Below the pieces are notes generated by a model that searched no databases, had not been told where the DNA came from, and worked only from the letters and a program-made list of their open reading frames with translations. A stretch of DNA of 64,000 nucleotides from Candidatus Woesearchaeota archaeon (GTDB lineage Archaea; Nanobdellota; Nanobdellia; Woesearchaeales; UBA9642): NCBI GenBank assembly GCA_003599145.1, contig QZIT01000005.1:512330-576329 (forward strand). Direction: 5' to 3'. Made by a program: the position numbers and the translations under genes. How positions within the stretch are numbered: position 1 is the stretch's first letter; every line of letters starts with the position of its first letter. Below, piece after piece: positions 1 through 64,000 of this stretch.

Positions 1-2214
1 AGGGTCGACGCTTAGCGCTAAAGCAGGCAGTCCATCAGTTATCAGATTCAACCATAAAAGCATGACTGCCGTTAAGGGCAAATTTTGGACTCCGAATAAA
101 AGCAACGCAAAAAAGATGATGAATACCTCTCCTAAATTGCAGGATAATAAGTAATTGACAAATTTCTTGATGTTTTCAAAAATGCCTCGGCCCTCTTCAA
201 CCGCATGAACAATGCTTGCAAAATTATCATCAGTTAAAACCATTTGGCTTGATTCTTTGGCAACATCGGTTCCTGTTATGCCCATAGCAATTCCCAAATC
301 CGCTTTTTTCAATGCAGGAGCATCATTGACGCCATCGCCTGTCATGGCAACGATTTCTCCCTTGCTCTGCAACAATTCAACAATCAGCATTTTATGACTA
401 GGCTCGACTCTTGAAAAAATAGATGTTGTTTCTAAAAACTTTAATTGTTGTTCTTTAGGCAGTTGCGCAAAAGTCAATCCTTCCATGGCATCCCCAAAAA
501 TGCCAACTTCTTTTGCAATGGCCTCTGCAGTCAATTTATTATCTCCTGTAATCATGATGACCCTGATACCTGCTTTCCTACAGGTAGCTATAGCTTCTTT
601 TACTTCAGGATGAGGCGGGTCTATCATTGCTTGCAATCCGACAAAAATCAAATTTTCTTCAAGAGCTTTCTTATCCTGCTCCTTGTAGGCGAATGCCAAC
701 ACTCTTAAAGCGCCTTTTGCAAATTCATTATTTTTTTCAAGAATGCTCTTTTTTACTGCAGGAGTCATTTTGATAATTTTTCCGTTAATCAATATTCTTG
801 TGCAATGCTCTATGACTTTTTCAGGAGCTCCTTTGGTAAAAATAAGCTTTTTCTTTGTTTTAGGATCTATATTTACCGTAGTCATCATTTTTCTGATAGC
901 ATCAAAAGGCTCTTCAGAAACTCTTTTCCAGGTTTTTTGCAGTACGTCATGCTTGACGCCTGCTTTTTCTGCGCTTACCAGCAAAGCAGCTTCTGTTGGG
1001 TCTCCTGAAACTTTCAGTTGGTTATTTTCAACATACAGCGTTGCGTCATTGCACAATACACCAATCTGAAATAACAGATTGTCTGCTTTTCCCAGTATCT
1101 GGCCTTGTATAGCATAGCCCTCTCCGGTAACAGCACATTCTTTATTGCTTGAAAAAACTTTTCTTACCGTCATCTCATTTTTCGTTAATGTTCCTGTTTT
1201 ATCAGAACAAATAACGGTTGTTTCTCCGAGTGTTTCAACAGAGGGAAGATTTCTCATCAGTGCATTTCTTCTGATCATCTTTTTTACGCCGATAGCCAAA
1301 GCTATGGTAACAATGGCAGGCAATCCCTCGGGAACAGCGGCAACAGCAAGAGCAACCGATAACAACAGCCAATGTTCCGCGCCTTTGATAAACGCAGCAG
1401 TATCTGAAAAAAGAATGTTCCACAGTCCTGTTGAAAACAGCCCTACAAGCAAAACAACAATGCAGATAGCAATAGTGCCCATGCCTATTTTTTTTCCCAA
1501 GTCATCGAGTTTTTTCTGCAACGGCGTTAACTGTTCTTCAACTTTTGAAAGCAAGTCTGCTATTTTTCCTATTTCAGCATGCATGCCTGTAGCAGTAACA
1601 ACAACTTTTGCCCTTCCTTTGGTTACGACAGTACCTGAAAATACCATATTTTTTTGGTCTGCCAAAGGCAGTTCTCCCTGCAACAGTTCTGCTGTTTTTT
1701 CAACAGGAACACTTTCTCCTGTAAGCGATGCTTCAGAAACGTGAAAAACCGCAGCTTCGATAATTCTTCCATCGGCAGGAATTTTATTGCCTTCTTCTAA
1801 AAAAAGAATGTCCCCTGGAACAATCTCCTTTGTTTCTATCATAACGAGATTGCCGTTTCTTAAAACTTTAGCCTTTAACCCTGAAAGTTTCTTCAGTGCA
1901 GCAATGGCCTTTTCTGCTCTATACTCTTGAACAAAACCAATAATGGCATTCAACAGCAAAATAAAAAGAATGATGATGGCATCAACGTATTCTTTTTGTA
2001 TCAGCGATAGAATAATGGCAAAAAAAAGAATGTAGATGATGAAGCTTCTAAACTGGCTTATGAAGATAATAAACGCGCTTTTTTTCTTTTTTTCCTGCAG
2101 TTCATTCCAGCCGTATTTTTTTCTGCTTTCGTCTATTTGAGATTCTTTTAAACCTAAAATAGGATCAACAGAAAAAGACTGCATAATCTCTTGGCTGGAT
2201 TGATTATAAAACAT
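1..2214 (-). CDS. Cation-transporting P-type ATPase (type II, Ca2+-ATPase-like), C-terminus beyond window edge
   Basis: Read by hand on the minus strand from ATG 2214 (MFYNQSSQEI..KYGWNEL). Contains TGES (~1715), PEGL, CSDKTGTLT (~1195), MITGD and TGDGVNDAPAL (~330). Missing from the ORF track because there is no stop in the window. Confidence 0.93.
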   Translation of the reverse strand, partial: MFYNQSSQEIMQSFSVDPILGLKESQIDESRKKYGWNELQEKKKKSAFIIFISQFRSFIIYILFFAIILSLIQKEYVDAIIILFILLLNAIIGFVQEYRAEKAIAALKKLSGLKAKVLRNGNLVMIETKEIVPGDILFLEEGNKIPADGRIIEAAVFHVSEASLTGESVPVEKTAELLQGELPLADQKNMVFSGTVVTKGRAKVVVTATGMHAEIGKIADLLSKVEEQLTPLQKKLDDLGKKIGMGTIAICIVVLLVGLFSTGLWNILFSDTAAFIKGAEHWLLLSVALAVAAVPEGLPAIVTIALAIGVKKMIRRNALMRNLPSVETLGETTVICSDKTGTLTKNEMTVRKVFSSNKECAVTGEGYAIQGQILGKADNLLFQIGVLCNDATLYVENNQLKVSGDPTEAALLVSAEKAGVKHDVLQKTWKRVSEEPFDAIRKMMTTVNIDPKTKKKLIFTKGAPEKVIEHCTRILINGKIIKMTPAVKKSILEKNNEFAKGALRVLAFAYKEQDKKALEENLIFVGLQAMIDPPHPEVKEAIATCRKAGIRVIMITGDNKLTAEAIAKEVGIFGDAMEGLTFAQLPKEQQLKFLETTSIFSRVEPSHKMLIVELLQSKGEIVAMTGDGVNDAPALKKADLGIAMGITGTDVAKESSQMVLTDDNFASIVHAVEEGRGIFENIKKFVNYLLSCNLGEVFIIFFALLLFGVQNLPLTAVMLLWLNLITDGLPALALSVDP

Positions 2215-2265
2215 GCACACCCCTTTTTAATTATAGGGCAGAAAACAGTATATAAAGATTTCGAA

Positions 2266-2772
2266 TTATGCCAAAGCAGATTGCCGTTCTACAATGATTT
2301 TTTTATCCTGATGCCAAAAAGCAATCCTTGTCTTTGTTCGTTCATCAACCACCTTATGCACTTCAACAGAAAATCCTAGTCTTTGCAAAAGAGCAATGCA
2401 CTTTTTTTGCTTCTTGCTCAGGGATTCATAAACTAGTTTGCATTCGACAAAGAGGAATTTATTGTTTCTCATGCAGATAAAATCAGGCAGTCCATGATGC
2501 ACTGCGTTGATATAATGAAGCTGTTCAAGGTGACGAGGGCAATATTTTTTTAACAGCAAGTGCAGTTGTTGATATTTTTTGGCTACTGCAGGATACTCTG
2601 GATAAGGATTTTCCATGCCTATTAATCCTGCTCTCCAAACACTCCATCCATTTTTTTCAAGCCTTTTTTTCAATGCTTTTTCTGCAAAACCTCTTCTGTT
2701 TTTAGGAATAGCTAAAGGAACAAAAACATATTTCACCTTGTGCACGAATTCCAAAAGAGTCGTCTGTCTCAC
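2266..2772 (-). CDS. VRR-NUC / PD-(D/E)XK nuclease domain protein
   Basis: Motif GLPDFIC...FLFVECK...SLSKKQ. GTG start at 2772 chosen because the longer ORF overlaps the divergent gene. Confidence 0.7.
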   Translation of the reverse strand: MRQTTLLEFVHKVKYVFVPLAIPKNRRGFAEKALKKRLEKNGWSVWRAGLIGMENPYPEYPAVAKKYQQLHLLLKKYCPRHLEQLHYINAVHHGLPDFICMRNNKFLFVECKLVYESLSKKQKKCIALLQRLGFSVEVHKVVDERTKTRIAFWHQDKKIIVERQSALA

Positions 2773-2867
2773 CAAAACAGGAAAAAAGAACTCGTTAAAA
2801 TAGACTTTGCGAGAATGTCCAGTGCTTAATGAAAAACATTTATAAAGAACGAAAAGAAAAATAAAGC

Positions 2868-3803
2868 ATGTATCTGGCCAGAAAAGAAAAATTCGGAAAA
2901 GGAGAAAAAATAACCCTGCTGAATGAAGCGACAAGAGAATCTGCAACGTTTGCACTTTGGGGCGCTACGCTATTGGATCTTGTACTGAAGAAGGGAAAGA
3001 ACAATCACCGCATCATCGATGGCTATAAGCATCCTGAAGAACTGCTCAAGCATCATCTTTCTAAAAATATAAAACTCATTCCCTTCCCCAACAGAATCAA
3101 GGATGGAAAGTATCTCTTTGAAAAAAAAGAGTACCAACTGCCCATCAATTTTCCTGCTCAGCATCACGCCATTCACGGATTGCTGTTCCAGAGAAAATTT
3201 TTTGTGCAAAAAATGAGTGCAGATAAAAATCATGCAGCGGCAGTTCTGCATTATCACTATAGACGGGAGAATGCGGGCTATCCCTTTCTTATGGACGTAA
3301 ATCTAGAGTATAGTTTAGACAAGAAGGGATTTTCCTGCACAACCACCATAGAAAACAAGGACAGCAAAAATATACCTATAGCCGATGGATGGCACCCTTA
3401 TTTCACATTGGGAAAAAGAGCAGATGACTGGTTATTGCTGATTCCCTCTCACAAAAAAATCGAAGTCGATGAACGAATGATTCCCACCGGAAAAAAAATC
3501 ACGCTCAGCAAATTCCAAAAGCTTGAAAAGATCAATAACGAACAGTTTGACACTGGATTCATCATTAAAAAAAAAGGAACAGCCATAACCAAACTGAAAC
3601 ACAAAGAATTAACCATTAATCTCTGGCAAGAAACAGGGAAAAGCAAATACAACTATCTACAGGTCTTTATTCCGCCTTTAAGAAACGCCATCGCCCTAGA
3701 GCCGATGACCTGCAGCACTGATGCGTTTAACAATAAAGAAGGGCTGATTGTTTTAAAACCAAAGCAAAAATTCACTGCAAGTTACGGCGTGTTTCTTTCT
3801 TAA
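2868..3803 (+). CDS. Aldose 1-epimerase (galactose mutarotase) family protein
   Basis: Motifs LIPFPNRIKDG, HAIHG, GWHPYF, FDTGF and IALEPMT. Confidence 0.9.
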   Translation: MYLARKEKFGKGEKITLLNEATRESATFALWGATLLDLVLKKGKNNHRIIDGYKHPEELLKHHLSKNIKLIPFPNRIKDGKYLFEKKEYQLPINFPAQHHAIHGLLFQRKFFVQKMSADKNHAAAVLHYHYRRENAGYPFLMDVNLEYSLDKKGFSCTTTIENKDSKNIPIADGWHPYFTLGKRADDWLLLIPSHKKIEVDERMIPTGKKITLSKFQKLEKINNEQFDTGFIIKKKGTAITKLKHKELTINLWQETGKSKYNYLQVFIPPLRNAIALEPMTCSTDAFNNKEGLIVLKPKQKFTASYGVFLS

Positions 3804-3811
3804 GCGAGTTC

Positions 3812-5194
3812 TTAACGCTGCTTTTTGTCATGCGCAAAAAACGCTTTTGCATCATCAGAAACCATAACAGGATAACTTCCGGTTAAACAAGCAGTGCATA
3901 AATTCTTTCTTATTGCTTTTTCCAAATCCTCAACAGTTGCATAAATAAGCTTATCTGCACCAATAAACTCTCTGATTTCTTCAAGGGATTTATCGTTTGC
4001 AATGAGCTCTCGCGCCGTTGGCATGTCAATGCCATAAAAACAGGGATGTTTAATAGGAGGGCAGGAAGAAACAAAAATTATTTTTTTAGCGCCCGCATCC
4101 CTTAACAGCTTGATGATCCTTTTTGAAGTTGTTGCTCTGACAATGCTGTCATCGACTACGGCAACAATTTTATCTTTAACGGCGCTGATGATGACATTCA
4201 ACTTGATGTTGACAGAGTCTTTTCTTGAATCCTGAGAGGGCATGATGAAGGTTCTTGCAATGTATCTGTTTTTAATCAGCCCCTCTCTGTATTTTACTCC
4301 CAAGACTTCTGCAAGTTTCGCTGCAGAGGCTCTTGCGGTGTCAGGAACAGGGATAACTACATCGATAAGGTCATCTCTTAAATGCTCAGCGAGCGTTGCT
4401 CCTAAAGCCAATCTTGCCTTATACACGGCACGCTCTTCAATCATAGACTCAGGCCTGGCAAAATACACCCACTCAAACATGCAGTGGGCTCTGTGTTTTT
4501 CCAAAAGCACTTTGCTCTGCACGCGGAATTGTTCGTCAATAAACATCGCCTCTCCTGGAGCAATATCCCTCACAAATTCATACCCCAAGGTTTGCAAGGC
4601 TACAGACTCTGAAGCAAAAACATAGCTGCTATTTTTTTTGCCCAATACCAGAGGCCTTATGCCATGAGGGTCCCGAATGGCAAACATCCCTTTATCGCTG
4701 ATAAATCCAACAATAGAATAAGAGCCTTCAAGAGTTTGCAAAACATGTTTCGCTGATGCAAAGAAATCCTTTGTTTTTTCATACTTGGCTGCAAAAAGGT
4801 GCAGTGCTGGTTCAATATCGATAGTGGTAGTCAAAAAAACTCCTTTTTCTGATAAGTTCGCTTTTAATTCGAGGTAATTCGTGATATTTCCATTGTGCGC
4901 CATGGCTATCTTATTGGTTGCATTAACAAAGAGCGGTTGTGCATTGATTGATGAAGCATGGCCTATGGTAGAATATCTTGTTTGGGCAATACCCATAGTT
5001 CCCTGCAATTTTTGAAGTTCCTGTTCAGGAAATATTTGCTGTACAAGCCCTGTCGATTTTTTCACAAAAACAGTGTTGTCATTGCTGGTAATGATGCCGG
5101 CAGCATCCTGGCCTCTGTGCTGTAAAGCCATTAATCCACAGAACAATTGAAAGCTTACCTGTTCGCTATCAACAATTCCAATAACCCCGCACAT
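3812..5194 (-). CDS. purF: Amidophosphoribosyltransferase
   Basis: N-terminal MCGVIG (Ntn Cys), LQHRGQD, HNGNI, CMFEWVYFARP, VVDDSIVR, CFYGID and CTAC. Confidence 0.96.
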   Translation of the reverse strand: MCGVIGIVDSEQVSFQLFCGLMALQHRGQDAAGIITSNDNTVFVKKSTGLVQQIFPEQELQKLQGTMGIAQTRYSTIGHASSINAQPLFVNATNKIAMAHNGNITNYLELKANLSEKGVFLTTTIDIEPALHLFAAKYEKTKDFFASAKHVLQTLEGSYSIVGFISDKGMFAIRDPHGIRPLVLGKKNSSYVFASESVALQTLGYEFVRDIAPGEAMFIDEQFRVQSKVLLEKHRAHCMFEWVYFARPESMIEERAVYKARLALGATLAEHLRDDLIDVVIPVPDTARASAAKLAEVLGVKYREGLIKNRYIARTFIMPSQDSRKDSVNIKLNVIISAVKDKIVAVVDDSIVRATTSKRIIKLLRDAGAKKIIFVSSCPPIKHPCFYGIDMPTARELIANDKSLEEIREFIGADKLIYATVEDLEKAIRKNLCTACLTGSYPVMVSDDAKAFFAHDKKQR

Positions 5195-5357
5195 AGTTGC
5201 AGGATTGTTTAAGATTATATAAAAATTGCTTTTCATTGCTCAAAAACAGTTTATAAACGGTCTCGAACATGAATTCTTGTGTTATAGCCTTTTTCAGATG
5301 TTATTTTTCAGGGAATGGTATTTATAACAAGGCATCTTTCTTAAAGCAGGTGAAAAC

Positions 5358-5558
5358 ATGAAAACACTTACCTTAAAAGTAAAGGGAATGCATTGCAAAA
5401 GCTGTGAAATGCTAATAGCAGATACTGTTGGAGAAATTGAAGGCGTAAAAAAAGTGCAAAGCTCCTTTAAAGATGGAAAAGTAACGGTTATTGCAGAAGA
5501 CTCTACAAGTGAAAATGCTATAAAACAAGCAATAGAAAAAGAAGGTTACAAACTTTGA
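5358..5558 (+). CDS. copZ: Copper chaperone (HMA domain)
   Basis: 66 aa with GMHCKSC; GGTGA SD upstream; first gene of the cluster ending in copA. Confidence 0.9.
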   Translation: MKTLTLKVKGMHCKSCEMLIADTVGEIEGVKKVQSSFKDGKVTVIAEDSTSENAIKQAIEKEGYKL

Positions 5559-6469
5559 AAACCACGATTTACGTTCCGGATATCGAATGTGAAAGCTGTT
5601 CTAAGTTAATCAGCAGAAAATTAAAGCATAAGGAAGGCATCAACCAGATTTCAATAAAGCCAGATAGTGTGGATATTGATTATGATGAAAGCAAAATAAA
5701 GCCAGAGCAGCTAGTGCAAACGATAAAAGATGCTGAGTTTAGAGCAGGGCTAGAGCCGTTTGAAAGAAAAACATTCAAAGAGCGATGGAGAGATTTTAAA
5801 GAAAATAAAAAAAAATATCATCTGGAATTAAAAGGAATAGAATATGCAGCATTCATCTTTTTAATACTCACTGCCTTGGAAGCAATTGCTTACTTTGGCT
5901 TTCTCAAAACACCCACGTTCTTAACCAACTATGGCTGGTGGTTTTTTTACCTCAATATTTCCATTACAGCCATAAGTTTTGGTTTATGGCACATTTTTGC
6001 GTATAAAACAAAAATTACCTGCATGGTAGGCATGATGATAGGAATGACTCTAGGCATGCAAACAGGCATGATGATAGGTGCTATTTTGGGAGCAACAAAC
6101 GGCTTCTTTATAGGCGCAATGACTGGCATGATTTTAGGGGTAACCGTTGGCATCATTGCGGGAAAATGCTGCGGCATTATGGGCATTATGGAAGGCATGA
6201 TGGCAGGCCTTATGGGCGGTACGATGGGCCCGATGATATCGCTCATGATGTTTTCAGACCACTTGCTCTGGTTTATGCCGGCATATATGATCATTAACCT
6301 GCTGATTATTGCTGGATTGTCATATATGATGTACGAAGAAGTGGTTGAGTATAAAGAAGTAAGAAAACAACCGCTTGACTTTTTAACCATTGCATCGCTT
6401 TGCATTATCGTTGCATTTGTATTAATTATGATTATATTATACGGGCCAAAGGCGGCATTTTTGAGGTGA
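5555..6469 (+). CDS. HMA-domain membrane protein with Met/Gly-rich transmembrane repeats
   Basis: N-terminal DIECESC, several TM helices and CMVGMMIGMTLGMQTGMMIG...GMMAGLMGGTMGPM. TTG start overlaps the copZ stop. Confidence 0.8.
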   Translation: MKTTIYVPDIECESCSKLISRKLKHKEGINQISIKPDSVDIDYDESKIKPEQLVQTIKDAEFRAGLEPFERKTFKERWRDFKENKKKYHLELKGIEYAAFIFLILTALEAIAYFGFLKTPTFLTNYGWWFFYLNISITAISFGLWHIFAYKTKITCMVGMMIGMTLGMQTGMMIGAILGATNGFFIGAMTGMILGVTVGIIAGKCCGIMGIMEGMMAGLMGGTMGPMISLMMFSDHLLWFMPAYMIINLLIIAGLSYMMYEEVVEYKEVRKQPLDFLTIASLCIIVAFVLIMIILYGPKAAFLR

Positions 6470-6473
6470 TACA

Positions 6474-6977
6474 ATGAAAGGAAAAAAAATGATTTTATTT
6501 GGAGCAATTGCTATAGTGCTTTTTGTATTGGCGTTTTCATTAAAAAGCTATGTTATTGCAACACCATATTCTGCATATGCTGAGAACACAGAAAATCTGC
6601 AAAACACCGTGAGCAATGGAGAAGTGCAGACAGTTAAGCTAAGCTTCGATAATTACGGTTACGTGATGGAGCCATCTACCTTGAAAAAAGGAATTCCTGT
6701 AAGAATGGAAGTCGATTTAAGCACCGTTACTGGATGCATGAGGGATGTTGTTATTTCTGCATTTAATGTGAGAAGATATGTAAGCTCCGGAAACAATATC
6801 ATAGAATTTACGCCTGATAAGACAGGAACATTCAACATCATGTGTTCCATGGGCATGGGACGAGGAAAGTTTACGGTTGCTGAAGCTGATGGAACAGCAT
6901 CAAGCTACATCGAACAGGCTCCTCTTGGAGGAAGCTGTGCTGCTGCTGGCGGTGGATGCGGATGCGGAGCAAGGTAA
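6474..6977 (+). CDS. Membrane-anchored cupredoxin-domain protein (CupA-like)
   Basis: N-terminal TM, FTPDKTGTFNIMCSMGM, Cys/Gly tail [14 protein letters not shown]. Confidence 0.82.
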   Translation: MKGKKMILFGAIAIVLFVLAFSLKSYVIATPYSAYAENTENLQNTVSNGEVQTVKLSFDNYGYVMEPSTLKKGIPVRMEVDLSTVTGCMRDVVISAFNVRRYVSSGNNIIEFTPDKTGTFNIMCSMGMGRGKFTVAEADGTASSYIEQAPLGGSCAAAGGGCGCGAR

Positions 6978-7294
6978 AGTATTTTGTTATTTTGATTATT
7001 TTACTCACAGCACTCCAAGCCTGTGAAAATAACCTCGATGAAAAAACAGTGCAAAGAGTGGATGTATTGTATGAGCACACCGTCTTGATGAAACAGTTGG
7101 GAACACCAAAACAACTAGAACGAATAGGTTTAAATGCAGACTACATATTGGACAGTTCTGGATTGGCACCTGAAGACAAAATAAATGCACTAGAAAACGC
7201 GTATAATATGCCTTCAAGCGGAAACTATAAAGAAAGGATAATAAAATTAGAAGAAAAAATGAGCATCATGATGCAAAATTGGGGTGTAGAATGA
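6956..7294 (+). CDS. Hypothetical lipoprotein-like protein in the copper cluster
   Basis: Hydrophobic leader ending LQAC; overlaps both neighbours. Confidence 0.6.
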
Positions 7295-9444
7295 AAAAGG
7301 AATTTGCAATAACAGGAATGCATTGCGCAAGCTGCTCAACATTAGTTTCTAGAGCTTTAGAAAAAACACCCGGAGTGCAAAGCGCAAATGTTAATTTGAC
7401 AACAGCAAAAGCAACAGTAGAGTATGATGAAAAAACAGTTTCTGAAAAAGAACTCATTGCAGCTGTTGAAAGAAAAGGGTATGGAGCGCTTCCTTATAGC
7501 AAAGAAGGCCATGAAAAAAAACAAAAAAGAGACTTGCAAAAATTAAAAACAAAATTTTTGATAAGCTTAACCTTTGCAATACCTGCATTTTTGATAGGTA
7601 TGGTGTTTATGTGGCTTGGAATTATGATCCCCTTTCAAGAGTATATTCTCTGGTTTTTGGCAACGCCTGTACAATTTTTTGTAGGCTGGGAATTTTATAA
7701 AGGAACATTCACGGCAATAAAAAACAAAAGTGCAAATATGGATTCCTTAATAGCCATAGGGACAACTGCTGCATACGCATTCAGCGTCTATGCTGTTCTG
7801 TTCAATCCTGAACTCGGACAGTATTTTGAAATATCTGCCATTTTAATTACGCTTGTATTGATGGGCAAGCTTTTGGAAGCAAACGCAAAAGGAAAAACAT
7901 CTGATGCTATAAAAAAGCTCATGGCATTGTCTCCCAAAACAGCAACCGTTATCAGAAAAGGAAAAGAAATAGTTATTCCTGCAGAGCAAGTTATTGTTGG
8001 CGATATTATTATTGTAAAACCAGGAGAAAAAATTCCTGTAGACGGCATTGTTGTCGAGGGAAATTCTGCTGTTGATGAAAGCATGATAACAGGGGAAAGC
8101 ATTCCTGTGGAAAAGAAAAAAGGAGATAAGATTATAGGCGCAACTGTGAACAAGCATGGAAGCTTTATGTTTAAAGCTACATCCGTAGGAGAACACACTG
8201 CGCTTGCACAGATTATTAAATTAATAGAAGATGCCCAAGGAAAAAAAGCACCCATACAAAGATTTGCAGACACTATTTCTGCTTATTTTGTTCCTATGGT
8301 TATAGGCATAGCAGTTATTGTTTTTTTTAGCTGGCTTGCTCTTGGAAAAGAATTTTCTTTTGCATTGATAACTGCAGTAGCTGTTTTAGTTATTGCATGC
8401 CCTTGTGCATTAGGATTAGCTACACCTACTGCCATCATGGTAGGCACAGGAAAAGGCGCTAAAAAAGGCATTCTCATTAAAGGCGGTGATGCTCTGGAAA
8501 CAGCGCATAAACTAAAATACATTATTTTTGACAAAACAGGAACCATCACGCACGGAAAGCCTGAAGTTACTGAAATTTTAGGAAGCAAAACATTGCAGAT
8601 AGCTGCATCTATAGAAAAAAATTCAGAGCATCCTCTCGCTGAAGCCATAGTAAAAAAAGCAATGGATGAAAAAGTAGTGCTTACCAAAGTAAAACAGTTC
8701 AAGGCAATTCCTGGTTATGGAGTGCAGGGAATGCTAGGAAAGCAGTATTTTCTAGGCAATCAAAAACTCATGCAGATGAAAAAAATCAGCATTGAAAAAT
8801 TTCAGAAAAATATTGATGAGCTTGAAGAGCAGGGAAAAACAGTCATGATTCTTGCTGATAGCAAAAATGTTTTAGGAATTATTGCTGTTGCAGACACCAT
8901 AAAAGAAACATCACGAGAAGCAATAAGAAGATTGCAGGAAATAGGCTTGCAGGTGTATATGATAACAGGCGACAATCAAAAAACAGCAGCGGCAATTGCA
9001 AAACAGGCAGGAATAAACAATGTTTTTGCAGAAGTTTTGCCTGAGGATAAGGCAAAGTATGTAAAACAACTGCAACAAAAAGGAAAAGTTGCCATGGTTG
9101 GAGATGGCATCAACGATGCTCCTGCTCTTGCCCAGGCAGATATAGGCATAGCCATGGGCTCTGGAACAGATGTTGCCATGGAATCAGGCAATATTGTTTT
9201 GATGAGGAATGATTTACTCGATGTTCCTCGTGCAATAACGTTAAGCAGGCAAACCATGAAAAAAATAAAACAGAATATGTTCTGGGCATTGTTTTACAAT
9301 GTGTTAGGCATACCTATTGCAGCAGGATTATTATATCCATTTACCGGTTGGCTATTGTCGCCTATTATTGCAGGAGGAGCAATGGCATTGAGCAGTGTAA
9401 GCGTTGTTTCAAATTCCCTGTTATTGCAGCATAAAAGATTATAA
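7291..9444 (+). CDS. copA: Cu(I)-translocating P1B-type ATPase
   Basis: [33 protein letters not shown] and MALSS. Confidence 0.97.
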
Positions 9445-9483
9445 TACCATAAACTTTTTGAATAAACACACGTTTTAAACAGC

Positions 9484-10023
9484 ATGAACCAAAAACAGAT
9501 AGGCATGATTGTTATTTTGCTTGGTATTCTCTTGGGCATTTTTGTATACGCTGCAAAAGTACGCTCTGACAACGCAGCAGAGGCATTGACAGCAGCAACA
9601 GGAAGCTGTTTTTTAGAAGATGGCACTTGCCTGCACGAATCAGGAAGCACCTTTTTTCTTTTAGGGGGTATCATTGCAGCGGCATTGCTGATTTTAGGAG
9701 TGTATCTGTTCTTTTTTGACAAAACTCAGACACTATTGGTAAAACAACATGCCATGGTATCGACTGCATTAAAAGAAGCGAAAAAACATGAAAAAGCAAA
9801 GGATGAATTTAAGGCATTTTTATCAGGATTTACAGACGAAGAACAAAAGATTATTTTAGCGATTCATGAACAGGAAGGCGTACAGCAGTCAACCTTGCGG
9901 TATAGATTGGGAATGTCAAAGGCAACGTTGTCTTTGTTACTGCAATCACTAGAGAAAAAGGACATCATTTCTAAAAAAGCAGAAGGAAAAACCAATAAAC
10001 TGTATTTAAGGAAGAAATTTTAG
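9484..10023 (+). CDS. Membrane-tethered winged-HTH regulator with Cys/His loop
   Basis: Two TM helices around CFLEDGTCLHE; C-terminal wHTH (QSTLRYRLGMSKATLS..LEKKDII). Confidence 0.75.
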   Translation: MNQKQIGMIVILLGILLGIFVYAAKVRSDNAAEALTAATGSCFLEDGTCLHESGSTFFLLGGIIAAALLILGVYLFFFDKTQTLLVKQHAMVSTALKEAKKHEKAKDEFKAFLSGFTDEEQKIILAIHEQEGVQQSTLRYRLGMSKATLSLLLQSLEKKDIISKKAEGKTNKLYLRKKF

Positions 10024-10973
10024 TCTGCAATGACATGCAATGCAGGAAATCCCGTATATCCAAAATATTCATAGTACCTTAAAACATCTTTGAATAATTT
10101 TGCAATTTTTTCCAACTCATCAAGCAAATGCACCAAATTTTCAACAATAATTTCTGTTTCAAAATCTGCTCCGCCTATGGAATCATTTATTTGATAAAAA
10201 TAGCGGTGATTTTTCAGATATTCAAAAAGCTCCTTGTTTCTTTTTGTAGAACGCAGATAAAAATCAACTCTATATCCCTGATAGCCTAATTTAGTAAGGT
10301 TCATATCTGTTTTATAGCCTACAATGACCTGTTCAACCTCTAATTTTTTTATTCTTTTTCTCACGGTTTCAACAGAAACACCGACTGCTTTTGCAACTTC
10401 ATGCAAGGGCTGCCGTACATCTTTTCCGTAAGCATGAATTATTTTTTCATCAATGTCGTCGTGGTGTATCTCCTGATTATCCCCAGAAGTTCTTTGAATT
10501 TTATAATTAAAATTATCGAGAAGAAACGTTTTATTGAAATTGTGGACAGGAGAGTAAATGGCAATTTTGTATTCTGCTATTTGTTCTTTGTAGAGTGCTT
10601 CTATCTGATCCCAAATAGGAGGAAATTCTTTCGTGTGCTTTATTCCTACAAAAAATGCCAAATCCCATTTTCCGTGCAATTTGGCAATAGTCCATATTTG
10701 TGGTATTTGCAAAAGATACGTGTAAAAATCATTTTTTTCTTTAAGCGTCATGTACTGCCATTTGATATACACTCTAAAGGTCATATAGCCAAATTTGGAC
10801 ATATCTGCTATTAAGTGCGTTTTTCTTAGAATATCCTGCTGCTGAAGTCTTTGAATTCTGTAAGACGTTGTTTCAGGGCTCTTGCCTATTCGCTTTGCTA
10901 GCTTATTCAAAGGTATGGCTGAATTCAATTCCAATTCTGTCAAAATCTTCTTATCTATCAAGTCTACAGACAT
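10020..10973 (-). CDS. Tandem-domain Lrp/AsnC transcriptional regulator
   Basis: Two HTH+RAM units (DLIDKKIL..RIQRL; DDIDEKII..RIKKL; GKWDL, GGADFE). Confidence 0.88.
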   Translation of the reverse strand: MSVDLIDKKILTELELNSAIPLNKLAKRIGKSPETTSYRIQRLQQQDILRKTHLIADMSKFGYMTFRVYIKWQYMTLKEKNDFYTYLLQIPQIWTIAKLHGKWDLAFFVGIKHTKEFPPIWDQIEALYKEQIAEYKIAIYSPVHNFNKTFLLDNFNYKIQRTSGDNQEIHHDDIDEKIIHAYGKDVRQPLHEVAKAVGVSVETVRKRIKKLEVEQVIVGYKTDMNLTKLGYQGYRVDFYLRSTKRNKELFEYLKNHRYFYQINDSIGGADFETEIIVENLVHLLDELEKIAKLFKDVLRYYEYFGYTGFPALHVIAD

Positions 10974-11132
10974 AATACTAGAAATATACTAAGTTATTTA
11001 TTAAATTTTCTGTTTTTTTCTTAAATTTAGCTTTTTTTCTCTTAATATGTAATTTTAAAGTTCTTTATTTTAAAATATCCATAAATATAGCTAAAATTCT
11101 TGAAAAAACAAAATAAAACAATCAAAAGTTTA

Positions 11133-11164
11133 ATATAGTAATAATCACAACTATATAGTAATAA
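11133..11164 (+). repeat. 12-bp direct repeat ATATAGTAATAA x2, 20-bp period, in a divergent promoter
   Basis: Copies at 11133-11144 and 11153-11164, just upstream of the AGAGGTGAT SD of the 11185 gene. Confidence 0.6.
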
Positions 11165-11184
11165 CAAAGAAGAGGTGATATCAA

Positions 11185-11472
11185 ATGAGCAAAACTCCAA
11201 TAAGCAAAACTCTCGAAGTAATGGTTTATAGTGGTGCGTCAGGCTTCTACGGAGCAGTGGCTGTAGGCGAGCTATTAAGCCACTATTTCCAAAAAGCAAC
11301 AAGTGTTTATGCAGAATTAGCAAAAGAACCCATAATTACAGAAAAAGTGTACCAAACAGCAATGGAAGCATCAAAAGTTGCTGCCGGAGACTACTATTTT
11401 GCTATTGCCACGGGAGCAGTGGCAGGACTATTTGCAGGATTAGCACTCTTGCGTGCACATTACAAAGACTAA
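11185..11472 (+). CDS. Small hypothetical membrane protein
   Basis: Strong SD (GAGGTGA); two Gly/Ala-rich hydrophobic segments. Confidence 0.7.
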   Translation: MSKTPISKTLEVMVYSGASGFYGAVAVGELLSHYFQKATSVYAELAKEPIITEKVYQTAMEASKVAAGDYYFAIATGAVAGLFAGLALLRAHYKD

Positions 11473-11501
11473 AAATAAATTTCAAAAAAGGGGGGAGAAA
11501 A

Positions 11502-12539
11502 ATGAGATACTCGAACAATCAAAAAGGCAAAGAAGCATATTTAGGATGGAAGGGAGCGGTTAGTTTCAACCACACGCCAAACAGCGTAATAACGTGTGGT
11601 GAAACACAAGAAGTTATCAATGAAGACAGAGAAGCAATTCATGCCAAGAGGCGCAAGCTGGAAGAAGGCGTAAGAAATGGAATCATTACGCATCAAGATC
11701 TAGAAGAGTTCATTGAGAAGAATAGCGGCTCGCTGGAAGCAGGCCTTGCCAGTACGGTGAGATACACTACTGCAACAGATTTTAAAGACATGGCCAGAGC
11801 AACAGAAATTGCGCTAGACCAGTATCATGGATTTCTTGGCTGTATAGGCGAGATCAGCGGCTTATCAGAAAGGCAAGGCTGGTACGCACAACTAGACTAT
11901 GCTGAGAACGCGCAAGGAAATTCATTGCGATATGCCGTAGTGAAAGAGGCTGTTGATTTTTCTGAGTCTGCAGGGTATGAAATGACAGCAGATATTGCGC
12001 ATGGTTTTAAAGATTATGCGGGGTCTGACATGAAAGCAACGTATGCAGTAGCATTTAAAGGAAAAGCTGGGCATGGCATGCAAGCAGAATACGCTGCAAA
12101 TTTTGGTGATCGTGCAGGACAAAACATGACGGTAAAAGTCGCCCAAGGATTTTCAGACATGGCAGGAAAAGAAATGATAGCAGAATACGCAACGCATTTT
12201 TTTGACCACGCAGGATTGGCAATGATTGCGGATACTGCAAACCGATTTCAAGACGATGCAGGAGCGCGCATGATTGCCAGAGTCGCAACTTCCTTCAGAG
12301 CGTATGCAGGACAGTACATGCAAGCATTTTCCTGTCAGGATTTTTATGAGCCTGCAGGACAGGGAAGAACATTGCCTACCGTAAAAAGCTTAAGACGAGA
12401 AGATTACTGGCTTGAACGTCTTAGAGAGGAAATCTTAAGACGAGAATACGAACGTTTAGAAGCGCCGGAAACACCATCTTCCATTAGCCAGCCTGAAAGT
12501 TCACAACGCCAACCAAAAAAATGGTGGCAGATTTTTTAA
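11502..12539 (+). CDS. Hypothetical protein with 16-aa repeats (predicted beta-helix solenoid)
   Basis: Eight full F-x3-AG-x2-M-x-[A/V]-x2-A repeats plus a partial ninth; purine-rich SD. Confidence 0.78.
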   Translation: MRYSNNQKGKEAYLGWKGAVSFNHTPNSVITCGETQEVINEDREAIHAKRRKLEEGVRNGIITHQDLEEFIEKNSGSLEAGLASTVRYTTATDFKDMARATEIALDQYHGFLGCIGEISGLSERQGWYAQLDYAENAQGNSLRYAVVKEAVDFSESAGYEMTADIAHGFKDYAGSDMKATYAVAFKGKAGHGMQAEYAANFGDRAGQNMTVKVAQGFSDMAGKEMIAEYATHFFDHAGLAMIADTANRFQDDAGARMIARVATSFRAYAGQYMQAFSCQDFYEPAGQGRTLPTVKSLRREDYWLERLREEILRREYERLEAPETPSSISQPESSQRQPKKWWQIF

Positions 12540-12596
12540 TTTTTTCCTTTTCTTTGGAAAACAAAACTATATAAAATAAGAAATATTCACAAAGGC

Positions 12597-12941
12597 ATGA
12601 TCATCCAGGACCTAACCATTATACAGATATTCATCATTGCCTTTGCAGTCTTTGCCTTAAGCAGGGTTTTCATTATGTATAAAGGCAAAAGAATAACCAT
12701 TTATGAACTGTTATTGTGGTGTGTTGTCTGGATTGCACTGATTGTTTTGTCAGTGATACCTGTTATCAGCGGTTTTCTTTCTAAATTAGTGGGCGTTGAG
12801 CGAGGAACAGATTTGATTGTCTATTTAAGCATCATTGCCCTATTCTATCTTGTTTACCGAATACACATGAAAGCAGAAAAGCTCGATGCTCAGATAACCA
12901 AACTCGTAAGACAAATAGCTATTGATAAAAAAAAGAAATAG
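12597..12941 (+). CDS. DUF2304-type small membrane protein
   Basis: Three TM helices, GVERGTD and C-terminal ITKLVRQIAI. Confidence 0.82.
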   Translation: MIIQDLTIIQIFIIAFAVFALSRVFIMYKGKRITIYELLLWCVVWIALIVLSVIPVISGFLSKLVGVERGTDLIVYLSIIALFYLVYRIHMKAEKLDAQITKLVRQIAIDKKKK

Positions 12942-12992
12942 GACATTCTTAAAAATCAAAAACTTTAAAAAAAAACAGTTCTGTACAGTAAA

Positions 12993-14201
12993 GTGATACC
13001 TAAACTTGAACAATACGCTACTTATGTCGGAAAGGCGCAGATAAGAAAGCTCAAAGAAGAAGCAAAGCCGCTCAAAGGCAGGCATATTTCTCACATCAAC
13101 TCTGTAGCCACAGGAGGAGGTGTAGCAGAGATTCTTAACTCTCTCGTGCTGTTGATGAATACTGCAGGCATAAAAACAGGATGGAGACTGTTCAAAGCGT
13201 CAGAATCATTTTTTCAGGTAACCAAAAAGTTTCACAATGCGCTTCAGGGAGAAAAAATAAACTTTTCTGCAAGGAAAAAAAGAATTTATCTCGAAGAAAT
13301 TGAAAAAAACAGCATCATGAACCATTTTGATGATCACGATCTTATCGTCGTTCATGATCCCCAGCCTCTTGCAATGATCAAGCATCTGAAAAAAAAGCAG
13401 ACATGGCTCTGGCGGTGCCACATAGATATTAAGCACGCTTACCCTCCTGTTTGGAACTTTATTTCCCGATATATAAGACAGTATGACGGCATGCTTATAT
13501 CCATGGAAAAATACAAGCACAGCAATATCAGCATACCCAACTTCATCGTGCAGCCATCTATTGACCCTTTATCGTTTAAGAATAGAGACTTATCACAGAA
13601 AGAGATTTCAAGACTGCTTTGGAAGCAAAACATCGACAGTGATAAGCCCATAGTGTGCATGATTAGCAGGTTTGACAAGTGGAAAAACCATGATGGAGTT
13701 CTCAAAACGTATGCAAAAGTCAGAAAAAAGGCAAAATGCCAGCTGGTGTTGATGGGCAGCAGCGCAAGTGACGACCCTGAATCCCTGCAAATCTTTGCAG
13801 ACGTCAATCACAAAGTGAAAAAAATGAAAGATGTAACCTTAATAACGCATCATGATGATTTTTTAGTAAACGCCCTGCAGAGAGAAGCAAAGCTGGTTTA
13901 TCAAATGTCCTTGCGCGAAGGCTTTGGGTTAACCGTATCAGAAGCGCTGTGGAAAAAGACGCCTGTTATTGCAACGAACAGAGGAGGAATCCCTCTGCAG
14001 GTTATTGACGGAAAGACAGGCTTCATAGTGCACAGCCCTGGTCAGGCAGCGGATGCAACCTTGAAGCTTCTCAAAAATCCAAAACTACAAGAAGACATGG
14101 GAGCTGCAGGCAGGGAACATGTCAAAAATAATTTCTTGATAACGAGACACTTACATGATTATTTAAGGATCTTTAACCAGTATCTTCCTGCTGAAAAATA
14201 G
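12993..14201 (+). CDS. treT: GT4 glycosyltransferase, trehalose synthase TreT-like
   Basis: GGGVAEIL, TKKFHNALQG, VHDPQP, WRCHID, SRFDKWK and EGFGLTVSEALWK. Confidence 0.82.
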   Translation: MIPKLEQYATYVGKAQIRKLKEEAKPLKGRHISHINSVATGGGVAEILNSLVLLMNTAGIKTGWRLFKASESFFQVTKKFHNALQGEKINFSARKKRIYLEEIEKNSIMNHFDDHDLIVVHDPQPLAMIKHLKKKQTWLWRCHIDIKHAYPPVWNFISRYIRQYDGMLISMEKYKHSNISIPNFIVQPSIDPLSFKNRDLSQKEISRLLWKQNIDSDKPIVCMISRFDKWKNHDGVLKTYAKVRKKAKCQLVLMGSSASDDPESLQIFADVNHKVKKMKDVTLITHHDDFLVNALQREAKLVYQMSLREGFGLTVSEALWKKTPVIATNRGGIPLQVIDGKTGFIVHSPGQAADATLKLLKNPKLQEDMGAAGREHVKNNFLITRHLHDYLRIFNQYLPAEK

Positions 14202-14235
14202 CAATTTTTATAATAGGCGTTAGTATTCTGCCCTC

Positions 14236-15327
14236 ATGTTTCACCTAAGCCCTATTGTCGTATTCCCCCACAGCAATTTGTTATTGCATGATGCTGGATT
14301 AGAGGAAATGATAAAAAGAGGAAAAATAAAGATAGTTCCTAAACCAGGCGATGTTCAGCGGCAGCCTGCTTCTCTTGATATACGCATAGGCATGACCCGA
14401 GTCTATGATGCAGAAGCTCAAGCGCAAACAGCAAGGCATTGGAATAAACATCATTTGGCAAAGCCCTCTGTTCATTTTGCAAAAATATTTCCTGACGAAA
14501 AAGACATTCCTATAGATATACCTCCCAAAAGCTTTACAGAGCTATTTTTTCATGAGCAACCTTATTTTGAAAGCAGTCGTTTTGATTTGGGTGTTGATTT
14601 ACGGAGCAGCAGAGGAAGATTAGGATTAAGTCTTGCCTCTCAAGAAACAGAAAAAGGAAACCGCCAGTATGTTTCTTTCTGGAACATGAATCCAAACACC
14701 ATTAGACTCTATGGACAGGATCCATTTACACAATTATTTTTCTATCCCAAAAGAGGATATGCCAATGGTCATATTGTTCAGGACCCCGATGAAGCAAAAG
14801 AGCTTGTTCAAGGAATAGCAGATGCTCAGATGTATGGCGCCTATATTATGTTTTTTGTCGGCGATCATGTAAGAAAATTCAGAGAAGATATTGGAATAAT
14901 CGATACCAGAGAAAAATATGCTGATGAAGTTTTATATAGGCAATTTTCAGCAGAAGAAGGCTGTCCTGTATTTGCCGAAGACGCGGTGATCATGCAATTG
15001 CATCCAAGAGTAAAGCTTCCTCCCAATCTAGGAATAAGAATACTACATTGCCTACCCTATGCACAGATTTCTGGATTGACAAAGCCTTCTCCTGAATATT
15101 TTTTTCTAGAATCCCACGTGGCAAATGCGGGATGGGTTGATCCTGGCTATGAAGGATTTGTTACTGCACACCCTATACGGAGAAAGTTTCCTGCAGTGTA
15201 CACCAAGGGAGATTTTATTGCACTGGGTGCATTATATCACTATGACACTCCTGTCAAAAGGCCTTATGGAAGTTCTACATTAAATAGTCATTATCAAAAA
15301 TCAGACGGTGTTGGAGCGAGAAGCTAA
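14236..15327 (+). CDS. Tandem-domain dCTP deaminase/dUTPase-fold protein
   Basis: QPASLDIRIG and RSSRGRLG in the N-half; AGWVDPGYEG and RPY..HYQ in the C-half. Confidence 0.78.
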   Translation: MFHLSPIVVFPHSNLLLHDAGLEEMIKRGKIKIVPKPGDVQRQPASLDIRIGMTRVYDAEAQAQTARHWNKHHLAKPSVHFAKIFPDEKDIPIDIPPKSFTELFFHEQPYFESSRFDLGVDLRSSRGRLGLSLASQETEKGNRQYVSFWNMNPNTIRLYGQDPFTQLFFYPKRGYANGHIVQDPDEAKELVQGIADAQMYGAYIMFFVGDHVRKFREDIGIIDTREKYADEVLYRQFSAEEGCPVFAEDAVIMQLHPRVKLPPNLGIRILHCLPYAQISGLTKPSPEYFFLESHVANAGWVDPGYEGFVTAHPIRRKFPAVYTKGDFIALGALYHYDTPVKRPYGSSTLNSHYQKSDGVGARS

Positions 15328-16040
15328 TTTTTATCTATCATGTTCTTATAAAAAACAGAAAAAGCCTTTACAGCATCTTTTGAATTTATTTCCAAAAATA
15401 AATGCTGAGACTGCCATAGATCCAAGATGACACTTTGAGAGGTTACGATAATATTGATGCCTTCAGCATCGTCCAGAAAAGTTGCCTTCTTACAGATTTT
15501 TGCAAATTGACGTAATTCTGCAGTATTTGCAAGGATGAAGTGATGTTTTTTCTTCATGACTCCCTTCAGAAAATGTTCAAACCTGTAGCTCAAGCAGGTT
15601 TTTACGTTTAAATTGATAAAATAAATATAAAAAAATTTTGAGTTCGCCAACGCTCTAATAAAAAGTTCCTTGAGCGCTTCTTTACTCGTAAAAAAGTTGA
15701 TGTTTGGAAATCCTGGTTTTGTGGGATTATCATAGAGACTGTTAAAGTATCTTGAAAGTTGCTGCAAGTCATAAATCTTTGAAGGAAAAACAGTCTTTGG
15801 GTCTATGGCAACAAATTTTTGAGTAACTCCCTTGGTAGGCATGGGAGGAACTTTCATCACATAACCTTTTTTTCTTAGCCGAGTAATCACTTCATAGGTT
15901 TTGGATCTAGCAACTTTTGACAATCTGCTTAACTCAACTGCGCTTTGAGGTCCATACGTTATGAGAATCATATATGCCGTTATTTCCCACTCGGATAATC
16001 CAAAATTCCGCAGGATTGCCTCTGCATGCTCCCTTTCCAT
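15324..16040 (-). CDS. TrmB-family transcriptional regulator
   Basis: FGLSEWEITAY..LSRLSKVARSKTYEVITRLRKKGYV. Confidence 0.87.
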   Translation of the reverse strand: MEREHAEAILRNFGLSEWEITAYMILITYGPQSAVELSRLSKVARSKTYEVITRLRKKGYVMKVPPMPTKGVTQKFVAIDPKTVFPSKIYDLQQLSRYFNSLYDNPTKPGFPNINFFTSKEALKELFIRALANSKFFYIYFINLNVKTCLSYRFEHFLKGVMKKKHHFILANTAELRQFAKICKKATFLDDAEGINIIVTSQSVILDLWQSQHLFLEINSKDAVKAFSVFYKNMIDKN

Positions 16041-16069
16041 AAACCCCGAAATGCAGGAAAGTATATAAG

Positions 16070-16088
16070 TGTTACTATTACGGTGACA
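16070..16088. promoter_or_regulatory. Imperfect palindrome (putative TrmB operator) between divergent genes
   Basis: TGTTAC-N7-GTGACA next to a TATATAAG box. Confidence 0.4.
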
Positions 16089-16124
16089 ACTTACCTATAC
16101 ATAGCGCTGGACACATCCAAGAGT

Positions 16125-16997
16125 ATGACCTGGAAAACCATTGCAAGGCCTGGATACTTTGGAAAAACACGCGACGAAAAACTCAAGATGTACGATGAGG
16201 AATTTGGATTAGGAAACTGGAGAATTGCATGGATGTGGAACGAAGCAAGCATAGACTATCACGTTGCCTGCACGCTTTATGAAGATGCCTATTATGCGGA
16301 TTCATTTCAAAGGCAAGCAATATGGATGGAACTCACTCATCAAGCAAAAGATGTTTTTGATATTCATGAGTCCGACATACAATCAACGTTAGATTACACA
16401 ATACAAACAGGAACTGCAACCCATCTTCAAGACATAGCGATACGAAGAGTTGTTCTCAGAAGAGGATGGACATTTTCAGGAAGAGAGTATGTTCAAATAA
16501 GAGGACATAAAACCTATTGGGGGTTGCAGTTAAGTCCTGGAAAAATCCCATTTCAAGTATCGCGAAACATACAAAAACCAAACCTGCAAGGCTGGTGGGA
16601 TGAAAACAGCGTTGAAGATTTTTACCAGAGCAATAAAGTATTGCAAGTAAGGGACTGGGATGATTTTCATCATGCAGCATACGAACTGACTGGCTATAGA
16701 CGACAACAGACTGATGCTGAAAAAAGAGCAAACGCACTTGAATCTGCCTTGGAAAAACAAATCAATCAGCTCTGTAAAAAAATGATTCCTGCCATCAACA
16801 AGAAATTAAAAGGAAAAGCTCCTCAAATCATTAGCTATCGCGTGCGTTTTCCCTTTATAGGAATTGAGCTTGATTGCTATGACGAAGATTTGATGGAGGA
16901 AGGAAGGATTATTCAAGAAATTGCACAAGCTGAACTAGATAGCCATGGCTTAAACATGATGAAAGTCTCTATTCCTGCAAAGTATTATGCAAAGTGA
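16125..16997 (+). CDS. Hypothetical Trp/Tyr/Asp-rich protein, possibly two domains
   Basis: Long ORF divergent from TrmB; start ATG 16125 (MTWKTIARPGYFG). Confidence 0.75.
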   Translation: MTWKTIARPGYFGKTRDEKLKMYDEEFGLGNWRIAWMWNEASIDYHVACTLYEDAYYADSFQRQAIWMELTHQAKDVFDIHESDIQSTLDYTIQTGTATHLQDIAIRRVVLRRGWTFSGREYVQIRGHKTYWGLQLSPGKIPFQVSRNIQKPNLQGWWDENSVEDFYQSNKVLQVRDWDDFHHAAYELTGYRRQQTDAEKRANALESALEKQINQLCKKMIPAINKKLKGKAPQIISYRVRFPFIGIELDCYDEDLMEEGRIIQEIAQAELDSHGLNMMKVSIPAKYYAK

Positions 16998-17007
16998 ACG
17001 AACCAAA

Positions 17008-17562
17008 TCACTCTTTCTGGTTCAACCAAATAGCTAAATTTCGATGTCCTGTGGAATATCTCGTGACGGTTATCGGATAATCAATTTCTTTACCATCTTC
17101 TCCAAAAATGTGCACACCCGAGTTAGAATCAATAGAGCTTATTACTCTTTCTTCTAATAGTTCTTCTTTGCTTGCCTTCACGAGTCTTTGAAATAAATTC
17201 TGTGCGAACTTCTCATCGAGAAATATTGACTCCTCGTTCATATCAGTCCAATCAATCATGTTTATGTGAGAATTCTTGTACAAGTCAGGGTTCATTAAGT
17301 ACTTTCCTCTTCCATCAGGAGAAAGATATACAGAAACATCATCCATGACACCATCTTCGTTTTTGTCATAGAATCTGTATTCATCTAAACAAAATTGTAC
17401 TCGAGCTCCTGGTTTCTGCTCCCACTCGTAACGTTCAAGTATTGTTGCTGTTGGTTTCACAGAATAATCAATAGGAACAAGCCCTGCATTCACATATTGC
17501 GCAAAGCTGAGAGTTGCGATGGCGCAGATAACTGCATTTTTGATGCTTTTTAATTGTATCAT
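17008..17562 (-). CDS. Hypothetical secreted protein
   Basis: GGTGAT SD before ATG 17562; signal-peptide-like N-terminus (..AQYVNA); acidic mature part. Confidence 0.72.
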   Translation of the reverse strand: MIQLKSIKNAVICAIATLSFAQYVNAGLVPIDYSVKPTATILERYEWEQKPGARVQFCLDEYRFYDKNEDGVMDDVSVYLSPDGRGKYLMNPDLYKNSHINMIDWTDMNEESIFLDEKFAQNLFQRLVKASKEELLEERVISSIDSNSGVHIFGEDGKEIDYPITVTRYSTGHRNLAIWLNQKE

Positions 17563-17667
17563 TTTTATCACCAAATAGTAAATAGTAGTTTAATATTATA
17601 AACTTTTGGAGTTAAATTTTGTCTTTTTCATCAATAAATTTAAATATATTGACATTATTGTAATATT

Positions 17668-18642
17668 ATGCCTCTTGACTTACTTGACAGAAAGCTTTTG
17701 TATGAACTTGACTCAAATAGCAGAAAGCCAATCAACCAAATTGCCAAGAAACTGAGGATAAATCGGACAGTCGCAGCATATAGGATAGATAGACTAAAAA
17801 AAGAAGGAATCATCAAGGGAACGTACACGCAAATCAATAATTTCTCACTCAAATATTACAGCTTCAGGATGTTCATCAAACTTGGCAATTTTACAGAAGA
17901 TAAGGAAAGCTCGCTCATCAACAACCTCGTAAAAGAAAAAAAATTGTTATGGCTTGCACGAGTGTTAGGAAAGTGGGACATTGATCTTATCTACATGACA
18001 AAAAGCATTTTTGAATTTGATACTTTTCAAAAGAATTTGTTGCTCAAATATAACGACATCATTGAAGAATATCAAACTGCACTCTTAACAAAAATAAATG
18101 ATTATCCGAAAGATTATTTGATTAACAAAGAACGCACACCTTTGAGCTTGAAGAAATCAATTAAGGAATCTTCATTTGAGCCAGACGGACTACATGAAAA
18201 GATTCTATTCTATCTCTCAGAAAATGCAAGCATGAATATCATTCATCTTGGGCAGAAAGTCGGAGCAAGCACAAATACTGTTAAGAAAAAGATGAAGGAA
18301 TTAATTCGTAACAAGATAATACTAGCATTTCGCCTTTTTATAGACACCAATAAGCTAGGTTATCAGTATTACAAACTCCACCTCACTTTGAGACATTATC
18401 GAGAAAAAGATTTGTATGAATTAACATCGTTTTTGGAATCAAAAAACTTCATGATAAGCACAGATCATTATCTTGGAGGGGAACATTTCGAGATAGAACT
18501 CCATATCGCAACAGAAAAGGAATATATAGACTTCATCTCTGAATTAATGAAAAGATATGGAAAGATAATCAAAGACCATTACGTAATAAAGTTTTACAAA
18601 GAACTGACCTATCGATATCTTCCTGTTATCGATACTGCTTAG
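17668..18642 (+). CDS. Tandem-domain Lrp/AsnC transcriptional regulator
   Basis: DLLDRKLL..YRIDRL, GKWDI, second HTH, LGYQYY; paralogous to 10020-10973. Confidence 0.88.
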   Translation: MPLDLLDRKLLYELDSNSRKPINQIAKKLRINRTVAAYRIDRLKKEGIIKGTYTQINNFSLKYYSFRMFIKLGNFTEDKESSLINNLVKEKKLLWLARVLGKWDIDLIYMTKSIFEFDTFQKNLLLKYNDIIEEYQTALLTKINDYPKDYLINKERTPLSLKKSIKESSFEPDGLHEKILFYLSENASMNIIHLGQKVGASTNTVKKKMKELIRNKIILAFRLFIDTNKLGYQYYKLHLTLRHYREKDLYELTSFLESKNFMISTDHYLGGEHFEIELHIATEKEYIDFISELMKRYGKIIKDHYVIKFYKELTYRYLPVIDTA

Positions 18643-19376
18643 TCATTCTCAACTCTAGGCGCTAGAATAAAGCTTAGTTGAACTCTGTCAACAACAAAAT
18701 AATCCAATCGCAGAGGATAATCCTTGCTGAAATGGATTCTTACCGTATCAGAAATTTTAGAACCCTGAATCATTTTTTTTAGATATTCAATCGAATACTT
18801 GCTTTTTACTTTTTCCTTTACTGCAATTTTGGTTTCTGTACTAGGAACAAGTTCAATGGTTGCCTTATTCAAATCTCCTGCAGCAGAAATAGTGAATTTT
18901 TTATCATCGCCTATAAAGCTGACGCTTTCTCCCACAACATCAACATCGTCAATAGCATCATTTAATGAAGATGAGGGCATAGTGATGTCAGCTTTAAACT
19001 GCAAATCAGGGACTTTCTGGTCTTTTTCTTCCAAATCAATAATGGGAAGGTAAAAGGTTCGTACAGAATTGCTTTTCAGAGTTATTTTAAACTGGCTGTC
19101 CTCAACTTCTAAACTTAGCGTATCATTTGCCTTTATTCTTCTTAAAACCTGCTTTAAATTGCTTAAGTTGATGGCAATCACTTCTGTTTCATCAACAGCA
19201 TACTCAGTAAAGGTGGTATTGAACAATTTGAAGATAATCATGGCCACATTAGCAGGATCCATGGCAACTAATTCAACATACTCTTTGGTTATGATAAATC
19301 TTGATTCTGTAACTAAGTCTGAAATGATGCTGACTGGTTCCTTAAAGAATTTTGTATCAACAAGCGAAAGTTTCAT
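18639..19376 (-). CDS. pcn: Proliferating cell nuclear antigen (sliding clamp)
   Basis: AMDPANVAMI, YSIEYLKKM, DYPL and FILAPR. Confidence 0.96.
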   Translation of the reverse strand: MKLSLVDTKFFKEPVSIISDLVTESRFIITKEYVELVAMDPANVAMIIFKLFNTTFTEYAVDETEVIAINLSNLKQVLRRIKANDTLSLEVEDSQFKITLKSNSVRTFYLPIIDLEEKDQKVPDLQFKADITMPSSSLNDAIDDVDVVGESVSFIGDDKKFTISAAGDLNKATIELVPSTETKIAVKEKVKSKYSIEYLKKMIQGSKISDTVRIHFSKDYPLRLDYFVVDRVQLSFILAPRVEND

Positions 19377-19408
19377 GTTACCCCCTTCAAGCATGAATGT
19401 TCAAAGAT

Positions 19409-20158
19409 TTATAAAAGTTTTGATTTAAACTTAGCAGGGGTTGCCTTATTCCAATACACATTGAAAATAAGCTTCATGGCTTCTGCAAAGTCTTTGTTTT
19501 TTATGATAAATCCAATCAAATCTGTTTTATGGGTAAACATCGATACTTTATCTCCATAAATGAAAATCATAACAGGAAAATCCTTCATGGCATCATGAAA
19601 TCTTAACTCGCTTACTTTTTGATACTCCTTAGTGTGCAGAATAGGCTCATCAGTGTAATCATACACCATTTTTGCAGGTATCTGTTTTTCTATCCTTACT
19701 TTTCTCACATAATTAGGAAGGTGTTTCAGCACTTTTAACGAATTCTGATAACCTCCAAAATAGTACACCTGCTGTTTTACTCTCACTAAATCTGAAAGAA
19801 TAGTATGAACGCCTTTAAATCCTTCATACATGACGATGCTTGAAGATGATTTTACTGATTTTGCCAAAGTATTGAGCTCAGGAAGAGCCTCTGCAATAAT
19901 CTGCTGTTTTTCAACAAGCTGGTCTCTCAGGGTTTCAGGCTCTGTTGTAGAATAATAGGTAACTTTTTCTTTGATGATGCTGGCAACCAATCCTTTATTC
20001 TTCAAGTATTCAAGAGTATGATAAACTGTCGAACGAGGATAGCTTAATCGCTTGGAAATATCGTGCAAAGTTACACTCCCTAAAGGAAGCAATTCCAAAT
20101 AGACTGCAATTTCTTTTTCGTTAAGGCCAAAGGCTTCAAGAGCATAGCGAATATCCAT
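19409..20158 (-). CDS. TrmB-family transcriptional regulator
   Basis: FGLNEKEIAVY..PRSTVYHTLEYLKNKGLV; YEGFKG; IYGDKV. Confidence 0.9.
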   Translation of the reverse strand: MDIRYALEAFGLNEKEIAVYLELLPLGSVTLHDISKRLSYPRSTVYHTLEYLKNKGLVASIIKEKVTYYSTTEPETLRDQLVEKQQIIAEALPELNTLAKSVKSSSSIVMYEGFKGVHTILSDLVRVKQQVYYFGGYQNSLKVLKHLPNYVRKVRIEKQIPAKMVYDYTDEPILHTKEYQKVSELRFHDAMKDFPVMIFIYGDKVSMFTHKTDLIGFIIKNKDFAEAMKLIFNVYWNKATPAKFKSKLL

Positions 20159-20188
20159 AGCGGAACAAAGTTATACATGTTTATAAAC

Positions 20189-20213
20189 TTTGCCGTTCAT
20201 TTTGGACAGCAAA
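20189..20213. promoter_or_regulatory. 25-bp imperfect palindrome (putative TrmB operator) between back-to-back TATA boxes
   Basis: TTTGCCGTTCA-TTT-TGGACAGCAAA, 9 of 11 arm positions complementary, flanked by TTTATAAA and TATATATA. Confidence 0.6.
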
Positions 20214-20264
20214 ACTATATATATTTTAACCACTATTAAATAATAACAAAAGAGGTGATACACA

Positions 20265-20660
20265 ATGAAAAACATAAAAAACAAGGTGAAAACAGGCATA
20301 GTATATGTATTATCCGCATTAGCAATAGGAGCATCTGCGTATCATGCAGGAAAAACAGTGCAAAAACAAGAAATAGCAGACAGACTTCATGAGGCATCAA
20401 GACAGGAATTGAATTGCGTAAGAAAAGAAGGACCTTATGCATTTATAGAAAGCTTTATCATATTGTCTGATCCTCAGTATGACACCCTTCCAAGATTGCC
20501 CTCAAGCCTTAAAGCATTAAACCTGCAGAACATCCCTACAGATATTGTTGAGACACTTGAAAGCGGAAAAAGCATTCCGGAAGGCGTTTATGCAACAAAG
20601 GAAGCTGGATACATTCAACAGGCGGCAAACTTAGAATTGCTTGCAAGAAACCTAGAATAA
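20265..20660 (+). CDS. Hypothetical membrane-anchored/secreted protein
   Basis: AGAGGTGAT SD; basic N-terminus followed by a hydrophobic helix. Confidence 0.72.
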   Translation: MKNIKNKVKTGIVYVLSALAIGASAYHAGKTVQKQEIADRLHEASRQELNCVRKEGPYAFIESFIILSDPQYDTLPRLPSSLKALNLQNIPTDIVETLESGKSIPEGVYATKEAGYIQQAANLELLARNLE

Positions 20661-21365
20661 TTTTTTAAAATACTCCTCTGCTTTTTGCCTTAAAACAGGC
20701 TTTCCAATATCTGCCCAAAAACCCTTAGGAAGCCATGCGTGGAAGTCTTTAAACCACTCTCTGGCAAGCTGTTCTATAGGCGGAGCGTTGGGTCCTTTAT
20801 ACCTTACGAATCCAGGAATATGCTGTTTGTGCACACCGTAAATGTCTAAGATTACAAAAGGATGTTCTGTTCCTGGGTTAGCAAAGGAATAGCTTCCATC
20901 AATAAGTCTCCCTCCTTGAAGATTGCAGGTTGCAAAATTAAATTTTCCTGAAGGAAATCCTGAAAAATGACGAACAGCTACGGCATTTGACTGCACTCGT
21001 TCCATTTCCTTCAACAATCCTGCAAGAGAAAAATCAAACAAATTGTCATCTGCCAAAATCAAGGCATGTTCATCAATTCCCAATTGGCTTAAACCGCTGA
21101 CGTACATATTTACAGGGTCTGTAGGGCCAGAGGGAACTTGGATGTCTACAGGAACAGGTGTCTGGGAAAGCATTGCCCTATAAGACTGTTCATGCTCTTT
21201 ATTAACATAAACGAGCACAGGAGGAGTTATGTTTATATCTGCCAACCGTTCAAGCGTATGCTGTATAACCGGTTTACCTCCAAAATGCAATAACCCTCTA
21301 ATTTCAGAAACCCTGTCATTTCCTAGAGAATCTTTTGCTCCATACGCATTGATAAACGCCCTCAT
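20652..21365 (-). CDS. Divergent sugar-phosphate nucleotidyltransferase (NTP transferase) family protein
   Basis: GLLHFGGKPVIQH, LILADDNLF and FWADIG; the signature loop is degenerate. Confidence 0.7.
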   Translation of the reverse strand: MRAFINAYGAKDSLGNDRVSEIRGLLHFGGKPVIQHTLERLADINITPPVLVYVNKEHEQSYRAMLSQTPVPVDIQVPSGPTDPVNMYVSGLSQLGIDEHALILADDNLFDFSLAGLLKEMERVQSNAVAVRHFSGFPSGKFNFATCNLQGGRLIDGSYSFANPGTEHPFVILDIYGVHKQHIPGFVRYKGPNAPPIEQLAREWFKDFHAWLPKGFWADIGKPVLRQKAEEYFKKLF

Positions 21366-21397
21366 GGGCTGCAGAAGTATTTTTCAATTTATAAAAC

Positions 21398-22705
21398 TTA
21401 AGGAATCTTTACTCGTTCATTATTGCCTAAAATATACACATCGCTTTCCTTATAGCCTATTTCCAATGCAAGCTGTTTTAATGCAAGCAATTTGGGAAGC
21501 TCTGCATGGGCAGGAATAATTTTTTCAGGTTTTACCAATTGCAATAAGTCCCTTAAATCTTCCCTTGAACCATGGCCGCTGACATGAATATCTTTAAAGA
21601 TTCTGACCTTTCTTTTTCTCAATTCTTCTTCCAAAGACTCTCTGTTTTTGATACTGATGGGTGTTGGAATAATCTTGCAGGAAAAGATGACAACATCATC
21701 TGGTTTAAAGTTAAAAAATTTGAGCATTTTTGATAGCGTTGCTTTAGGCTCTCCCTGATGTCCTGTAACGACAAAGAGGTAATCTTGAGGGCGTTTTACG
21801 GTTTTAATGAACTTCTGTATTTTTTCTCCATATTTTACCATTTCAACTTCCTTGCTGAATTTGACCAATCCAACTTTTTCTGCAGCTTCAACATATTTTG
21901 ACAGAGACCTGCCTAAAAAAACAATTTTCCTGTTCAGTTGATTGCCAAAATCGATGATGGATTTCAATCGTTCAATATGAGAGGAAAAAGTGGTAACAAC
22001 AACGGCGTTGTTTTTTGCATTGGTTGAAATAAAAACATCTCGTAACATTTCTTTTGCAACTCGTTCACTGGGAGTTTTCATGGCTGCATCAGCGTATAAA
22101 GAATCAATAACCATGATTCTTGGCTTTAATGAACGCAATTTGTTAAATGATGGTGTTTTTCCAAGCACAGGAAACAAGTCTAACTTGAAATCGTTTGCAT
22201 AAAGCACCGTGCCGTATTTTGTATAAATGGCTATCAAGGCTGTTTGTGGTGTTGAATGCGTCATGCTGATTAATTCTACCGTAATGTTTTGAGACAGTTT
22301 GAAAGGCGTATCTAGCTTCTCTGTTTTTAACTGATTTCGCATGTAGGTTTTTTTATCATCCAGCATTGCTCTCAATACTTCAATAGTAAACGGAGAACCG
22401 TGAATGTCTGCCTTGAACTTATTAGCTAGAAAGGGAACTGCTCCTATATGGTCTAAATGAGCATGCCCTAAAATGATGCCTACAACCTTATCTTTCCAGT
22501 CTCCCATGACAAAAACATCAGGAGCTGCGTTATGCTCTATTAATTTTTTCCCTGAAATCTCAACAACATCCTCATCTTGGGTATAGGCAACATATTCTTC
22601 CATTTTCAATCCTAAATCCAGAATAACAACTTCATTATCCACTCTGACTGCAGTGCAGTTCCTTCCAACTTCCTTAAAACCGCCAAGGGTTAAAACTTCA
22701 ATCAT
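21398..22705 (-). CDS. rnj: Ribonuclease J (beta-CASP MBL hydrolase)
   Basis: GGFKEVGRN, HAHLDH, HSTP, DFK, FSSH, TGHQGEP, HVSGH and PAH. Confidence 0.93.
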   Translation of the reverse strand: MIEVLTLGGFKEVGRNCTAVRVDNEVVILDLGLKMEEYVAYTQDEDVVEISGKKLIEHNAAPDVFVMGDWKDKVVGIILGHAHLDHIGAVPFLANKFKADIHGSPFTIEVLRAMLDDKKTYMRNQLKTEKLDTPFKLSQNITVELISMTHSTPQTALIAIYTKYGTVLYANDFKLDLFPVLGKTPSFNKLRSLKPRIMVIDSLYADAAMKTPSERVAKEMLRDVFISTNAKNNAVVVTTFSSHIERLKSIIDFGNQLNRKIVFLGRSLSKYVEAAEKVGLVKFSKEVEMVKYGEKIQKFIKTVKRPQDYLFVVTGHQGEPKATLSKMLKFFNFKPDDVVIFSCKIIPTPISIKNRESLEEELRKRKVRIFKDIHVSGHGSREDLRDLLQLVKPEKIIPAHAELPKLLALKQLALEIGYKESDVYILGNNERVKIP

Positions 22706-22744
22706 GCATGGATTGTTTCAGTGCAAGTATAAAAAGGTTTGGAA

Positions 22745-23329
22745 TTAACAAACTCCGTAGATTTCCTGGCATTTTGCTGTGTAATTATAGCCGGTATCTG
22801 CAAATGCAGTTTCTAAATTAGGACAAATTCCTGCAGTTTGAGCAACCTCGCAAAACCTTCTTGAAGGAGGAACTATGACAACGGTTTTAGTTTCCTTTCC
22901 TTTCAGTATTAACGTAAATACTGATGCATCTTCCAGGCAAAAAAAGTAAGGATAAGGAAGCTCCATGTCCTTAACAAAAAAAGAAGTAAATTCTTCATCG
23001 CTAAATAAAAATAAGTTTTCAGTCACATTTGCCCTTATCAAATTTCCAATAACAGGATAATTTCTCATCAAACCAGGATCAACATGCACGGTATCTGCAA
23101 AACAGATAGTGTTGTAAGATGAGGGAATGCTGTAGGTTTTTTCATCCAAAGCTCCAAATCCTAAATTCAAATTTTGTTCAAACGTTGTTTTAAACTGCAA
23201 TGCCTGCACTTCTTTATTGCGCTGGGAAAGCTTCTTAAAAGCGCTAAATCCTAAAAGCAAAATAACACCAACAACAATAATGACAAAAATGTAAATAATC
23301 AGATGACCCGTAACTTGTGATTTGCGCAT
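22745..23329 (-). CDS. Pilin-like protein with class III signal peptide
   Basis: MRKS/Q followed by a long hydrophobic helix; Cys-containing C-terminal domain. Confidence 0.65.
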   Translation of the reverse strand: MRKSQVTGHLIIYIFVIIVVGVILLLGFSAFKKLSQRNKEVQALQFKTTFEQNLNLGFGALDEKTYSIPSSYNTICFADTVHVDPGLMRNYPVIGNLIRANVTENLFLFSDEEFTSFFVKDMELPYPYFFCLEDASVFTLILKGKETKTVVIVPPSRRFCEVAQTAGICPNLETAFADTGYNYTAKCQEIYGVC

Positions 23330-23400
23330 AATAGATTTGTATGAAGAGTATTATTAAAGGTTTCGATAACTATTTATAACATGCTGAAAACAGATGCTCT

Positions 23401-23742
23401 ATGAGAATACCCAAGCAATACGGTTACAGTCATGTAGACAGATGCCCTTTTTGTTCTATGCAGGCAACAACGAAAAATAACCAAGGAATACCCGTATGCT
23501 CAAAGCATAAAAATGCGTCATTACAGGACATGAGATGTCTTTGCGGAGAATTGCTTGAATTAAAAGAAGGCAAATTCGGCATTTATTTCAGATGCGAACG
23601 CTGCGGCAATGTCAATGCAAAAAGAGTGTTTGAAACAAACAACATTAAGAATGATGTGGAAGATATATCGAGAGAAGCACCTAAAACCAGCAAAAGAGCA
23701 GAAATCACAACTACTTCTGATGATCCCTTGTATTTTGATTAA
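23401..23742 (+). CDS. Small zinc-finger protein
   Basis: CPFC, CSKH, CLC and CERC. Confidence 0.75.
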   Translation: MRIPKQYGYSHVDRCPFCSMQATTKNNQGIPVCSKHKNASLQDMRCLCGELLELKEGKFGIYFRCERCGNVNAKRVFETNNIKNDVEDISREAPKTSKRAEITTTSDDPLYFD

Positions 23743-24041
23743 GGGATTGCCACTTGGCACTCCATAACTATTCCACTCTTCACGCATTCGCACGAAGAAG
23801 CAGTATTTGCATTTGAAAAACCGCTGAAGAGCATTCTTTTAAAGTATTCCTGAGAATATTTATAATCAGTATTCCTGCAGTCACCTATTTCTTTGTAGTA
23901 AACACAGGGTTTTGATTCACAAGAATCATGACACCCATCAACGCCACAAGCACCATCAAAAATAAAGAAGTAAAGAAAGAGTAAGAATCCTAATATCACA
24001 AGTCCTAGAATGACGAACAGAGTTAGCTTCCAAAGCTTCAT
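23739..24041 (-). CDS. Small membrane-anchored Cys-rich protein
   Basis: N-terminal TM followed by 8 Cys. Confidence 0.65.
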   Translation of the reverse strand: MKLWKLTLFVILGLVILGFLLFLYFFIFDGACGVDGCHDSCESKPCVYYKEIGDCRNTDYKYSQEYFKRMLFSGFSNANTASSCECVKSGIVMECQVAIP

Positions 24042-24097
24042 CTTGTTTATTATGACAGAATATCCTTATAAAAGTATTGTTTTAACCAGAAAATAGG

Positions 24098-24199
24098 TGC
24101 GGGGGAGAGGATTTGAACCCCTGAACCCACTAAGGGACTAGATTCCTCATCAGTGGAACTTGAGTCTAGCGCATTTGACCAGACTTTGCATACCCCCGC
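24098..24199 (-). tRNA. tRNA-Leu(CAA) with a 15-nt intron at position 37/38 (intron 24144-24158)
   Basis: Acceptor stem GCGGGGG/CCCCCGC, anticodon arm CTAGA-CTCAAG^A-TCTAG, long variable arm, GGTTCAAATCC. Intron TTCCACTGATGAGGA forms a bulge-helix-bulge. CCA is not fully encoded. Confidence 0.95.
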
Positions 24200-24233
24200 T
24201 TAGTTTTGAGAAATAGATGTTTGTTTTTAAAGC

Positions 24234-24617
24234 TTACGCAAGTTTTTTTAGCTTCCCTTTTACATTTTGCAAGGCGCTTTTTACATCGACGCTTTTAGAA
24301 GATCCTGTTTTTTTCTCTTGAACTTTCTTTTGAACTGTTTTTTTCTTTGGTTCTAGTTTAACTTGCTTTCCGTCCTTAGGAGCAAAGTGATAGTCAGGCA
24401 AATGCTCTGCAAGTTTGGATGCTAACAAATTAATTTCTCCTACCTGCACTTTTAATTTGTTCATCAGTTCGACTTTTTGCTTTCTTACCTGCTGTATTTT
24501 ATCTAGATTTTGCATGCTGGTTAAAACATCCTGGGAGCATTCCAAGATATTCCTTCGTAGTTCAGAAGGTTTCTTGACATGCACATACAATTCTTGTTCT
24601 GGTTTTTTCTCGTTCAT
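24234..24617 (-). CDS. Coiled-coil protein (third of a paralogous trio) with Lys-rich tail
   Basis: ATGA overlap with the upstream gene; 66-aa module LYVHV...EHLP. Confidence 0.8.
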   Translation of the reverse strand: MNEKKPEQELYVHVKKPSELRRNILECSQDVLTSMQNLDKIQQVRKQKVELMNKLKVQVGEINLLASKLAEHLPDYHFAPKDGKQVKLEPKKKTVQKKVQEKKTGSSKSVDVKSALQNVKGKLKKLA

Positions 24618-24844
24618 ACGTTTGGCTCGAAAAGAGATTTATTAATGTACTCTATTTTTGCAGTTATCTGGTCTAAATGAGCAGACCAATCCTCTAATTC
24701 TCTGTCCTCTTCATCCTTTAAATCATTTATTCTATTCAATGTTTCCTGGGCATCCTTGACCTTTTTTTTAATAACGTCAACAATGTCTAGAATGTCCTTA
24801 TAGTCATTGATTTTTACAAATACCGGTGCAAATTCTTCATCCAT
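24614..24844 (-). CDS. Small coiled-coil protein (second of trio)
   Basis: AGGTGA SD; module VFVKINDY...KSLFE. Confidence 0.8.
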   Translation of the reverse strand: MDEEFAPVFVKINDYKDILDIVDVIKKKVKDAQETLNRINDLKDEEDRELEDWSAHLDQITAKIEYINKSLFEPNV

Positions 24845-24849
24845 TAGTC

Positions 24850-25437
24850 TCACCTTTCAAAAAGCGTTGTATCCATATAGGTTAATCGATCGTTGATAAA
24901 AGCCAAATCGTCATGGTATTTTTGGTAAAGCTTATTCATGTTTCCCGAGATATCTTTAATGCGCAATACGGTTGTAAAGCTTTTTTGCGTCAATGCGTTG
25001 ATGTTTTTAATATCTCTGAAGACCTTGCCATAATCCCTGATGTCAATGAACATGTTAAACTCATTCATCTCCTTTTTTGGCTGCGCAGTAATAGGAACAG
25101 TGTCAAATTCAGGAAGCTGGTCTAAGTCAGGCTCTGCTGGTTGTTCGAATGATTGCTCAGGCTGTTGAACCGCCAAATCTGAAAGAGCAAACTGTTCATT
25201 TTTTTCTGGTTCAGGCGTTAAAAACCCCTCTTTTTGCTTTTCCGGCTCTCCAATTTGCTCAATCGCGTGCTCAATGGCATTCAGTTCAGGGTCATCAGAA
25301 AGATAAACTTCTTTTTGCTCCTGCAAACCTTCAACATGATCCGGGATATCCCAAGATAAATTCTGGTCTTTGGGAGGTTTGGGAGGCATAGGCATCTCTA
25401 CATCAAGCGTGGTCTTTTTTTTAAATAAGTCAAACAT
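24850..25437 (-). CDS. Protein with acidic Pro-rich disordered N-terminus and C-terminal coiled-coil module (first of trio)
   Basis: GAGGT SD; module MFIDIRDY...TTLFE. Confidence 0.8.
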   Translation of the reverse strand: MFDLFKKKTTLDVEMPMPPKPPKDQNLSWDIPDHVEGLQEQKEVYLSDDPELNAIEHAIEQIGEPEKQKEGFLTPEPEKNEQFALSDLAVQQPEQSFEQPAEPDLDQLPEFDTVPITAQPKKEMNEFNMFIDIRDYGKVFRDIKNINALTQKSFTTVLRIKDISGNMNKLYQKYHDDLAFINDRLTYMDTTLFER

Positions 25438-25591
25438 AGCTCTACCTCTGCTGAATACTAACAAAGAGACTATTAAAAGTTTTCTTATTATTTGAAAATG
25501 GTAAAAACACGTAAGCGTTACTCAACCATGCGTAAAATCTTCAGTTTTTCTGCCAAAACACATAATAAAGAGAAAAGCAACATTGGTTTTC

Positions 25592-27226
25592 ATGAAAAAA
25601 AGCATTTTCCTGTTGCTCTTGTTGATAATGCCTGTAGCAATGGCAGCACACATCAATGAAGTCATGTACAACCCATCAGGGGACGATAATAATAATGAAT
25701 TTGTAGAGATATTTGGAACAGACAATCTTTCAGGGTTCACTATAGGCGATAGCAATGCAAATGACAGTTTCGTGCTTTTGCAGCATGCTGATGGAAATTT
25801 CAGCTTGGTTGTTGAAGATGGCTTTAATTTTACAGGACTCAACTGCAGCATTTACAGCACTGGAGCAACTATAGGCGATAATCTAAACAACAATAATGAC
25901 GGCGTATTTCTTTATGAGCAGGAATTGATGGTGGACACTTTTTCTTACGACGGAAGCCTTGCAAACGGCAACGGAAAAAGCCTGAGTTTTATAGAAAATG
26001 AATGGAAAGAATCCTTGGCAATAGGAGGAACCCCTTGCAAAGAGAATACACTTGAAAACAGCCACATCAACAACACGAATCAGACCGCAAATGGCACGAT
26101 GAACAGTACCATCAATGATAGCATTAACCAATCCATAAATATCAGCTTGAATGTTACACTGAATGAAACCTTCAACAATACTGCAAACACAACCATCAAC
26201 AACACACAAAACATAACTATCAACATCACCATAAACACCACCCAAAATAACACGATGCATTCGTGCAACATCTCTATCTGGATAGAAACAGAAAAAAACA
26301 TCTATGAAAACAAAGAGACCGTTGCTTTTTACAACAAGCTTTCCAACAAATCAATAGACTTTGAAATAGAGTACTGGATTGAAGATGCCTTTGGGAATGT
26401 CATCAAGAAAAAAACAGTAACGCAAAACACAGACAAGAAGAGCTACACTCCAGATATCGAAGAGCACGATCTCGGACTCGTCATCAAAAGCAGATTGAAC
26501 GCGACGTCGTGCAGCAACGTTCAGCAAAATGACGCTGAAAAAGCAATCATAGTGCGCAAACCCGATTATCAACCCATTGTGTGTAATGCAACCCCCCATG
26601 TCACCTGCCCCATTTGCCCTACGGGTGAAAGGCAACAAAGATACATCACGTCCTTTTACACGAGGGCAAAGAAAGCAGGAATGATAAATATCTATGCTAA
26701 CATACAAGCAAACGGCAATGTTGATGTCGTTTTGTATACGGGGAATGAAAGCAGAAAGTTTGAAAAGCTCTTTAACGGTTCAGAAACACTGGACTTTTCA
26801 GTAAATAGCAAAGCGGGAAAAAATTATTATTTTCTTGAAGTGCAAAAGGACAACCAGACGCTTGACTTCAAGCAATTAATAGTATCCTTTCCTGAAAACA
26901 ATGCCAGTGCTCTTATCGAGCGTGCACCTATGGGCATATCAGAAAACAGGCAAAACAACCAATCTCATCTTATTACGGGAAGCGTTATCTATAGCTCAAG
27001 CAACGCAAAATTAAGAAACTATTTAAAATACGGGCTAATTGTCATAGGTATTGCAGGCGTGATTGTCTATGCCAAACATAAACATCAAAGAAAAGATAGA
27101 AAATGGATGGGTAAGAAGCAATATCATCTTCGAGGTAGTTGGCAATCCAAAAGAACACGTGGCAAAAACCCTGCAAGGGTATATCGAAAATTTGAAGAAA
27201 AACAAGGGCATCATTGTCCTGCATGA
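25592..27226 (+). CDS. Secreted lamin-tail-domain surface glycoprotein with C-terminal TM anchor
   Basis: Signal peptide; INEVMYNPSG..EFVEI; LNN..D; GTP; N-x-S/T array; TM near the C-terminus. Confidence 0.8.
   Translation: MKKSIFLLLLLIMPVAMAAHINEVMYNPSGDDNNNEFVEIFGTDNLSGFTIGDSNANDSFVLLQHADGNFSLVVEDGFNFTGLNCSIYSTGATIGDNLNNNNDGVFLYEQELMVDTFSYDGSLANGNGKSLSFIENEWKESLAIGGTPCKENTLENSHINNTNQTANGTMNSTINDSINQSINISLNVTLNETFNNTANTTINNTQNITINITINTTQNNTMHSCNISIWIETEKNIYENKETVAFYNKLSNKSIDFEIEYWIEDAFGNVIKKKTVTQNTDKKSYTPDIEEHDLGLVIKSRLNATSCSNVQQNDAEKAIIVRKPDYQPIVCNATPHVTCPICPTGERQQRYITSFYTRAKKAGMINIYANIQANGNVDVVLYTGNESRKFEKLFNGSETLDFSVNSKAGKNYYFLEVQKDNQTLDFKQLIVSFPENNASALIERAPMGISENRQNNQSHLITGSVIYSSSNAKLRNYLKYGLIVIGIAGVIVYAKHKHQRKDRKWMGKKQYHLRGSWQSKRTRGKNPARVYRKFEEKQGHHCPA
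26069..26254 (+). repeat. Tetrapeptide x-N-x-[T/S] array: 16 N-glycosylation sequons in 62 residues
   Basis: NNTNQTANGTMNSTINDSINQSINISLNVTLNETFNNTANTTINNTQNITINITINTTQNNT. Confidence 0.85.
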
Positions 27227-27656
27227 AGAGTTTGGAAAGCCAGAAGAAAACAACAAGCTGTGGAGTACGTTTGCAGAGCTTGAATTGCTTGTTGAGGGTA
27301 TAGAAAAATTCGTCTACATCTGCGTCAACTTCACGCCATCATCGATAGAAATTCTCGAACCAAAAGAATTGACGTTTACTGATAAAAACATGACCGACTG
27401 GCTCAATGAGCTTCTTTCGTTAATGCATGAGATAGGTATGAATTACAAGGAAACGAAAATAAACAACGAGCTTTACTTGAAAAGCATGAATGCGCTAGTA
27501 AGAAACTGCGTCCTGCTTGCACTCGAGAAGCCCTTAGCCGCAAGAGACTTAAGCAAAAAAACAGGCGTGGACGAAAAAACGCTCACTCCTTTTTTGGAAG
27601 CAATGGAAAAAGAAAAAAGAATACATAAACAGGGAGCGCTGTATGCAAAAAAATGA
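27069..27656 (+). CDS. Archaeal hypothetical protein (alpha/beta domain plus C-terminal wHTH), coupled to scpB
   Basis: EVVGNPKEHV, FAELEL, PSSIEILEP; HTH-like ARDLSKKTGV; overlaps the scpB start. Confidence 0.78.
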   Translation: MPNINIKEKIENGWVRSNIIFEVVGNPKEHVAKTLQGYIENLKKNKGIIVLHEEFGKPEENNKLWSTFAELELLVEGIEKFVYICVNFTPSSIEILEPKELTFTDKNMTDWLNELLSLMHEIGMNYKETKINNELYLKSMNALVRNCVLLALEKPLAARDLSKKTGVDEKTLTPFLEAMEKEKRIHKQGALYAKK

Positions 27657-28755
27657 TTTAAAAAATAAAATTGAAGCACTACTGTTCAGCTCTGGAAAAT
27701 TCATGACAGAGGAAAATTTATCATTACTCATAGGAGCAGATATCCGAGAAGTCAAAAAAACAGTGAGAGATCTAGAAAAAGAGTATGCTGAAAGAGACCA
27801 CAGCTTGATGCTTGTACAGGAAGGTGACAGCTGGAAAATCAACGTCAGAGAACTTTATCTTGATTTAGTGAGAAAAATAGTTGCAGACACTGAACTGCCA
27901 AAGGGAGTTTTGGAAACCCTTGCAGTCATTGCATGGAAGAGTCCCATACTGCAGAGTGAAGTGGTGAGAATCAGGAGTAATAAAGCCTATGAGCACATTG
28001 CGCAACTGGAAGAAATGGGCTTCGTCATCAAAGATAAATTCGGCAGGAGCTTTAAGATAAAAGTAACGGAGAAGTTCTTTGAATATTTTGATGTTTCGGG
28101 AAAGAATTTAAAAGAAGTTTTTAAGGACGCAAAAATGCCTGAAAAACAGGCAACGTTAGATGGACAGCCAGAAGAAGTCACACCTTCTGATACTGAACAA
28201 CCAGAACCAACAGTTGAACCTGAAAAAGAATTTGCAGACGAAGTTGAAAAAATGCAGGAAGAAGAAATTGAAGCAGAAGAAACTCCTGCTCAAGAAAAGG
28301 AACCTGTGAAAGAAAGAACTAAACCAGTAAAAAATCGAGAAGAAGCTGAGGACGAGGAAAAAGAGACAGAAGGAAGCGAAGAAGAAACAGAAGTTGAAAT
28401 TCCTAAACAAAGAGAAAAAATGCCTGAAAAAAAAGAAAGTTTCAAGGAAGCAACGAGAAGAGCACCTCCAAAAATGGAGGGAAAAATCATCAAAACTGCA
28501 AAACAGAAAGTTCCTAAAAAAAGTATAAGGGAAGTAGAAAAATCAGGAAAAGATAAAAGAGAGGAAGAAAAGATAAAAAAAGGCGATAAGACAAAAGAAA
28601 AAAAGATTAGACTTCAGGAGAAAACATTGCCTTTAAAAAAAGCAAAAAAAAATTCAAAATCACCTAAAAAAATAATAAAAAATGCTAAAAGTAAGCTGCC
28701 CAAAGTGCAAAAACGCAATGTTATACCAGCCAAAAAAAGGAAGCTTAGGCGATAA
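27643..28755 (+). CDS. scpB: SMC-ScpAB complex subunit ScpB with long charged C-terminal tail
   Basis: KIEALLF, LETLAVIAWKSPI.QSEVVRIR, HIAQL..GF and TEKFFEYF. Confidence 0.92.
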   Translation: MQKNDLKNKIEALLFSSGKFMTEENLSLLIGADIREVKKTVRDLEKEYAERDHSLMLVQEGDSWKINVRELYLDLVRKIVADTELPKGVLETLAVIAWKSPILQSEVVRIRSNKAYEHIAQLEEMGFVIKDKFGRSFKIKVTEKFFEYFDVSGKNLKEVFKDAKMPEKQATLDGQPEEVTPSDTEQPEPTVEPEKEFADEVEKMQEEEIEAEETPAQEKEPVKERTKPVKNREEAEDEEKETEGSEEETEVEIPKQREKMPEKKESFKEATRRAPPKMEGKIIKTAKQKVPKKSIREVEKSGKDKREEEKIKKGDKTKEKKIRLQEKTLPLKKAKKNSKSPKKIIKNAKSKLPKVQKRNVIPAKKRKLRR

Positions 28756-28823
28756 AGTAAAAAAATGCGTTTATTGCGGCCATTCCTTTAAAGTGCATAG
28801 CAATTTAGAAAAAAGCAGAATTG

Positions 28824-29405
28824 TTAAGATAATGCGATAGACAATAATTTCTTCTTGCACGTGCAACCGCTTCCTAAATGAAAGACGGCAAGTTCCTTGC
28901 AGCGCTGTTTCTCAGGAAAGCGTTCCGCTTCAGCTTCACAACACTGCAGAGTTATGTGCGGCCAGTAGTTTTCAAAAGCATAGTCATCAGCGTAGCGTTC
29001 AACGACACTCAATGCATGTTCACTTACCGGCTCTAAAAACATCTCTTGCACAGGACGAATGAACAAAGGCTTGAGACCCGTCACGAGAAACTCATGAAGT
29101 CTTTGAAGTTCAGGAGAGTTTTGTATGCATAAGGATGATTCTTTTTTTTCTCGCTGGTACTTGAATTTGTCGACAGAAACCAAAATGCTTCCTGTACTGC
29201 GCGCTGCTTGGCCTATGAGGTCCTGGACGGCAGAAAGGTCTTTTTCATCAATACTTCCTAAAGCGAGCGAGATGTGAGGCAGGTTTTCCTGCATGTTTAA
29301 ATGTCGTATGCCTTTCCCGTTTTTCCACGCTAGTTCATTTAATGAAATGCTGAAGTCTCTCAATGCGTCAGGGGGGATCAAAACAACGCCTATTGCAAGA
29401 GCCAT
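28824..29405 (-). CDS. 2H phosphoesterase (2'-5' RNA ligase-like) family protein
   Basis: Two HxS/T motifs: PHISL and PHITL. Confidence 0.85.
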   Translation of the reverse strand: MALAIGVVLIPPDALRDFSISLNELAWKNGKGIRHLNMQENLPHISLALGSIDEKDLSAVQDLIGQAARSTGSILVSVDKFKYQREKKESSLCIQNSPELQRLHEFLVTGLKPLFIRPVQEMFLEPVSEHALSVVERYADDYAFENYWPHITLQCCEAEAERFPEKQRCKELAVFHLGSGCTCKKKLLSIALS

Positions 29406-29435
29406 AGTTCGCAGAAAGAGACAATGTTTAAAAAG

Positions 29436-30512
29436 CTATCTTCCATAGATCTGCTGCATAAATGATGTAACCATGTCTATTTTTTTCTCAACCAAAGAGT
29501 CGCTATCAGCGTAATGATGCTCACCAAGAATATATGCAAACGTTTCCGCAAGGTCTTCCTTGACGCTGGACTCCTCTGATGAAGGATGAGGGTTTTCCAA
29601 TCCAAAGGTTACGGTCAAAATAGTCTGATCAATAATCTGGTAACGTTCGAGGGTATATTTGCGAAGGTGAACGTCTTTTCCAAACTCGCGCCCCAATATG
29701 AAAATGCTGTCCCGTTCGACAGCCGTTATTCCTCCTGCGAGCGAAGCTTGCATGTAGGGCAATACCGAGGGAATCACTAAAGAACTGTCCTGCAGAGATT
29801 GCAAAAACTGAGCATAATCCAGCACACTAAACGTGTTGTTTAAAGACTGAATAAAGCAATCATTAACCTCTCGCAGCTCTGCAAGTTTCGCAAAAGCCTG
29901 TTGATAGTAGACTTCTTTTTGATCGTAAAGCAAATCGCCGTAATACTGCATATACCTTCCATTGTCAGCGTAACTGCTGACGAATCCAATCTGCCTTTCT
30001 CGCAAAGCAGGGTCATACAAAGGAACTTGTTTATTGAGTTCGGCAAAAGAGGATTTTAATCGCTGAACATGGGCAAATTCTGCAGATGCGCTGTCAAACC
30101 GGTCAAGAAAATAATGAGCGCACTCATGGGCAATCACATCGTCGTAATTTCTGATGACTTCTGTAGGGTCTCGTCCTCGAAAATAGTCTATGGTTTCAGA
30201 AGGGACTAGTTTAATAAGAAAATCTGCAGGGCCTCGCTTTATTTTCAGACCAGAGGCAAAGCGAGATTCCGCAATAGTATCAACTTTTTCGATGGTAAGC
30301 TCGCCTGGAGTGAATGCTTTAGGATAAGCGTCAGAAATAGTTTCCACAACACACTCTAGCAAGGACGTTTCATGAGAAGTAAATTCGCCAACAAGATCAA
30401 TGCCGTGCCTCAGTTCAAAAGAAGTGGTCTTTCCTACTTCATAAGGAGCTGCCGCCATGTTGAGCGCTGCAATGAAAGGCAGCGCCAATTTGGCTAAAAC
30501 AGTGCTTTTCAT
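29436..30512 (-). CDS. Secreted zincin-type metallopeptidase-like protein
   Basis: Signal peptide; IAHECAH; FVSSYA; EDLAETFAY. Confidence 0.72.
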   Translation of the reverse strand: MKSTVLAKLALPFIAALNMAAAPYEVGKTTSFELRHGIDLVGEFTSHETSLLECVVETISDAYPKAFTPGELTIEKVDTIAESRFASGLKIKRGPADFLIKLVPSETIDYFRGRDPTEVIRNYDDVIAHECAHYFLDRFDSASAEFAHVQRLKSSFAELNKQVPLYDPALRERQIGFVSSYADNGRYMQYYGDLLYDQKEVYYQQAFAKLAELREVNDCFIQSLNNTFSVLDYAQFLQSLQDSSLVIPSVLPYMQASLAGGITAVERDSIFILGREFGKDVHLRKYTLERYQIIDQTILTVTFGLENPHPSSEESSVKEDLAETFAYILGEHHYADSDSLVEKKIDMVTSFMQQIYGR

Positions 30513-30603
30513 AAGCTTGAGAAATAACAGAAACTATAAATATATTACTGTAAAGTGATTATCTTTAAGCGAAAAGACACGGCAAAACCGTAACCTTTAA
30601 AAG

Positions 30604-30617
30604 TGCAGAATTCTGCA
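30604..30617. promoter_or_regulatory. Perfect 14-bp palindrome in the divergent gyrA promoter region
   Basis: TGCAGAATTCTGCA. Confidence 0.4.
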
Positions 30618-30702
30618 TTTATAGCGCCTATAAAGCCATTTCAATAATCAAAAAACTTATAAATAACCGCCTATTCTGAAACAGAGAGGAGATTCTAAAA
30701 AA

Positions 30703-33147
30703 ATGGATGATAATGCAAAGCATAGTGCGAAAAATCACGAGCAAAATAGCAGGATTATTCCCCAAGTTATTGAAGATGAGATGAAAAAGGCATATCTAGA
30801 TTATGCCATGTCTGTTATTGTGGGAAGGGCATTGCCTGATGTGAGAGACGGATTAAAACCAGTCCATAGAAGGATTCTTTACGGCATGAGCGATTTGGGA
30901 TTGCAAAGCTCTAAAACATTTAAAAAATGCGCAAGAATAGTAGGAGAAATCTTAGGAAAATATCATCCGCATGGTGATGTCGCTGTTTATGATTCCTTGG
31001 TCAGAATGGCGCAGGATTTTTCTCTGCGATATCCTCTAGTGCACGGTCAGGGAAATTTTGGTTCTATAGATGGAGACCCTCCTGCAGCAATGAGGTATAC
31101 CGAAGCAAAGTTAACCAAATTGAGTGAAGAAATTTTGGAAGACTTAGAAAAAGAAACAGTAGACTTTGTTCCTAATTTTGATGATTCCTTAAAAGAACCA
31201 ACAGTCTTACCATCGAAGATTCCTAATCTTTTGATTAACGGAAGCTCGGGCATTGCCGTAGGCATGGCAACCAATATACCACCCCATAACATGACAGAAG
31301 TCTGCAGTGCAGTTATTGCATTGATCCGCAATCCAGATATGTCACTATCAGAATTATTAACCTACGTTAAAGGCCCTGATTTTCCTACTGGGGCAGAAAT
31401 TGCAGGCAGAAGCGGCATCATAAAAGCGTATGGAACAGGACACGGCATTATCACGGTAAAAGCAAAGATGCACGTAGAGGATAAAAAAGGAAGAAAAGTC
31501 ATCATCGTTACAGAAATTCCCTATCAGCTCAATAAATCTTTATTAATAGAGCAAATTGCAGAGCTTGTAAAAGATAAAAAAATTCCGGACATCAGCGATT
31601 TAAGAGATGAAAGCGCGAAAAAAGGAGTACGCATTGTTATAGAATTAAAAAAAGACGCAAATGCAGAAGTAGTCCAGAATTTACTGTACACCCATTCAAA
31701 ACTGCAATCAAACTTTAGCATCATTTTTCTCGCCTTAGTCAACAACGAGCCGAAAGTGCTCCCTTTGAAAGATTGCTTGGTACATTTCCTGCATCACCGG
31801 CAATCTGTTGTAAGAAAAAGAACAGAATATGATTTGAAAAAGGCAAAAGAAAGAGCACATCTTCTCGAAGGGTTATTAATTGCCCTTCACCATATCGATC
31901 CTGTTATTGCATTGATTAAAAAATCTGCAAACGCCGACGAAGCAAAAACAGGATTGATAAAAGTATATGCGCTGACAGAAATTCAAAGCCAGGCAATTTT
32001 AGATATGAGACTGCAAAGGCTTGCTGTTTTAGAGCAGGAAAAAATCAAAACAGAGCATACAGATTTACTCGTCCAGATAAAAAGCTATCAGGAAATCTTG
32101 GCAGATGAACAGAAAATACTGGGCATTATCAAATCAGAATTAGAAGAAATACGGCAAAAATATGGAGACAACAGACTCACCAGCATCTCTGACAGCGAAG
32201 AACTCTTAGATATGGAAGATTTAATTGCTGATGAACCTGTTGTAGTTACCGTTACTCGCTCAGGATATATCAAAAGAATGCTCTTGGAAACCTATAAAGT
32301 GCAGAAGAGAGGTGGAAAGGGAGTAACAGGAGCTGAAACAAAAGAAGAAGACCAAGTTGAGCAGTTATTTGTAAGCAACAATCATGCGTATTTACTCGTG
32401 TTTACCAATACAGGACAGATGCATTGGCTGAAGGTTTATCAAATTCCAGAAGCAGGAAGATATGCCATGGGAAAAGCCATTGTGAATCTGTTAGCATTAA
32501 AAGATGAAAAAATAAAAACAATTATTCCTGTTAAAGAATTTGATGACAAACATTTTTTGGTGTTAGTAACCAAAAAAGGACTGATTAAGAAAACAAATTT
32601 GTCTTCCTATGCAAGACCAAGAAAAGGAGGCATTATTGGCATCGATATTCAGGAAAATGATGCGCTGGTTAATGCATTATTAACGGATGGCACTAAACAA
32701 ATTTTAATTGCCACTAAAAATGGACTCGCAGTGAAGTTTGAAGAATCTGATGTTAGAGCAGTGGGAAGAAATGCAAAAGGAGTTACAGGAGTAAGGTTAA
32801 AAGATCACGATGAAGTTATGGGAATGGTTATTGCAGATGACCAGAAAAAATTATTGACCATTACAGAGAACGGCTACGGAAAACGAACCATGATTTCAGA
32901 ATACCGCCTGATTAATAGAGGAGGAACTGGAGTTATTAACATTCAGTGCACCGAAAGAAACGGAAAAGTAGCTGCAATCAAAGAAGTCAATGATGTCGAT
33001 GAACTGATGTTTATCAGCAAAAAAGGCATTATTATCAGAACGCTTGCAAGCCACATTTCTGTTATTGGAAGAAACACGCAAGGAGTTAGGTTGATGAAGT
33101 TACAAGCAGACGATAAAGTTGTTGCTGCTGCAAAGATTGTCAACTAA
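30703..33147 (+). CDS. gyrA: DNA gyrase subunit A
   Basis: [29 protein letters not shown] (catalytic Tyr), GyrA-box QKRGGKG and beta-pinwheel repeats. Confidence 0.97.
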
Positions 33148-34358
33148 GCGCATAACTGAGAAACCCACTCACTGTATTTCGAATAGTACATTCTCACAAG
33201 CGCTTGCTTTTCTGCATCAGAAGTTATTTGCGATGGCTTTGGCCTATTTAATGCCCATCGGTGCAAATCCGCCCCCCAAATAAAGCCTGCGCCAAAAGCA
33301 ACTTTTGCAAGCAATCTTCCGGGATAAAGATGACCGCCCACATGTAACTCATCTTGAGCAACCATATAGGTTCCCAAAGAATTGTTGCCGTATTTCTTTA
33401 TTCCTTCTGCATAGACTTGTTCAGGGGCAAAAGGCGTTCTTTTTCTTACTGCGTCAACAATTCTCCAATTTGCCTGATGAGGGTCTATCATCATTTGCGA
33501 GTATTCAGGACTTGATTTGTCAATATGTTCTTGCTCTACAATCTTTTCAAAAGCTTCTGTCATCATTCTCACTGCTGGTTTAAAGACAACCTGTCCATCC
33601 ATGTGAAAATCAGGCCTCTTTACCTGTGCTTCATGCCCGCCATAAGTCAAGTTTCCATCGACGCTAGAAAACTGAGGTCCTACTCCTGATTTCCACCAAA
33701 GATTAGGTCCTAAAGAACCGTCTGCATTAAGGTAACATCCCAAGAATCCGTATTTTTTTTCTAAAACCGTTTGGTCAAGTGAAAATTGCAATACTGCAGC
33801 GCCAACACCATCAGACAAGAGAATGCATGTTGCCCTGTCTTTATAATTTAAAACATGTGATAAAGTATCTCCTGCAAGAACCAGCACTTTAAAGTTTAAA
33901 ACATCGTGAGGAATTTCCTCTTCAGGATTTCTCATTAGGTGTGCATAAAGTTTTCCTGCGAGCGCATTATAACCTGCGCTTTCTGCAATAATGCCTCCTG
34001 TACAACCTCCGTTTTGGTCGTGTGCAGGACATTCTGCTCCCAATAAATACTGGACAATGGTTGCGTTATCAGGAACTGCAAATGTGCCTGATTTATGATT
34101 TGCAAAAATAATCAACCCTATATCTTTGGCAGTGAGACCTGCACTCTTTAATGCCACATGGCCTGCTACAGCTCCTAAAACAGGCAGAGGTTCATACTGA
34201 GTGCTTATAGCTCGCTCGCTAATTCCTGTTCGTTCAATGATCCAATCATTACTGGTATCGACCATTTTTTCTAAATCAGGATTAGAAAGTCTATGGGGTG
34301 GAACCGCGCTTCCTGTGCCAGAAATAATAATTCTAGGTAGTTGTTGAGTGTACACCAT
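33144..34358 (-). CDS. fabH: 3-oxoacyl-ACP synthase III (FabH-like condensing enzyme)
   Basis: [21 protein letters not shown] (Cys), DRATCIL..DG, MDGQVVF, PHQAN (His), YGNNS (Asn) and FGAGFIWG. Confidence 0.85.
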
Positions 34359-34433
34359 AGCAAACCTCAAAAAGTTGGAAAGTATTCTGTTTATATAAAT
34401 ATAATGGAAGAATAAAGGAAGAAGAGTGAATAT

Positions 34434-34458
34434 CCCTAGCCCTTTTCAGGGCTAAGGG
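34434..34458 (-). terminator. GC-rich hairpin followed by a pyrimidine-rich tract on the minus strand
   Basis: CCCTAGCCC-TTTTCA-GGGCTAAGGG; minus-strand downstream TCTTCTTCCTTTATTCTT. Confidence 0.5.
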
Positions 34459-34592
34459 GTGGAATTAATGAGGTTCTTCTGGAATCACTTTTCCAGTGGT
34501 TGTTTCTTCGCCTCTTTTTCCGCGGGCTTTTCTTCTGATTCCAGAGTGTGAAAGTATGTTAGTATACATAATTATATACTAATTGGCATTTG
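34434..34592 (-). other. Candidate small structured transcript and/or 34-aa sORF (34465-34569)
   Basis: Upstream CGAAAAG-GTTTATATATAA (BRE/TATA), three inverted repeats and ORF MYTNILSHSGIRRKARGKRGEETTTGKVIPEEPH. Confidence 0.4.
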
Positions 34593-34654
34593 ACTAATAT
34601 CATAAGTTATATATAAACCTTTCGAAAATGAATTTTTTTCCATATAGAAATAAT

Positions 34655-35542
34655 TTATAAAATTGGATAGAATTTCCTTTTTTTTCCTCTTCCATGGCTT
34701 AAATTCCAGTATTTTCTAAATTCGCAGAGTGCATGTTCAATATTTCGGAGAGATAAAAAAGGCCTGTTTGAAAGCGCTTCTTTAAAGGAAATATGCGCCC
34801 AAGCATACTGGTGAGAAAGCGCAGGAAGGACCTCTTTTTGTTTTTTGTGGAGATAAGCAATCTTTTCCATTTGTTTCTTTCTCGAAAGTTTTTCCTGAAA
34901 AATAATTTCCAAGCCCCAGACAGCTCCGGGGCCTATGTTCACAAAATCATCATCGGTCCACTTTTGCTTGAAAAATGCAAAATAGGTAAGATCTGTCCAG
35001 ATTTCATACGCTAAAAAATTGCCCACCAGAGGAATCTTTTTTATGGCTTGCAGACTCTCATAAGGAATTCGTGCATGATCTAGTTCACAGATAATCCTAT
35101 CACCATGTGCACCAACAAAAAAAACGCTCTGCAATACAGAAAGATACTTTGGTTCGCCCTGTTTTCCTGCAATTAAATAGGCGTCATTGAAAAGCGTTTT
35201 GCCTTGCTTTTGCAAAGCGATCATTTTTTTCCGCAGTGCTTCTTCGAGAGCAGTATCAAAAACAGAGAATGGCTTTATGTTCAAGGCTTCATAAAGAAGA
35301 TGTTTATTAAAGAACCTATAAAAAACCACATTAAGCAATATTTTTTTTCTGTTTCGTATATGTCTGAGCGTATCAATAATATACGCTGTGCCTTTATCTA
35401 ACTCACGATAAACGTTGCAAAACTTGTACTTTTGCAATACATCATCTTTTGTCCAAGGAGGCTTTTCCTTTAAAAAAAATCGCCTATACCAAACAACCTG
35501 TCTTCGGTAAATAAATTCAAAAAAATCACGTTCTAAAGCCAT
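34655..35542 (-). CDS. 5-hmdU DNA kinase helical domain (aGPT-Pplase1) family protein
   Basis: PPWTKDDVLQKYKFCNVYRELDKGT, YRFFN, HhH-like IPLVGNFLAYEIWTDL, IGPGAVWGL and IEHALCEFRKY. Confidence 0.8.
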   Translation of the reverse strand: MALERDFFEFIYRRQVVWYRRFFLKEKPPWTKDDVLQKYKFCNVYRELDKGTAYIIDTLRHIRNRKKILLNVVFYRFFNKHLLYEALNIKPFSVFDTALEEALRKKMIALQKQGKTLFNDAYLIAGKQGEPKYLSVLQSVFFVGAHGDRIICELDHARIPYESLQAIKKIPLVGNFLAYEIWTDLTYFAFFKQKWTDDDFVNIGPGAVWGLEIIFQEKLSRKKQMEKIAYLHKKQKEVLPALSHQYAWAHISFKEALSNRPFLSLRNIEHALCEFRKYWNLSHGRGKKRKFYPIL

Positions 35543-35591
35543 GACAAGAGAAAGGCAATACTTTTATAAATAACCTTTGTTCAAAATCAGC

Positions 35592-36071
35592 ATGCACATC
35601 AACCCATATACCCTGAAAGAAAAAGGCTGGTCTGCAAAAGAAATAGATCACGCAGCGGGCATTGTCGAAAAACACAAAAAGAAATGGGATCAGGCAGCCT
35701 ATTGGGTTTTGCTCATAGTTACGATCGTAGGAAATTTCCTGCTTTCAACAGCACTGTTGCCCATGATGCTCCTTATGAATGACTTGAGTTTTCTAGCACT
35801 GATTGGTGTTCTTGGCATTATTCTGGGAGTTTTAATAACAGGCGTCATTAAAGGAATGGACCTGCATTTTCATCATCATACCGCAATCCTCTTCATTGTT
35901 CCGCTCATAGCGTTTATCAGTTTTTTTTTCATAACCGGCACTGCCAACTTGATAGCACTGCAAACCAATATTGCTTATTATCATAATCCAGGCATTGTTG
36001 GCCTGGTGTACATTGTAGCATACTTATTGCCCTACATCCAGTTTTTGATAACAAGACACCTGACAAAATGA
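35592..36071 (+). CDS. Hypothetical four-TM membrane protein
   Basis: LKEKGWS.KEI leader plus four hydrophobic segments; ATGA-like overlap with the next gene. Confidence 0.75.
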   Translation: MHINPYTLKEKGWSAKEIDHAAGIVEKHKKKWDQAAYWVLLIVTIVGNFLLSTALLPMMLLMNDLSFLALIGVLGIILGVLITGVIKGMDLHFHHHTAILFIVPLIAFISFFFITGTANLIALQTNIAYYHNPGIVGLVYIVAYLLPYIQFLITRHLTK

Positions 36072-36457
36072 ACCTTCTTGAATGGACGAAAATATTTGTA
36101 GAGCAGAAAGACTTACTGCACCGAAAGCTTTTGAGTTCCCAAGTAAAAGAACGAACTATTTCATTTGTTTTTAAAGATAGAACGCACGAATATTTCATCG
36201 AGGAAATTCTTGATGAGCAGATACTGAAAAAAATAGAACCGCATGAATATAAAACAATAGTATGCCTGTACAAAAAAGAAAACTTGAATTTCTTGATAAA
36301 ACACTGGAAAGCAATAGCTGCCATACTCAATCTCAGTTTTATTTTTGTTGATATCGCGCAGGATAGAAAATGGATTATTAATCCTCACACACACAATAGC
36401 ATAGCAGACAACGCATCTCTAGAACTAGGCTTAAAGACGATGTTTGAGAATGCCTAA
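36068..36457 (+). CDS. Hypothetical protein
   Basis: Coupled ORF; WIINPHTHNSI..SLELGL motif. Confidence 0.72.
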   Translation: MNLLEWTKIFVEQKDLLHRKLLSSQVKERTISFVFKDRTHEYFIEEILDEQILKKIEPHEYKTIVCLYKKENLNFLIKHWKAIAAILNLSFIFVDIAQDRKWIINPHTHNSIADNASLELGLKTMFENA

Positions 36458-37147
36458 TTTCCATAAAAATTCAAAGTGATTTCTGTAGCTTTCTGCAACC
36501 AGTCTGTTTTTAATCACGACTGCGAAAGGATTTGCAGCCCAAAGGATAATGGCAACTTTATCGCCATAAATATTCGTGGCAACATCTGAACGATAGCTTG
36601 AGGGAAAGTATTTTATTTCTGATAAAGGTATAGCATAATCAAGCGCTTCGTGGAAAATTGCTTTGATGGCGATGTTATTTTTTTTTCTCAAAGCATCATA
36701 TTTGGGGAAGTAATACTGAACAATGTCCTTCGCTCCTTTTGCAGCCCCGAAAATATAGATTGTTTTCTTTGTTGCAATCTGGTCATCAAAAACAGATTTT
36801 AATCCCTGTTTGCCTTTGAAAAAAACAGTTTCCTGTTTTTCCTTGTTCAAGGAAAAAAGCAAAGACAACTCGGGGAGTATGTTTTTCACTGATTGTTGGG
36901 TTTCATCAATAATCTCCAACATTCTCTTTGGATCAACAGGCTGATAGTGTTTCCTATTATTTTCTGTCATATAGGAAACAAGCCCTTTTGAAATAAGTCT
37001 TTCTAATGCATCATAAACACTTCTTCTGTGCAAGCCTGATTTTTGCGCTATTTTTCCTGCAAGAGACGTTCCTAATTCCAAAAGAGCAAGATACACTTTA
37101 GATTCATTTGCAGTCATTCCTGTTCTTACCAATGCTTCAGTGTTCAT
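36431..37147 (-). CDS. TrmB-family transcriptional regulator
   Basis: GMTANESKVYLALL..HRRSVYDALERLISKGLV; FKGKQG; IYGDKVAI. Confidence 0.9.
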   Translation of the reverse strand: MNTEALVRTGMTANESKVYLALLELGTSLAGKIAQKSGLHRRSVYDALERLISKGLVSYMTENNRKHYQPVDPKRMLEIIDETQQSVKNILPELSLLFSLNKEKQETVFFKGKQGLKSVFDDQIATKKTIYIFGAAKGAKDIVQYYFPKYDALRKKNNIAIKAIFHEALDYAIPLSEIKYFPSSYRSDVATNIYGDKVAIILWAANPFAVVIKNRLVAESYRNHFEFLWKLGILKHRL

Positions 37148-37178
37148 AGTGTAAAAGAGCAACACCTCTATAAAAATA

Positions 37179-37202
37179 TTGTGGTAAAATATATCACCAC
37201 AA
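37179..37202. promoter_or_regulatory. Inverted repeat (putative TrmB operator) between divergent TATA boxes
   Basis: TTGTGGT-N10-ACCACAA. Confidence 0.6.
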
Positions 37203-37245
37203 AAATATAAATAGCTTGCGTACATTATCTATGCTAGGTGAAAAA

Positions 37246-38226
37246 ATGAAAACACAATACTTATTGCAAAGGTTTTTTCAAGAAAAGAAACCTGGTGAAA
37301 TAAGAGATTCCTATAAAAAAGTAGAGGTTTCTCCAAGAGCAGGAGAAAATACCATCAGGAGAGAAGATATCGTTGATGCTGTAAGGCATCTTTGGAAAGA
37401 CCAATACATACGTTTAACGGCTCCTGCAGATATACTTCCTGAAGATGTCCCTAATTTTAAAAAAAGAGGCTCTTTTCTCAATTTGCGAGTTCCCACAACA
37501 AGAAGGGAATTGCTGGAAGATAGAGTAACCATTCAAGAAAGAGCTGCAGAACGTTTAGAATCCATTGACGAACAAGCCCACCCTGGTGCATATTACTGGG
37601 GCATCAGAGCAAGACATAGAAAATTATGGTCTTTAGTAACGATTATCGATGGATTGACTGCGTATGCACTCATCAGAAGCAAGGCAGTTATTGGGCAGGC
37701 TGTCCCAGAAGTTGTGGCTCTAAGAGACTACGGCGATGATATTGCGTTTCATACAGAATCATTTACTGATTTGGGAGTAACCTATAAAGGGTATATTAAA
37801 CATCTTGCAATGGACCAAAAAACAATGCACGCAGACGCCGTTGAAATATCGGGAAGATGCAGTTGCGACGATGATTTATGGAGCACCATGGCAAATCCGA
37901 GAATTGTTGATGATTACCGATTCTGCAAGCATGAAGTTGCCGCTTTACTGCTGGCTGCAGATATGAAACGAAAAATGAAAAAGTCTATTGCATTAAACCC
38001 TTTGCCGTTTACACCAACAGTTGCATTAGTGCAGGACAGGGAAAAAACTAAAAGGATACTGACTAAAGAAGGCAAATTGCTCTCGGGCATAAGGCAGGAA
38101 GTATTGCTTTGGGATTTAGTAAGAATAAACGAGGGAAGAAACCTGCATTATGATACAAACTTCACCAGCGCAAGAGAGGTTGCAGGGTATATTGCAATGA
38201 AAGCTTATTCCTCTTCTCCAGAATAA
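37246..38226 (+). CDS. Hypothetical protein with SWIM-type zinc finger
   Basis: CSC..D...FCKH; AGGTGA SD. Confidence 0.75.
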   Translation: MKTQYLLQRFFQEKKPGEIRDSYKKVEVSPRAGENTIRREDIVDAVRHLWKDQYIRLTAPADILPEDVPNFKKRGSFLNLRVPTTRRELLEDRVTIQERAAERLESIDEQAHPGAYYWGIRARHRKLWSLVTIIDGLTAYALIRSKAVIGQAVPEVVALRDYGDDIAFHTESFTDLGVTYKGYIKHLAMDQKTMHADAVEISGRCSCDDDLWSTMANPRIVDDYRFCKHEVAALLLAADMKRKMKKSIALNPLPFTPTVALVQDREKTKRILTKEGKLLSGIRQEVLLWDLVRINEGRNLHYDTNFTSAREVAGYIAMKAYSSSPE

Positions 38227-38471
38227 GAAGGGACAGCCTGCTTGCTAATCAGCATAACATCGCCGATGCTTTTTACCAATTGATGGGGCACAATAACTCC
38301 TTTTGCGCTTCCCAAAACTTTATTCAAGAAAGAATTTTTCGTTGCCTTGACTCTCCATCCGAAAATTTTGCTTTGGGCAATGATTGCTTCTTCAACATCT
38401 CCAAAGTATTCACCGCTGTCAGTAAAAACTCTCATATCGTAGACTTCGCTTACTTTTTTCATTTTTAGCAT
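38205..38471 (-). CDS. PRC-barrel protein (CdpB-like)
   Basis: VFTDSGEYFGDVEE...IVPHQLVKSIGDVMLI. Confidence 0.85.
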   Translation of the reverse strand: MLKMKKVSEVYDMRVFTDSGEYFGDVEEAIIAQSKIFGWRVKATKNSFLNKVLGSAKGVIVPHQLVKSIGDVMLISKQAVPSYSGEEE

Positions 38472-38589
38472 GAAGATCACCTGTGTATTTTTAAAAAAAA
38501 ATAAGGTGTTACTAATTTAAATATGTTTCGTTTTAGTAAAGAAACCTGTTTGTTATTACAAAGTAACTAAACTGAGAAGATTTATAAAT

Positions 38590-39006
38590 ATGAGTGCACT
38601 TAAAGGTAAAATGGTTGCAGCGCTTGAAGTTCAAGTGTATGAATCAGGGAAAAAAGGACAGCCACTGGCACAGTACCACACCAATACGGTCTATGTTATA
38701 GAACTGAAAGGAACTTTAAGAGACGTAACCAGTCCTGTTCTCATCGAAGAAACAGCAATGCTTTCTGCACTGAAACCGTTATGGCATCAAATTATCTTTG
38801 ATGTCTCTCAAGTTATCAATATGAGCACAGGAGGATTAGGGGGATTATTGCAGCTCTACCATAAATCAGACAAAACTGCGGAAAAAGCCAGGCTTGCAGG
38901 CGCAAATGAAAAAATACTCACCGTCCTTAGCACCACCAAGCTAAAGACAGAACTATTTGACACCTATGCAACGTTAGAAGATGCTATTGCTTCTTACCAA
39001 AGATAA
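38590..39006 (+). CDS. STAS-domain (anti-anti-sigma-like) protein
   Basis: IELKGTL, IIFDVSQVINMSTGGLG.L, LSTTKL..LF..Y..LEDA. Confidence 0.78.
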   Translation: MSALKGKMVAALEVQVYESGKKGQPLAQYHTNTVYVIELKGTLRDVTSPVLIEETAMLSALKPLWHQIIFDVSQVINMSTGGLGGLLQLYHKSDKTAEKARLAGANEKILTVLSTTKLKTELFDTYATLEDAIASYQR

Positions 39007-39400
39007 TCAGTTCTTTCTCAAGTTTTTTCAACAAGTCACTGATAGATCTATAATAAATTACCTTTTTTACGTTGGGAATTCCTAAAATCATGATAGAAAC
39101 AGAAATTCCCTCTTTTGCAATGGCAATAACAGGTATTTTCTTTTCATAAGCCATCTGAAATTCCATGCCCACTCCGTGAGATGGACTGCTCACTTCCCCA
39201 ATAAACAAATCGCATTTGGTAATGGTTTTAAGCGTCCTTTCGTAAAATTCCTTGGGCTTTTCCTTTGTTTTCCAAAAGTCAGGATATGTGCCCAGAACCT
39301 TGTCAAAGTATTTTTCACAAAGAGCCATCAACTTCTTATAAACAGGAAGATAGTCCTGTCCAAAAAGATGGATGGGTCCAAACACATAAGCGCTCTTCAT
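38984..39400 (-). CDS. Nucleoside 2-deoxyribosyltransferase / DNPH1(Rcl)-like nucleotide N-hydrolase
   Basis: CDLFIGEVSSPSHGVGME, matching the DNPH1-type EV..PS.GVG.E motif. Confidence 0.78.
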   Translation of the reverse strand: MKSAYVFGPIHLFGQDYLPVYKKLMALCEKYFDKVLGTYPDFWKTKEKPKEFYERTLKTITKCDLFIGEVSSPSHGVGMEFQMAYEKKIPVIAIAKEGISVSIMILGIPNVKKVIYYRSISDLLKKLEKELIIFGKKQ

Positions 39401-39497
39401 ACGTCTAAGGAAGCTGTTGAGAATAAAAATCTTGCCTTTATAAATCGAAAAGTATATAAATCAAAAACAGCACTATTCCTTAAAAAGAGGTGTTACC

Positions 39498-39704
39498 ATG
39501 GCATTTGATACGGTTATACTGGCGATTATCATAGGAACCTTAGCAGCAATAGTGTACAGCCTGCGCATTCTTGTTTTGCTTGAACGAAGAATTGCAAGGA
39601 TGGATTATAATATTGAAAGAATAACAGAAAGAGTCGCCAAAGAGGAAAGGCAGATTCTTGCAGAAGAAAAAAAGATTGAGATGCAGTTTAAGAGAAAAAA
39701 ATAA
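39498..39704 (+). CDS. Small single-TM coiled-coil protein
   Basis: GAGGTG SD; IIIGTLAAIVYSLR.LV.LERR. Confidence 0.75.
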   Translation: MAFDTVILAIIIGTLAAIVYSLRILVLLERRIARMDYNIERITERVAKEERQILAEEKKIEMQFKRKK

Positions 39705-39710
39705 ATTTTT

Positions 39711-40097
39711 TTATTTTACTATTTCTTCAAAGGAGAATCCTTTTAAAGTAGCATCTTCAAAAGAAATCATGTAGCTTTTTTCAGTCAACTTTAAATCTTC
39801 GATACCTACAAATAACCAATGATGCCCTTTGAATTTTATGGCAACCCATGGCTCCGCTCCAAAGGTTTTTCCAAACAAAACCAGCTCGTCAACTTCTTTT
39901 TGAGTAAAATACTTGGCACTGCCTCTCGTGGTTTTGCACTCAATAACCATTCTTTTGAGGTTATTGCCTGCGATGACATCAGGACTGGGATATTTTGAAG
40001 AACCAGACCCTGCTATTCTTGCGCTTACCCAGCCGACTGCGTTGAATTTATGCACTAAATCTCTTTCTGCCGTGATGCCTATAGATTTTCTTGACAT
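39711..40097 (-). CDS. hjc: Archaeal Holliday junction resolvase
   Basis: G..AERDL, RIAGSG, PDVIAG and IECK. Confidence 0.93.
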   Translation of the reverse strand: MSRKSIGITAERDLVHKFNAVGWVSARIAGSGSSKYPSPDVIAGNNLKRMVIECKTTRGSAKYFTQKEVDELVLFGKTFGAEPWVAIKFKGHHWLFVGIEDLKLTEKSYMISFEDATLKGFSFEEIVK

Positions 40098-40186
40098 GGT
40101 TTTGTTAAGGAAAGGGTGTTTATAAGCATTATGCTTCATGATAAACTTTATAAAAACAGCTTCTTTTCCCAGAAAAAGGTGATATT

Positions 40187-40396
40187 ATGAAAAAATCCAT
40201 TCCTTTGGCTGCAATTGAGCGCCTTATTAAAAACAGCGGTGCGAAAAGGGTTGCAGATGATGCAAAAGCTGAAATGAGAGACGTTTTAGAGGAAATAGCT
40301 GCAGAGCTGTCAAAAAGCGCGATCAATTTTGCAAAACACGCAGGAAGAACGACCATAAAAGCAGAAGATGTCAAATTAGCTGCAAAACAGCTATAG
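40187..40396 (+). CDS. Archaeal histone (HMf family)
   Basis: IPLAAIERL.K..GAKRV...AKHAGRTTIKAEDV. Confidence 0.95.
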   Translation: MKKSIPLAAIERLIKNSGAKRVADDAKAEMRDVLEEIAAELSKSAINFAKHAGRTTIKAEDVKLAAKQL

Positions 40397-41290
40397 CTTA
40401 ATTTTCATAAAGTCAAAGGCAACTTCGACATTGGGAAAAACTGCCCGTGCATCTTCAAGCACTTCTTCATTGGTTTTATATCTCTGAGAAAGATGGGTTA
40501 AAATCAATTTTTTTACATTTGCCTTATTTGCTATAATGCCTGCCTGCTGGCTAGTCATATGCTTATATTGCGTTGCCTTTTCTTCAAGGCTTGAGCTATA
40601 GGTTGATTCTGAAATAAAAACATCTGCATCCTTTGCAAGCTCATAGCAATTATTGCAAAGCAAGGTATCAAAGACAAATGCTATTTTTTTTCCTTTCGTC
40701 ATGGTGCTTACGTCATCAGGAGTTACTGTTTTGCCCTTAACAGCGACAGATTTTCCTTTTTGCAATTGTCCTATCAAATGTCCCGTTACCCCCAGAGCTT
40801 TTAATTTCTGAGGAAGCATAGTTCTTCTATCTTTTTCAATGAACGAATATCCTAAACAGGGAATGCTATGTTTTAAAGGAGCGCATTGCAATGCAAAATT
40901 TTCTGTTTCAAAAAATGTTTTTAATTTTTGATAAGGTAATTCTTTTATCTGCAAGTCAACTTTATTTTCAAAAGAACAGCTTTGCAGCAAGTGCTTCATT
41001 TTTGTCTTCGTGCCTTTTGGACCGTACAAATACAATGTTTTTTGTTCAGGGTTATTTCCCAACGTTTGTATTAGCCCTATCAAGCCTGAAACATGGTCTC
41101 CATGCCAGTGGCTTATCAAAATTCTGGTTATTCTATTTCTGTTAATGCCTAAAATATTCATCTGCCTTTGAGTTCCCTCACCACAATCAATTAAAATGCC
41201 TTCATTCTGGTAACTAAGAAAAATGCCCTGAACGTTTCTCTCCTTGGTGGGAACCATGGATGAGGTTCCTAAAAAACACACTTCTATCAT
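40391..41290 (-). CDS. rnz: Ribonuclease Z
   Basis: LGTS..PT..RN, DCGEGTQRQ, SHWHGDH, ESTY, HMT and LTHLSQRY. Confidence 0.95.
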   Translation of the reverse strand: MIEVCFLGTSSMVPTKERNVQGIFLSYQNEGILIDCGEGTQRQMNILGINRNRITRILISHWHGDHVSGLIGLIQTLGNNPEQKTLYLYGPKGTKTKMKHLLQSCSFENKVDLQIKELPYQKLKTFFETENFALQCAPLKHSIPCLGYSFIEKDRRTMLPQKLKALGVTGHLIGQLQKGKSVAVKGKTVTPDDVSTMTKGKKIAFVFDTLLCNNCYELAKDADVFISESTYSSSLEEKATQYKHMTSQQAGIIANKANVKKLILTHLSQRYKTNEEVLEDARAVFPNVEVAFDFMKIKL

Positions 41291-41370
41291 AGGAATATGG
41301 AAAAAAGGGCAGTTTATAATTATTGTGGAAATATGACAAAAAATATAAACAAACAAAAACAACAAGGACT

Positions 41371-41883
41371 ATGAAACTCATAGTCTATATGGCAATGTCT
41401 GTCAACGGCTACATCGCAAGAACAGACAATGCAACAGACTTTGTTTCTAAGACAGAATGGAAAAGCTTTAAAAAAATGATAGGTAAAACAGGAAACATGG
41501 TTGTAGGAAGAAAGACCTATGGGATAATGAAAGCAGGAAAAGAATTTAAAGGATTACAAAACATAAGAGTTGTTGTTGTTTCTAAAACAGGCAACGTGAT
41601 GTTGGCAAATAAAAAACATGCAACCGTAACTACACCTAACGATGCAATAGCGTTGCTCAAAAAGGAAAAATTCAAGACAGCCTTAATTGCAGGAGGAGGC
41701 AAACTCAACGCCTCGTTTATGAAACAAAACCTTGTTGATGAAATGTATCTGGATATTGAGTCTGTTGCTTTAGGAAAAGGCGTTCCGTTATTTTCAGATG
41801 AAGATTTTTTTATGCAGTTGAAGCTCGAAGGAGTCAAAAAGCTCTCTGCAAACGAAGTGCAACTGCACTATAAAAAGCGGTAA
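41371..41883 (+). CDS. Dihydrofolate reductase / RibD C-terminal family protein
   Basis: AMSVNGYIA, VGRKTY, GGG, LVDEM and LGKGVPLF. Confidence 0.87.
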   Translation: MKLIVYMAMSVNGYIARTDNATDFVSKTEWKSFKKMIGKTGNMVVGRKTYGIMKAGKEFKGLQNIRVVVVSKTGNVMLANKKHATVTTPNDAIALLKKEKFKTALIAGGGKLNASFMKQNLVDEMYLDIESVALGKGVPLFSDEDFFMQLKLEGVKKLSANEVQLHYKKR

Positions 41884-41914
41884 GTATTTAAAAAGACCTT
41901 TTGTTCTTTATACC

Positions 41915-42598
41915 ATGGCAAAAAAAGCTGTAAAGAAAAAAACTGAACAGAAAAAGCAGGTAAAAATAGAAAAGATTGAAGTGAAAAAAGTAGTTGAAAA
42001 AGCGGATATAAAAAAAGAAGAGAAAAAAGAAACAGAACAAAAGAAAAAGACAGAAGTAAAAGAAGACAAGCCAAAAAAGAAAGTAAAGTCTTTTTTAGTT
42101 GATGAACTTGTCTTAACCGATAGCTCTGATGAAGCAAAGGAACTTTATAATCAAAGCAGGTATGGAGTTTTATTAGAAGAAGGAAAAGTGCAGTTATCTC
42201 TTCTTGAAGCCTTGTTCTTAATAGAAAAAAACAAGCTTGATGTCTATGATAACAAGAAAATCTTAAATTTTGAAGAATTTTTAAAAAAAGCAACGCTCAA
42301 AGAGCCTAATTTCTGGATACGATACTCTGTATTTAAAGACATGCGTAACAGGGGCTACATTATTAAAACAGCGCTGAAGTTTGGTGCAGATTTTCGTGTT
42401 TATGACCGAGGGGTAAAACCAGGAGAAGACCATGCAAAATGGGTTGTTTTTCCTGTCAATGAAGCATCTACCTTGACCTGGTACGAGTTCAGTGCAAAAA
42501 ACAGGGTTGCGCACAGCACGAAAAAAAGGCTTCTCTTGGGAATCGTCGATGCAGAAGGCGATGTAACCTATTACGAATGCAAGTGGATGCGACCATAA
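41915..42598 (+). CDS. endA: tRNA splicing endonuclease with Lys/Glu-rich N-terminal extension
   Basis: LSLLEALFL, KTALKFGADFRVY (Tyr), DHAKW (His) and RVAHSTKK (Lys). Confidence 0.93.
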   Translation: MAKKAVKKKTEQKKQVKIEKIEVKKVVEKADIKKEEKKETEQKKKTEVKEDKPKKKVKSFLVDELVLTDSSDEAKELYNQSRYGVLLEEGKVQLSLLEALFLIEKNKLDVYDNKKILNFEEFLKKATLKEPNFWIRYSVFKDMRNRGYIIKTALKFGADFRVYDRGVKPGEDHAKWVVFPVNEASTLTWYEFSAKNRVAHSTKKRLLLGIVDAEGDVTYYECKWMRP

Positions 42599-42630
42599 GG
42601 TATATAAACGCATTTTCCTTTCTGCAGTCC

Positions 42631-43671
42631 ATGCTGAAAAACATTCCCAAAGAAGATGTTTTGAAAGTGGTAAGGCAAATAGGACCCACTATCCCCAATA
42701 AAATTGTTAAGCAGCTAGGCGGAGACACGTTTCTCATCGGTGCAATTCTTTCAGATTTAGCTAACAGCAAATTAGTCAAAATCACCAACGTCAAGCTTGG
42801 CGGAAGCCCTTTTTACTATGCAGAAGGCCAGGAATCAAAATTACAGGAGCTCTATCCTCATCTCAATAGCAAAGACAAAGAAACCTATGACCTTCTGAAA
42901 AAAGAGAAAGTTCTCAAAGACACTGAACAGAGCCCTTTAATACGGGTAAGCTTAAGGCAGATAAAAGATTTTGCAAAGCCTGTTGAAGTTACTATAAGAG
43001 AAAAGCAGGAATTGTTCTGGAAATTCTATTTGGTTTCCAGCGATGAAGTCAAGGACATTCTTAAGAAACAGTACTTGCAAAAGCCTGAAGCAAAAATAGA
43101 AAAAAAGGAAGCTACGAAACAAGAACCTGACAAAATAATACAGCGAGTTGACGACAGAAAAGAAGAAAAAATTGAGAAAACGGCTGAAGAAAAAAGCGAG
43201 GAGAAAAAACCAAAAATCGAAGAAAAGAAAAGATCAGTTGAAAAAGCAGAGATAAAAGAAGAACAAGTAAAAATAGAGCAAAAGAAAAAAATAGAGCAAA
43301 AAGAAGTGCAGGAAGTCATTTATGAAGTTAAGAAAGCAAAAAAAGAATCTCCAAAAGAAGAAAAGGGCAGCTTTACGGAAAAGCTGCAGCAGTATTTCGG
43401 CAAGAAGAATATAGAGATTGCAGAAAAAACCGTTGCAAAAAAAGGAGAAATTGATTTCATTTTAAAAGTACCCAGCGCCGTCGGCTTTGTCCAGTATTAC
43501 TGCAAGGCAAAAGACAAGAAAAAATGCAATGAGGGCGATTTGGCAACAGCTTTTGTACAGGGTCAGAACAAAAAGCTTCCCGTATTATTTTTAACAACAG
43601 GAGAAATCAGCAAAAAGGCAAAGGAAATGCTTGAGCAAGAGTTTAAGGGCATGATTGCAAATAGCATTTAA
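42631..43671 (+). CDS. Hypothetical protein: wHTH-like N-terminus, Glu/Lys linker, nuclease-like C-terminal domain
   Basis: GAILSDL..KLGGSPFYY; EK-rich linker; EIDF...YYCKAK. Confidence 0.7.
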   Translation: MLKNIPKEDVLKVVRQIGPTIPNKIVKQLGGDTFLIGAILSDLANSKLVKITNVKLGGSPFYYAEGQESKLQELYPHLNSKDKETYDLLKKEKVLKDTEQSPLIRVSLRQIKDFAKPVEVTIREKQELFWKFYLVSSDEVKDILKKQYLQKPEAKIEKKEATKQEPDKIIQRVDDRKEEKIEKTAEEKSEEKKPKIEEKKRSVEKAEIKEEQVKIEQKKKIEQKEVQEVIYEVKKAKKESPKEEKGSFTEKLQQYFGKKNIEIAEKTVAKKGEIDFILKVPSAVGFVQYYCKAKDKKKCNEGDLATAFVQGQNKKLPVLFLTTGEISKKAKEMLEQEFKGMIANSI

Positions 43672-43710
43672 AATCAACAACTTTATTAATTGTTCTTCAT
43701 CTTAAAAAGC

Positions 43711-44742
43711 ATGGGAAATAAAATCAACGAGCTGTTTAAAGCAACTCCTATTAAAATAGATGACTTGCAAAACAAAACGCTCGTTGTTGATTCCTACAAC
43801 CAATTGTACATGTTTCTGAGTTCCATACGGCAAAGCGATGGAGGTTTGTTAACGGACAGCAGGGGAAATGTCACCAGCCATTTGAGCGGCTTATTCAACA
43901 GGTTTACCCGGTTAATGAAGCATGGTGTAAACTTTATTTTTGTGTTCGACGGAAAGGCTCCTGCACTAAAACAAAAAGAACGAGAAAGAAGAAAATCAAT
44001 AAAATTACAAGCAGAGAAACAGTACGAAGCTGCAAAAGAAAAAGAAAACCTGAAGGAAATGAAAAAGTACGCTGCCAGAACGTCGGTGTTAACAAAAGAA
44101 ATGATTGACGAAGCAAAAAAACTGATTATCGCATTAGGATTTCCTGTTGTTCAGGCAAAAGGTGAAGGAGAAGCCCAAGCAGCATTCCTGCTGAAACAGG
44201 GAAAAGGCTATGCTCTTTTAAGCCAGGATGCAGACGCTTTTTTATTCGGGGCTCCTTTAGTCATAAAAAACCTGACCATAACGGGAAAAAGAAAACAACC
44301 AGGAGTTTATAGCTACAGCATAGTCACTCCTGAAAAGATCTCTCTAACAGAAAACTTAAGTCTACTCAATATTGATCAAGATCAGTTAATAGCGGCTGCA
44401 TTGCTGACAGGAACCGATTACGATATAGGAGGTATTAAGGGCATAGGCCCAAAAAAAGCATTAGCCCTTATCAAGCAACATGGAAAGGATTTTGATACAC
44501 TGTTTAACAGCGTAAAATGGAATGATTACTTTGAACAGCCCTGGAAAGAAGTCTTTAATGCCATCAAGCAATGCGAAGTTAATGAACAGTATGAACTTTC
44601 AGTCTCTAAACTAGACAAGAATGCAATACTGGAACTGCTCGTGCAGGAGCATGACTTTAATAAAGAACGCGTTGAAAAAACGCTTGATGAACTTAATAGC
44701 GTACAGCAAAAACCTAAAGAGGATTTGACAAAATGGTTTTAA
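43711..44742 (+). CDS. fen: Flap endonuclease 1
   Basis: MG start, TSHLSGLF, FVFDG, EGEAQAA, SQD.D, GTDY..GI.GIGPKKA and C-terminal PIP-like LTKWF. Confidence 0.96.
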   Translation: MGNKINELFKATPIKIDDLQNKTLVVDSYNQLYMFLSSIRQSDGGLLTDSRGNVTSHLSGLFNRFTRLMKHGVNFIFVFDGKAPALKQKERERRKSIKLQAEKQYEAAKEKENLKEMKKYAARTSVLTKEMIDEAKKLIIALGFPVVQAKGEGEAQAAFLLKQGKGYALLSQDADAFLFGAPLVIKNLTITGKRKQPGVYSYSIVTPEKISLTENLSLLNIDQDQLIAAALLTGTDYDIGGIKGIGPKKALALIKQHGKDFDTLFNSVKWNDYFEQPWKEVFNAIKQCEVNEQYELSVSKLDKNAILELLVQEHDFNKERVEKTLDELNSVQQKPKEDLTKWF

Positions 44743-45608
44743 GTTGGCTATTCTTTGCATTTGCAAGCGCAGCGCTTATTTCTATTTTCACCATTGTTGA
44801 AAAGAAAAGCCTGTTGAAAGAACACGCGATGAAGTTTGCGACAGTTCTTGCTTTATTCAATGCACTGCTGTCCTTTTTTTATATCAGCAAAGTAGATTTT
44901 TCTATTTCACCAAAGTTTATTTTCATTATTTTTCTGCTGGCAATTATCAACGCTGTAGCGTTTCTGCTCATGGCAAAGGCAATCAGGCATATGGAAATTT
45001 CAGTATCTACGCCCATACTCAATTTCGGCCCAGCAATAACAGCAATGTTTGCGTTTCTTTTTTTAGGAGAAAGCATTGGCCTTTCGCAGATTGGAGGGAT
45101 TCTTTTGCTTATTGCAGGGGTGTATATTGTTGAGGTTGACCATGACTGGACGAATTTAAAAAATCCATTGGTCAAGATGCTGCATTCAAAGTATATCCAT
45201 TTTTTGTTTTTTTCCATGGCCTTATATGCAATAGGGACAGTTGCAGATAAATATGTATTGAACCAAGGCGTTGACAAATTCACGCTTCTGTTTTTTGCAC
45301 ACATTTTCATAGCCATTATTTACATCATCTTCATCAGTGCGTATTACAACGGAGCAAGCGACATCGTTTCAGGGATACGGGAAAGTGGAAAATACATTTT
45401 TGTTATTGCCGTCCTGATGAGCTTGTCAAGAATATTCTACCTTGAAGCGATTTCACTGGCAATGGTGTCCTTGGTTATCCCTATCAGGAGATTATCGACG
45501 TTGTTCGTGACCTTTTTTGGGGGAAATTTCTTCCATGAAAACGGACTAAAAATAAAAATCATCGGCTGTTGCATAACGCTCTTAGGAGTTGCCCTTATAG
45601 TACTATGA
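44733..45608 (+). CDS. EamA/DMT family transporter
   Basis: About 10 TM helices in two repeats; FLGE..G..L..G. Confidence 0.85.
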   Translation: MVLSWLFFAFASAALISIFTIVEKKSLLKEHAMKFATVLALFNALLSFFYISKVDFSISPKFIFIIFLLAIINAVAFLLMAKAIRHMEISVSTPILNFGPAITAMFAFLFLGESIGLSQIGGILLLIAGVYIVEVDHDWTNLKNPLVKMLHSKYIHFLFFSMALYAIGTVADKYVLNQGVDKFTLLFFAHIFIAIIYIIFISAYYNGASDIVSGIRESGKYIFVIAVLMSLSRIFYLEAISLAMVSLVIPIRRLSTLFVTFFGGNFFHENGLKIKIIGCCITLLGVALIVL

Positions 45609-46603
45609 AAACACTCAAAGTTCCTTTGAAGGAAGCGGAAAAAGCAAAGCAACAGTTCAAAGATAGTTTTGATAGAAAGTACACTGCAACTAAAGACGAG
45701 CAGTTCATTTATTTTCCTTTGCTGAAAGCTGTTAAAAGCAAATACGCCATCTGCAACAAAAGGCTGAAAAACAGAGAAAAAGAAACAACAGAAAGCTATT
45801 GGGCAAAACATCTAACGAAAAAAGAATTACGCCAGCTCAAAAAGGCCTATGATCTTGTGGGCACTATTGCCATCATAGAAATTCCTGCTGCGCTACTGCA
45901 GAAGGAAAAAACCATTGCCAAGGCAATGCTCCTGCATAGAAACATTAAAACTGTTTTAAAAAAAGGCTCTGCCCATGAGGGAGTCTTTAGAGCTCAAAAA
46001 ATGAAATACCTTGCAGGCATAAAAACAACAGAAGCACTGCACAAAGAAAATAAGACACGCATCAGTGTTGATGTTGAAAAAGTATACTTTTCGGTGAGGC
46101 TTGCAGAAGAAAGAAAAAGAATAGCTCAACTGGTGCAGCCTGGAGAATCTATTTTAGTCATGTTTTCAGGGTGCGGCGTTTATCCTGCGGTGCTTGCAAG
46201 AAACACCAATGCAAAAGAAATTATTGGCGTAGAAATCAATCCGGAAGGTCATGCATATGGATTAAAAAACATCAAACTCAACAGGCTAAGGAATGTGACG
46301 TTATACTGCGGCGATGCAAAAACAGCAACTCCTCAAAAAACATTTGACAGAATCATCATGCCTTTGCCTAAAACAGCAGAAACCTTTCTCGATGTTGCCC
46401 TTGCAAGAGCAAAAGAAGGCACCGCCATCCATCTTTATCAGTTTGAAAAAGAAGAAAATTTTGCAAAAGCTGCAGAAAACATAAAGAGCATTTGCAGAAA
46501 ACAAGGATGGACTGCAAATATTCTTCATATTCAAAAAGTAGGCCAACAATCGCCAAGGGTGTATAGAATTTGTATCGATATGACCTTAACCAAACATAGC
46601 TAA
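45605..46603 (+). CDS. Trm5/Taw2 (Met-10+) family tRNA-37 modifying SAM transferase
   Basis: YDLVGTIAI, HKEN, VYFS.RL..ER.RI, MFSGCG.Y, EINP and DRIIMPLP. Confidence 0.88.
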   Translation: MKTLKVPLKEAEKAKQQFKDSFDRKYTATKDEQFIYFPLLKAVKSKYAICNKRLKNREKETTESYWAKHLTKKELRQLKKAYDLVGTIAIIEIPAALLQKEKTIAKAMLLHRNIKTVLKKGSAHEGVFRAQKMKYLAGIKTTEALHKENKTRISVDVEKVYFSVRLAEERKRIAQLVQPGESILVMFSGCGVYPAVLARNTNAKEIIGVEINPEGHAYGLKNIKLNRLRNVTLYCGDAKTATPQKTFDRIIMPLPKTAETFLDVALARAKEGTAIHLYQFEKEENFAKAAENIKSICRKQGWTANILHIQKVGQQSPRVYRICIDMTLTKHS

Positions 46604-47728
46604 ATGTTCTCTATCATTGCCATTAGCTTTTCTAAGCTTGGTAACTGCCTCAAAGAAGTCCTGCTGCTGCACGACAGAGCGTCCTTTTCTTATGGCCACA
46701 TACCCTGCCTCAGTAACCACTGACTTTATTTCTGCGCCAGTAGAATTCTGCAACATGGTAATAATTTCTTTTTTATCTATTTTTTCCATAGTTAACTGTT
46801 TAGTATGAATGTCAAAAATTTCGGCAACGCCTCTTTGGTCAGGAACAGGAACATAAATCAATCTATCCAGCCTTCCGGGCCTTAAAATGGCAGGATCAAG
46901 AATGTCTATTCTGTTAGTGCATCCTATAATTTTAACCTCATCCAATTCCTGAAAGCCATCGATTTCAGAGAGCAGCTGCATAAACGTTCGTTGCACTTCT
47001 CGTTCTCCACTCGTGCCTATATCGACTCTTCTTGAACCTAATGCATCAAGTTCGTCAATAAAAACTACTGCAGGCGCCCTCTCACGGGCAAGGGCAAATA
47101 TTTCTTTTACTAATTTTGCTCCTTCTCCTATGAATTTTTGGACCAATTCAGAACCCACCACCTGAATAAACGTAGAATTTGTTGAATGCGCGACTGCCTT
47201 TCCCAAAAGAGTCTTTCCTGTTCCAGGAGGGCCATAAAGTAAAATTCCTTTAGGAGGCTTAATGCCTATCTGCTTGAACAGTTCAGGCTGCAGAAGGGGA
47301 AGTTCTATAACTTCTCTCACAAGCTCACACTGCTCTTTTAACCCTCCTATGTCATGCCATGAAGCGCGAGGCTTTTCCATAACTACAAAACGCTCAACTT
47401 CAAAATTCTTGAACTGATTGAGCTTTTTTACAATCGTAAGGTTTCTTTGCTCGACGGCAACGCAGTCTCCAGGTTTTAAGTCTGCAATGTGCTGAGAGAT
47501 ATTGACTAAAAATTTGTTTCCGTTAGGTATTCTAATAACGGCACTGTCATTATTGATTTCAAAAACTTCTGCAAGCATCAACGCAGGGCTTTTGTATCGC
47601 TCCATTTCTTCTTTTAATTTTGAAATAGTATGGCGCAAAACAGAATTTTCCTCTCGAGCAAAATCCTCATAGGAATCATAAGAGAACTCTTGGCTTTGGG
47701 GGTTCTTCACCTTGTTATTTGAAGCCAT
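46586..47728 (-). CDS. pan: Proteasome-activating nucleotidase
   Basis: Coiled coil plus OB domain, GPPGTGKT, KFIGEG, FIDELD, RPGRLDR; C-terminus MFG. Confidence 0.94.
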   Translation of the reverse strand: MASNNKVKNPQSQEFSYDSYEDFAREENSVLRHTISKLKEEMERYKSPALMLAEVFEINNDSAVIRIPNGNKFLVNISQHIADLKPGDCVAVEQRNLTIVKKLNQFKNFEVERFVVMEKPRASWHDIGGLKEQCELVREVIELPLLQPELFKQIGIKPPKGILLYGPPGTGKTLLGKAVAHSTNSTFIQVVGSELVQKFIGEGAKLVKEIFALARERAPAVVFIDELDALGSRRVDIGTSGEREVQRTFMQLLSEIDGFQELDEVKIIGCTNRIDILDPAILRPGRLDRLIYVPVPDQRGVAEIFDIHTKQLTMEKIDKKEIITMLQNSTGAEIKSVVTEAGYVAIRKGRSVVQQQDFFEAVTKLRKANGNDREHLAMFG

Positions 47729-47854
47729 GAAAACAGTAATACGAATGTTATTTATATACTTTACTTTTTTTTATTTCAGAATAAAATAAAAAAAGAAGAG
47801 ATTTAATGGAAAAAGAGAATTTTCAGGTAAAAAAACAGATGGAAGCAAAAAAGT

Positions 47855-48862
47855 TTACGATTTTTCTGCCTTCATGTGTTTTTTATAGAAACGGTTAAGG
47901 TACTGTTTAATGGCGTTGCGCTGATATCTGAATCTGGCCAGCACTTTTTTTAGGTCAAGGGCCTGCCATCGCTGAATAGCAAGATCTGCGTGTTTATTTT
48001 TTCCAAAAATGCTTATTCCTCCCGTGTCCAAGTTATAATTTTTTAGCGCCTTGAATGATTTTTTTTCTGAAAGAAGAAATTGTTTTTCCACGTTGTGTAT
48101 GAGTTGTTTGTATTCCTGCATTTCTTCATCTGAAGGCAATGTAGGATTCACCAGCGCTGCAGGAACAGGTTTCTTCAGTAAAATTAAAAAAAAATGAACA
48201 GGAGGCATCAGCACATGCCTCACCAGCCACTGCAAAGCTCGTAAAACAGCATGTTTTGAGGGCAAGAGTCCTAAAACAGAAAACCCGAACGGAAGTTTTC
48301 TCATCCAGGGCGCTGTTTTTTCTACCGCAGAAAAGTTTTTCGCGCTAACATGATAGCAATAAACAGTAAAAAATGCATGTTGAATAATGTTTCCGTGTTT
48401 ACTGACGCTTCTTGATGGAAAGAGAATGTTCATGTGCTTCATAAAATCGTCCTCATGCATAATGCGAATGTCAAAGCCATACTCCAATCGAGTGTGGACT
48501 AATTTCGGCCTAAAATGAAATAAGTCATAGTCGTCTGGTTTAAAATTTTTGACTTGCTCAGAAACCTTTCTATTAATGAACGGGTGGATGAGAACATCTC
48601 CGTAAATGTGCAATAACCAACCATAGGCAAATGCCTTTTCTTCATCTGTTTTTGCGTTGCTCAGCATGTTCATGACCAAATCTTTGGAACGAACATAGTG
48701 GCATAAGTCTGAGAGAAAGGAATCTGTATTCGGAAAATAGCCCATATCAGGCCCTAAAACACCTGCAAGAAAATAGGGCAGAACATCTTTTTTGAACCAT
48801 CTCGTATGATGAGCATGATAGACGTTGTTGGCCATATACAAATGAGAGATGAATCCTGGCAT
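47855..48862 (-). CDS. Zinc-dependent phospholipase C family protein
   Basis: MP..SH, G..GPD.GY, CHY, GWLLHIYGD..IHP and HTRLE..FD. Confidence 0.8.
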   Translation of the reverse strand: MPGFISHLYMANNVYHAHHTRWFKKDVLPYFLAGVLGPDMGYFPNTDSFLSDLCHYVRSKDLVMNMLSNAKTDEEKAFAYGWLLHIYGDVLIHPFINRKVSEQVKNFKPDDYDLFHFRPKLVHTRLEYGFDIRIMHEDDFMKHMNILFPSRSVSKHGNIIQHAFFTVYCYHVSAKNFSAVEKTAPWMRKLPFGFSVLGLLPSKHAVLRALQWLVRHVLMPPVHFFLILLKKPVPAALVNPTLPSDEEMQEYKQLIHNVEKQFLLSEKKSFKALKNYNLDTGGISIFGKNKHADLAIQRWQALDLKKVLARFRYQRNAIKQYLNRFYKKHMKAEKS

Positions 48863-48863
48863 G

Positions 48864-49907
48864 TTACACCACAATGAGCTGCTTTGGGCTTTTCGTGAGC
48901 ACAACAGCATTCTTTTTCAGGACAACATCATCCTCAATACGAATTCCTAATTTATGGGGGATATAGATCCCTGGCTCTATGGTGATAACCGTGTTTGTTT
49001 TAAAAATCGTTGCTGTTCTGAAAAAAGGAGGTTCATGAACATCGATACCCAAACCATGACCCAAAGAATGGATGAAATACTTTGCATACTTGCCTAATTG
49101 CTGCTTGGCAAATGCGTTAATTTTTGAAACGTCACGAGTCTTTTCTAGAAAATCTATAGTTTTCTGCTGAGCTTGAAGAACAAGGTCATAGAATTTCTTT
49201 TCTTTTTCAGACGGTTTACCAATATAAACAGTTCTGGTCATATCACTGCAATAGCCTTTATACTGCAATCCAAAATCAATCACCAGAAAGCCTCTAGCAA
49301 AAGTTTTACTGATTTCTGCGTGAGGGCTTGCCGCATCTTTTCCTGATGCAAGAATAGGTTTAAAGGCGGGCTTTGCATCTGCATCAATAATTTTTTTTAG
49401 AATAAAGCGATACGCTTCCTGAGGACTATGAAGCTTTTCTTCTTGCAATTGCCGTAATAATTCTAAAAAAATGGTGTCCGTCAATTTGCATGCTTTTGCA
49501 ATAGTGTCTAGTTCGCTTTCTGTTTTTGTTTCACGAAGTTCTGAAAGAAGCGCAGCTATGTTTATCACTTCAGTTTTAGAAGTTCTTATTTTTTCATGCT
49601 CTGCAACCGAAACAAAATCCATGTTAAGTCCTGCTGTTTTTTTGCCTTTAAGCAACGGCGTCAGCGCTTGAAAGATATCTTGAACAGCAACTGCTTTTTT
49701 TATGCGGGATTTTCTAGCTCTCAGTAACTCCATAGGAGGCACGAGTAATATCGCGTCAGAAGGAGTTATAAACAGACCCCCATACGCAAAGGTCATGCCT
49801 GAAAAATAATTAAGGTTAGAATCCTGCTTTGAAAGGGACGTATTAAAAATAAAACAGCAATCGATGTGTTCATCGCGCAGCTTTTTTTGAAGTATGGCAA
49901 GTTTCAT
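48864..49907 (-). CDS. Xaa-Pro aminopeptidase (M24B)
   Basis: SPH, IDFG, YCSDMTRT, HSLGHGLG..VHE, TIEPGIY and GIRIEDD. Confidence 0.93.
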   Translation of the reverse strand: MKLAILQKKLRDEHIDCCFIFNTSLSKQDSNLNYFSGMTFAYGGLFITPSDAILLVPPMELLRARKSRIKKAVAVQDIFQALTPLLKGKKTAGLNMDFVSVAEHEKIRTSKTEVINIAALLSELRETKTESELDTIAKACKLTDTIFLELLRQLQEEKLHSPQEAYRFILKKIIDADAKPAFKPILASGKDAASPHAEISKTFARGFLVIDFGLQYKGYCSDMTRTVYIGKPSEKEKKFYDLVLQAQQKTIDFLEKTRDVSKINAFAKQQLGKYAKYFIHSLGHGLGIDVHEPPFFRTATIFKTNTVITIEPGIYIPHKLGIRIEDDVVLKKNAVVLTKSPKQLIVV

Positions 49908-49993
49908 AGGCTATTTTGCAATAGTCTATGCTCTTTTATATGTTTTATGAAAATTTTAAAAAGATTTATAAAGATTTTAAGTTACAAAACAGC

Positions 49994-50605
49994 ATGAAAA
50001 AAGAGGTGCACCATAAAATAGAACTCTATATCCGAAAAAGCATTTCAAAAGGCATTCCTATTGAAAAGATAATCGGAAAGCTTTCAGAGCTGGGCGTTTC
50101 TCAAGAGACTACGAAAGAAATGCTGCACCACCTCGAATTGGAAAAATATTTTCTATTGCATACTGAAAAATTGACTGAAGAAAAAGCAAAGCTTGAACGC
50201 ATCCACCAAGAGCTGGGAAAAGGCCACGCACTCATGGTAAGAGATTTCATGAGCTCCCCTATCATCAGCATTGAAAAGCACCAGCCGCTGTCATCTGCAA
50301 TCAAGCTCATGGATGAAAGAGATATCGGTTCGCTCGTCATCACAGAGCATCAGATTCCTGTCGGAATTATAACAGAAAGAGATCTCTTAAAAAAAGTGCT
50401 TGCCCATAATCTCACTGCGCAGCAAATAGCGATAGCAGACATCATGAGCAGCCCTCTCATCACAGGAGAGGTCACTGAGAAACTTCTTGAGGTAGAGACC
50501 AAGATGAAACTCAACAACATCAGAAGAATGCCTTTATTGGAAAATGACAAACTCGTCGGCATCATAACCTCAAGCGATATTATCCGCATTATGGCCTTTA
50601 TGTAA
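49994..50605 (+). CDS. CBS-pair domain protein with helical N-terminal extension
   Basis: VRDFMS, GIITERD, IADIMS and GIITSSD. Confidence 0.88.
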   Translation: MKKEVHHKIELYIRKSISKGIPIEKIIGKLSELGVSQETTKEMLHHLELEKYFLLHTEKLTEEKAKLERIHQELGKGHALMVRDFMSSPIISIEKHQPLSSAIKLMDERDIGSLVITEHQIPVGIITERDLLKKVLAHNLTAQQIAIADIMSSPLITGEVTEKLLEVETKMKLNNIRRMPLLENDKLVGIITSSDIIRIMAFM

Positions 50606-50618
50606 GAGGAACATAGCT

Positions 50619-51461
50619 ATGGGAACGCTCATCAGAAGTTTTGATTTGGTAAGGACAACATTTGCTGTTTTGCAGAAAGATAAAGAACTCCTTGTTTTTC
50701 CTCTGTTTTCCTTTTTCTTTTCAGCGATTGCATTTTTAGTTTTTCTCCTACCTATTTTTTTGAGCATGAATAAACTGGAAGCCGCGAATCCATTAAATAC
50801 ACTCATAGGGTTCCACCTCTATTTTTTTGCATACTACGTTATTACGTATTTCATCACTTACTTTTTTACTGCAGGCGTCATTAGTTGCGCTTACATGAGA
50901 TTAGAAGGAAAAAATCCGAATGTTAAAGACGGGTTGCGCATAGCGTTTAAAAATACAGGAAAAATTTTTCTCTGGTCCTTGATTTCTGCAACAGTGGGAT
51001 TTATTTTAAAACAAATTGCTGAGCGTTCAAAGCTTATTGGAAAAATTATTGCTGCAGTGTTAGGATTGATGTGGAGCTTGCTTACTTTTTTTGTCATACC
51101 TGTTATGATTATAGAACAAAAAGGGGTTTTTTCTTCTATCAAGCGTTCAGCAGCATTGTTCAAAGACACGTGGGGAGAAAACATCGTCGGACAAATCTCC
51201 ATAGGTATTTTCTTTTTTGCTGTTGGCATTATAGGCATCATCGCAGGAGTTATTCTCGTCATACTTCTTTATCCAATCTTCGGAGGATACTTCACCATCG
51301 TCATGTGGATATTTTTAATGCTTTATATCACCTTTTTAAGCCTTGTCAGCACAACGCTACAGGGCATTTTTGTTGCTGCATTATATCGCTATGCTACAAC
51401 CAAAAAAATATCTCTTGATTTTGACACAGAACTTTTGCAGAGCGCATTTACTAAAAATTAA
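50619..51461 (+). CDS. Multi-pass membrane protein (DUF6159-like)
   Basis: DKELLVFP, FFVIP, SIKRS..LFK.TWGE and AALYRYA. Confidence 0.75.
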   Translation: MGTLIRSFDLVRTTFAVLQKDKELLVFPLFSFFFSAIAFLVFLLPIFLSMNKLEAANPLNTLIGFHLYFFAYYVITYFITYFFTAGVISCAYMRLEGKNPNVKDGLRIAFKNTGKIFLWSLISATVGFILKQIAERSKLIGKIIAAVLGLMWSLLTFFVIPVMIIEQKGVFSSIKRSAALFKDTWGENIVGQISIGIFFFAVGIIGIIAGVILVILLYPIFGGYFTIVMWIFLMLYITFLSLVSTTLQGIFVAALYRYATTKKISLDFDTELLQSAFTKN

Positions 51462-52477
51462 GGATACGCTCTTTTTATTAAATCTGCATGCTTTTCAAAT
51501 GTTTTTCTGACGGGGTTTAACAGAAGATTGATTTCTTGGGCAACAGCCTTTTTTAAATCCGCTGGGTGCAGTTTTTTTGCATCGAAATCTGCTTTCAATG
51601 CTGCTATAGAAGCATACTCTACTGTTCCTCCAAATTTTTCAGGCCTCTCCACGCGCAGTGATTTTCCATTGTCTGTTAAAAAGGGCAAAAGAACGTATTC
51701 GCAAAAAGCAACAACGCCGTTATTGCTGTCTCCTTCAACGCATTGAGCTTTATTTATTTTGGCAATGACTGTTTTTTCATCATCCAGAATATCTATTTTT
51801 GAGTTTGGATCTGATGCACTCATTTTTGCACCTGTAATTCCTGGAAGCAAAGGAGTGAAAACGCAGGAATATTTCTCCCTGCCGAAGGCGTCTAGCAATT
51901 CCCTTCCCAACATATAAATTCCTCTCTGGTCAATACCTCCAAACGTAACATCTGCCTGCAACGCCTTTGCGTCTTCTATCTGCAATAAGGGATAAATGAA
52001 TCCTCCTAGTTTGGGATCTTCCTTAAAACGCACAACTTCAGACGCTGCTCTCTTTGATCTATTCAAGGTGACATCACCAACCATTTTAAAAACATTGATG
52101 ATGTAATCTCTTTTGAACTGGAAATCTGTGCCTTTGACAAACTCTATTTTTGTAGTGTCGACATCGAATGATTTTAGAAGTGCAGTAATGGCAAGTTTGT
52201 AATATTCGTATCTTTGATCGAGCAATTCCCAGGGAGTTTTTTCATCATCTAAGTATGCATGCAAGTCTGCAATTAAAAAAGTAAATTTAAACCCTAATGC
52301 GATAAAATCTCTTATCTTATAGAGCGGAATCATATAGCCAATATGAATTCTGCCTGTCGGCGCAAATCCTATATACGCCCCCGGATTTTTCTTTTTCAGA
52401 ATTTCCTTTAGCTCGTCTTCTTTTACTAATTCCTGCGTGTTTCGTTTCAGCAACGCAAATTTCTCTTCAAGGTCCAT
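51458..52477 (-). CDS. tyrS: Tyrosine--tRNA ligase (archaeal type)
   Basis: YIGFAPTGRIHIGY, ADLHA, YPLLQ, GGIDQ, KMSAS and LHPADLK. Confidence 0.96.
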   Translation of the reverse strand: MDLEEKFALLKRNTQELVKEDELKEILKKKNPGAYIGFAPTGRIHIGYMIPLYKIRDFIALGFKFTFLIADLHAYLDDEKTPWELLDQRYEYYKLAITALLKSFDVDTTKIEFVKGTDFQFKRDYIINVFKMVGDVTLNRSKRAASEVVRFKEDPKLGGFIYPLLQIEDAKALQADVTFGGIDQRGIYMLGRELLDAFGREKYSCVFTPLLPGITGAKMSASDPNSKIDILDDEKTVIAKINKAQCVEGDSNNGVVAFCEYVLLPFLTDNGKSLRVERPEKFGGTVEYASIAALKADFDAKKLHPADLKKAVAQEINLLLNPVRKTFEKHADLIKRAYP

Positions 52478-52585
52478 ACAAACAGTAAACAACACTTCTT
52501 TTTATAGGTTTTGGAAATAGGGGCTGTGAAGATGCACAGGACAAGAACACAAAACTGTTTTAAAGGACATCTGCTTTCAAACATC

Positions 52586-53428
52586 ATGCTCTCAGTAACC
52601 AACCTTGCAACAGCGTTGTACTGCAAAAGAAAGCTCTTTATCGAAAAAGTTCTTCGTTTAAAAAAGATACCAAAGGAATCTCTAGCCAAAGGCAAAGTTA
52701 GACATGCAGCTTACGAGCTGGTAAACAAAGAGGACGAGAGTATTGTCAGAACTATCAGAAAAAAAACAGAGTTTCCAGAATTATTGCTATTTTATAAGAA
52801 GAAACACCTGCAATGCCTGCAAAATGCACTCCTTCAACATAAAGGAGAGCTGAAGGAAGTCAACCTTGCACTTCCAGACGTTTTTAAGCAAAGCTGGCCA
52901 TCCCTCTATCGGGAAACGAAAGAGCGAGCATTCCATGTATTTTCGTTCATGGAAAAGCATCAAGTTTATGGTGAGGAGTTATGGCAATTACTGACTCCAA
53001 AAATAGATTCTGAAGTAAAAATAGTCTCTGAAGAGCTCCTGTTAACAGGAATTATAGATCAAGTATGGCACTATGAAGATGAAACCATTCCTTATGAGCT
53101 TAAAACAGGTAGTGCACCATTAAAAGGCGTTTGGCCAAGCCACAGTATTCAAATAGGAAGCTATATTTTAATGCTCCAAAACATCCAGGAAAACGCCAAA
53201 AAAGGCTATGTAAAGTATCTTGACATCCAGGAATCCCGAGAAGTATTTTTAAATCCTTTCTTAGAGGATAAAATTCTTGCAACAAGGGACGCCGTTGTTA
53301 CGATGATAGAGACCCGTGAATTGCCAGATCGCACTTCCAACAAAAAAAAGTGCGATTCCTGCGAATTCAAGGCGCAGTGCTACGATGAAAAAGTTATGGA
53401 TGCTGAGATGAAAAAGCTGCAGAATTAA
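52586..53428 (+). CDS. Stand-alone Cas4-like Fe-S PD-(D/E)XK exonuclease
   Basis: N-terminal YCKRK, GIID, ELKTG, QIGSY and C-terminal KCDSCEFKAQC. Confidence 0.85.
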   Translation: MLSVTNLATALYCKRKLFIEKVLRLKKIPKESLAKGKVRHAAYELVNKEDESIVRTIRKKTEFPELLLFYKKKHLQCLQNALLQHKGELKEVNLALPDVFKQSWPSLYRETKERAFHVFSFMEKHQVYGEELWQLLTPKIDSEVKIVSEELLLTGIIDQVWHYEDETIPYELKTGSAPLKGVWPSHSIQIGSYILMLQNIQENAKKGYVKYLDIQESREVFLNPFLEDKILATRDAVVTMIETRELPDRTSNKKKCDSCEFKAQCYDEKVMDAEMKKLQN

Positions 53429-53499
53429 TTTCGAAAGCTTTTTATATAAGAAGGCTTTTAGAATTCATTATCTACTCATGAATAAGGAAAGGTGAAAGC

Positions 53500-53763
53500 A
53501 TGGCAGAAGACGAAAAAAAGTTTTCAAAACAACTGATGGGCAAGACTGTCGTTTCCAAAGCTGGTAAAAAATTCGGAGAAGTTGGAGACCTTATTTTTGA
53601 AACCAGAACAGGGGAATTAATTCACTTACTCTTGGTCAATCCAACAAGCTACACAGAAAAGCTTGAACTGGAAAAAACAAAGGAAGGAGACATCTTAATA
53701 CCGTTCAGCTCAGTCATTGCAATGGGAGACTTTCTCGTTGTGGCTGAAGAAGATATTATTTAA
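53500..53763 (+). CDS. PRC-barrel protein (CdpB-like)
   Basis: GKTVVS..G..FGEV.D..F...TGEL...IPFSSV.AMGDFLVV. Confidence 0.87.
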   Translation: MAEDEKKFSKQLMGKTVVSKAGKKFGEVGDLIFETRTGELIHLLLVNPTSYTEKLELEKTKEGDILIPFSSVIAMGDFLVVAEEDII

Positions 53764-53816
53764 TTTTTTTCTACTTTCTACAAACCTTTTTAAACACAAA
53801 ATAGTTCCACTGTTGC

Positions 53817-54773
53817 ATGGATGAATCTGCCATTTGGACAGAAAAATACAGGCCGTCTACATTTGAAGAAATAGTAGGCCAAACTGAAATAGTAAAGAGA
53901 ACAAAGGCATTTGTCGAACAGAGGAACATGCCTCACTTGCTTTTCTCAGGTCCTGCAGGAGTTGGAAAAACCACGCTTTCACTGGTTATTGCAAGACAGT
54001 TATTTAAAGAGTCCTGGAAAGAAAACTTTCTTGAACTGAACGCCAGCGATGAAAGAGGCATTGATGTTGTCAGGGTCAAGGTAAAAGAGTTTGCGAGAAC
54101 AAGGGCAATAGGCGATGTTCCCTTTAAGATAATCTACTTGGATGAATGCGATGCCTTAACCAAAGAGGCGCAGCAGGCATTGCGAAGGACTATGGAAAAT
54201 TACACGCACACCTGCAGATTTATTCTAAGCTGCAACTACAGCAGCAAAATCATAGATCCTATTCAAAGCAGATGCACGATATTTAGGTTTAAGCTTTTAA
54301 CAGAAAAGGAAATGGAAAAGATTATCGAGACTATCGCGAAGAAAGAGCAATTAACCATAGATGAAAAGGCAAAGAAGGCGCTGTTTGTTATAAGTGAAGG
54401 GGATGTAAGAAGGGTTGAAAATATCCTGCAGAGCAGCGCCGCATCAAATCAGAATATAACAGAAGACACAATATATAGTATTGCATCTATGGCAAGACCA
54501 AAAGAAATCGTTCAAGTCTTAGAGTTTGCCATGAAAAGAGACTTCAAAAATGCAAAAGACTTGCTTTTAAAAACAATGCTTGAACACGGACTCTCCGGAA
54601 GCGATGTTATCAAGCAGATTCAAAAAGAAATCTGGCAGCTCAAGGCAGAAGATAAAAAAAAGCTTGAAATGGTCAAGGAGTGTGGTGAAATAGAATTTAG
54701 AATGGTTGAAGGCAGCGATGAGTTTATCCAGTTAGAAGCGTTGCTGGCCAAATTCTGCGTTCTACATTCGTAA
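53817..54773 (+). CDS. rfcS: Replication factor C small subunit (no intein)
   Basis: WTEKYRP, GPAGVGKT, ELNASDERG, LDECD and QSRC. Confidence 0.96.
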   Translation: MDESAIWTEKYRPSTFEEIVGQTEIVKRTKAFVEQRNMPHLLFSGPAGVGKTTLSLVIARQLFKESWKENFLELNASDERGIDVVRVKVKEFARTRAIGDVPFKIIYLDECDALTKEAQQALRRTMENYTHTCRFILSCNYSSKIIDPIQSRCTIFRFKLLTEKEMEKIIETIAKKEQLTIDEKAKKALFVISEGDVRRVENILQSSAASNQNITEDTIYSIASMARPKEIVQVLEFAMKRDFKNAKDLLLKTMLEHGLSGSDVIKQIQKEIWQLKAEDKKKLEMVKECGEIEFRMVEGSDEFIQLEALLAKFCVLHS

Positions 54774-54805
54774 GTTTTCTAGAAAAAGGATAAAAAAAGA
54801 AAAAA

Positions 54806-55765
54806 TTAGCCTGCACTGACATCTTTAATAATGATGTCTTTCTCTATGTATTCTCCGTACAGGTAATCTAGCGTTACCAAGAATACAGGCTCATAGATCT
54901 TTCCTTCGTTTCCCATGGTTACCGTACAGGTAACTGTTCTTGGAGCGCCGTTGTATAAATTAACATAACCAGCAACTCCTCCTTCTGAAAGGGCAGGGCA
55001 GTTAACGGTTGCATCAGTATCTTCTGGCAAGCTCACCGTAACGTAAACAATGTTCTTATCGACATTCGTTACAGAATCGTCACAGAACCTCTGGCTGCCT
55101 TTCTTGTAGATTTGCCCTGTTCCGACGTGTGATATAACCAAAAGCAAAGATGCCTTATTTTGCCCCGCGGGATTTTGCGATAAGGAGGTTATTTGAACAG
55201 GGGCTCCTGAATTCTTAGGGCTTTTTACTTCATTGAGCTTGCAAATCTTATCTGCATCCTTTGAGGTTTCGATGACGTTTTCTTTAATGCATATTTTTGT
55301 CGACACCCTAGTCTGATAGTCGTAGCAGGCTTCAGCTCTTAATGTAAAGAAATCATTTCCAAAAATATCCTGCTGGTAATTGAAGTTTTCAAAGTTTATG
55401 CTGGTAATGTCTCCATCAATAATGGTTCCTTCGAAGTTTTTTCGCTTGCCCTTGACATCGACATCTATAGCCTTTGAGGTTTCAGGATTTCCAAAATACG
55501 CAGAATTCAGCCCTATAAGCGACACTTTTCCATAATCTCTTGAAGCAACAAAGTCATACTCTCCTTTGTTTTCAATAATGACACCTATGCCAAAAGGATA
55601 TTGACCTGCATCAAATATTTCTTCAGGCGGATTTCCTTCCTGAAAGGAAAGCGCTAATCCTGTATTGCCTCCTGCATACGGGTCAAAAGCACTTGTGACC
55701 TGTTTTTGACCACAGCTAACCACAAAAAAAGCAAGTAATAAGACTGCAAAGAGTATTTTTCTCAT
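54806..55765 (-). CDS. Surface lipoprotein, paralog 4 of a beta-sandwich family
   Basis: Lipobox-like VVSC; GL..F....PP, ACYDYQT..C, GAPVQIT, HVGTG and final L.Y.Y strand. Confidence 0.8.
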   Translation of the reverse strand: MRKILFAVLLLAFFVVSCGQKQVTSAFDPYAGGNTGLALSFQEGNPPEEIFDAGQYPFGIGVIIENKGEYDFVASRDYGKVSLIGLNSAYFGNPETSKAIDVDVKGKRKNFEGTIIDGDITSINFENFNYQQDIFGNDFFTLRAEACYDYQTRVSTKICIKENVIETSKDADKICKLNEVKSPKNSGAPVQITSLSQNPAGQNKASLLLVISHVGTGQIYKKGSQRFCDDSVTNVDKNIVYVTVSLPEDTDATVNCPALSEGGVAGYVNLYNGAPRTVTCTVTMGNEGKIYEPVFLVTLDYLYGEYIEKDIIIKDVSAG

Positions 55766-55829
55766 TTTGAAACCTCCTGTTTTTCCATACGCTTATTAAC
55801 GGGATGAACCCCTTTATATTATTTTCCTT

Positions 55830-57164
55830 TTATGTCACTCTTTTAATCGTGACTGATTTCTGAACAGTTTGAGAGTAGCCATAGGCCATCTCGATAATCA
55901 AATTGTCGGGATATGCTGTATTTGGAGCATTATCTGGGATGTCGTACTCGCAGGTAACCATGCCCTGTCCGTTAGTCAATCTTACCAATCTATTAGGATT
56001 GCACTTCATGCTATAAGGGTCTCCTGTTCCCAGGTTGATATAATTTATCCAAACGAGGTTCAAGTCTTTCTCTGTTACCCTGTCAGGATTCCAAGGGTTG
56101 CATTTTTGCAATGCAAATGGACTATAGACAGTACCTTTGCCTACATTTCTAATGTAAATCTTAAAAAGTATTTTTCTAGGCGTATTTTCCTGCTCTATTC
56201 TGGTTATGGCAACAGGAGCTCCCTGGCTTTTCCATGATTGCGCTCTTACTGTGCAAACTTTTCTGCCTCCATCATAAGGATACTTGTCTATGCAAACAGA
56301 GGGAGTTGCGTGGGTAACATATGCATAACATGCTGTTGCAGTGATGGGCTGTATGGTTTCGTCTAAACCTTGAGGCCATTGCATGACCGTCGCCTTGAAG
56401 TTCAAATAATCTTTTTCTCCACCAGGATAATAATGATTATCGCCTAAAAGCAAAAAGGGAATCCCATATCTCTTATCTGGAAACTGTATTCCTACACCCT
56501 GATAAAACTGACTTAATTGGGTCATGGCCATTCTACCGTAATAGGCATTTTCAACACTCACTGCCTGCAGGTCAAGCGCAGAGTCAAAATTGCAGTGTAT
56601 CTTATTGACGTTTTGATCAAGATTTTCACAGTTAAGATTGAGAGTTCCAAAAAGCTGGGTGTCTTCATCAAACCAATCTTTTCCTGTAATGCTATCAAGC
56701 AGCTCTCCAAGGTTTCCATCGACATGAAGATTTCCAAATTCACCAAAAACTCCTCCTCCAACACCATAGCCTTGTCCAAAAAAGCAGTCAAAGGCAATAT
56801 TTTCATTGCCTGAAACGCTACCTGCAGCAATATCGCAGGAATTTATACCGTAGAGATTCTGCTCTTGCGCAAACGGAGGAATAGATAGAATGCTTGGATT
56901 ATATCCTGAAATGTAAACAGAGCCCATAGCATAATTCGCTCCTTGATTGTCTAATTTAACATTGATATCAAACGTATTATCATTAACATTGCCATCTGAA
57001 TAGAAATAGACTCTTGAAGGGGGCGTATTATCTTCAAAGGTCATCCTAACTCCTTCTGTGCCTACATAATACTTTTCTGTTTTTGGATTATTGGGATTGC
57101 TTACGAAACTGCAAGAAGCCAAAAAAAGCGATAAAAGAATAAAGACTGGTAATAATTTTCTCAT
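55830..57164 (-). CDS. Surface lipoprotein, paralog 3, with large internal insertion
   Basis: Lipobox-like LASC; ACYAYVT..CID, QGAPVAITRIE, NVGKG and YGY. Confidence 0.8.
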   Translation of the reverse strand: MRKLLPVFILLSLFLASCSFVSNPNNPKTEKYYVGTEGVRMTFEDNTPPSRVYFYSDGNVNDNTFDINVKLDNQGANYAMGSVYISGYNPSILSIPPFAQEQNLYGINSCDIAAGSVSGNENIAFDCFFGQGYGVGGGVFGEFGNLHVDGNLGELLDSITGKDWFDEDTQLFGTLNLNCENLDQNVNKIHCNFDSALDLQAVSVENAYYGRMAMTQLSQFYQGVGIQFPDKRYGIPFLLLGDNHYYPGGEKDYLNFKATVMQWPQGLDETIQPITATACYAYVTHATPSVCIDKYPYDGGRKVCTVRAQSWKSQGAPVAITRIEQENTPRKILFKIYIRNVGKGTVYSPFALQKCNPWNPDRVTEKDLNLVWINYINLGTGDPYSMKCNPNRLVRLTNGQGMVTCEYDIPDNAPNTAYPDNLIIEMAYGYSQTVQKSVTIKRVT

Positions 57165-57233
57165 GCTTCAATTTTTAGCTTTTGTATATATAAATATTAC
57201 TGTTTGCAGTATAGTTTGCAATACGCAAAACTG

Positions 57234-58154
57234 TCAGCGAACAATCTGAACATCTTTGCTGGAAGTCTGAAAGTACAAGTAATCTGTTTGGATGGTCAAA
57301 ATATCTGGTTGGCTGATGAACGTTAGCTCCAAAGGATCACCTATCAATTTGCAGTTCACGGTGCCTTCATTATTCATAAAATTCACAGGATTGGGATTAC
57401 AATCTAATGGTCTGTTGAAGAGACTTGCATTAATAATCAATTTACCCCATAGCTGAGTTGGAGACTCTTTAAGCACACACTGTTGCTGTATAGATTGCTC
57501 TGTTTTCTGAATCATAGTTCCCCCACCTACATTTTTAAGCGTGATGGCAAAAGAAGGCGTCACTCTATTATCTGAAACAGTCATTCTTGGCTCTACTCTC
57601 GTTATGGCAACAGGAGCTCCCTGATTTGCAAAGGTAAGCAGTTTTGCGCTGCAACTTTTTTTTCTTGCATCAAGATTAAAAGGATCTTTGTCTATGCAGA
57701 CATCTGCTGTTAATTTTGTTGTATAAGGATAGCAAACATTCATCAGTATTTTAGAAGACGGACTTTCCCTTTGACCTTCTATGGTCCTAGCATGGAACAA
57801 GTAACTATACGTTTCTAAAGAACCTTCTTGATTAAAGTAATGCTTACCAGGTAGCTCAATTTCTGTTGGTTCTTCAGAACCATTCAAGGTGAAGTAATAG
57901 CTATCATAGATGAAATAGAGATAGCCCTCTGTTTTTTCATCTTTGGATATATTAAAAGCCCCTGCATTTTGAACTTTGACAATAACATTAAAATCTTCTT
58001 CTTGAAATATTTTTGCAGGAGGCGCATTTTTCATAAACTCTGTTTTTAATCCATAAGGCCCTTTGTAAGGATTAAAAGACGATGGCTGCTTGGTTGTTGA
58101 AGTGCAAGCAGTAAGCAGCAACAAGGCAACCATGGCGATGAATACATATTTCAT
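57234..58154 (-). CDS. Surface lipoprotein, paralog 2
   Basis: Lipobox-like LTAC; VCYPYTT..CID, QGAPVAITRVE, NVGGG and YLY; ATGA overlap with the upstream gene. Confidence 0.8.
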   Translation of the reverse strand: MKYVFIAMVALLLLTACTSTTKQPSSFNPYKGPYGLKTEFMKNAPPAKIFQEEDFNVIVKVQNAGAFNISKDEKTEGYLYFIYDSYYFTLNGSEEPTEIELPGKHYFNQEGSLETYSYLFHARTIEGQRESPSSKILMNVCYPYTTKLTADVCIDKDPFNLDARKKSCSAKLLTFANQGAPVAITRVEPRMTVSDNRVTPSFAITLKNVGGGTMIQKTEQSIQQQCVLKESPTQLWGKLIINASLFNRPLDCNPNPVNFMNNEGTVNCKLIGDPLELTFISQPDILTIQTDYLYFQTSSKDVQIVR

Positions 58155-60682
58155 CTTGGAGCACCTATCTGTACAGATTTTGTTTTCGAAAGTTCATAAT
58201 CATAAGACGCTATAACGATAAACGTATTTACAGATATTCCTCCATCCCCAAGTAAATCATCTGCATAGGCTGTTTTATTTTCAGGATTAAGAACATACTC
58301 AGAAACAGCACAGGAGTAATATTCGTTAAGGAAGGCATTTTTATCAAAAACTTCAACGCCTGAAGGATTATAACTAAAGCGATAGATGCTGTGAATAGGT
58401 TTAGAGCCTCCTGGCAAATAGTGCGAGGGTATTGGCCCTTTTTTCAACCCCTGACCGGTAACAGACTCCATAATCATGCCATTGCCTGTGTAAAGGGCAA
58501 CATGACCAACACCATCTCCTTGAGGATTGGTAAAAACAATATCGCCTGGTTTTGCATTTGCATTTATTTCTGTTAAAGAACAATCTGGACTGGAAGGAGT
58601 TATCTGTTTATCTCCGCATATAAGTTTTGCATTCATGCTTCTCGCCAATCTTAAATAACCTGAAGCAGACAGCCGTTCTGAGAATCCAGGAACGCCTGCA
58701 TGACTCATAACCCAATAGGTCCATCCAGAGCAATCAAAACCTTCTTCCGGGCTTTCCCCTCCATATTGATAACAAGTATCTTCTCCTGTAGGACCGTATT
58801 TTTCATAATAGTAATTTGCAATGCCCATAACACATTGCGAGGTTTTGCAAGGAACTATGGGTTCTTCCGGCGTAATGCAAAATGTTGGTGTCTTTTGAAT
58901 AATAAACGTATCTGATGTATTTTCCATTTTTAATCTGCATCTGACGGTTAAATACTCTGAGTTCACATTTGCAGGTATATCAACAAACGTGTAATTGGTG
59001 TACTTTCCATCTTCTGCAACGTGAACATTCTGAAGGTTTTTAGGATCTTTGGTATTGCAGGTTGTTAAATCAAGCTGCAAAGGTTTGGGAATTCTAAACG
59101 TCAACTGGTTAATTTTAACAACTTTTCCCAAAGGATCACTGTTTTGAATGGTTATGCCAAAAACGGGCAGGATAGGATTTTCTTTGCTCACTGCCATTGG
59201 CTGTTCAGGAGGATTTCTGATATCAACTAATCCTAATTTTACAGGTCCATTGGTATAGACTGCTTCGGGATATCTTGCTATTTGATATAAGCTTACAGGG
59301 TCTTTATTTTCAGAGCGCAAATTTCTCAATAAATCTCTATCCATAAACGTGTAGGTAACATAGCCCCATGTCTGAAAGTTAAAGGTTGACTTGAATGTAA
59401 ACTGATGGCTTTGTTTAGTAAAATCAATAGTTGTTGGACCTAAAGCAGGTCCGATGTTGCATTGCAAATAATAAGTTTCTAACTCAGAAATGCCGAATCC
59501 TGCAGGGTCAACTAACCCTTCATAATCATCCAGAAAACACTTATTCGTTACTTTTGCTTCATCAACAAATGTTCTTCCTGTTACTGTAATATACCCCCCT
59601 ATAGGGTCTCCGTATTCAAAATAAGTATAATAAGGCTCTATCTCTCCAAACGTAACTCCTAACTGTACACCTTTATTTTTCTCAACTTCTGCTGCGTAAT
59701 AGGGATCTGCTGCAACTCTTATTTGATAGGTTACGTTTCCTGGTATTCCTAAAGCCACATTCATCATTCTTTTTGCAGCTTCCTTGATGACACTCCACAC
59801 TTTCTGCAAAGGAGACATGACATTTCCATCAGGTCCTGCTGCTGTTATCTGCCCAAAGTCAATAAAGCCAACAACTAAAAAGGAAACAAGAATAACGACC
59901 CAAATTGCTTTGATCGTTCCAAAGAAATAATCGAAGTGTTTTGCAGTATAAACAGGCCATGCAGGAACCAATACTAAAAACAGATTGAACAAATCTCCGT
60001 AGCTTAATCCTCCAAATGCATCTCCTGTAGGAATAACGGTTCTCAGTAAAGGAATGAAAATGCTTGCTGCAGAAATTGCAAAATATCCGAAAATGTGCCA
60101 TGCTCCGCCAAAATTTCCAGGCTGCCTAAAAACAAAAAACCAAGCAAGGATTGCAAAAATCAGATAAACAATATATGCATGATCATACAAGGCACCTGTT
60201 CTTTGAAATCCATAGCCAAAAGCATCAATCAAATGCCAAATTAACGTTAACCAAAAAAACCATTTGTACGCATTGTTTGTCCCTTGATTTTTTAACCAGC
60301 TTGCTGTTCCTCCAATACCTTGAGCTGTTTTTTGCACTGCACCTTTGCCCATTTGATAACCAACAGCTCCAACTGTTGCTCCTACTGCTGCAGTTGCCAA
60401 GGTTCCTCTACCCATAGCTTTTGTTCCTTTCCAAAGTCCTTTTCCTGTTGCCTTCATTCCTTTTTTAGTGTAATTACCATATCTTGCAAATCGTTCACGC
60501 ATACTTTCCTTTAACTGTTCTTCCACTTGCTCTTCTGACGGTTGCTGAGTTTGTTGAATAGGCTGTTCTATCCTGCTTTGCTTAGCAGGTTCTTCGTCCA
60601 TCTGAGAACTCGCCCTTCTATCTTTAATTTTAATCCGCGAGGCGTCTCTTTCCTGCTCATTGTAAGGGCTAACGTTAACCAT
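58151..60682 (-). CDS. Polytopic membrane protein with the same surface module and an inserted NlpC/P60 hydrolase domain
   Basis: Cytoplasmic Gln/Glu-rich N-terminus, about 5 TM helices, NGPV and F.ITI.N motifs; YQYGG...GFDCSGW; PGDIVF; GHVALY.G.G.IME. Confidence 0.85.
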   Translation of the reverse strand: MVNVSPYNEQERDASRIKIKDRRASSQMDEEPAKQSRIEQPIQQTQQPSEEQVEEQLKESMRERFARYGNYTKKGMKATGKGLWKGTKAMGRGTLATAAVGATVGAVGYQMGKGAVQKTAQGIGGTASWLKNQGTNNAYKWFFWLTLIWHLIDAFGYGFQRTGALYDHAYIVYLIFAILAWFFVFRQPGNFGGAWHIFGYFAISAASIFIPLLRTVIPTGDAFGGLSYGDLFNLFLVLVPAWPVYTAKHFDYFFGTIKAIWVVILVSFLVVGFIDFGQITAAGPDGNVMSPLQKVWSVIKEAAKRMMNVALGIPGNVTYQIRVAADPYYAAEVEKNKGVQLGVTFGEIEPYYTYFEYGDPIGGYITVTGRTFVDEAKVTNKCFLDDYEGLVDPAGFGISELETYYLQCNIGPALGPTTIDFTKQSHQFTFKSTFNFQTWGYVTYTFMDRDLLRNLRSENKDPVSLYQIARYPEAVYTNGPVKLGLVDIRNPPEQPMAVSKENPILPVFGITIQNSDPLGKVVKINQLTFRIPKPLQLDLTTCNTKDPKNLQNVHVAEDGKYTNYTFVDIPANVNSEYLTVRCRLKMENTSDTFIIQKTPTFCITPEEPIVPCKTSQCVMGIANYYYEKYGPTGEDTCYQYGGESPEEGFDCSGWTYWVMSHAGVPGFSERLSASGYLRLARSMNAKLICGDKQITPSSPDCSLTEINANAKPGDIVFTNPQGDGVGHVALYTGNGMIMESVTGQGLKKGPIPSHYLPGGSKPIHSIYRFSYNPSGVEVFDKNAFLNEYYSCAVSEYVLNPENKTAYADDLLGDGGISVNTFIVIASYDYELSKTKSVQIGAPR

Positions 60683-60722
60683 TGCTTACTTTGAAGCTTG
60701 GTGGTATATAAATATTTAGAAA

Positions 60723-61919
60723 TTAGTCGTTCTCTTCAATGAAAACTTTTAAATCAACAATATCCAGCGTTGTTCTTGGCTCTAACTCGATGGCGTTGGT
60801 GCCGTGCCTTAGATAATTGTCAACGTTCTTCTCGTACTGTATTTTATCGGTGTCAAAGGTGAAGGAAATGCCGTTAAAGGTTATAGTTCCCTGCTTGTTA
60901 TCCCTGTCATTGACAAACCGCAGGCGTATGGTTGCATTATACTTGCTTTCCAAAACATCATCATCAGGGTCATCTTCATCAATAGTCTGAAAAAACTCAT
61001 CATCGACTTCAAAATAGTAAATAGGATATAACTGCTCCTTCATGCTCGTCCTCACTCTCAAATTATCAACCAAGTAAGAACCCCTGTCTGTCTTGAATTG
61101 CAAAATGTTGTCTCCTTGATAAATATCGTCAGGATTAAGCAAAACATCATTTTTTACGCCGCAATCTGCGATGGCCGAGTACACAATCTTATGGTTGAGC
61201 CATATCAGCAAGGTTCCTACTGCTTTGCTATCGCAGCGAGGGAAAAAAGTGAGGCTTCCTCTTTCGAGGTTTTGTTTTTCCACATCAGAAACAAAAAAGT
61301 GTTGTTCGCTTGCACTGGTCGTTACATCTTTAAAGTTCGCCGTTACCTTAATATTTTCAAAAGAATATTCGTTAATTCTCCAAAATGCCCATCCTGGACT
61401 GGAAACTCTAAACTCTAACGTATTTTTTCCCTTAATAAGGTCTGAAGGCAAAGGTATCGGTTCAGGGCTTCCTTTTTCCACTTCTCCATTAAAAATCTCG
61501 TTTCCATTCAAAAACAAGATAAGTCTTCCATCTGCAGCCTCGAGATTAAAGGACAATAAAAAGTCATTTAAGTTTTCCCCGGAGTCAAAAGACATGGTTG
61601 CGAAGGATTTTTCAAAAACACCATTTCTTGAATAGAGAGACTTCACTTCCTTCAGCACTTCTCCAGACTCTGTTGAGTACATCCTGAAGGATGGCAATTC
61701 ATGGCTTCGTTCGTCAAATTTCAAATAGTCAATTCTTCCAGGATGCTCCAGTAAAAGAGTCTTATTCAAGTTTGCATCACTGTTTCCATCGTCGTCAGTG
61801 CTGTTTTCACCTAACAAATCAGTCCTCACATCAGGAGGGAGGAACAGAATGTAAAGAATAATAGCGAGTGTTATTAAAGCAACCATAATTGCTGCATTCG
61901 AACCAGACTGTGCTTTCAT
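60723..61919 (-). CDS. Acidic beta-rich surface protein with class III (prepilin-type) signal peptide
   Basis: MKA/Q followed by a hydrophobic helix; about three repeated units of the form L.I..N..(I/F)...L..G.N.(L/I). Confidence 0.75.
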   Translation of the reverse strand: MKAQSGSNAAIMVALITLAIILYILFLPPDVRTDLLGENSTDDDGNSDANLNKTLLLEHPGRIDYLKFDERSHELPSFRMYSTESGEVLKEVKSLYSRNGVFEKSFATMSFDSGENLNDFLLSFNLEAADGRLILFLNGNEIFNGEVEKGSPEPIPLPSDLIKGKNTLEFRVSSPGWAFWRINEYSFENIKVTANFKDVTTSASEQHFFVSDVEKQNLERGSLTFFPRCDSKAVGTLLIWLNHKIVYSAIADCGVKNDVLLNPDDIYQGDNILQFKTDRGSYLVDNLRVRTSMKEQLYPIYYFEVDDEFFQTIDEDDPDDDVLESKYNATIRLRFVNDRDNKQGTITFNGISFTFDTDKIQYEKNVDNYLRHGTNAIELEPRTTLDIVDLKVFIEEND

Positions 61920-61967
61920 ATCGTTACATTAATAAGCTTTATATATATAAATTTTGTTGTTACTGTT

Positions 61968-62984
61968 ATGAGGATTCTTTCAAAGGACTTAAAAAAAGGA
62001 TATATCAAGCTTCAGGCTCAAACCAATGAAGATTTATGGTATTTAAGCCAGATCATTGAACAAGGAGACTTAGTTAAAGGAGAGGCTGAAAGAAAAATCA
62101 AGTTAGGGGGAAGCGAGGAAAAAACAACCGTTGTTAAAAAGAAGGTATTTGTGGAGATTCAAGCTGAAAAGATAGAGTACGATGTTGTTTTGAGGGTTTT
62201 AGGCACTATTGTAGAATGTCCTGATGATTTGCCAAAAGGAAGCCATCAAAATATAACCGTAGAACCCCATTCAGTCATTGCCATAACCAAAGAATGGCTG
62301 TCCATTCACTTAGAAAAATTAAAGCAGGCGCAGGAGCAAAAGATAAACATGCTCTTGGTTCTTTTTGACAGAGAGCATGCGTTGTTTGTTGTCTTGGATA
62401 ATACAGGAACAAAGATGCTTGCAGAGGTTTCAGGAAACGTGAACAAAAAAAACTATGAAAATTCTGGAAATGATTTTTTCAAAGAACTCGCAAAAGAAAT
62501 CGAGGCATATCAGAAAAGATTTGCAACGATTATTGCAGCAAGCCCTTCTTTTTGGAATGATTATTTGCTTAAAGAGCTGAAAAACAAGGAGGGCATCATT
62601 TTTGCCAGTTGTTCAGAAGTAAGCGAAAGCGCAGTGCGGGAAGTGCTCAAAAGACCTGAATTGAAAAATGCACTCGAGCAAAGCAGAATTGCAAGCGATG
62701 AAACGCTTATGCAACGGCTTCTTGGAGAGGTTGCAAAAAACAACGCATTTTATGGAGTCAAAGAAGCAGAAGAAAAAATCTCTTCAGGTAACGTTACTGT
62801 GCTGATGGTTAGCGAGCATTTCTTGAAAGAAGCTAGAGAAAAAAAAAACTACAAAGATATTGAACAGCTCATGAAAACTGCAGAAAAAATGCATGCAGAG
62901 CTTCACATTTTAGAAAGCAAACAGCTTGATGGCTTGGGAGGCATTGCAGGAATATTACGATGGAAAGACTACAAGAGCTCATAG
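61968..62984 (+). CDS. pelA: Pelota (ribosome rescue factor)
   Basis: EDLWYL..II..GD.V...ERK, LRVLGTI, GSH and QLDGLGGIAGILRW. Confidence 0.93.
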   Translation: MRILSKDLKKGYIKLQAQTNEDLWYLSQIIEQGDLVKGEAERKIKLGGSEEKTTVVKKKVFVEIQAEKIEYDVVLRVLGTIVECPDDLPKGSHQNITVEPHSVIAITKEWLSIHLEKLKQAQEQKINMLLVLFDREHALFVVLDNTGTKMLAEVSGNVNKKNYENSGNDFFKELAKEIEAYQKRFATIIAASPSFWNDYLLKELKNKEGIIFASCSEVSESAVREVLKRPELKNALEQSRIASDETLMQRLLGEVAKNNAFYGVKEAEEKISSGNVTVLMVSEHFLKEAREKKNYKDIEQLMKTAEKMHAELHILESKQLDGLGGIAGILRWKDYKSS

Positions 62985-63805
62985 CGCTCATAAAGCAAAA
63001 AAGAGAATTGAAAAACCTCGATGATGATGTTGTTAGAGAAAAGATCATGCTCATCTTGAAAAAAAACAACAACACGAAAATAGAGTCTCTTGTTAAGAAG
63101 AAAGACATAAAAAAAATAATCAAGGAAACCAGGGCAGAATTAAGAAAAGTGTATGGCGTTTTTTTGCAGGACAAGTATGCGTCAAAAGATAAACTGCTAG
63201 AAGAGCTTGTTGCACTGTTGAAGGCAGAAAAAAGCCAGGAAAGAAAAAAAGAGATAGCCAAAACCTATTGCGATAAAATACTCCTGCTCCATCAATCAAC
63301 CAAAGAAAGGCTTCCTCACTATGAAGAGGTTTATAGCAGCATTTTCAAAATAACCAAAAAACCAAAAAGCATTTTAGATCTTGCCTGCGGTCTCAATCCT
63401 GCAAGCTATTTTTATTTGCACAGCACTCCGCATTATTTTGCGTCAGACCTAAACCAAGATGACAGCGATTTTCTGAATAGATTTTTTCAGGCTCTAAAAG
63501 TAAACGGCCATGCAGAAAAAAAAGATTTGTTGAAAGAGCAAACATATCAAAAAGCAGACGTCTGTTTTTTATTCAAGGCGCTTGATTCTTTAGAAAGAGT
63601 AAAAAGAAATGTCAGCAAAGAACTTTTGCAGAACATCCCCTCCAGCCACATCGTTGTTAGTTTTCCTAAAGCATCATTAAGCAGCAAAAAAACAATACGG
63701 TTGGAAAAAAGAAACTGGTTTTTTAGGTTGTTGAAAGAGCTTGCATGGGAATATCAAACTTTTGAAGTGCAAAATGAGCTTTTCTTCGTAGTGAAAAAGA
63801 AATAA
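62960..63805 (+). CDS. 16S rRNA m7G1405 methyltransferase-like protein (ArmA/RmtB/FmrO family)
   Basis: LHQSTKERLP, ILDLACGLNP, D....FK.L..LE, VVSFP..SL and C-terminal NEL.FV. Confidence 0.82.
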   Translation: MERLQELIALIKQKRELKNLDDDVVREKIMLILKKNNNTKIESLVKKKDIKKIIKETRAELRKVYGVFLQDKYASKDKLLEELVALLKAEKSQERKKEIAKTYCDKILLLHQSTKERLPHYEEVYSSIFKITKKPKSILDLACGLNPASYFYLHSTPHYFASDLNQDDSDFLNRFFQALKVNGHAEKKDLLKEQTYQKADVCFLFKALDSLERVKRNVSKELLQNIPSSHIVVSFPKASLSSKKTIRLEKRNWFFRLLKELAWEYQTFEVQNELFFVVKKK

Positions 63806-63926
63806 CACACCCCAATAGCAAAAACGTGAAACTATTGCAGGTGAGTGAAAAAACGTAACATATTTAAAGTAGTACACAATAAGTGGTTAAAAAGGGGTGA
63901 TTGACCCTAGAGGGGGGTTGAAGACT

Positions 63927-64000
63927 ATGATTGTAAAAGAAGAGTTTTTAAGTAAATTGAGAAGGTATTTTTCTTTGAACCTCTATGAGGTTAAGATTTG
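63927..64000 (+). CDS. Start of a TrmB-like regulator (truncated by window edge)
   Basis: MIVKEEFLSKLRRYFSLNLYEVKI, after a G-rich SD. Confidence 0.6.
   Translation, partial: MIVKEEFLSKLRRYFSLNLYEVKI

Follow-up and report, generated by a model that had tools for sequence, protein, structure and literature searches.

The window, a stretch of 64,000 nucleotides from a Candidatus Woesearchaeota archaeon (positions 512330-576329 of contig C1 in an assembly of 1.31 Mb that is 97.5% complete), harbors at 34655..35542 on the reverse strand a stand-alone gene of PF18723 (aGPT-Pplase clade 1), whose 295-aa product is, judged by its sequence, the cellular counterpart of the phage proteins M6 gp55 and PaMx11 gp50 and not a kinase. 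It is proposed, with a probability of about 0.35, that this protein is a cysteine-dependent housekeeping enzyme acting on abnormal thymine in DNA, which most likely returns 5-hydroxymethyluracil (hmU) to thymine. The reading frame is open throughout, and Pfam and the structure model give an all-helical fold of the HhH superfamily without a P-loop domain. PF18723 (HMUDK_hel, formerly aGPT-Pplase1) is the sole Pfam family found at E<=0.01, and its match runs over residues 5-285 and profile positions 5-278 of 281 (E 5.2e-52; score 177 bits, cut-off 25). The placement in the aGPT-Pplase/HMUDK helical family given in a preliminary description of this DNA is thus borne out at full length, as is the full motif set claimed there, since the conserved family residues R14, R46, D49, F176, D184, C273, E274 and K277 are all present.

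The same description held that the family activates hmU by phosphorylation, which is wrong. The assayed hmU DNA kinases are P-loop proteins of about 187 aa, M6 gp54 and PaMx11 gp49, and further P-loop kinases are ViI gp67 and gp243, PhiW-14 gp37 and the N-terminal part of SP10 gp186, the SP10 kinase domain being active without the C-terminal part of gp186 and M6 gp55 being dispensable in the reconstitution (PMC8989533). In the phage records, Pfam assigns gp54 to PF18748, gp51 and gp46 to PF18724, and gp55, gp50 and the C-terminal part of gp186 to PF18723. It is the last group, encoded next to the kinases or fused with one, that the window protein matches, with about 24-31% identity at the best places in a search of 354 phage records. 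Together with ViI gp160, these phage clade 1 proteins match the window protein over its full length at 24-29% identity and have in common with it the motifs N-x-x-R-x-x-D, G-x-F, GPG and E-x-x-x-C-E-x-x-K; they differ from it in setting, as the window copy is cellular, chromosomal and alone in a genome where no hydroxymethylase, kinase or transferase was found. In phages the PF18748 kinases (M6 gp54, PaMx11 gp49, ViI gp67) are encoded beside clade 1 or fused with it; they have a P-loop fold unrelated to it, and they are the source of the misleading Pfam name. Since the assayed kinases are separate PF18748 proteins and the window protein has neither a P-loop nor a PF18748 match, its homologues being the genes that adjoin the assayed kinases, a kinase function is rejected, which corrects a "5-hmdU DNA kinase" annotation that has spread to databases and to one defence-system paper. 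Bacterial and fungal homologues were already noted in 2018 in a paper whose Table 3 labels gp51 and gp55 opposite to Pfam (PMC5889632).

The gene lies among genes which Pfam identifies as gyrA, KAS III, TrmB, Hjc, RNase Z-like and tRNA intron endonuclease. Hjc, TrmB and the tRNA intron endonuclease are archaeal and, with the names given to homologues, fit a Woesearchaeota-like DPANN cell. A PHROGs search over the 73 ORFs of the window revealed no head, terminase, portal or integrase family, and its one "minor tail protein" match covers a 112-residue part of an 843-aa ORF located 23 kb off, in keeping with the earlier statement that no prophage is present. GC content (0.364), GC3 (0.334) and codon score (33rd percentile) are ordinary for the genome, the means over its 609 long ORFs being 0.382+-0.024 and 0.351+-0.054, so that there is no sign of a recent foreign insert. 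A prophage or recent insertion is rejected on the PHROGs result, the ordinary composition and the lack of a close viral homologue in IMG/VR; no conserved synteny that could place an insertion was found, the upstream side of the flanking gene differing among five relatives. The gene and one for a small membrane protein stand head to head and have in common a palindromic TATA-like box, TTTATAAA, at 35563..35570, 21-28 nt upstream of the start codon, which by the archaeal consensus we take to be a promoter. The PF18723 gene is probably transcribed alone. An Rfam search over 33900-36200 gave no match above chance, and neither NCBIfam nor PADLOC has a family for the gene.

The homologue search, outside the scope of which lay the longer forms of PF18723 proteins, yielded 245 proteins at E 0.001 among 753 candidates. 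The 120 matches listed are 281-342 aa long, 46-60% identical and composed of PF18723 only, and the organism names among them, where given, are Pacearchaeota, Woesearchaeota, Nanoarchaeota and Patescibacteria; a profile built from 113 of these homologues found 4353 representatives. Distribution near the window's organism is patchy, the gene occurring in 4 of 401 genomes of the order, in none of seven genomes of the same family and in 11 of 401 of the class. A FastTree phylogeny was constructed from 105 representatives, obtained by collapsing 146 loci at 80% identity after duplicate loci and matches below 220 aa had been dropped. The window protein falls in a clade of 39 rows (support 99), which in this tree is made up of cellular DPANN and Patescibacteria sequences and is free of viruses: none of the 40 IMG/VR loci lies within it, and the best viral identity is 38%. 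This cellular clade is under purifying selection, with dN/dS of 0.06-0.19 in 20 of 39 pairs, lone copies included, dS being saturated in the other 19. A decaying relic is disfavored by these ratios, which hold for the clade, and by the invariant residues described below; the window gene's closest relative among the matches listed is 60% identical, too far for a dN/dS of its own. Neither an activity of clade 1 nor a DPANN copy is reported in the literature found, and in PMC13697223 the clade 1 gene serves just as a marker of T-modified phages. Nor did the literature search bring up a DPANN/Patescibacteria clade that lacks the partners and is linked with thymidylate genes, although such a clade may be covered by two papers outside that search which are the likeliest to treat cellular copies, Iyer et al. 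2013 and Burroughs et al. 2015.

The enzymes with which clade 1 is associated in phages were sought throughout the assembly. No dUMP hydroxymethylase had been recognized in the window at first reading, which holds true, and in the assembly as a whole neither a TS-like hydroxymethylase nor an amino acid:DNA transferase was found that might have lain elsewhere. PF00303 (thymidylate synthase), which matched 10 of 14 controls, and PF02511 found nothing in it. The kinase model PF18748 also found nothing there, and it matched none of the 13 archaeal carriers as against three of four phage controls (M6, SP10 and ViI), the miss of PhiW-14 showing that divergent kinases can escape it. For the clade 2 transferase, PF18724, which matches in four phages, gave no hit, nor did a purpose-built profile of 70 transferases at E<=1, while the TET/JBP model PF12851 matched neither the assembly nor any control. 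A phmmer search with 18 phage pathway proteins retrieved at E<0.01 just the PF18723 gene itself and dCMP deaminases. As neither kinase, transferase, TS-like gene nor TET/JBP was found, hypermodification of the cell's own DNA, the first of two roles suggested in the preliminary description, would be left without its pathway.

UDG, trimeric and dimeric dUTPase, SHMT, ThyA and ThyX were likewise not found in the assembly, whereas a thymidine kinase and two dCMP deaminases are present. Among relatives of the same family, seven of seven have a TS-like gene, six of seven ThyX and six of seven UDG. In tblastn searches these TS-like, ThyX and UDG proteins gave no match in the window's genome, and the genes that flank them in the relatives were found mid-contig without them, so that loss is a better explanation than a gap in the assembly. 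A cell of this constitution could live by salvaging thymidine, and its DNA might contain uracil. Across the other carriers, of which 9 of 12 have UDG and 11 of 12 ThyX or a ThyA-like gene, a replacement of UDG or thymidylate synthase by clade 1 is not supported. A methylation of uracil in DNA that depends on methylene-folate was considered in view of the DHFR-like and dCMP-deaminase genes present, and was dropped since the genome search revealed no SHMT.

The surroundings of clade 1 genes link the cellular clade to thymidylate genes. In 7 of its 39 rows a ThyA or ThyX gene is found no more than 4 kb away, against 0.29 expected if a genome carries 1.5 ThyA/ThyX genes per Mb, while a kinase or transferase neighbor occurs in none. 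The seven rows all belong to a 26-row subclade which does not include the window's gene, and they are related, not independent, with differing arrangements and two unrelated synthases. Other archaeal branches (loci L036, L039, L042 and L038) have TS-like, ThyX or dCMP-deaminase neighbors, and most other clade members stand alone among housekeeping genes. The neighbor labels were checked by a Pfam scan of 142 of the 146 neighbors, four long ones being left out; the "dCTPda_like" labels of genes at L008 and L010 had no Pfam support and were omitted from the counts. Among 27 representatives in viral contigs, as far as the few queries used could reach, clade 1 lies near a TS-like gene in 20, a kinase in six and a transferase in one, and a pairing with TS is likewise described for pelagiphages (PMC9599517).

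The structure model of the 295-aa protein is a confident one (pLDDT 95.8, pTM 0.92). Among solved structures it matches best the amino acid:DNA transferase gp46, with Z 10.4 and an rmsd of 4.2 across 223 residues at 8-9% identity, the aligned parts spanning 5-291 and 8-264. The matches of Mag1, QNG1 and MjOgg lie within 1 Z of it. Foldseek places gp46 at ranks 1-3 with E values of 0.12-0.23, which are without significance, and a PDB sequence search gave no match at E<=10. In gp46 the flipped base is held by W146 and C247, and E243 and T244 bind a metal at O4 (PMC11472151); W146, E243, T244 and C247 are invariant in 70 of 70 transferases. The metal-dependent cysteine mechanism of clade 2 has been confirmed in a further paper, in the main text of which the term "Pplase1" does not appear (PMC13458397).

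Residues F176, E269 and C273 of the window protein are the apparent counterparts of W146, E243 and C247. The first lies in the HhH region of residues 167-185, with G174, F176, E180 and D184 (34988..35044, reverse strand), and the other two in the motif E269-H270-x-L-C273-E-F-R-K-Y (34709..34738, reverse strand), which appears to line up with E243-T244-x-L-C247 of gp46, where the metal ligand and the catalytic cysteine reside. Profile comparison by hhalign sets F176 on W146 (E 0.0066, a weak match with a probability of 5.7) and E269/H270/C273 on E243/T244/C247 (E 0.12, also weak); a shallower comparison had given a probability of 0.5. E269 and C273 are present in 113 of 113 close homologues, and among distant ones C273 is kept in 132 of 135 and F176 in all 135. 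Position 270, which corresponds to the metal ligand T244, is Gly in 81 of the 113. The window protein thus differs from gp46 in that T244 is not conserved and PF18724 does not match, and also in that gp46 needs a phospho-hmU made by the kinase, which the window's cell seems unable to supply.

On these grounds a mechanism can be drawn for the proposed return of hmU to thymine. The HhH motif would bind the DNA backbone, and the flipped base would come to lie between F176 and C273, just as gp46 takes it between W146 and C247. C273 would then add to C6 while a metal or water is held at O4 by E269, upon which the 5-substituent would leave to form an exocyclic methylene, which a cellular hydride donor would reduce to the methyl group. 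In phages, clade 1 would thereby perform the known conversion of hmU to T, and in cells the substrate would be oxidized or salvaged hmU. The Cys-C6 mechanism is published for the transferase, and gp51 yields thymidine when borohydride is supplied (PMC8989533, PMC11472151). In SP10, PhiW-14, M6 and ViI the virion DNA is described as free of hmU, part of which becomes thymine on the polymer and part the hypermodified base, and this conversion of leftover hmU to thymine, a question that goes back to about 1980 (PMC8989533), is assigned to no enzyme in the literature found. PF18723 is present in five of five hypermodifying phages and in neither of two phages that keep hmU (SPO1 and SP8), and it is from this distribution, the pairing with TS and the hmU-free virion DNA that an hmU-to-thymine enzyme is proposed. 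Among hypermodifying phages, clade 1 is the common gene without an assigned job; the lone, selected cellular copy implies that a clade 1 protein has a function of its own even where kinase and transferase are missing, and the window protein offers a small, well-folded and partner-free candidate enzyme.

Several findings weigh against the conversion of hmU to thymine. The register of the active site is drawn from weak profile matches and from the end ranges of the structural alignment. Neither a hydride donor nor a redox domain can be recognized, and no SHMT was found in the genome; gp46 acts on a phosphorylated substrate, for the making of which the searches revealed no kinase here; and most relatives live without the gene, as do all seven of the same family. 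Linkage to the kinase would account for the phage pattern just as well, and SPO1 and SP8 are close kin. Moreover, SP10 makes glutamyl-thymine and no PF18724 gene was found in it, so that clade 1 may be the transferase there. A bolder version, decidedly tentative, is that clade 1 is the missing polymer-level thymine synthase, acting through a cysteine-C6 adduct, and that DPANN and Patescibacteria domesticated it as a one-protein, direct-reversal repair of oxidized thymine. To our knowledge, no such repair route for oxidized thymine is known in cells. If this is true, dependence on hmU reversal would be expected in a genome like this one, seemingly devoid of thymidylate synthase, UDG and dUTPase, and a reduction of hmU would represent a new direct-reversal chemistry of DNA repair.

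A role against viruses, the second one suggested in the preliminary description, has no local support from PADLOC and seems unlikely, though possible: the protein would bind or covalently trap the hmU-type bases of invading virus DNA, or be the remnant effector of a nucleotide-conflict system resembling DS-4. The E. coli DS-4 unit, validated as a defence system and found by DefensePredictor, comprises TS-like, dNMP kinase, PF18723, NDT-like and Nmad2 proteins, and in the one row considered, that for lambda (-log EOP 0.93, smaller plaques), its protection is weak (PMC13092281). DS-4 resembles the window gene in having a cellular PF18723 protein outside a hypermodifying phage, and the patchy spread within the order and the class, together with a weak NDT-like gene 3.4 kb from the PF18723 gene, would suit such a role, as would plasmid homologues that adjoin TIR, TS-like, MazG-like and ABC-three-component genes. 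The DS-4 data, however, are those of a five-gene unit and not of a single gene, and the window gene has no operon with such partners; the plasmid proteins, at 22-30% identity, belong to other branches of the tree, whereas the window's clade lies among housekeeping genes. PADLOC gave no match for the gene and one weak regulator match among 10 proteins.

A thymidylate-pathway role on free nucleotides or uracil (hm-dUMP, dUMP or dU in DNA) in place of hmU in DNA is likewise rather improbable. It would account for the relatives' neighbors, which include ThyA, ThyX, DHFR, dTMP kinase and dCMP deaminase, and for a genome with two dCMP deaminases and thymidine kinase where ThyA, ThyX, UDG and dUTPase were not found. 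QNG1, of an HhH-like fold and tied with the other matches in the fold search, acts on a free nucleotide. Against it, the other carriers keep UDG (9/12) and a ThyA-like or ThyX gene (11/12), so that a replacement of these enzymes is not supported, and the HhH motif and basic C-terminal tail would point to a polymeric substrate.

Less probable again is an amine or amino-acid transferase like those of clade 2, which would hypermodify the cell's own DNA with a substrate supplied by unrecognized enzymes. The catalytic motif is as in gp46, by the weak profile alignment, and SP10, with clade 1 and no clade 2 gene, still makes glutamyl-thymine; yet in the 97.5%-complete assembly neither a source of hmU (PF00303, PF12851) was found nor a PF18748 kinase, a family seen in 0 of 13 archaeal carriers and in three of four phage controls, with PhiW-14 missed. 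It is very unlikely that the protein is an atypical DNA glycosylase of the HhH type which removes a damaged pyrimidine. Mag1, Mag2 and MjOgg match the model at Z 9.3-9.6 and no UDG-family gene was found in the genome, but ordinary HhH-GPD genes are already present there. The sequence searches likewise do not make the window protein an ordinary HhH glycosylase, as no PF00730 match and no PDB match at E<=10 were obtained, and in a by-eye alignment to the genome's own EndoIII-like protein, whose register is approximate, F176 and G204 occupy the positions of the lyase Lys and the catalytic Asp. That the window protein is itself a 5-hmdU DNA kinase is almost certainly untrue, the idea deriving from what Pfam calls the family and from labels like "nucleotide kinase domain-containing protein" in databases, while the P-loop domain is lacking and the assayed PF18748-type kinases are encoded separately.

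Some further loci of the family deserve mention. The most phage-module-like locus in the cellular clade is a metagenome locus (L121:2445-7487), where a 594-aa TS-like gene, an HD-like gene, the clade member, DHFR and ThyA occur together. One archaeal genome (G675) carries two copies of a separate PF18723 branch (L037 and L038), one of which overlaps topoisomerase VI genes and the other of which adjoins an NDT-like gene. In a sister branch (L149-L175), a lone gene is found in gut and other host-associated bacteria, often by genes that read from sequence as lytic transglycosylase-like.

Around the window gene itself, a near-palindromic 23-nt box lies directly past the stop codon (34632-34654); it is repeated at several intergenic sites of the genome, including C1:118659 and C1:489837, and is possibly the site of a regulator. 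The single-copy intergenic stretch between the PF18723 and KAS III genes (34420-34585, reverse strand) contains two strong hairpins (z -4.1) and a possible ORF of 35 codons and belongs to no Rfam family, and its last hairpin and tail may resemble the ends of IS200/IS605 elements. Beyond it, a bacterial-type KAS III (FabH-like) gene (33144-34370, reverse strand) is situated on this archaeal chromosome tail to tail with gyrA (30703-33147, forward strand).

Follow-up and report, generated by a model that had tools for sequence, protein, structure and literature searches.

That some Woesearchaeota live on bacteria has been suggested from hydrolase genes scattered among them, namely those of the murein-like lytic transglycosylase proteins of Woesearchaeota and Pacearchaeota grouped as fam00969 (Castelle et al. 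2021, PMC8204110) and the GH23 genes of the same lineage (Vigneron et al. 2022, PMC9723730). The supplement row for fam00969 gives a GH23 domain, a median length of 1947 aa and one membrane helix (PMC8204110). Strock et al. 2025 (PMC12352652) described archaeal modular peptidoglycan hydrolases of bacterial type, which are said there to be prominent and diverse in Nanoarchaeota, and followed up the zoocin A-like M23 enzymes of Halobacteriales; the main text of that paper does not contain the term NlpC, and its passages on these hydrolases name no scaffold.

The locus described here lies in a window of 64,000 nucleotides from a member of the Woesearchaeales and consists of five genes, which encode a protein with a pilin-type leader, a membrane anchor and three lipoproteins. 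The class to which this order belongs is a large group of tiny host-dependent archaea. No published description of the cluster was found in the literature. Some of its anchors resemble the fam00969 and GH23 proteins (PMC8204110, PMC9723730) in lineage, in having extracellular wall-hydrolase domains and in the bacterial hosts or prey inferred from them. Unlike fam00969, the anchors are 370-1160 aa long, multi-pass and encoded within a conserved five-gene cluster, a distinction drawn from the description of fam00969 rather than from its sequence. They differ also from the hydrolases in the main text of Strock et al. (PMC12352652) in that the hydrolases ride on a conserved membrane-anchored subunit. 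The cluster offers a concrete handle, since it comprises three unnamed protein families, arranged in fixed order and found in almost all genomes of the order, and since one of these families bears bacterial-wall hydrolases repeatedly, and it is open to expression, complex modeling, peptidoglycan assay and antibody imaging.

Organization and conservation of the cluster

As a sequence-only reading of the window had proposed, the five genes are co-oriented, all being minus-strand open reading frames: gene 1 (398 aa, 60723..61919), the anchor gene 2 (843 aa, 58151..60682), and the lipoprotein genes 3 (306 aa, slot 1, 57234..58154), 4 (444 aa, slot 2, 55830..57164, with about 130 aa inserted internally) and 5 (319 aa, slot 3, 54806..55765). 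The ATGA coupling of gene 2 to gene 3 noted in that reading is the overlap at 58151-58154.

The module common to the lipoproteins was found in 153 of the 154 genomes of the order and, by use of a broader profile, in 96/151 genomes of the class. In the synteny check that the same reading had called for, the leader protein, the anchor and two to three lipoproteins proved to be ordered alike in 102 of the 137 loci read. The full set (leader protein, anchor and at least two lipoproteins) was present in 79/108 loci of the order and 23/29 loci in other orders, and also in most strongly diverged families. Judged from this gene content and order, the cluster is a lineage-wide core cluster and not a local curiosity. 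Some families gave no module match (f30, 0/17), and a complete 0.5-Mb genome (G010) gave only a single weak, unclustered homolog.

The three lipoprotein slots form three stable ortholog groups, the best hits falling within their own slot in 217/222 cases, and across 74 genomes neither the number of copies nor the slot assignment varies. In other orders, the last lipoprotein finds its best match in slot 3 (gene 5; 24/24). The anchor and lipoprotein 1 genes overlap in 44 of 99 loci and lie no more than 5 nt apart in 66. In roughly one-fifth of the loci of the order the genes are not all together; five genomes with split clusters were searched, and in all four where the anchor was found one lipoprotein still adjoined it. 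Fixed paralog slots and coupling of the anchor to the first lipoprotein are expected of subunits of one assembly.

Predicted structure of the lipoprotein module

The lipobox-like leaders VVSC, LASC and LTAC are all present, and the ordered motif set listed in the sequence-only reading is invariant in the three lipoproteins and kept in 293 homologs, in which Cys17 (98%), N63 (99%), C153 (100%), P181 (98%) and Y292 (97%) are the conserved residues. A lipobox-type leader (hydrophobic and ending in the conserved Cys) was located in 335/351 lipoproteins. The genome encodes the lipidation machinery (Lgt, 239 bits; signal peptidase II, 108 bits), and no Lgt was found in several other families that retain the cluster.

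The AlphaFold2 model of gene 3 (pLDDT 95.5, pTM 0.86) is all-beta except for the leader and one short helix. This model predicts that the module consists of two interlocked Ig-like sandwiches and that its C-terminal strand completes the N-terminal domain. Single-Ig matches cover residues 33-306. The module contains a seven-stranded Ig-like sandwich of the CARDB/NEW3 type, and it differs from the CARDB, NEW3 and DUF11 Ig-like surface domains (PF07705, PF10633; PDB 3idu) in having a second sandwich inserted before the last strand and in its conserved Cys pairs. No full-length structural match was found in the PDB, and no solved or viral structure matched beyond about one domain of the module (TM by query at most 0.26). 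In many module subunits the chain runs on beyond the last strand to form a large tail.

The fold of the module is not that of a solute-binding protein, and the module is distinct from the recognizable S-layer protein of the genome, S-layer and solute-binding families being the two identities against which the sequence-only reading had staked its proposal. A solute-binding protein would have a two-lobed alpha/beta fold and ABC transporter neighbors; the model is all-beta and no transporter is found among the conserved cluster genes. None of the five proteins matched the S-layer profiles PF05123 and PF05124, the latter of which matches a separate gene of the genome (G000:C1:77361-79544) that encodes a recognizable S-layer protein.

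The anchor and its NlpC/P60 insert

The anchor has a charged N-terminal tail, three to six membrane segments, a long helix, a diverged two-Ig module and an inserted NlpC/P60 domain. About five membrane helices had been expected; hydropathy places the membrane segments at residues 141-274 (59861..60262, minus strand) and gives three of them at a strict threshold and five to six at a loose one. The diverged copy of the module suspected in this protein was recovered by hhalign comparison of anchor cores with lipoproteins (E 1.6e-5, probability 79%; four control pairs gave E 0.08-0.6), and a second pair of alignments gave E 3e-4 across 246 columns. The first part of the anchor core (residues 288-591, 58910..59821, minus strand), composed of the helix and the Ig-like module, matches family profile positions 16-314 with 194 bits, and the model has pLDDT mostly 80-97 across residues 336-585. 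The last strand of the module (residues 805-839, 58166..58270, minus strand) matches profile positions 310-344 (E 7e-8) and follows the insert.

The cell-wall hydrolase domain attributed to the anchor is indeed an NlpC/P60 domain, and its placement had to be corrected: it lies inside the module, before the last strand. The insert spans residues 592-804 (58271..58909, minus strand), of which residues 637-752 match PF00877 with 52.1 bits against a cut-off of 23. The YxxGG, DCSG and HVALY motifs of NlpC/P60 cysteine peptidases (RipA/p60-type) are present and the catalytic residues Cys651, His727 and Glu739 are intact; unlike the RipA/p60-type enzymes, the domain interrupts an Ig-like module, and does so in a membrane protein of an archaeon. 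The PDB structures related to it belong to cell-wall hydrolases. The closest relative found is encoded within a different gene of this genome (a domain with 48% identity over 198 columns). Some NlpC/P60 enzymes act on substrates other than peptidoglycan stem peptides. The anchor domain is predicted to cleave the peptidoglycan of bacteria. A search of the archaeal genome, which is 97% complete, revealed no Mur ligase.

Gene 1

The class III signal peptide assigned to gene 1 is present as an MKAQ leader, KAQS being joined to a hydrophobic helix, the one membrane helix of the protein. Among 100 gene 1 orthologs, 61 have the leader motif by a strict pattern (a FlaFind-type regular expression) and 81 by a loose one. 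As 17 proteins of the genome bear class III-type leaders, the leader alone is not distinctive. The description of gene 1 as prepilin-like holds for the leader and probably not for the body. Like type IV pilins and archaellins, the protein pairs a K-[GA]-Q leader with a hydrophobic helix; unlike them, it has a body predicted to be carbohydrate-binding-like beta-sandwich repeats. No Pfam, NCBIfam or PDB sequence match was obtained, and its neighbors in the Atlas of predicted structures are BcsB/CBM-type, the matches being weak and partial (TM 0.23-0.36). The common module was not detected in gene 1 (E 0.08-0.2), which is tied to the other four genes by gene order alone. Of a type IV pilus system, no assembly ATPase or platform gene is found among the conserved cluster genes, and the five T2SSE-family matches of the genome all lie outside the cluster.

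Hydrolases carried by other anchors

Hydrolase domains were found on anchors in 13 of 87 loci of the order (SLT 7, GH73 2, NlpC/P60 2, M23 1, M15 1), and all enzyme families above the Pfam cut-off on anchors are peptidoglycan hydrolases. Roughly four-fifths of the anchors in the order have no recognizable hydrolase, and none of the 36 anchors scanned in other orders carries one. About 15 anchors bear Ig/FN3-like or Cys-rich tails instead. One slot 1 lipoprotein bears SLT. The cargo is scattered on a quick tree of the anchors (14 changes for 18 of 77 rows), and well-supported branches force at least five of these changes. Taken from these domain matches, the hydrolase is optional cargo and not part of the core. 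The earlier proposal that the structure presents a hydrolase is thus not a conserved function, because the cargo occurs in a minority of one order and is unseen in the 36 anchors elsewhere.

SLT exceeds the cut-off in 92/151 genomes of the order, mostly on other proteins, which means that hydrolases may land on any surface protein and that the cargo does not prove the job of the scaffold. In some families neither SLT nor Lgt was found, and the cluster persists. The wall hydrolases on anchors give a hint, at the level of domain content, that these archaea may dock on bacteria.

Possible functions of the cluster

The explanation we favor, at about even confidence, is that the cluster encodes one low-copy membrane-anchored surface scaffold, made of four paralogous two-Ig subunits and a predicted glycan-binding protein and likely placed at cell contact sites, with anchor cargo predicted to cut peptidoglycan. 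The lipoproteins would be exported and then lipidated. The anchor and first lipoprotein would be produced 1:1 and assemble first, lipoproteins 2 and 3, each expressed from a promoter of its own, would complete the hetero-oligomer, and the gene 1 product would bind surface glycan. Where a lineage comes into contact with bacteria, a wall hydrolase would have been copied from other surface proteins of the cell onto the anchor, thereby loosening peptidoglycan at the contact. The scaffold would predate its cargo and function without it.

The alternative we take most seriously, although we consider it unlikely, is a housekeeping envelope complex unrelated to hosts (e.g., a minor S-layer support, an S-layer portal or a division-site scaffold), hydrolase fusions being opportunistic use of any outward-facing C-terminus. 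Such a complex would account for a cluster that is near-universal, single-copy, vertically inherited and located among housekeeping genes, for the resemblance of the N-terminal domain of the module to CARDB/NEW3, a common archaeal surface fold, and for the many anchors without cargo in genomes where SLT is common elsewhere. It does not readily explain why the enzymes found on this one subunit are all hydrolases, and of five unrelated families, and the recognizable S-layer protein is the product of a separate gene. Even so, it would be a class-wide cell-surface system of unusual interlocked Ig architecture with no description found in print.

Rather doubtful, in our estimate, is a reading in which the cluster is the host-docking organelle of Nanoarchaeia, an ancient four-paralog stalk that Woesearchaeales re-armed many times with peptidoglycan hydrolases on moving to bacterial hosts. 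If true, it would be the first molecular apparatus through which archaea feed on bacteria, and the cargo family would read out host wall chemistry.

Type V pili polymerize by exchange of the last strand, and the lipoproteins could likewise form a short fiber with the anchor as its base and the cargo displayed. The subunits are made as lipoprotein precursors and their order is fixed, two long strands (133-154 and 282-305) cross both domains of the model, and the last strand completes the first domain. We consider such a fiber improbable: the AlphaFold2 monomer is self-complemented at pLDDT 95, tails follow the last strand in many subunits, and the codon bias is unlike that of an abundant filament protein (genes 1-5 rank 271-1145 of 1205 on a crude index, versus 73 for the S-layer gene). 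Still less probable are separate adhesin-like surface proteins that share origin and locus and form no complex, since, although TATA-like boxes of their own, split loci and the predicted folding of each subunit alone are in their favor, neither copy number nor slot identity varies over the 74 genomes, unlike in expanding adhesin arrays, and the anchor and lipoprotein 1 remain translationally coupled.

To return to the single scaffold that we favor, its five genes are probably not a single transcript, because TATA-like boxes precede genes 1, 2, 4 and 5. The box upstream of gene 1, TTTATATATATAAA (61938..61951, no strand assigned), is a perfect palindrome at the midpoint of the gap that separates gene 1 from the divergent pelota gene, and by its sequence and position is likely a two-way promoter common to both. 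In the locus set, 58 of 60 pelota/gene 1 gaps contain a TATA-like motif, on both strands in 35, as a raw count without a shuffled control.

The five genes and their products

The cluster consists of five minus-strand genes (window positions 54806–61919) in an assembly of 1.31 Mb in 6 contigs that is 97% complete. In reading order, these encode a 398-residue protein (gene 1), the 843-residue membrane anchor (gene 2) and three paralogous lipoproteins of 306, 444 and 319 residues (slots 1, 2 and 3). The open reading frames, leaders, shared motif set, ATGA overlap and NlpC/P60 domain described in the sequence-only reading were each present in the window sequence. Except for the anchor NlpC/P60 domain, the five proteins had no Pfam or NCBIfam match above cut-off. 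In the Atlas, genes 1 and 3 had unnamed archaeal clusters as neighbours, most commonly from Woesearchaeota, and a profile of the three lipoproteins matched 2498 representatives of a 50%-identity library (E values up to 0.001). No description of the cluster was found in the literature searched, which lay outside subscription journals and preprint supplements. In the available part of their table, Castelle et al. 2021 (PMC8204110) list numerous Woesearchaeota families that lack annotation, and the cluster families may stand unnamed among these; none of the 18 of 51 family rows seen for module 98 could be linked to the cluster genes by sequence.

Distribution and synteny

A 94-sequence profile matched 191 of the 201 genomes of a phylum sample (153/154 of Woesearchaeales and 38/47 of other orders). 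In an even class sample a three-sequence profile matched 55 of 151 genomes and a broader profile matched 96, both giving no match in the 17 genomes of one family (f30). We compared 137 loci, the window plus 136 relatives, 40 of which came from the 55 three-sequence-profile genomes and 96 from the best rows of the 94-sequence search. Because relatives came partly from best-listed rows, this set is biased to strong matches. Synteny in relatives had been set as a check on the cluster, and gene order was kept: gene 1, the anchor and at least two lipoproteins occur together in 79/108 loci of the order and 23/29 of other orders, the remainder including about 20 split clusters and loci truncated by the end of a contig. 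Order was also mostly kept in 19 further loci of diverged families, which have two to four lipoproteins. The complete 0.5-Mb genome G010 has one weak homologue, outside any cluster. We conclude that this is a real, class-wide and apparently undescribed gene system of the cell surface; its parts and conservation are solid, and its assembly and role we infer.

The divergent pelota gene is present in 86 of the 137 loci. A palindromic TATA-like box lies midway between its start and that of gene 1, and as a likely shared promoter this box would explain the association. The end of pelota is overlapped by a gene for an FmrO-family rRNA methyltransferase (62960–63805, plus strand; PF07091, 121 bits), a family that includes aminoglycoside-resistance methylases. 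On the other side, a Cas4/PD-(D/E)XK nuclease and a PRC-barrel protein (52511–53763, plus strand) are encoded ahead of the RFC small subunit gene, and in many of the order's loci this PRC-barrel/RFC pair comes after the cluster.

Hydrolase domains carried by the anchor

In the window anchor the NlpC/P60 domain interrupts the predicted two-Ig-like module between profile positions 314 and 310–344, and retains Cys651, His727 and Glu739. In relatives the cargo is C-terminal. A cell-wall hydrolase presented by the apparatus had been proposed: the window anchor carries such a domain, but hydrolases scored above the Pfam cut-off in only 13 of the 87 order loci that have an anchor and in none of 36 anchors from other orders. 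The domains are SLT (L033, L072, L073, L076, L082, L126 and L140), GH73 (L038 and L071), NlpC/P60 (window and L087), M23 (L161) and M15 (L164). Five additional cases are weak: L081 lies slightly below cut-off, L088 and L039 were detected by a home-made SLT profile, and L114 and L141 by eye only. No other enzyme family scored above cut-off on anchors, about 15 of which end in Ig/FN3-like or Cys-rich tails. By eye, the L134 and L136 anchors have a C-terminal helical domain that is similar to the lysozyme-like tails on L114 and L141 but lacks the catalytic Glu motif and is followed by a Cys-rich tail. Among long lipoproteins and gene-1 orthologues SLT was found on 1 of 59 scanned and 0 of 8 in a further set.

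A quick tree was built from 77 anchor cores, leaving out rows that were short or unmatched, and on it the 18 hydrolase-bearing rows require 14 changes, gains and losses pooled, at least five being forced by starred branches; shuffled labels gave a mean of 16.3 changes, with 43 of 500 shuffles as low as observed. Sister rows carry unlike cargo, for example M23 next to a lysozyme-like tail. The hydrolase is a swappable cargo of the anchor. It shows that the outer part of the anchor can reach wall substrate in cargo-bearing lineages and does not establish wall cutting as the ancestral job of the scaffold; the link to the bacterial wall is limited to a minority of one order.

SLT domains above the Pfam cut-off occur in 92/151 genomes of the order and 29/151 of the class. 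The order matches number up to six per genome, in open frames of 100–1800 residues, and are far more frequent than the five Woesearchaeota genomes with GH23 genes named in the available part of Vigneron et al. 2022 (PMC9723730). Among the 150 order matches listed, at least six lie on anchors and at least one on a lipoprotein, cluster positions being known for part of the sample. Hydrolases thus sit on many surface proteins of these archaea, and the anchor is one display site of several. In the parts available, Castelle et al. (PMC8204110) record giant GH23 proteins and propose bacteria as hosts, and Strock et al. 2025 (PMC12352652) describe archaeal hydrolases as prominent in Nanoarchaeota.

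The closest relative found for the anchor NlpC/P60 domain is in the same genome, on a 984-residue protein (48% identity over 198 columns), a likeness that would fit copying within the genome in either direction. This protein has a class III leader, an NlpC/P60 domain and a weak match to GH73, and closes a run of at least about 15 co-oriented genes (G000:C4:24403-48448; L199 and L201). Many of these genes have class III-type leaders; three are small, pilin-like and nearly identical, and three encode proteins of >1000 residues. Judged from its genes, the run resembles a pilus locus whose tip protein would be a wall hydrolase, and it has the NlpC/P60 domain in common with the anchor. Elsewhere, a 312-residue membrane-tethered protein (G000:C1:74834-75772; L200) matches SLT weakly (23 bits against a cut-off of 21.3).

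Cell context and possible roles

The genome encodes a bacterial-type Lgt (G000:C2:40534-41304; 239 bits) and signal peptidase II (G000:C2:332735-333106; 108 bits), so that the lipoboxes could plausibly be lipidated in the bacterial manner. Lgt scored above cut-off in 39/151 class genomes, including 19/19 of the order, and was not found in several class-sample families that retain the cluster. In their available parts PMC6098224 and PMC12462473 state that archaeal Lgt or Lsp was never identified; by contrast, the Castelle table (PMC8204110), as far as available, gives both in 83% of Woesearchaeota.

As the most likely reading we give even chances to a low-copy hetero-oligomeric cell-contact scaffold; membrane helices and lipid anchors would hold it in place, and some Woesearchaeales would use it to display a wall hydrolase. 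A search of the genome for a Mur ligase found none, so peptidoglycan, if it is the substrate, would be foreign. An envelope complex that is independent of hosts and has opportunistic cargo seems somewhat unlikely. Co-sorting studies that saw no cell-cell associations, as noted in the available part of PMC11606122, tell against assuming a host.

A separate 727-residue S-layer family protein (G000:C1:77361-79544; L198; PF05124, 43.7 bits) is likely the main coat protein, and archaellin and S-layer expression is described as high in the same part of PMC11606122. By a crude ribosomal-like codon index of 1205 genes the S-layer gene ranks 73 and the five cluster genes 271–1145, which points to a low-copy structure rather than to a coat or major filament. 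A strand-exchange fibre is improbable.

Fixed composition of the cluster

In 217 of 222 cases from the 74 three-lipoprotein loci, the best hit in a different genome belonged to the matching slot, and slot labels required 3–5 changes per slot on the tree vs about 65 for shuffles. In other orders the last lipoprotein matched slot 3 in 24/24 cases and the first could not be assigned to a slot. With gene starts picked by heuristic, the anchor and lipoprotein 1 overlap in 44/99 loci and lie within 5 nt in 66/99, the gaps ahead of lipoproteins 2 and 3 are about 47 nt, and a TATA-like motif precedes lipoproteins 2, 3 and 1 in 66/106, 40/77 and 13/101 cases, respectively. For split clusters, the anchor was found in 4 of 5 genomes searched, with one lipoprotein directly behind it in 4/4. 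Fixed slots and anchor-lipoprotein 1 coupling form the pattern that would be expected, albeit indirectly, for non-redundant subunits, and independent adhesins, some with TATA-like motifs of their own, are the least probable reading.

In some families the gene-1 orthologues are about 170 residues longer, at 560–600 residues; they occur in L031, L041, L126, L134, L136, L144, L147, L150, L162, L163 and L165, and the extra part in L031 and L041, the two examined full-length, is an acidic Cys-rich repeat insertion and makes a second variable slot of the cluster. In the window, a short inverted repeat (57200–57235; TTTTGCGTATTGCAAA) directly follows the gene 3 stop, ahead of the gene 4 TATA-like box.
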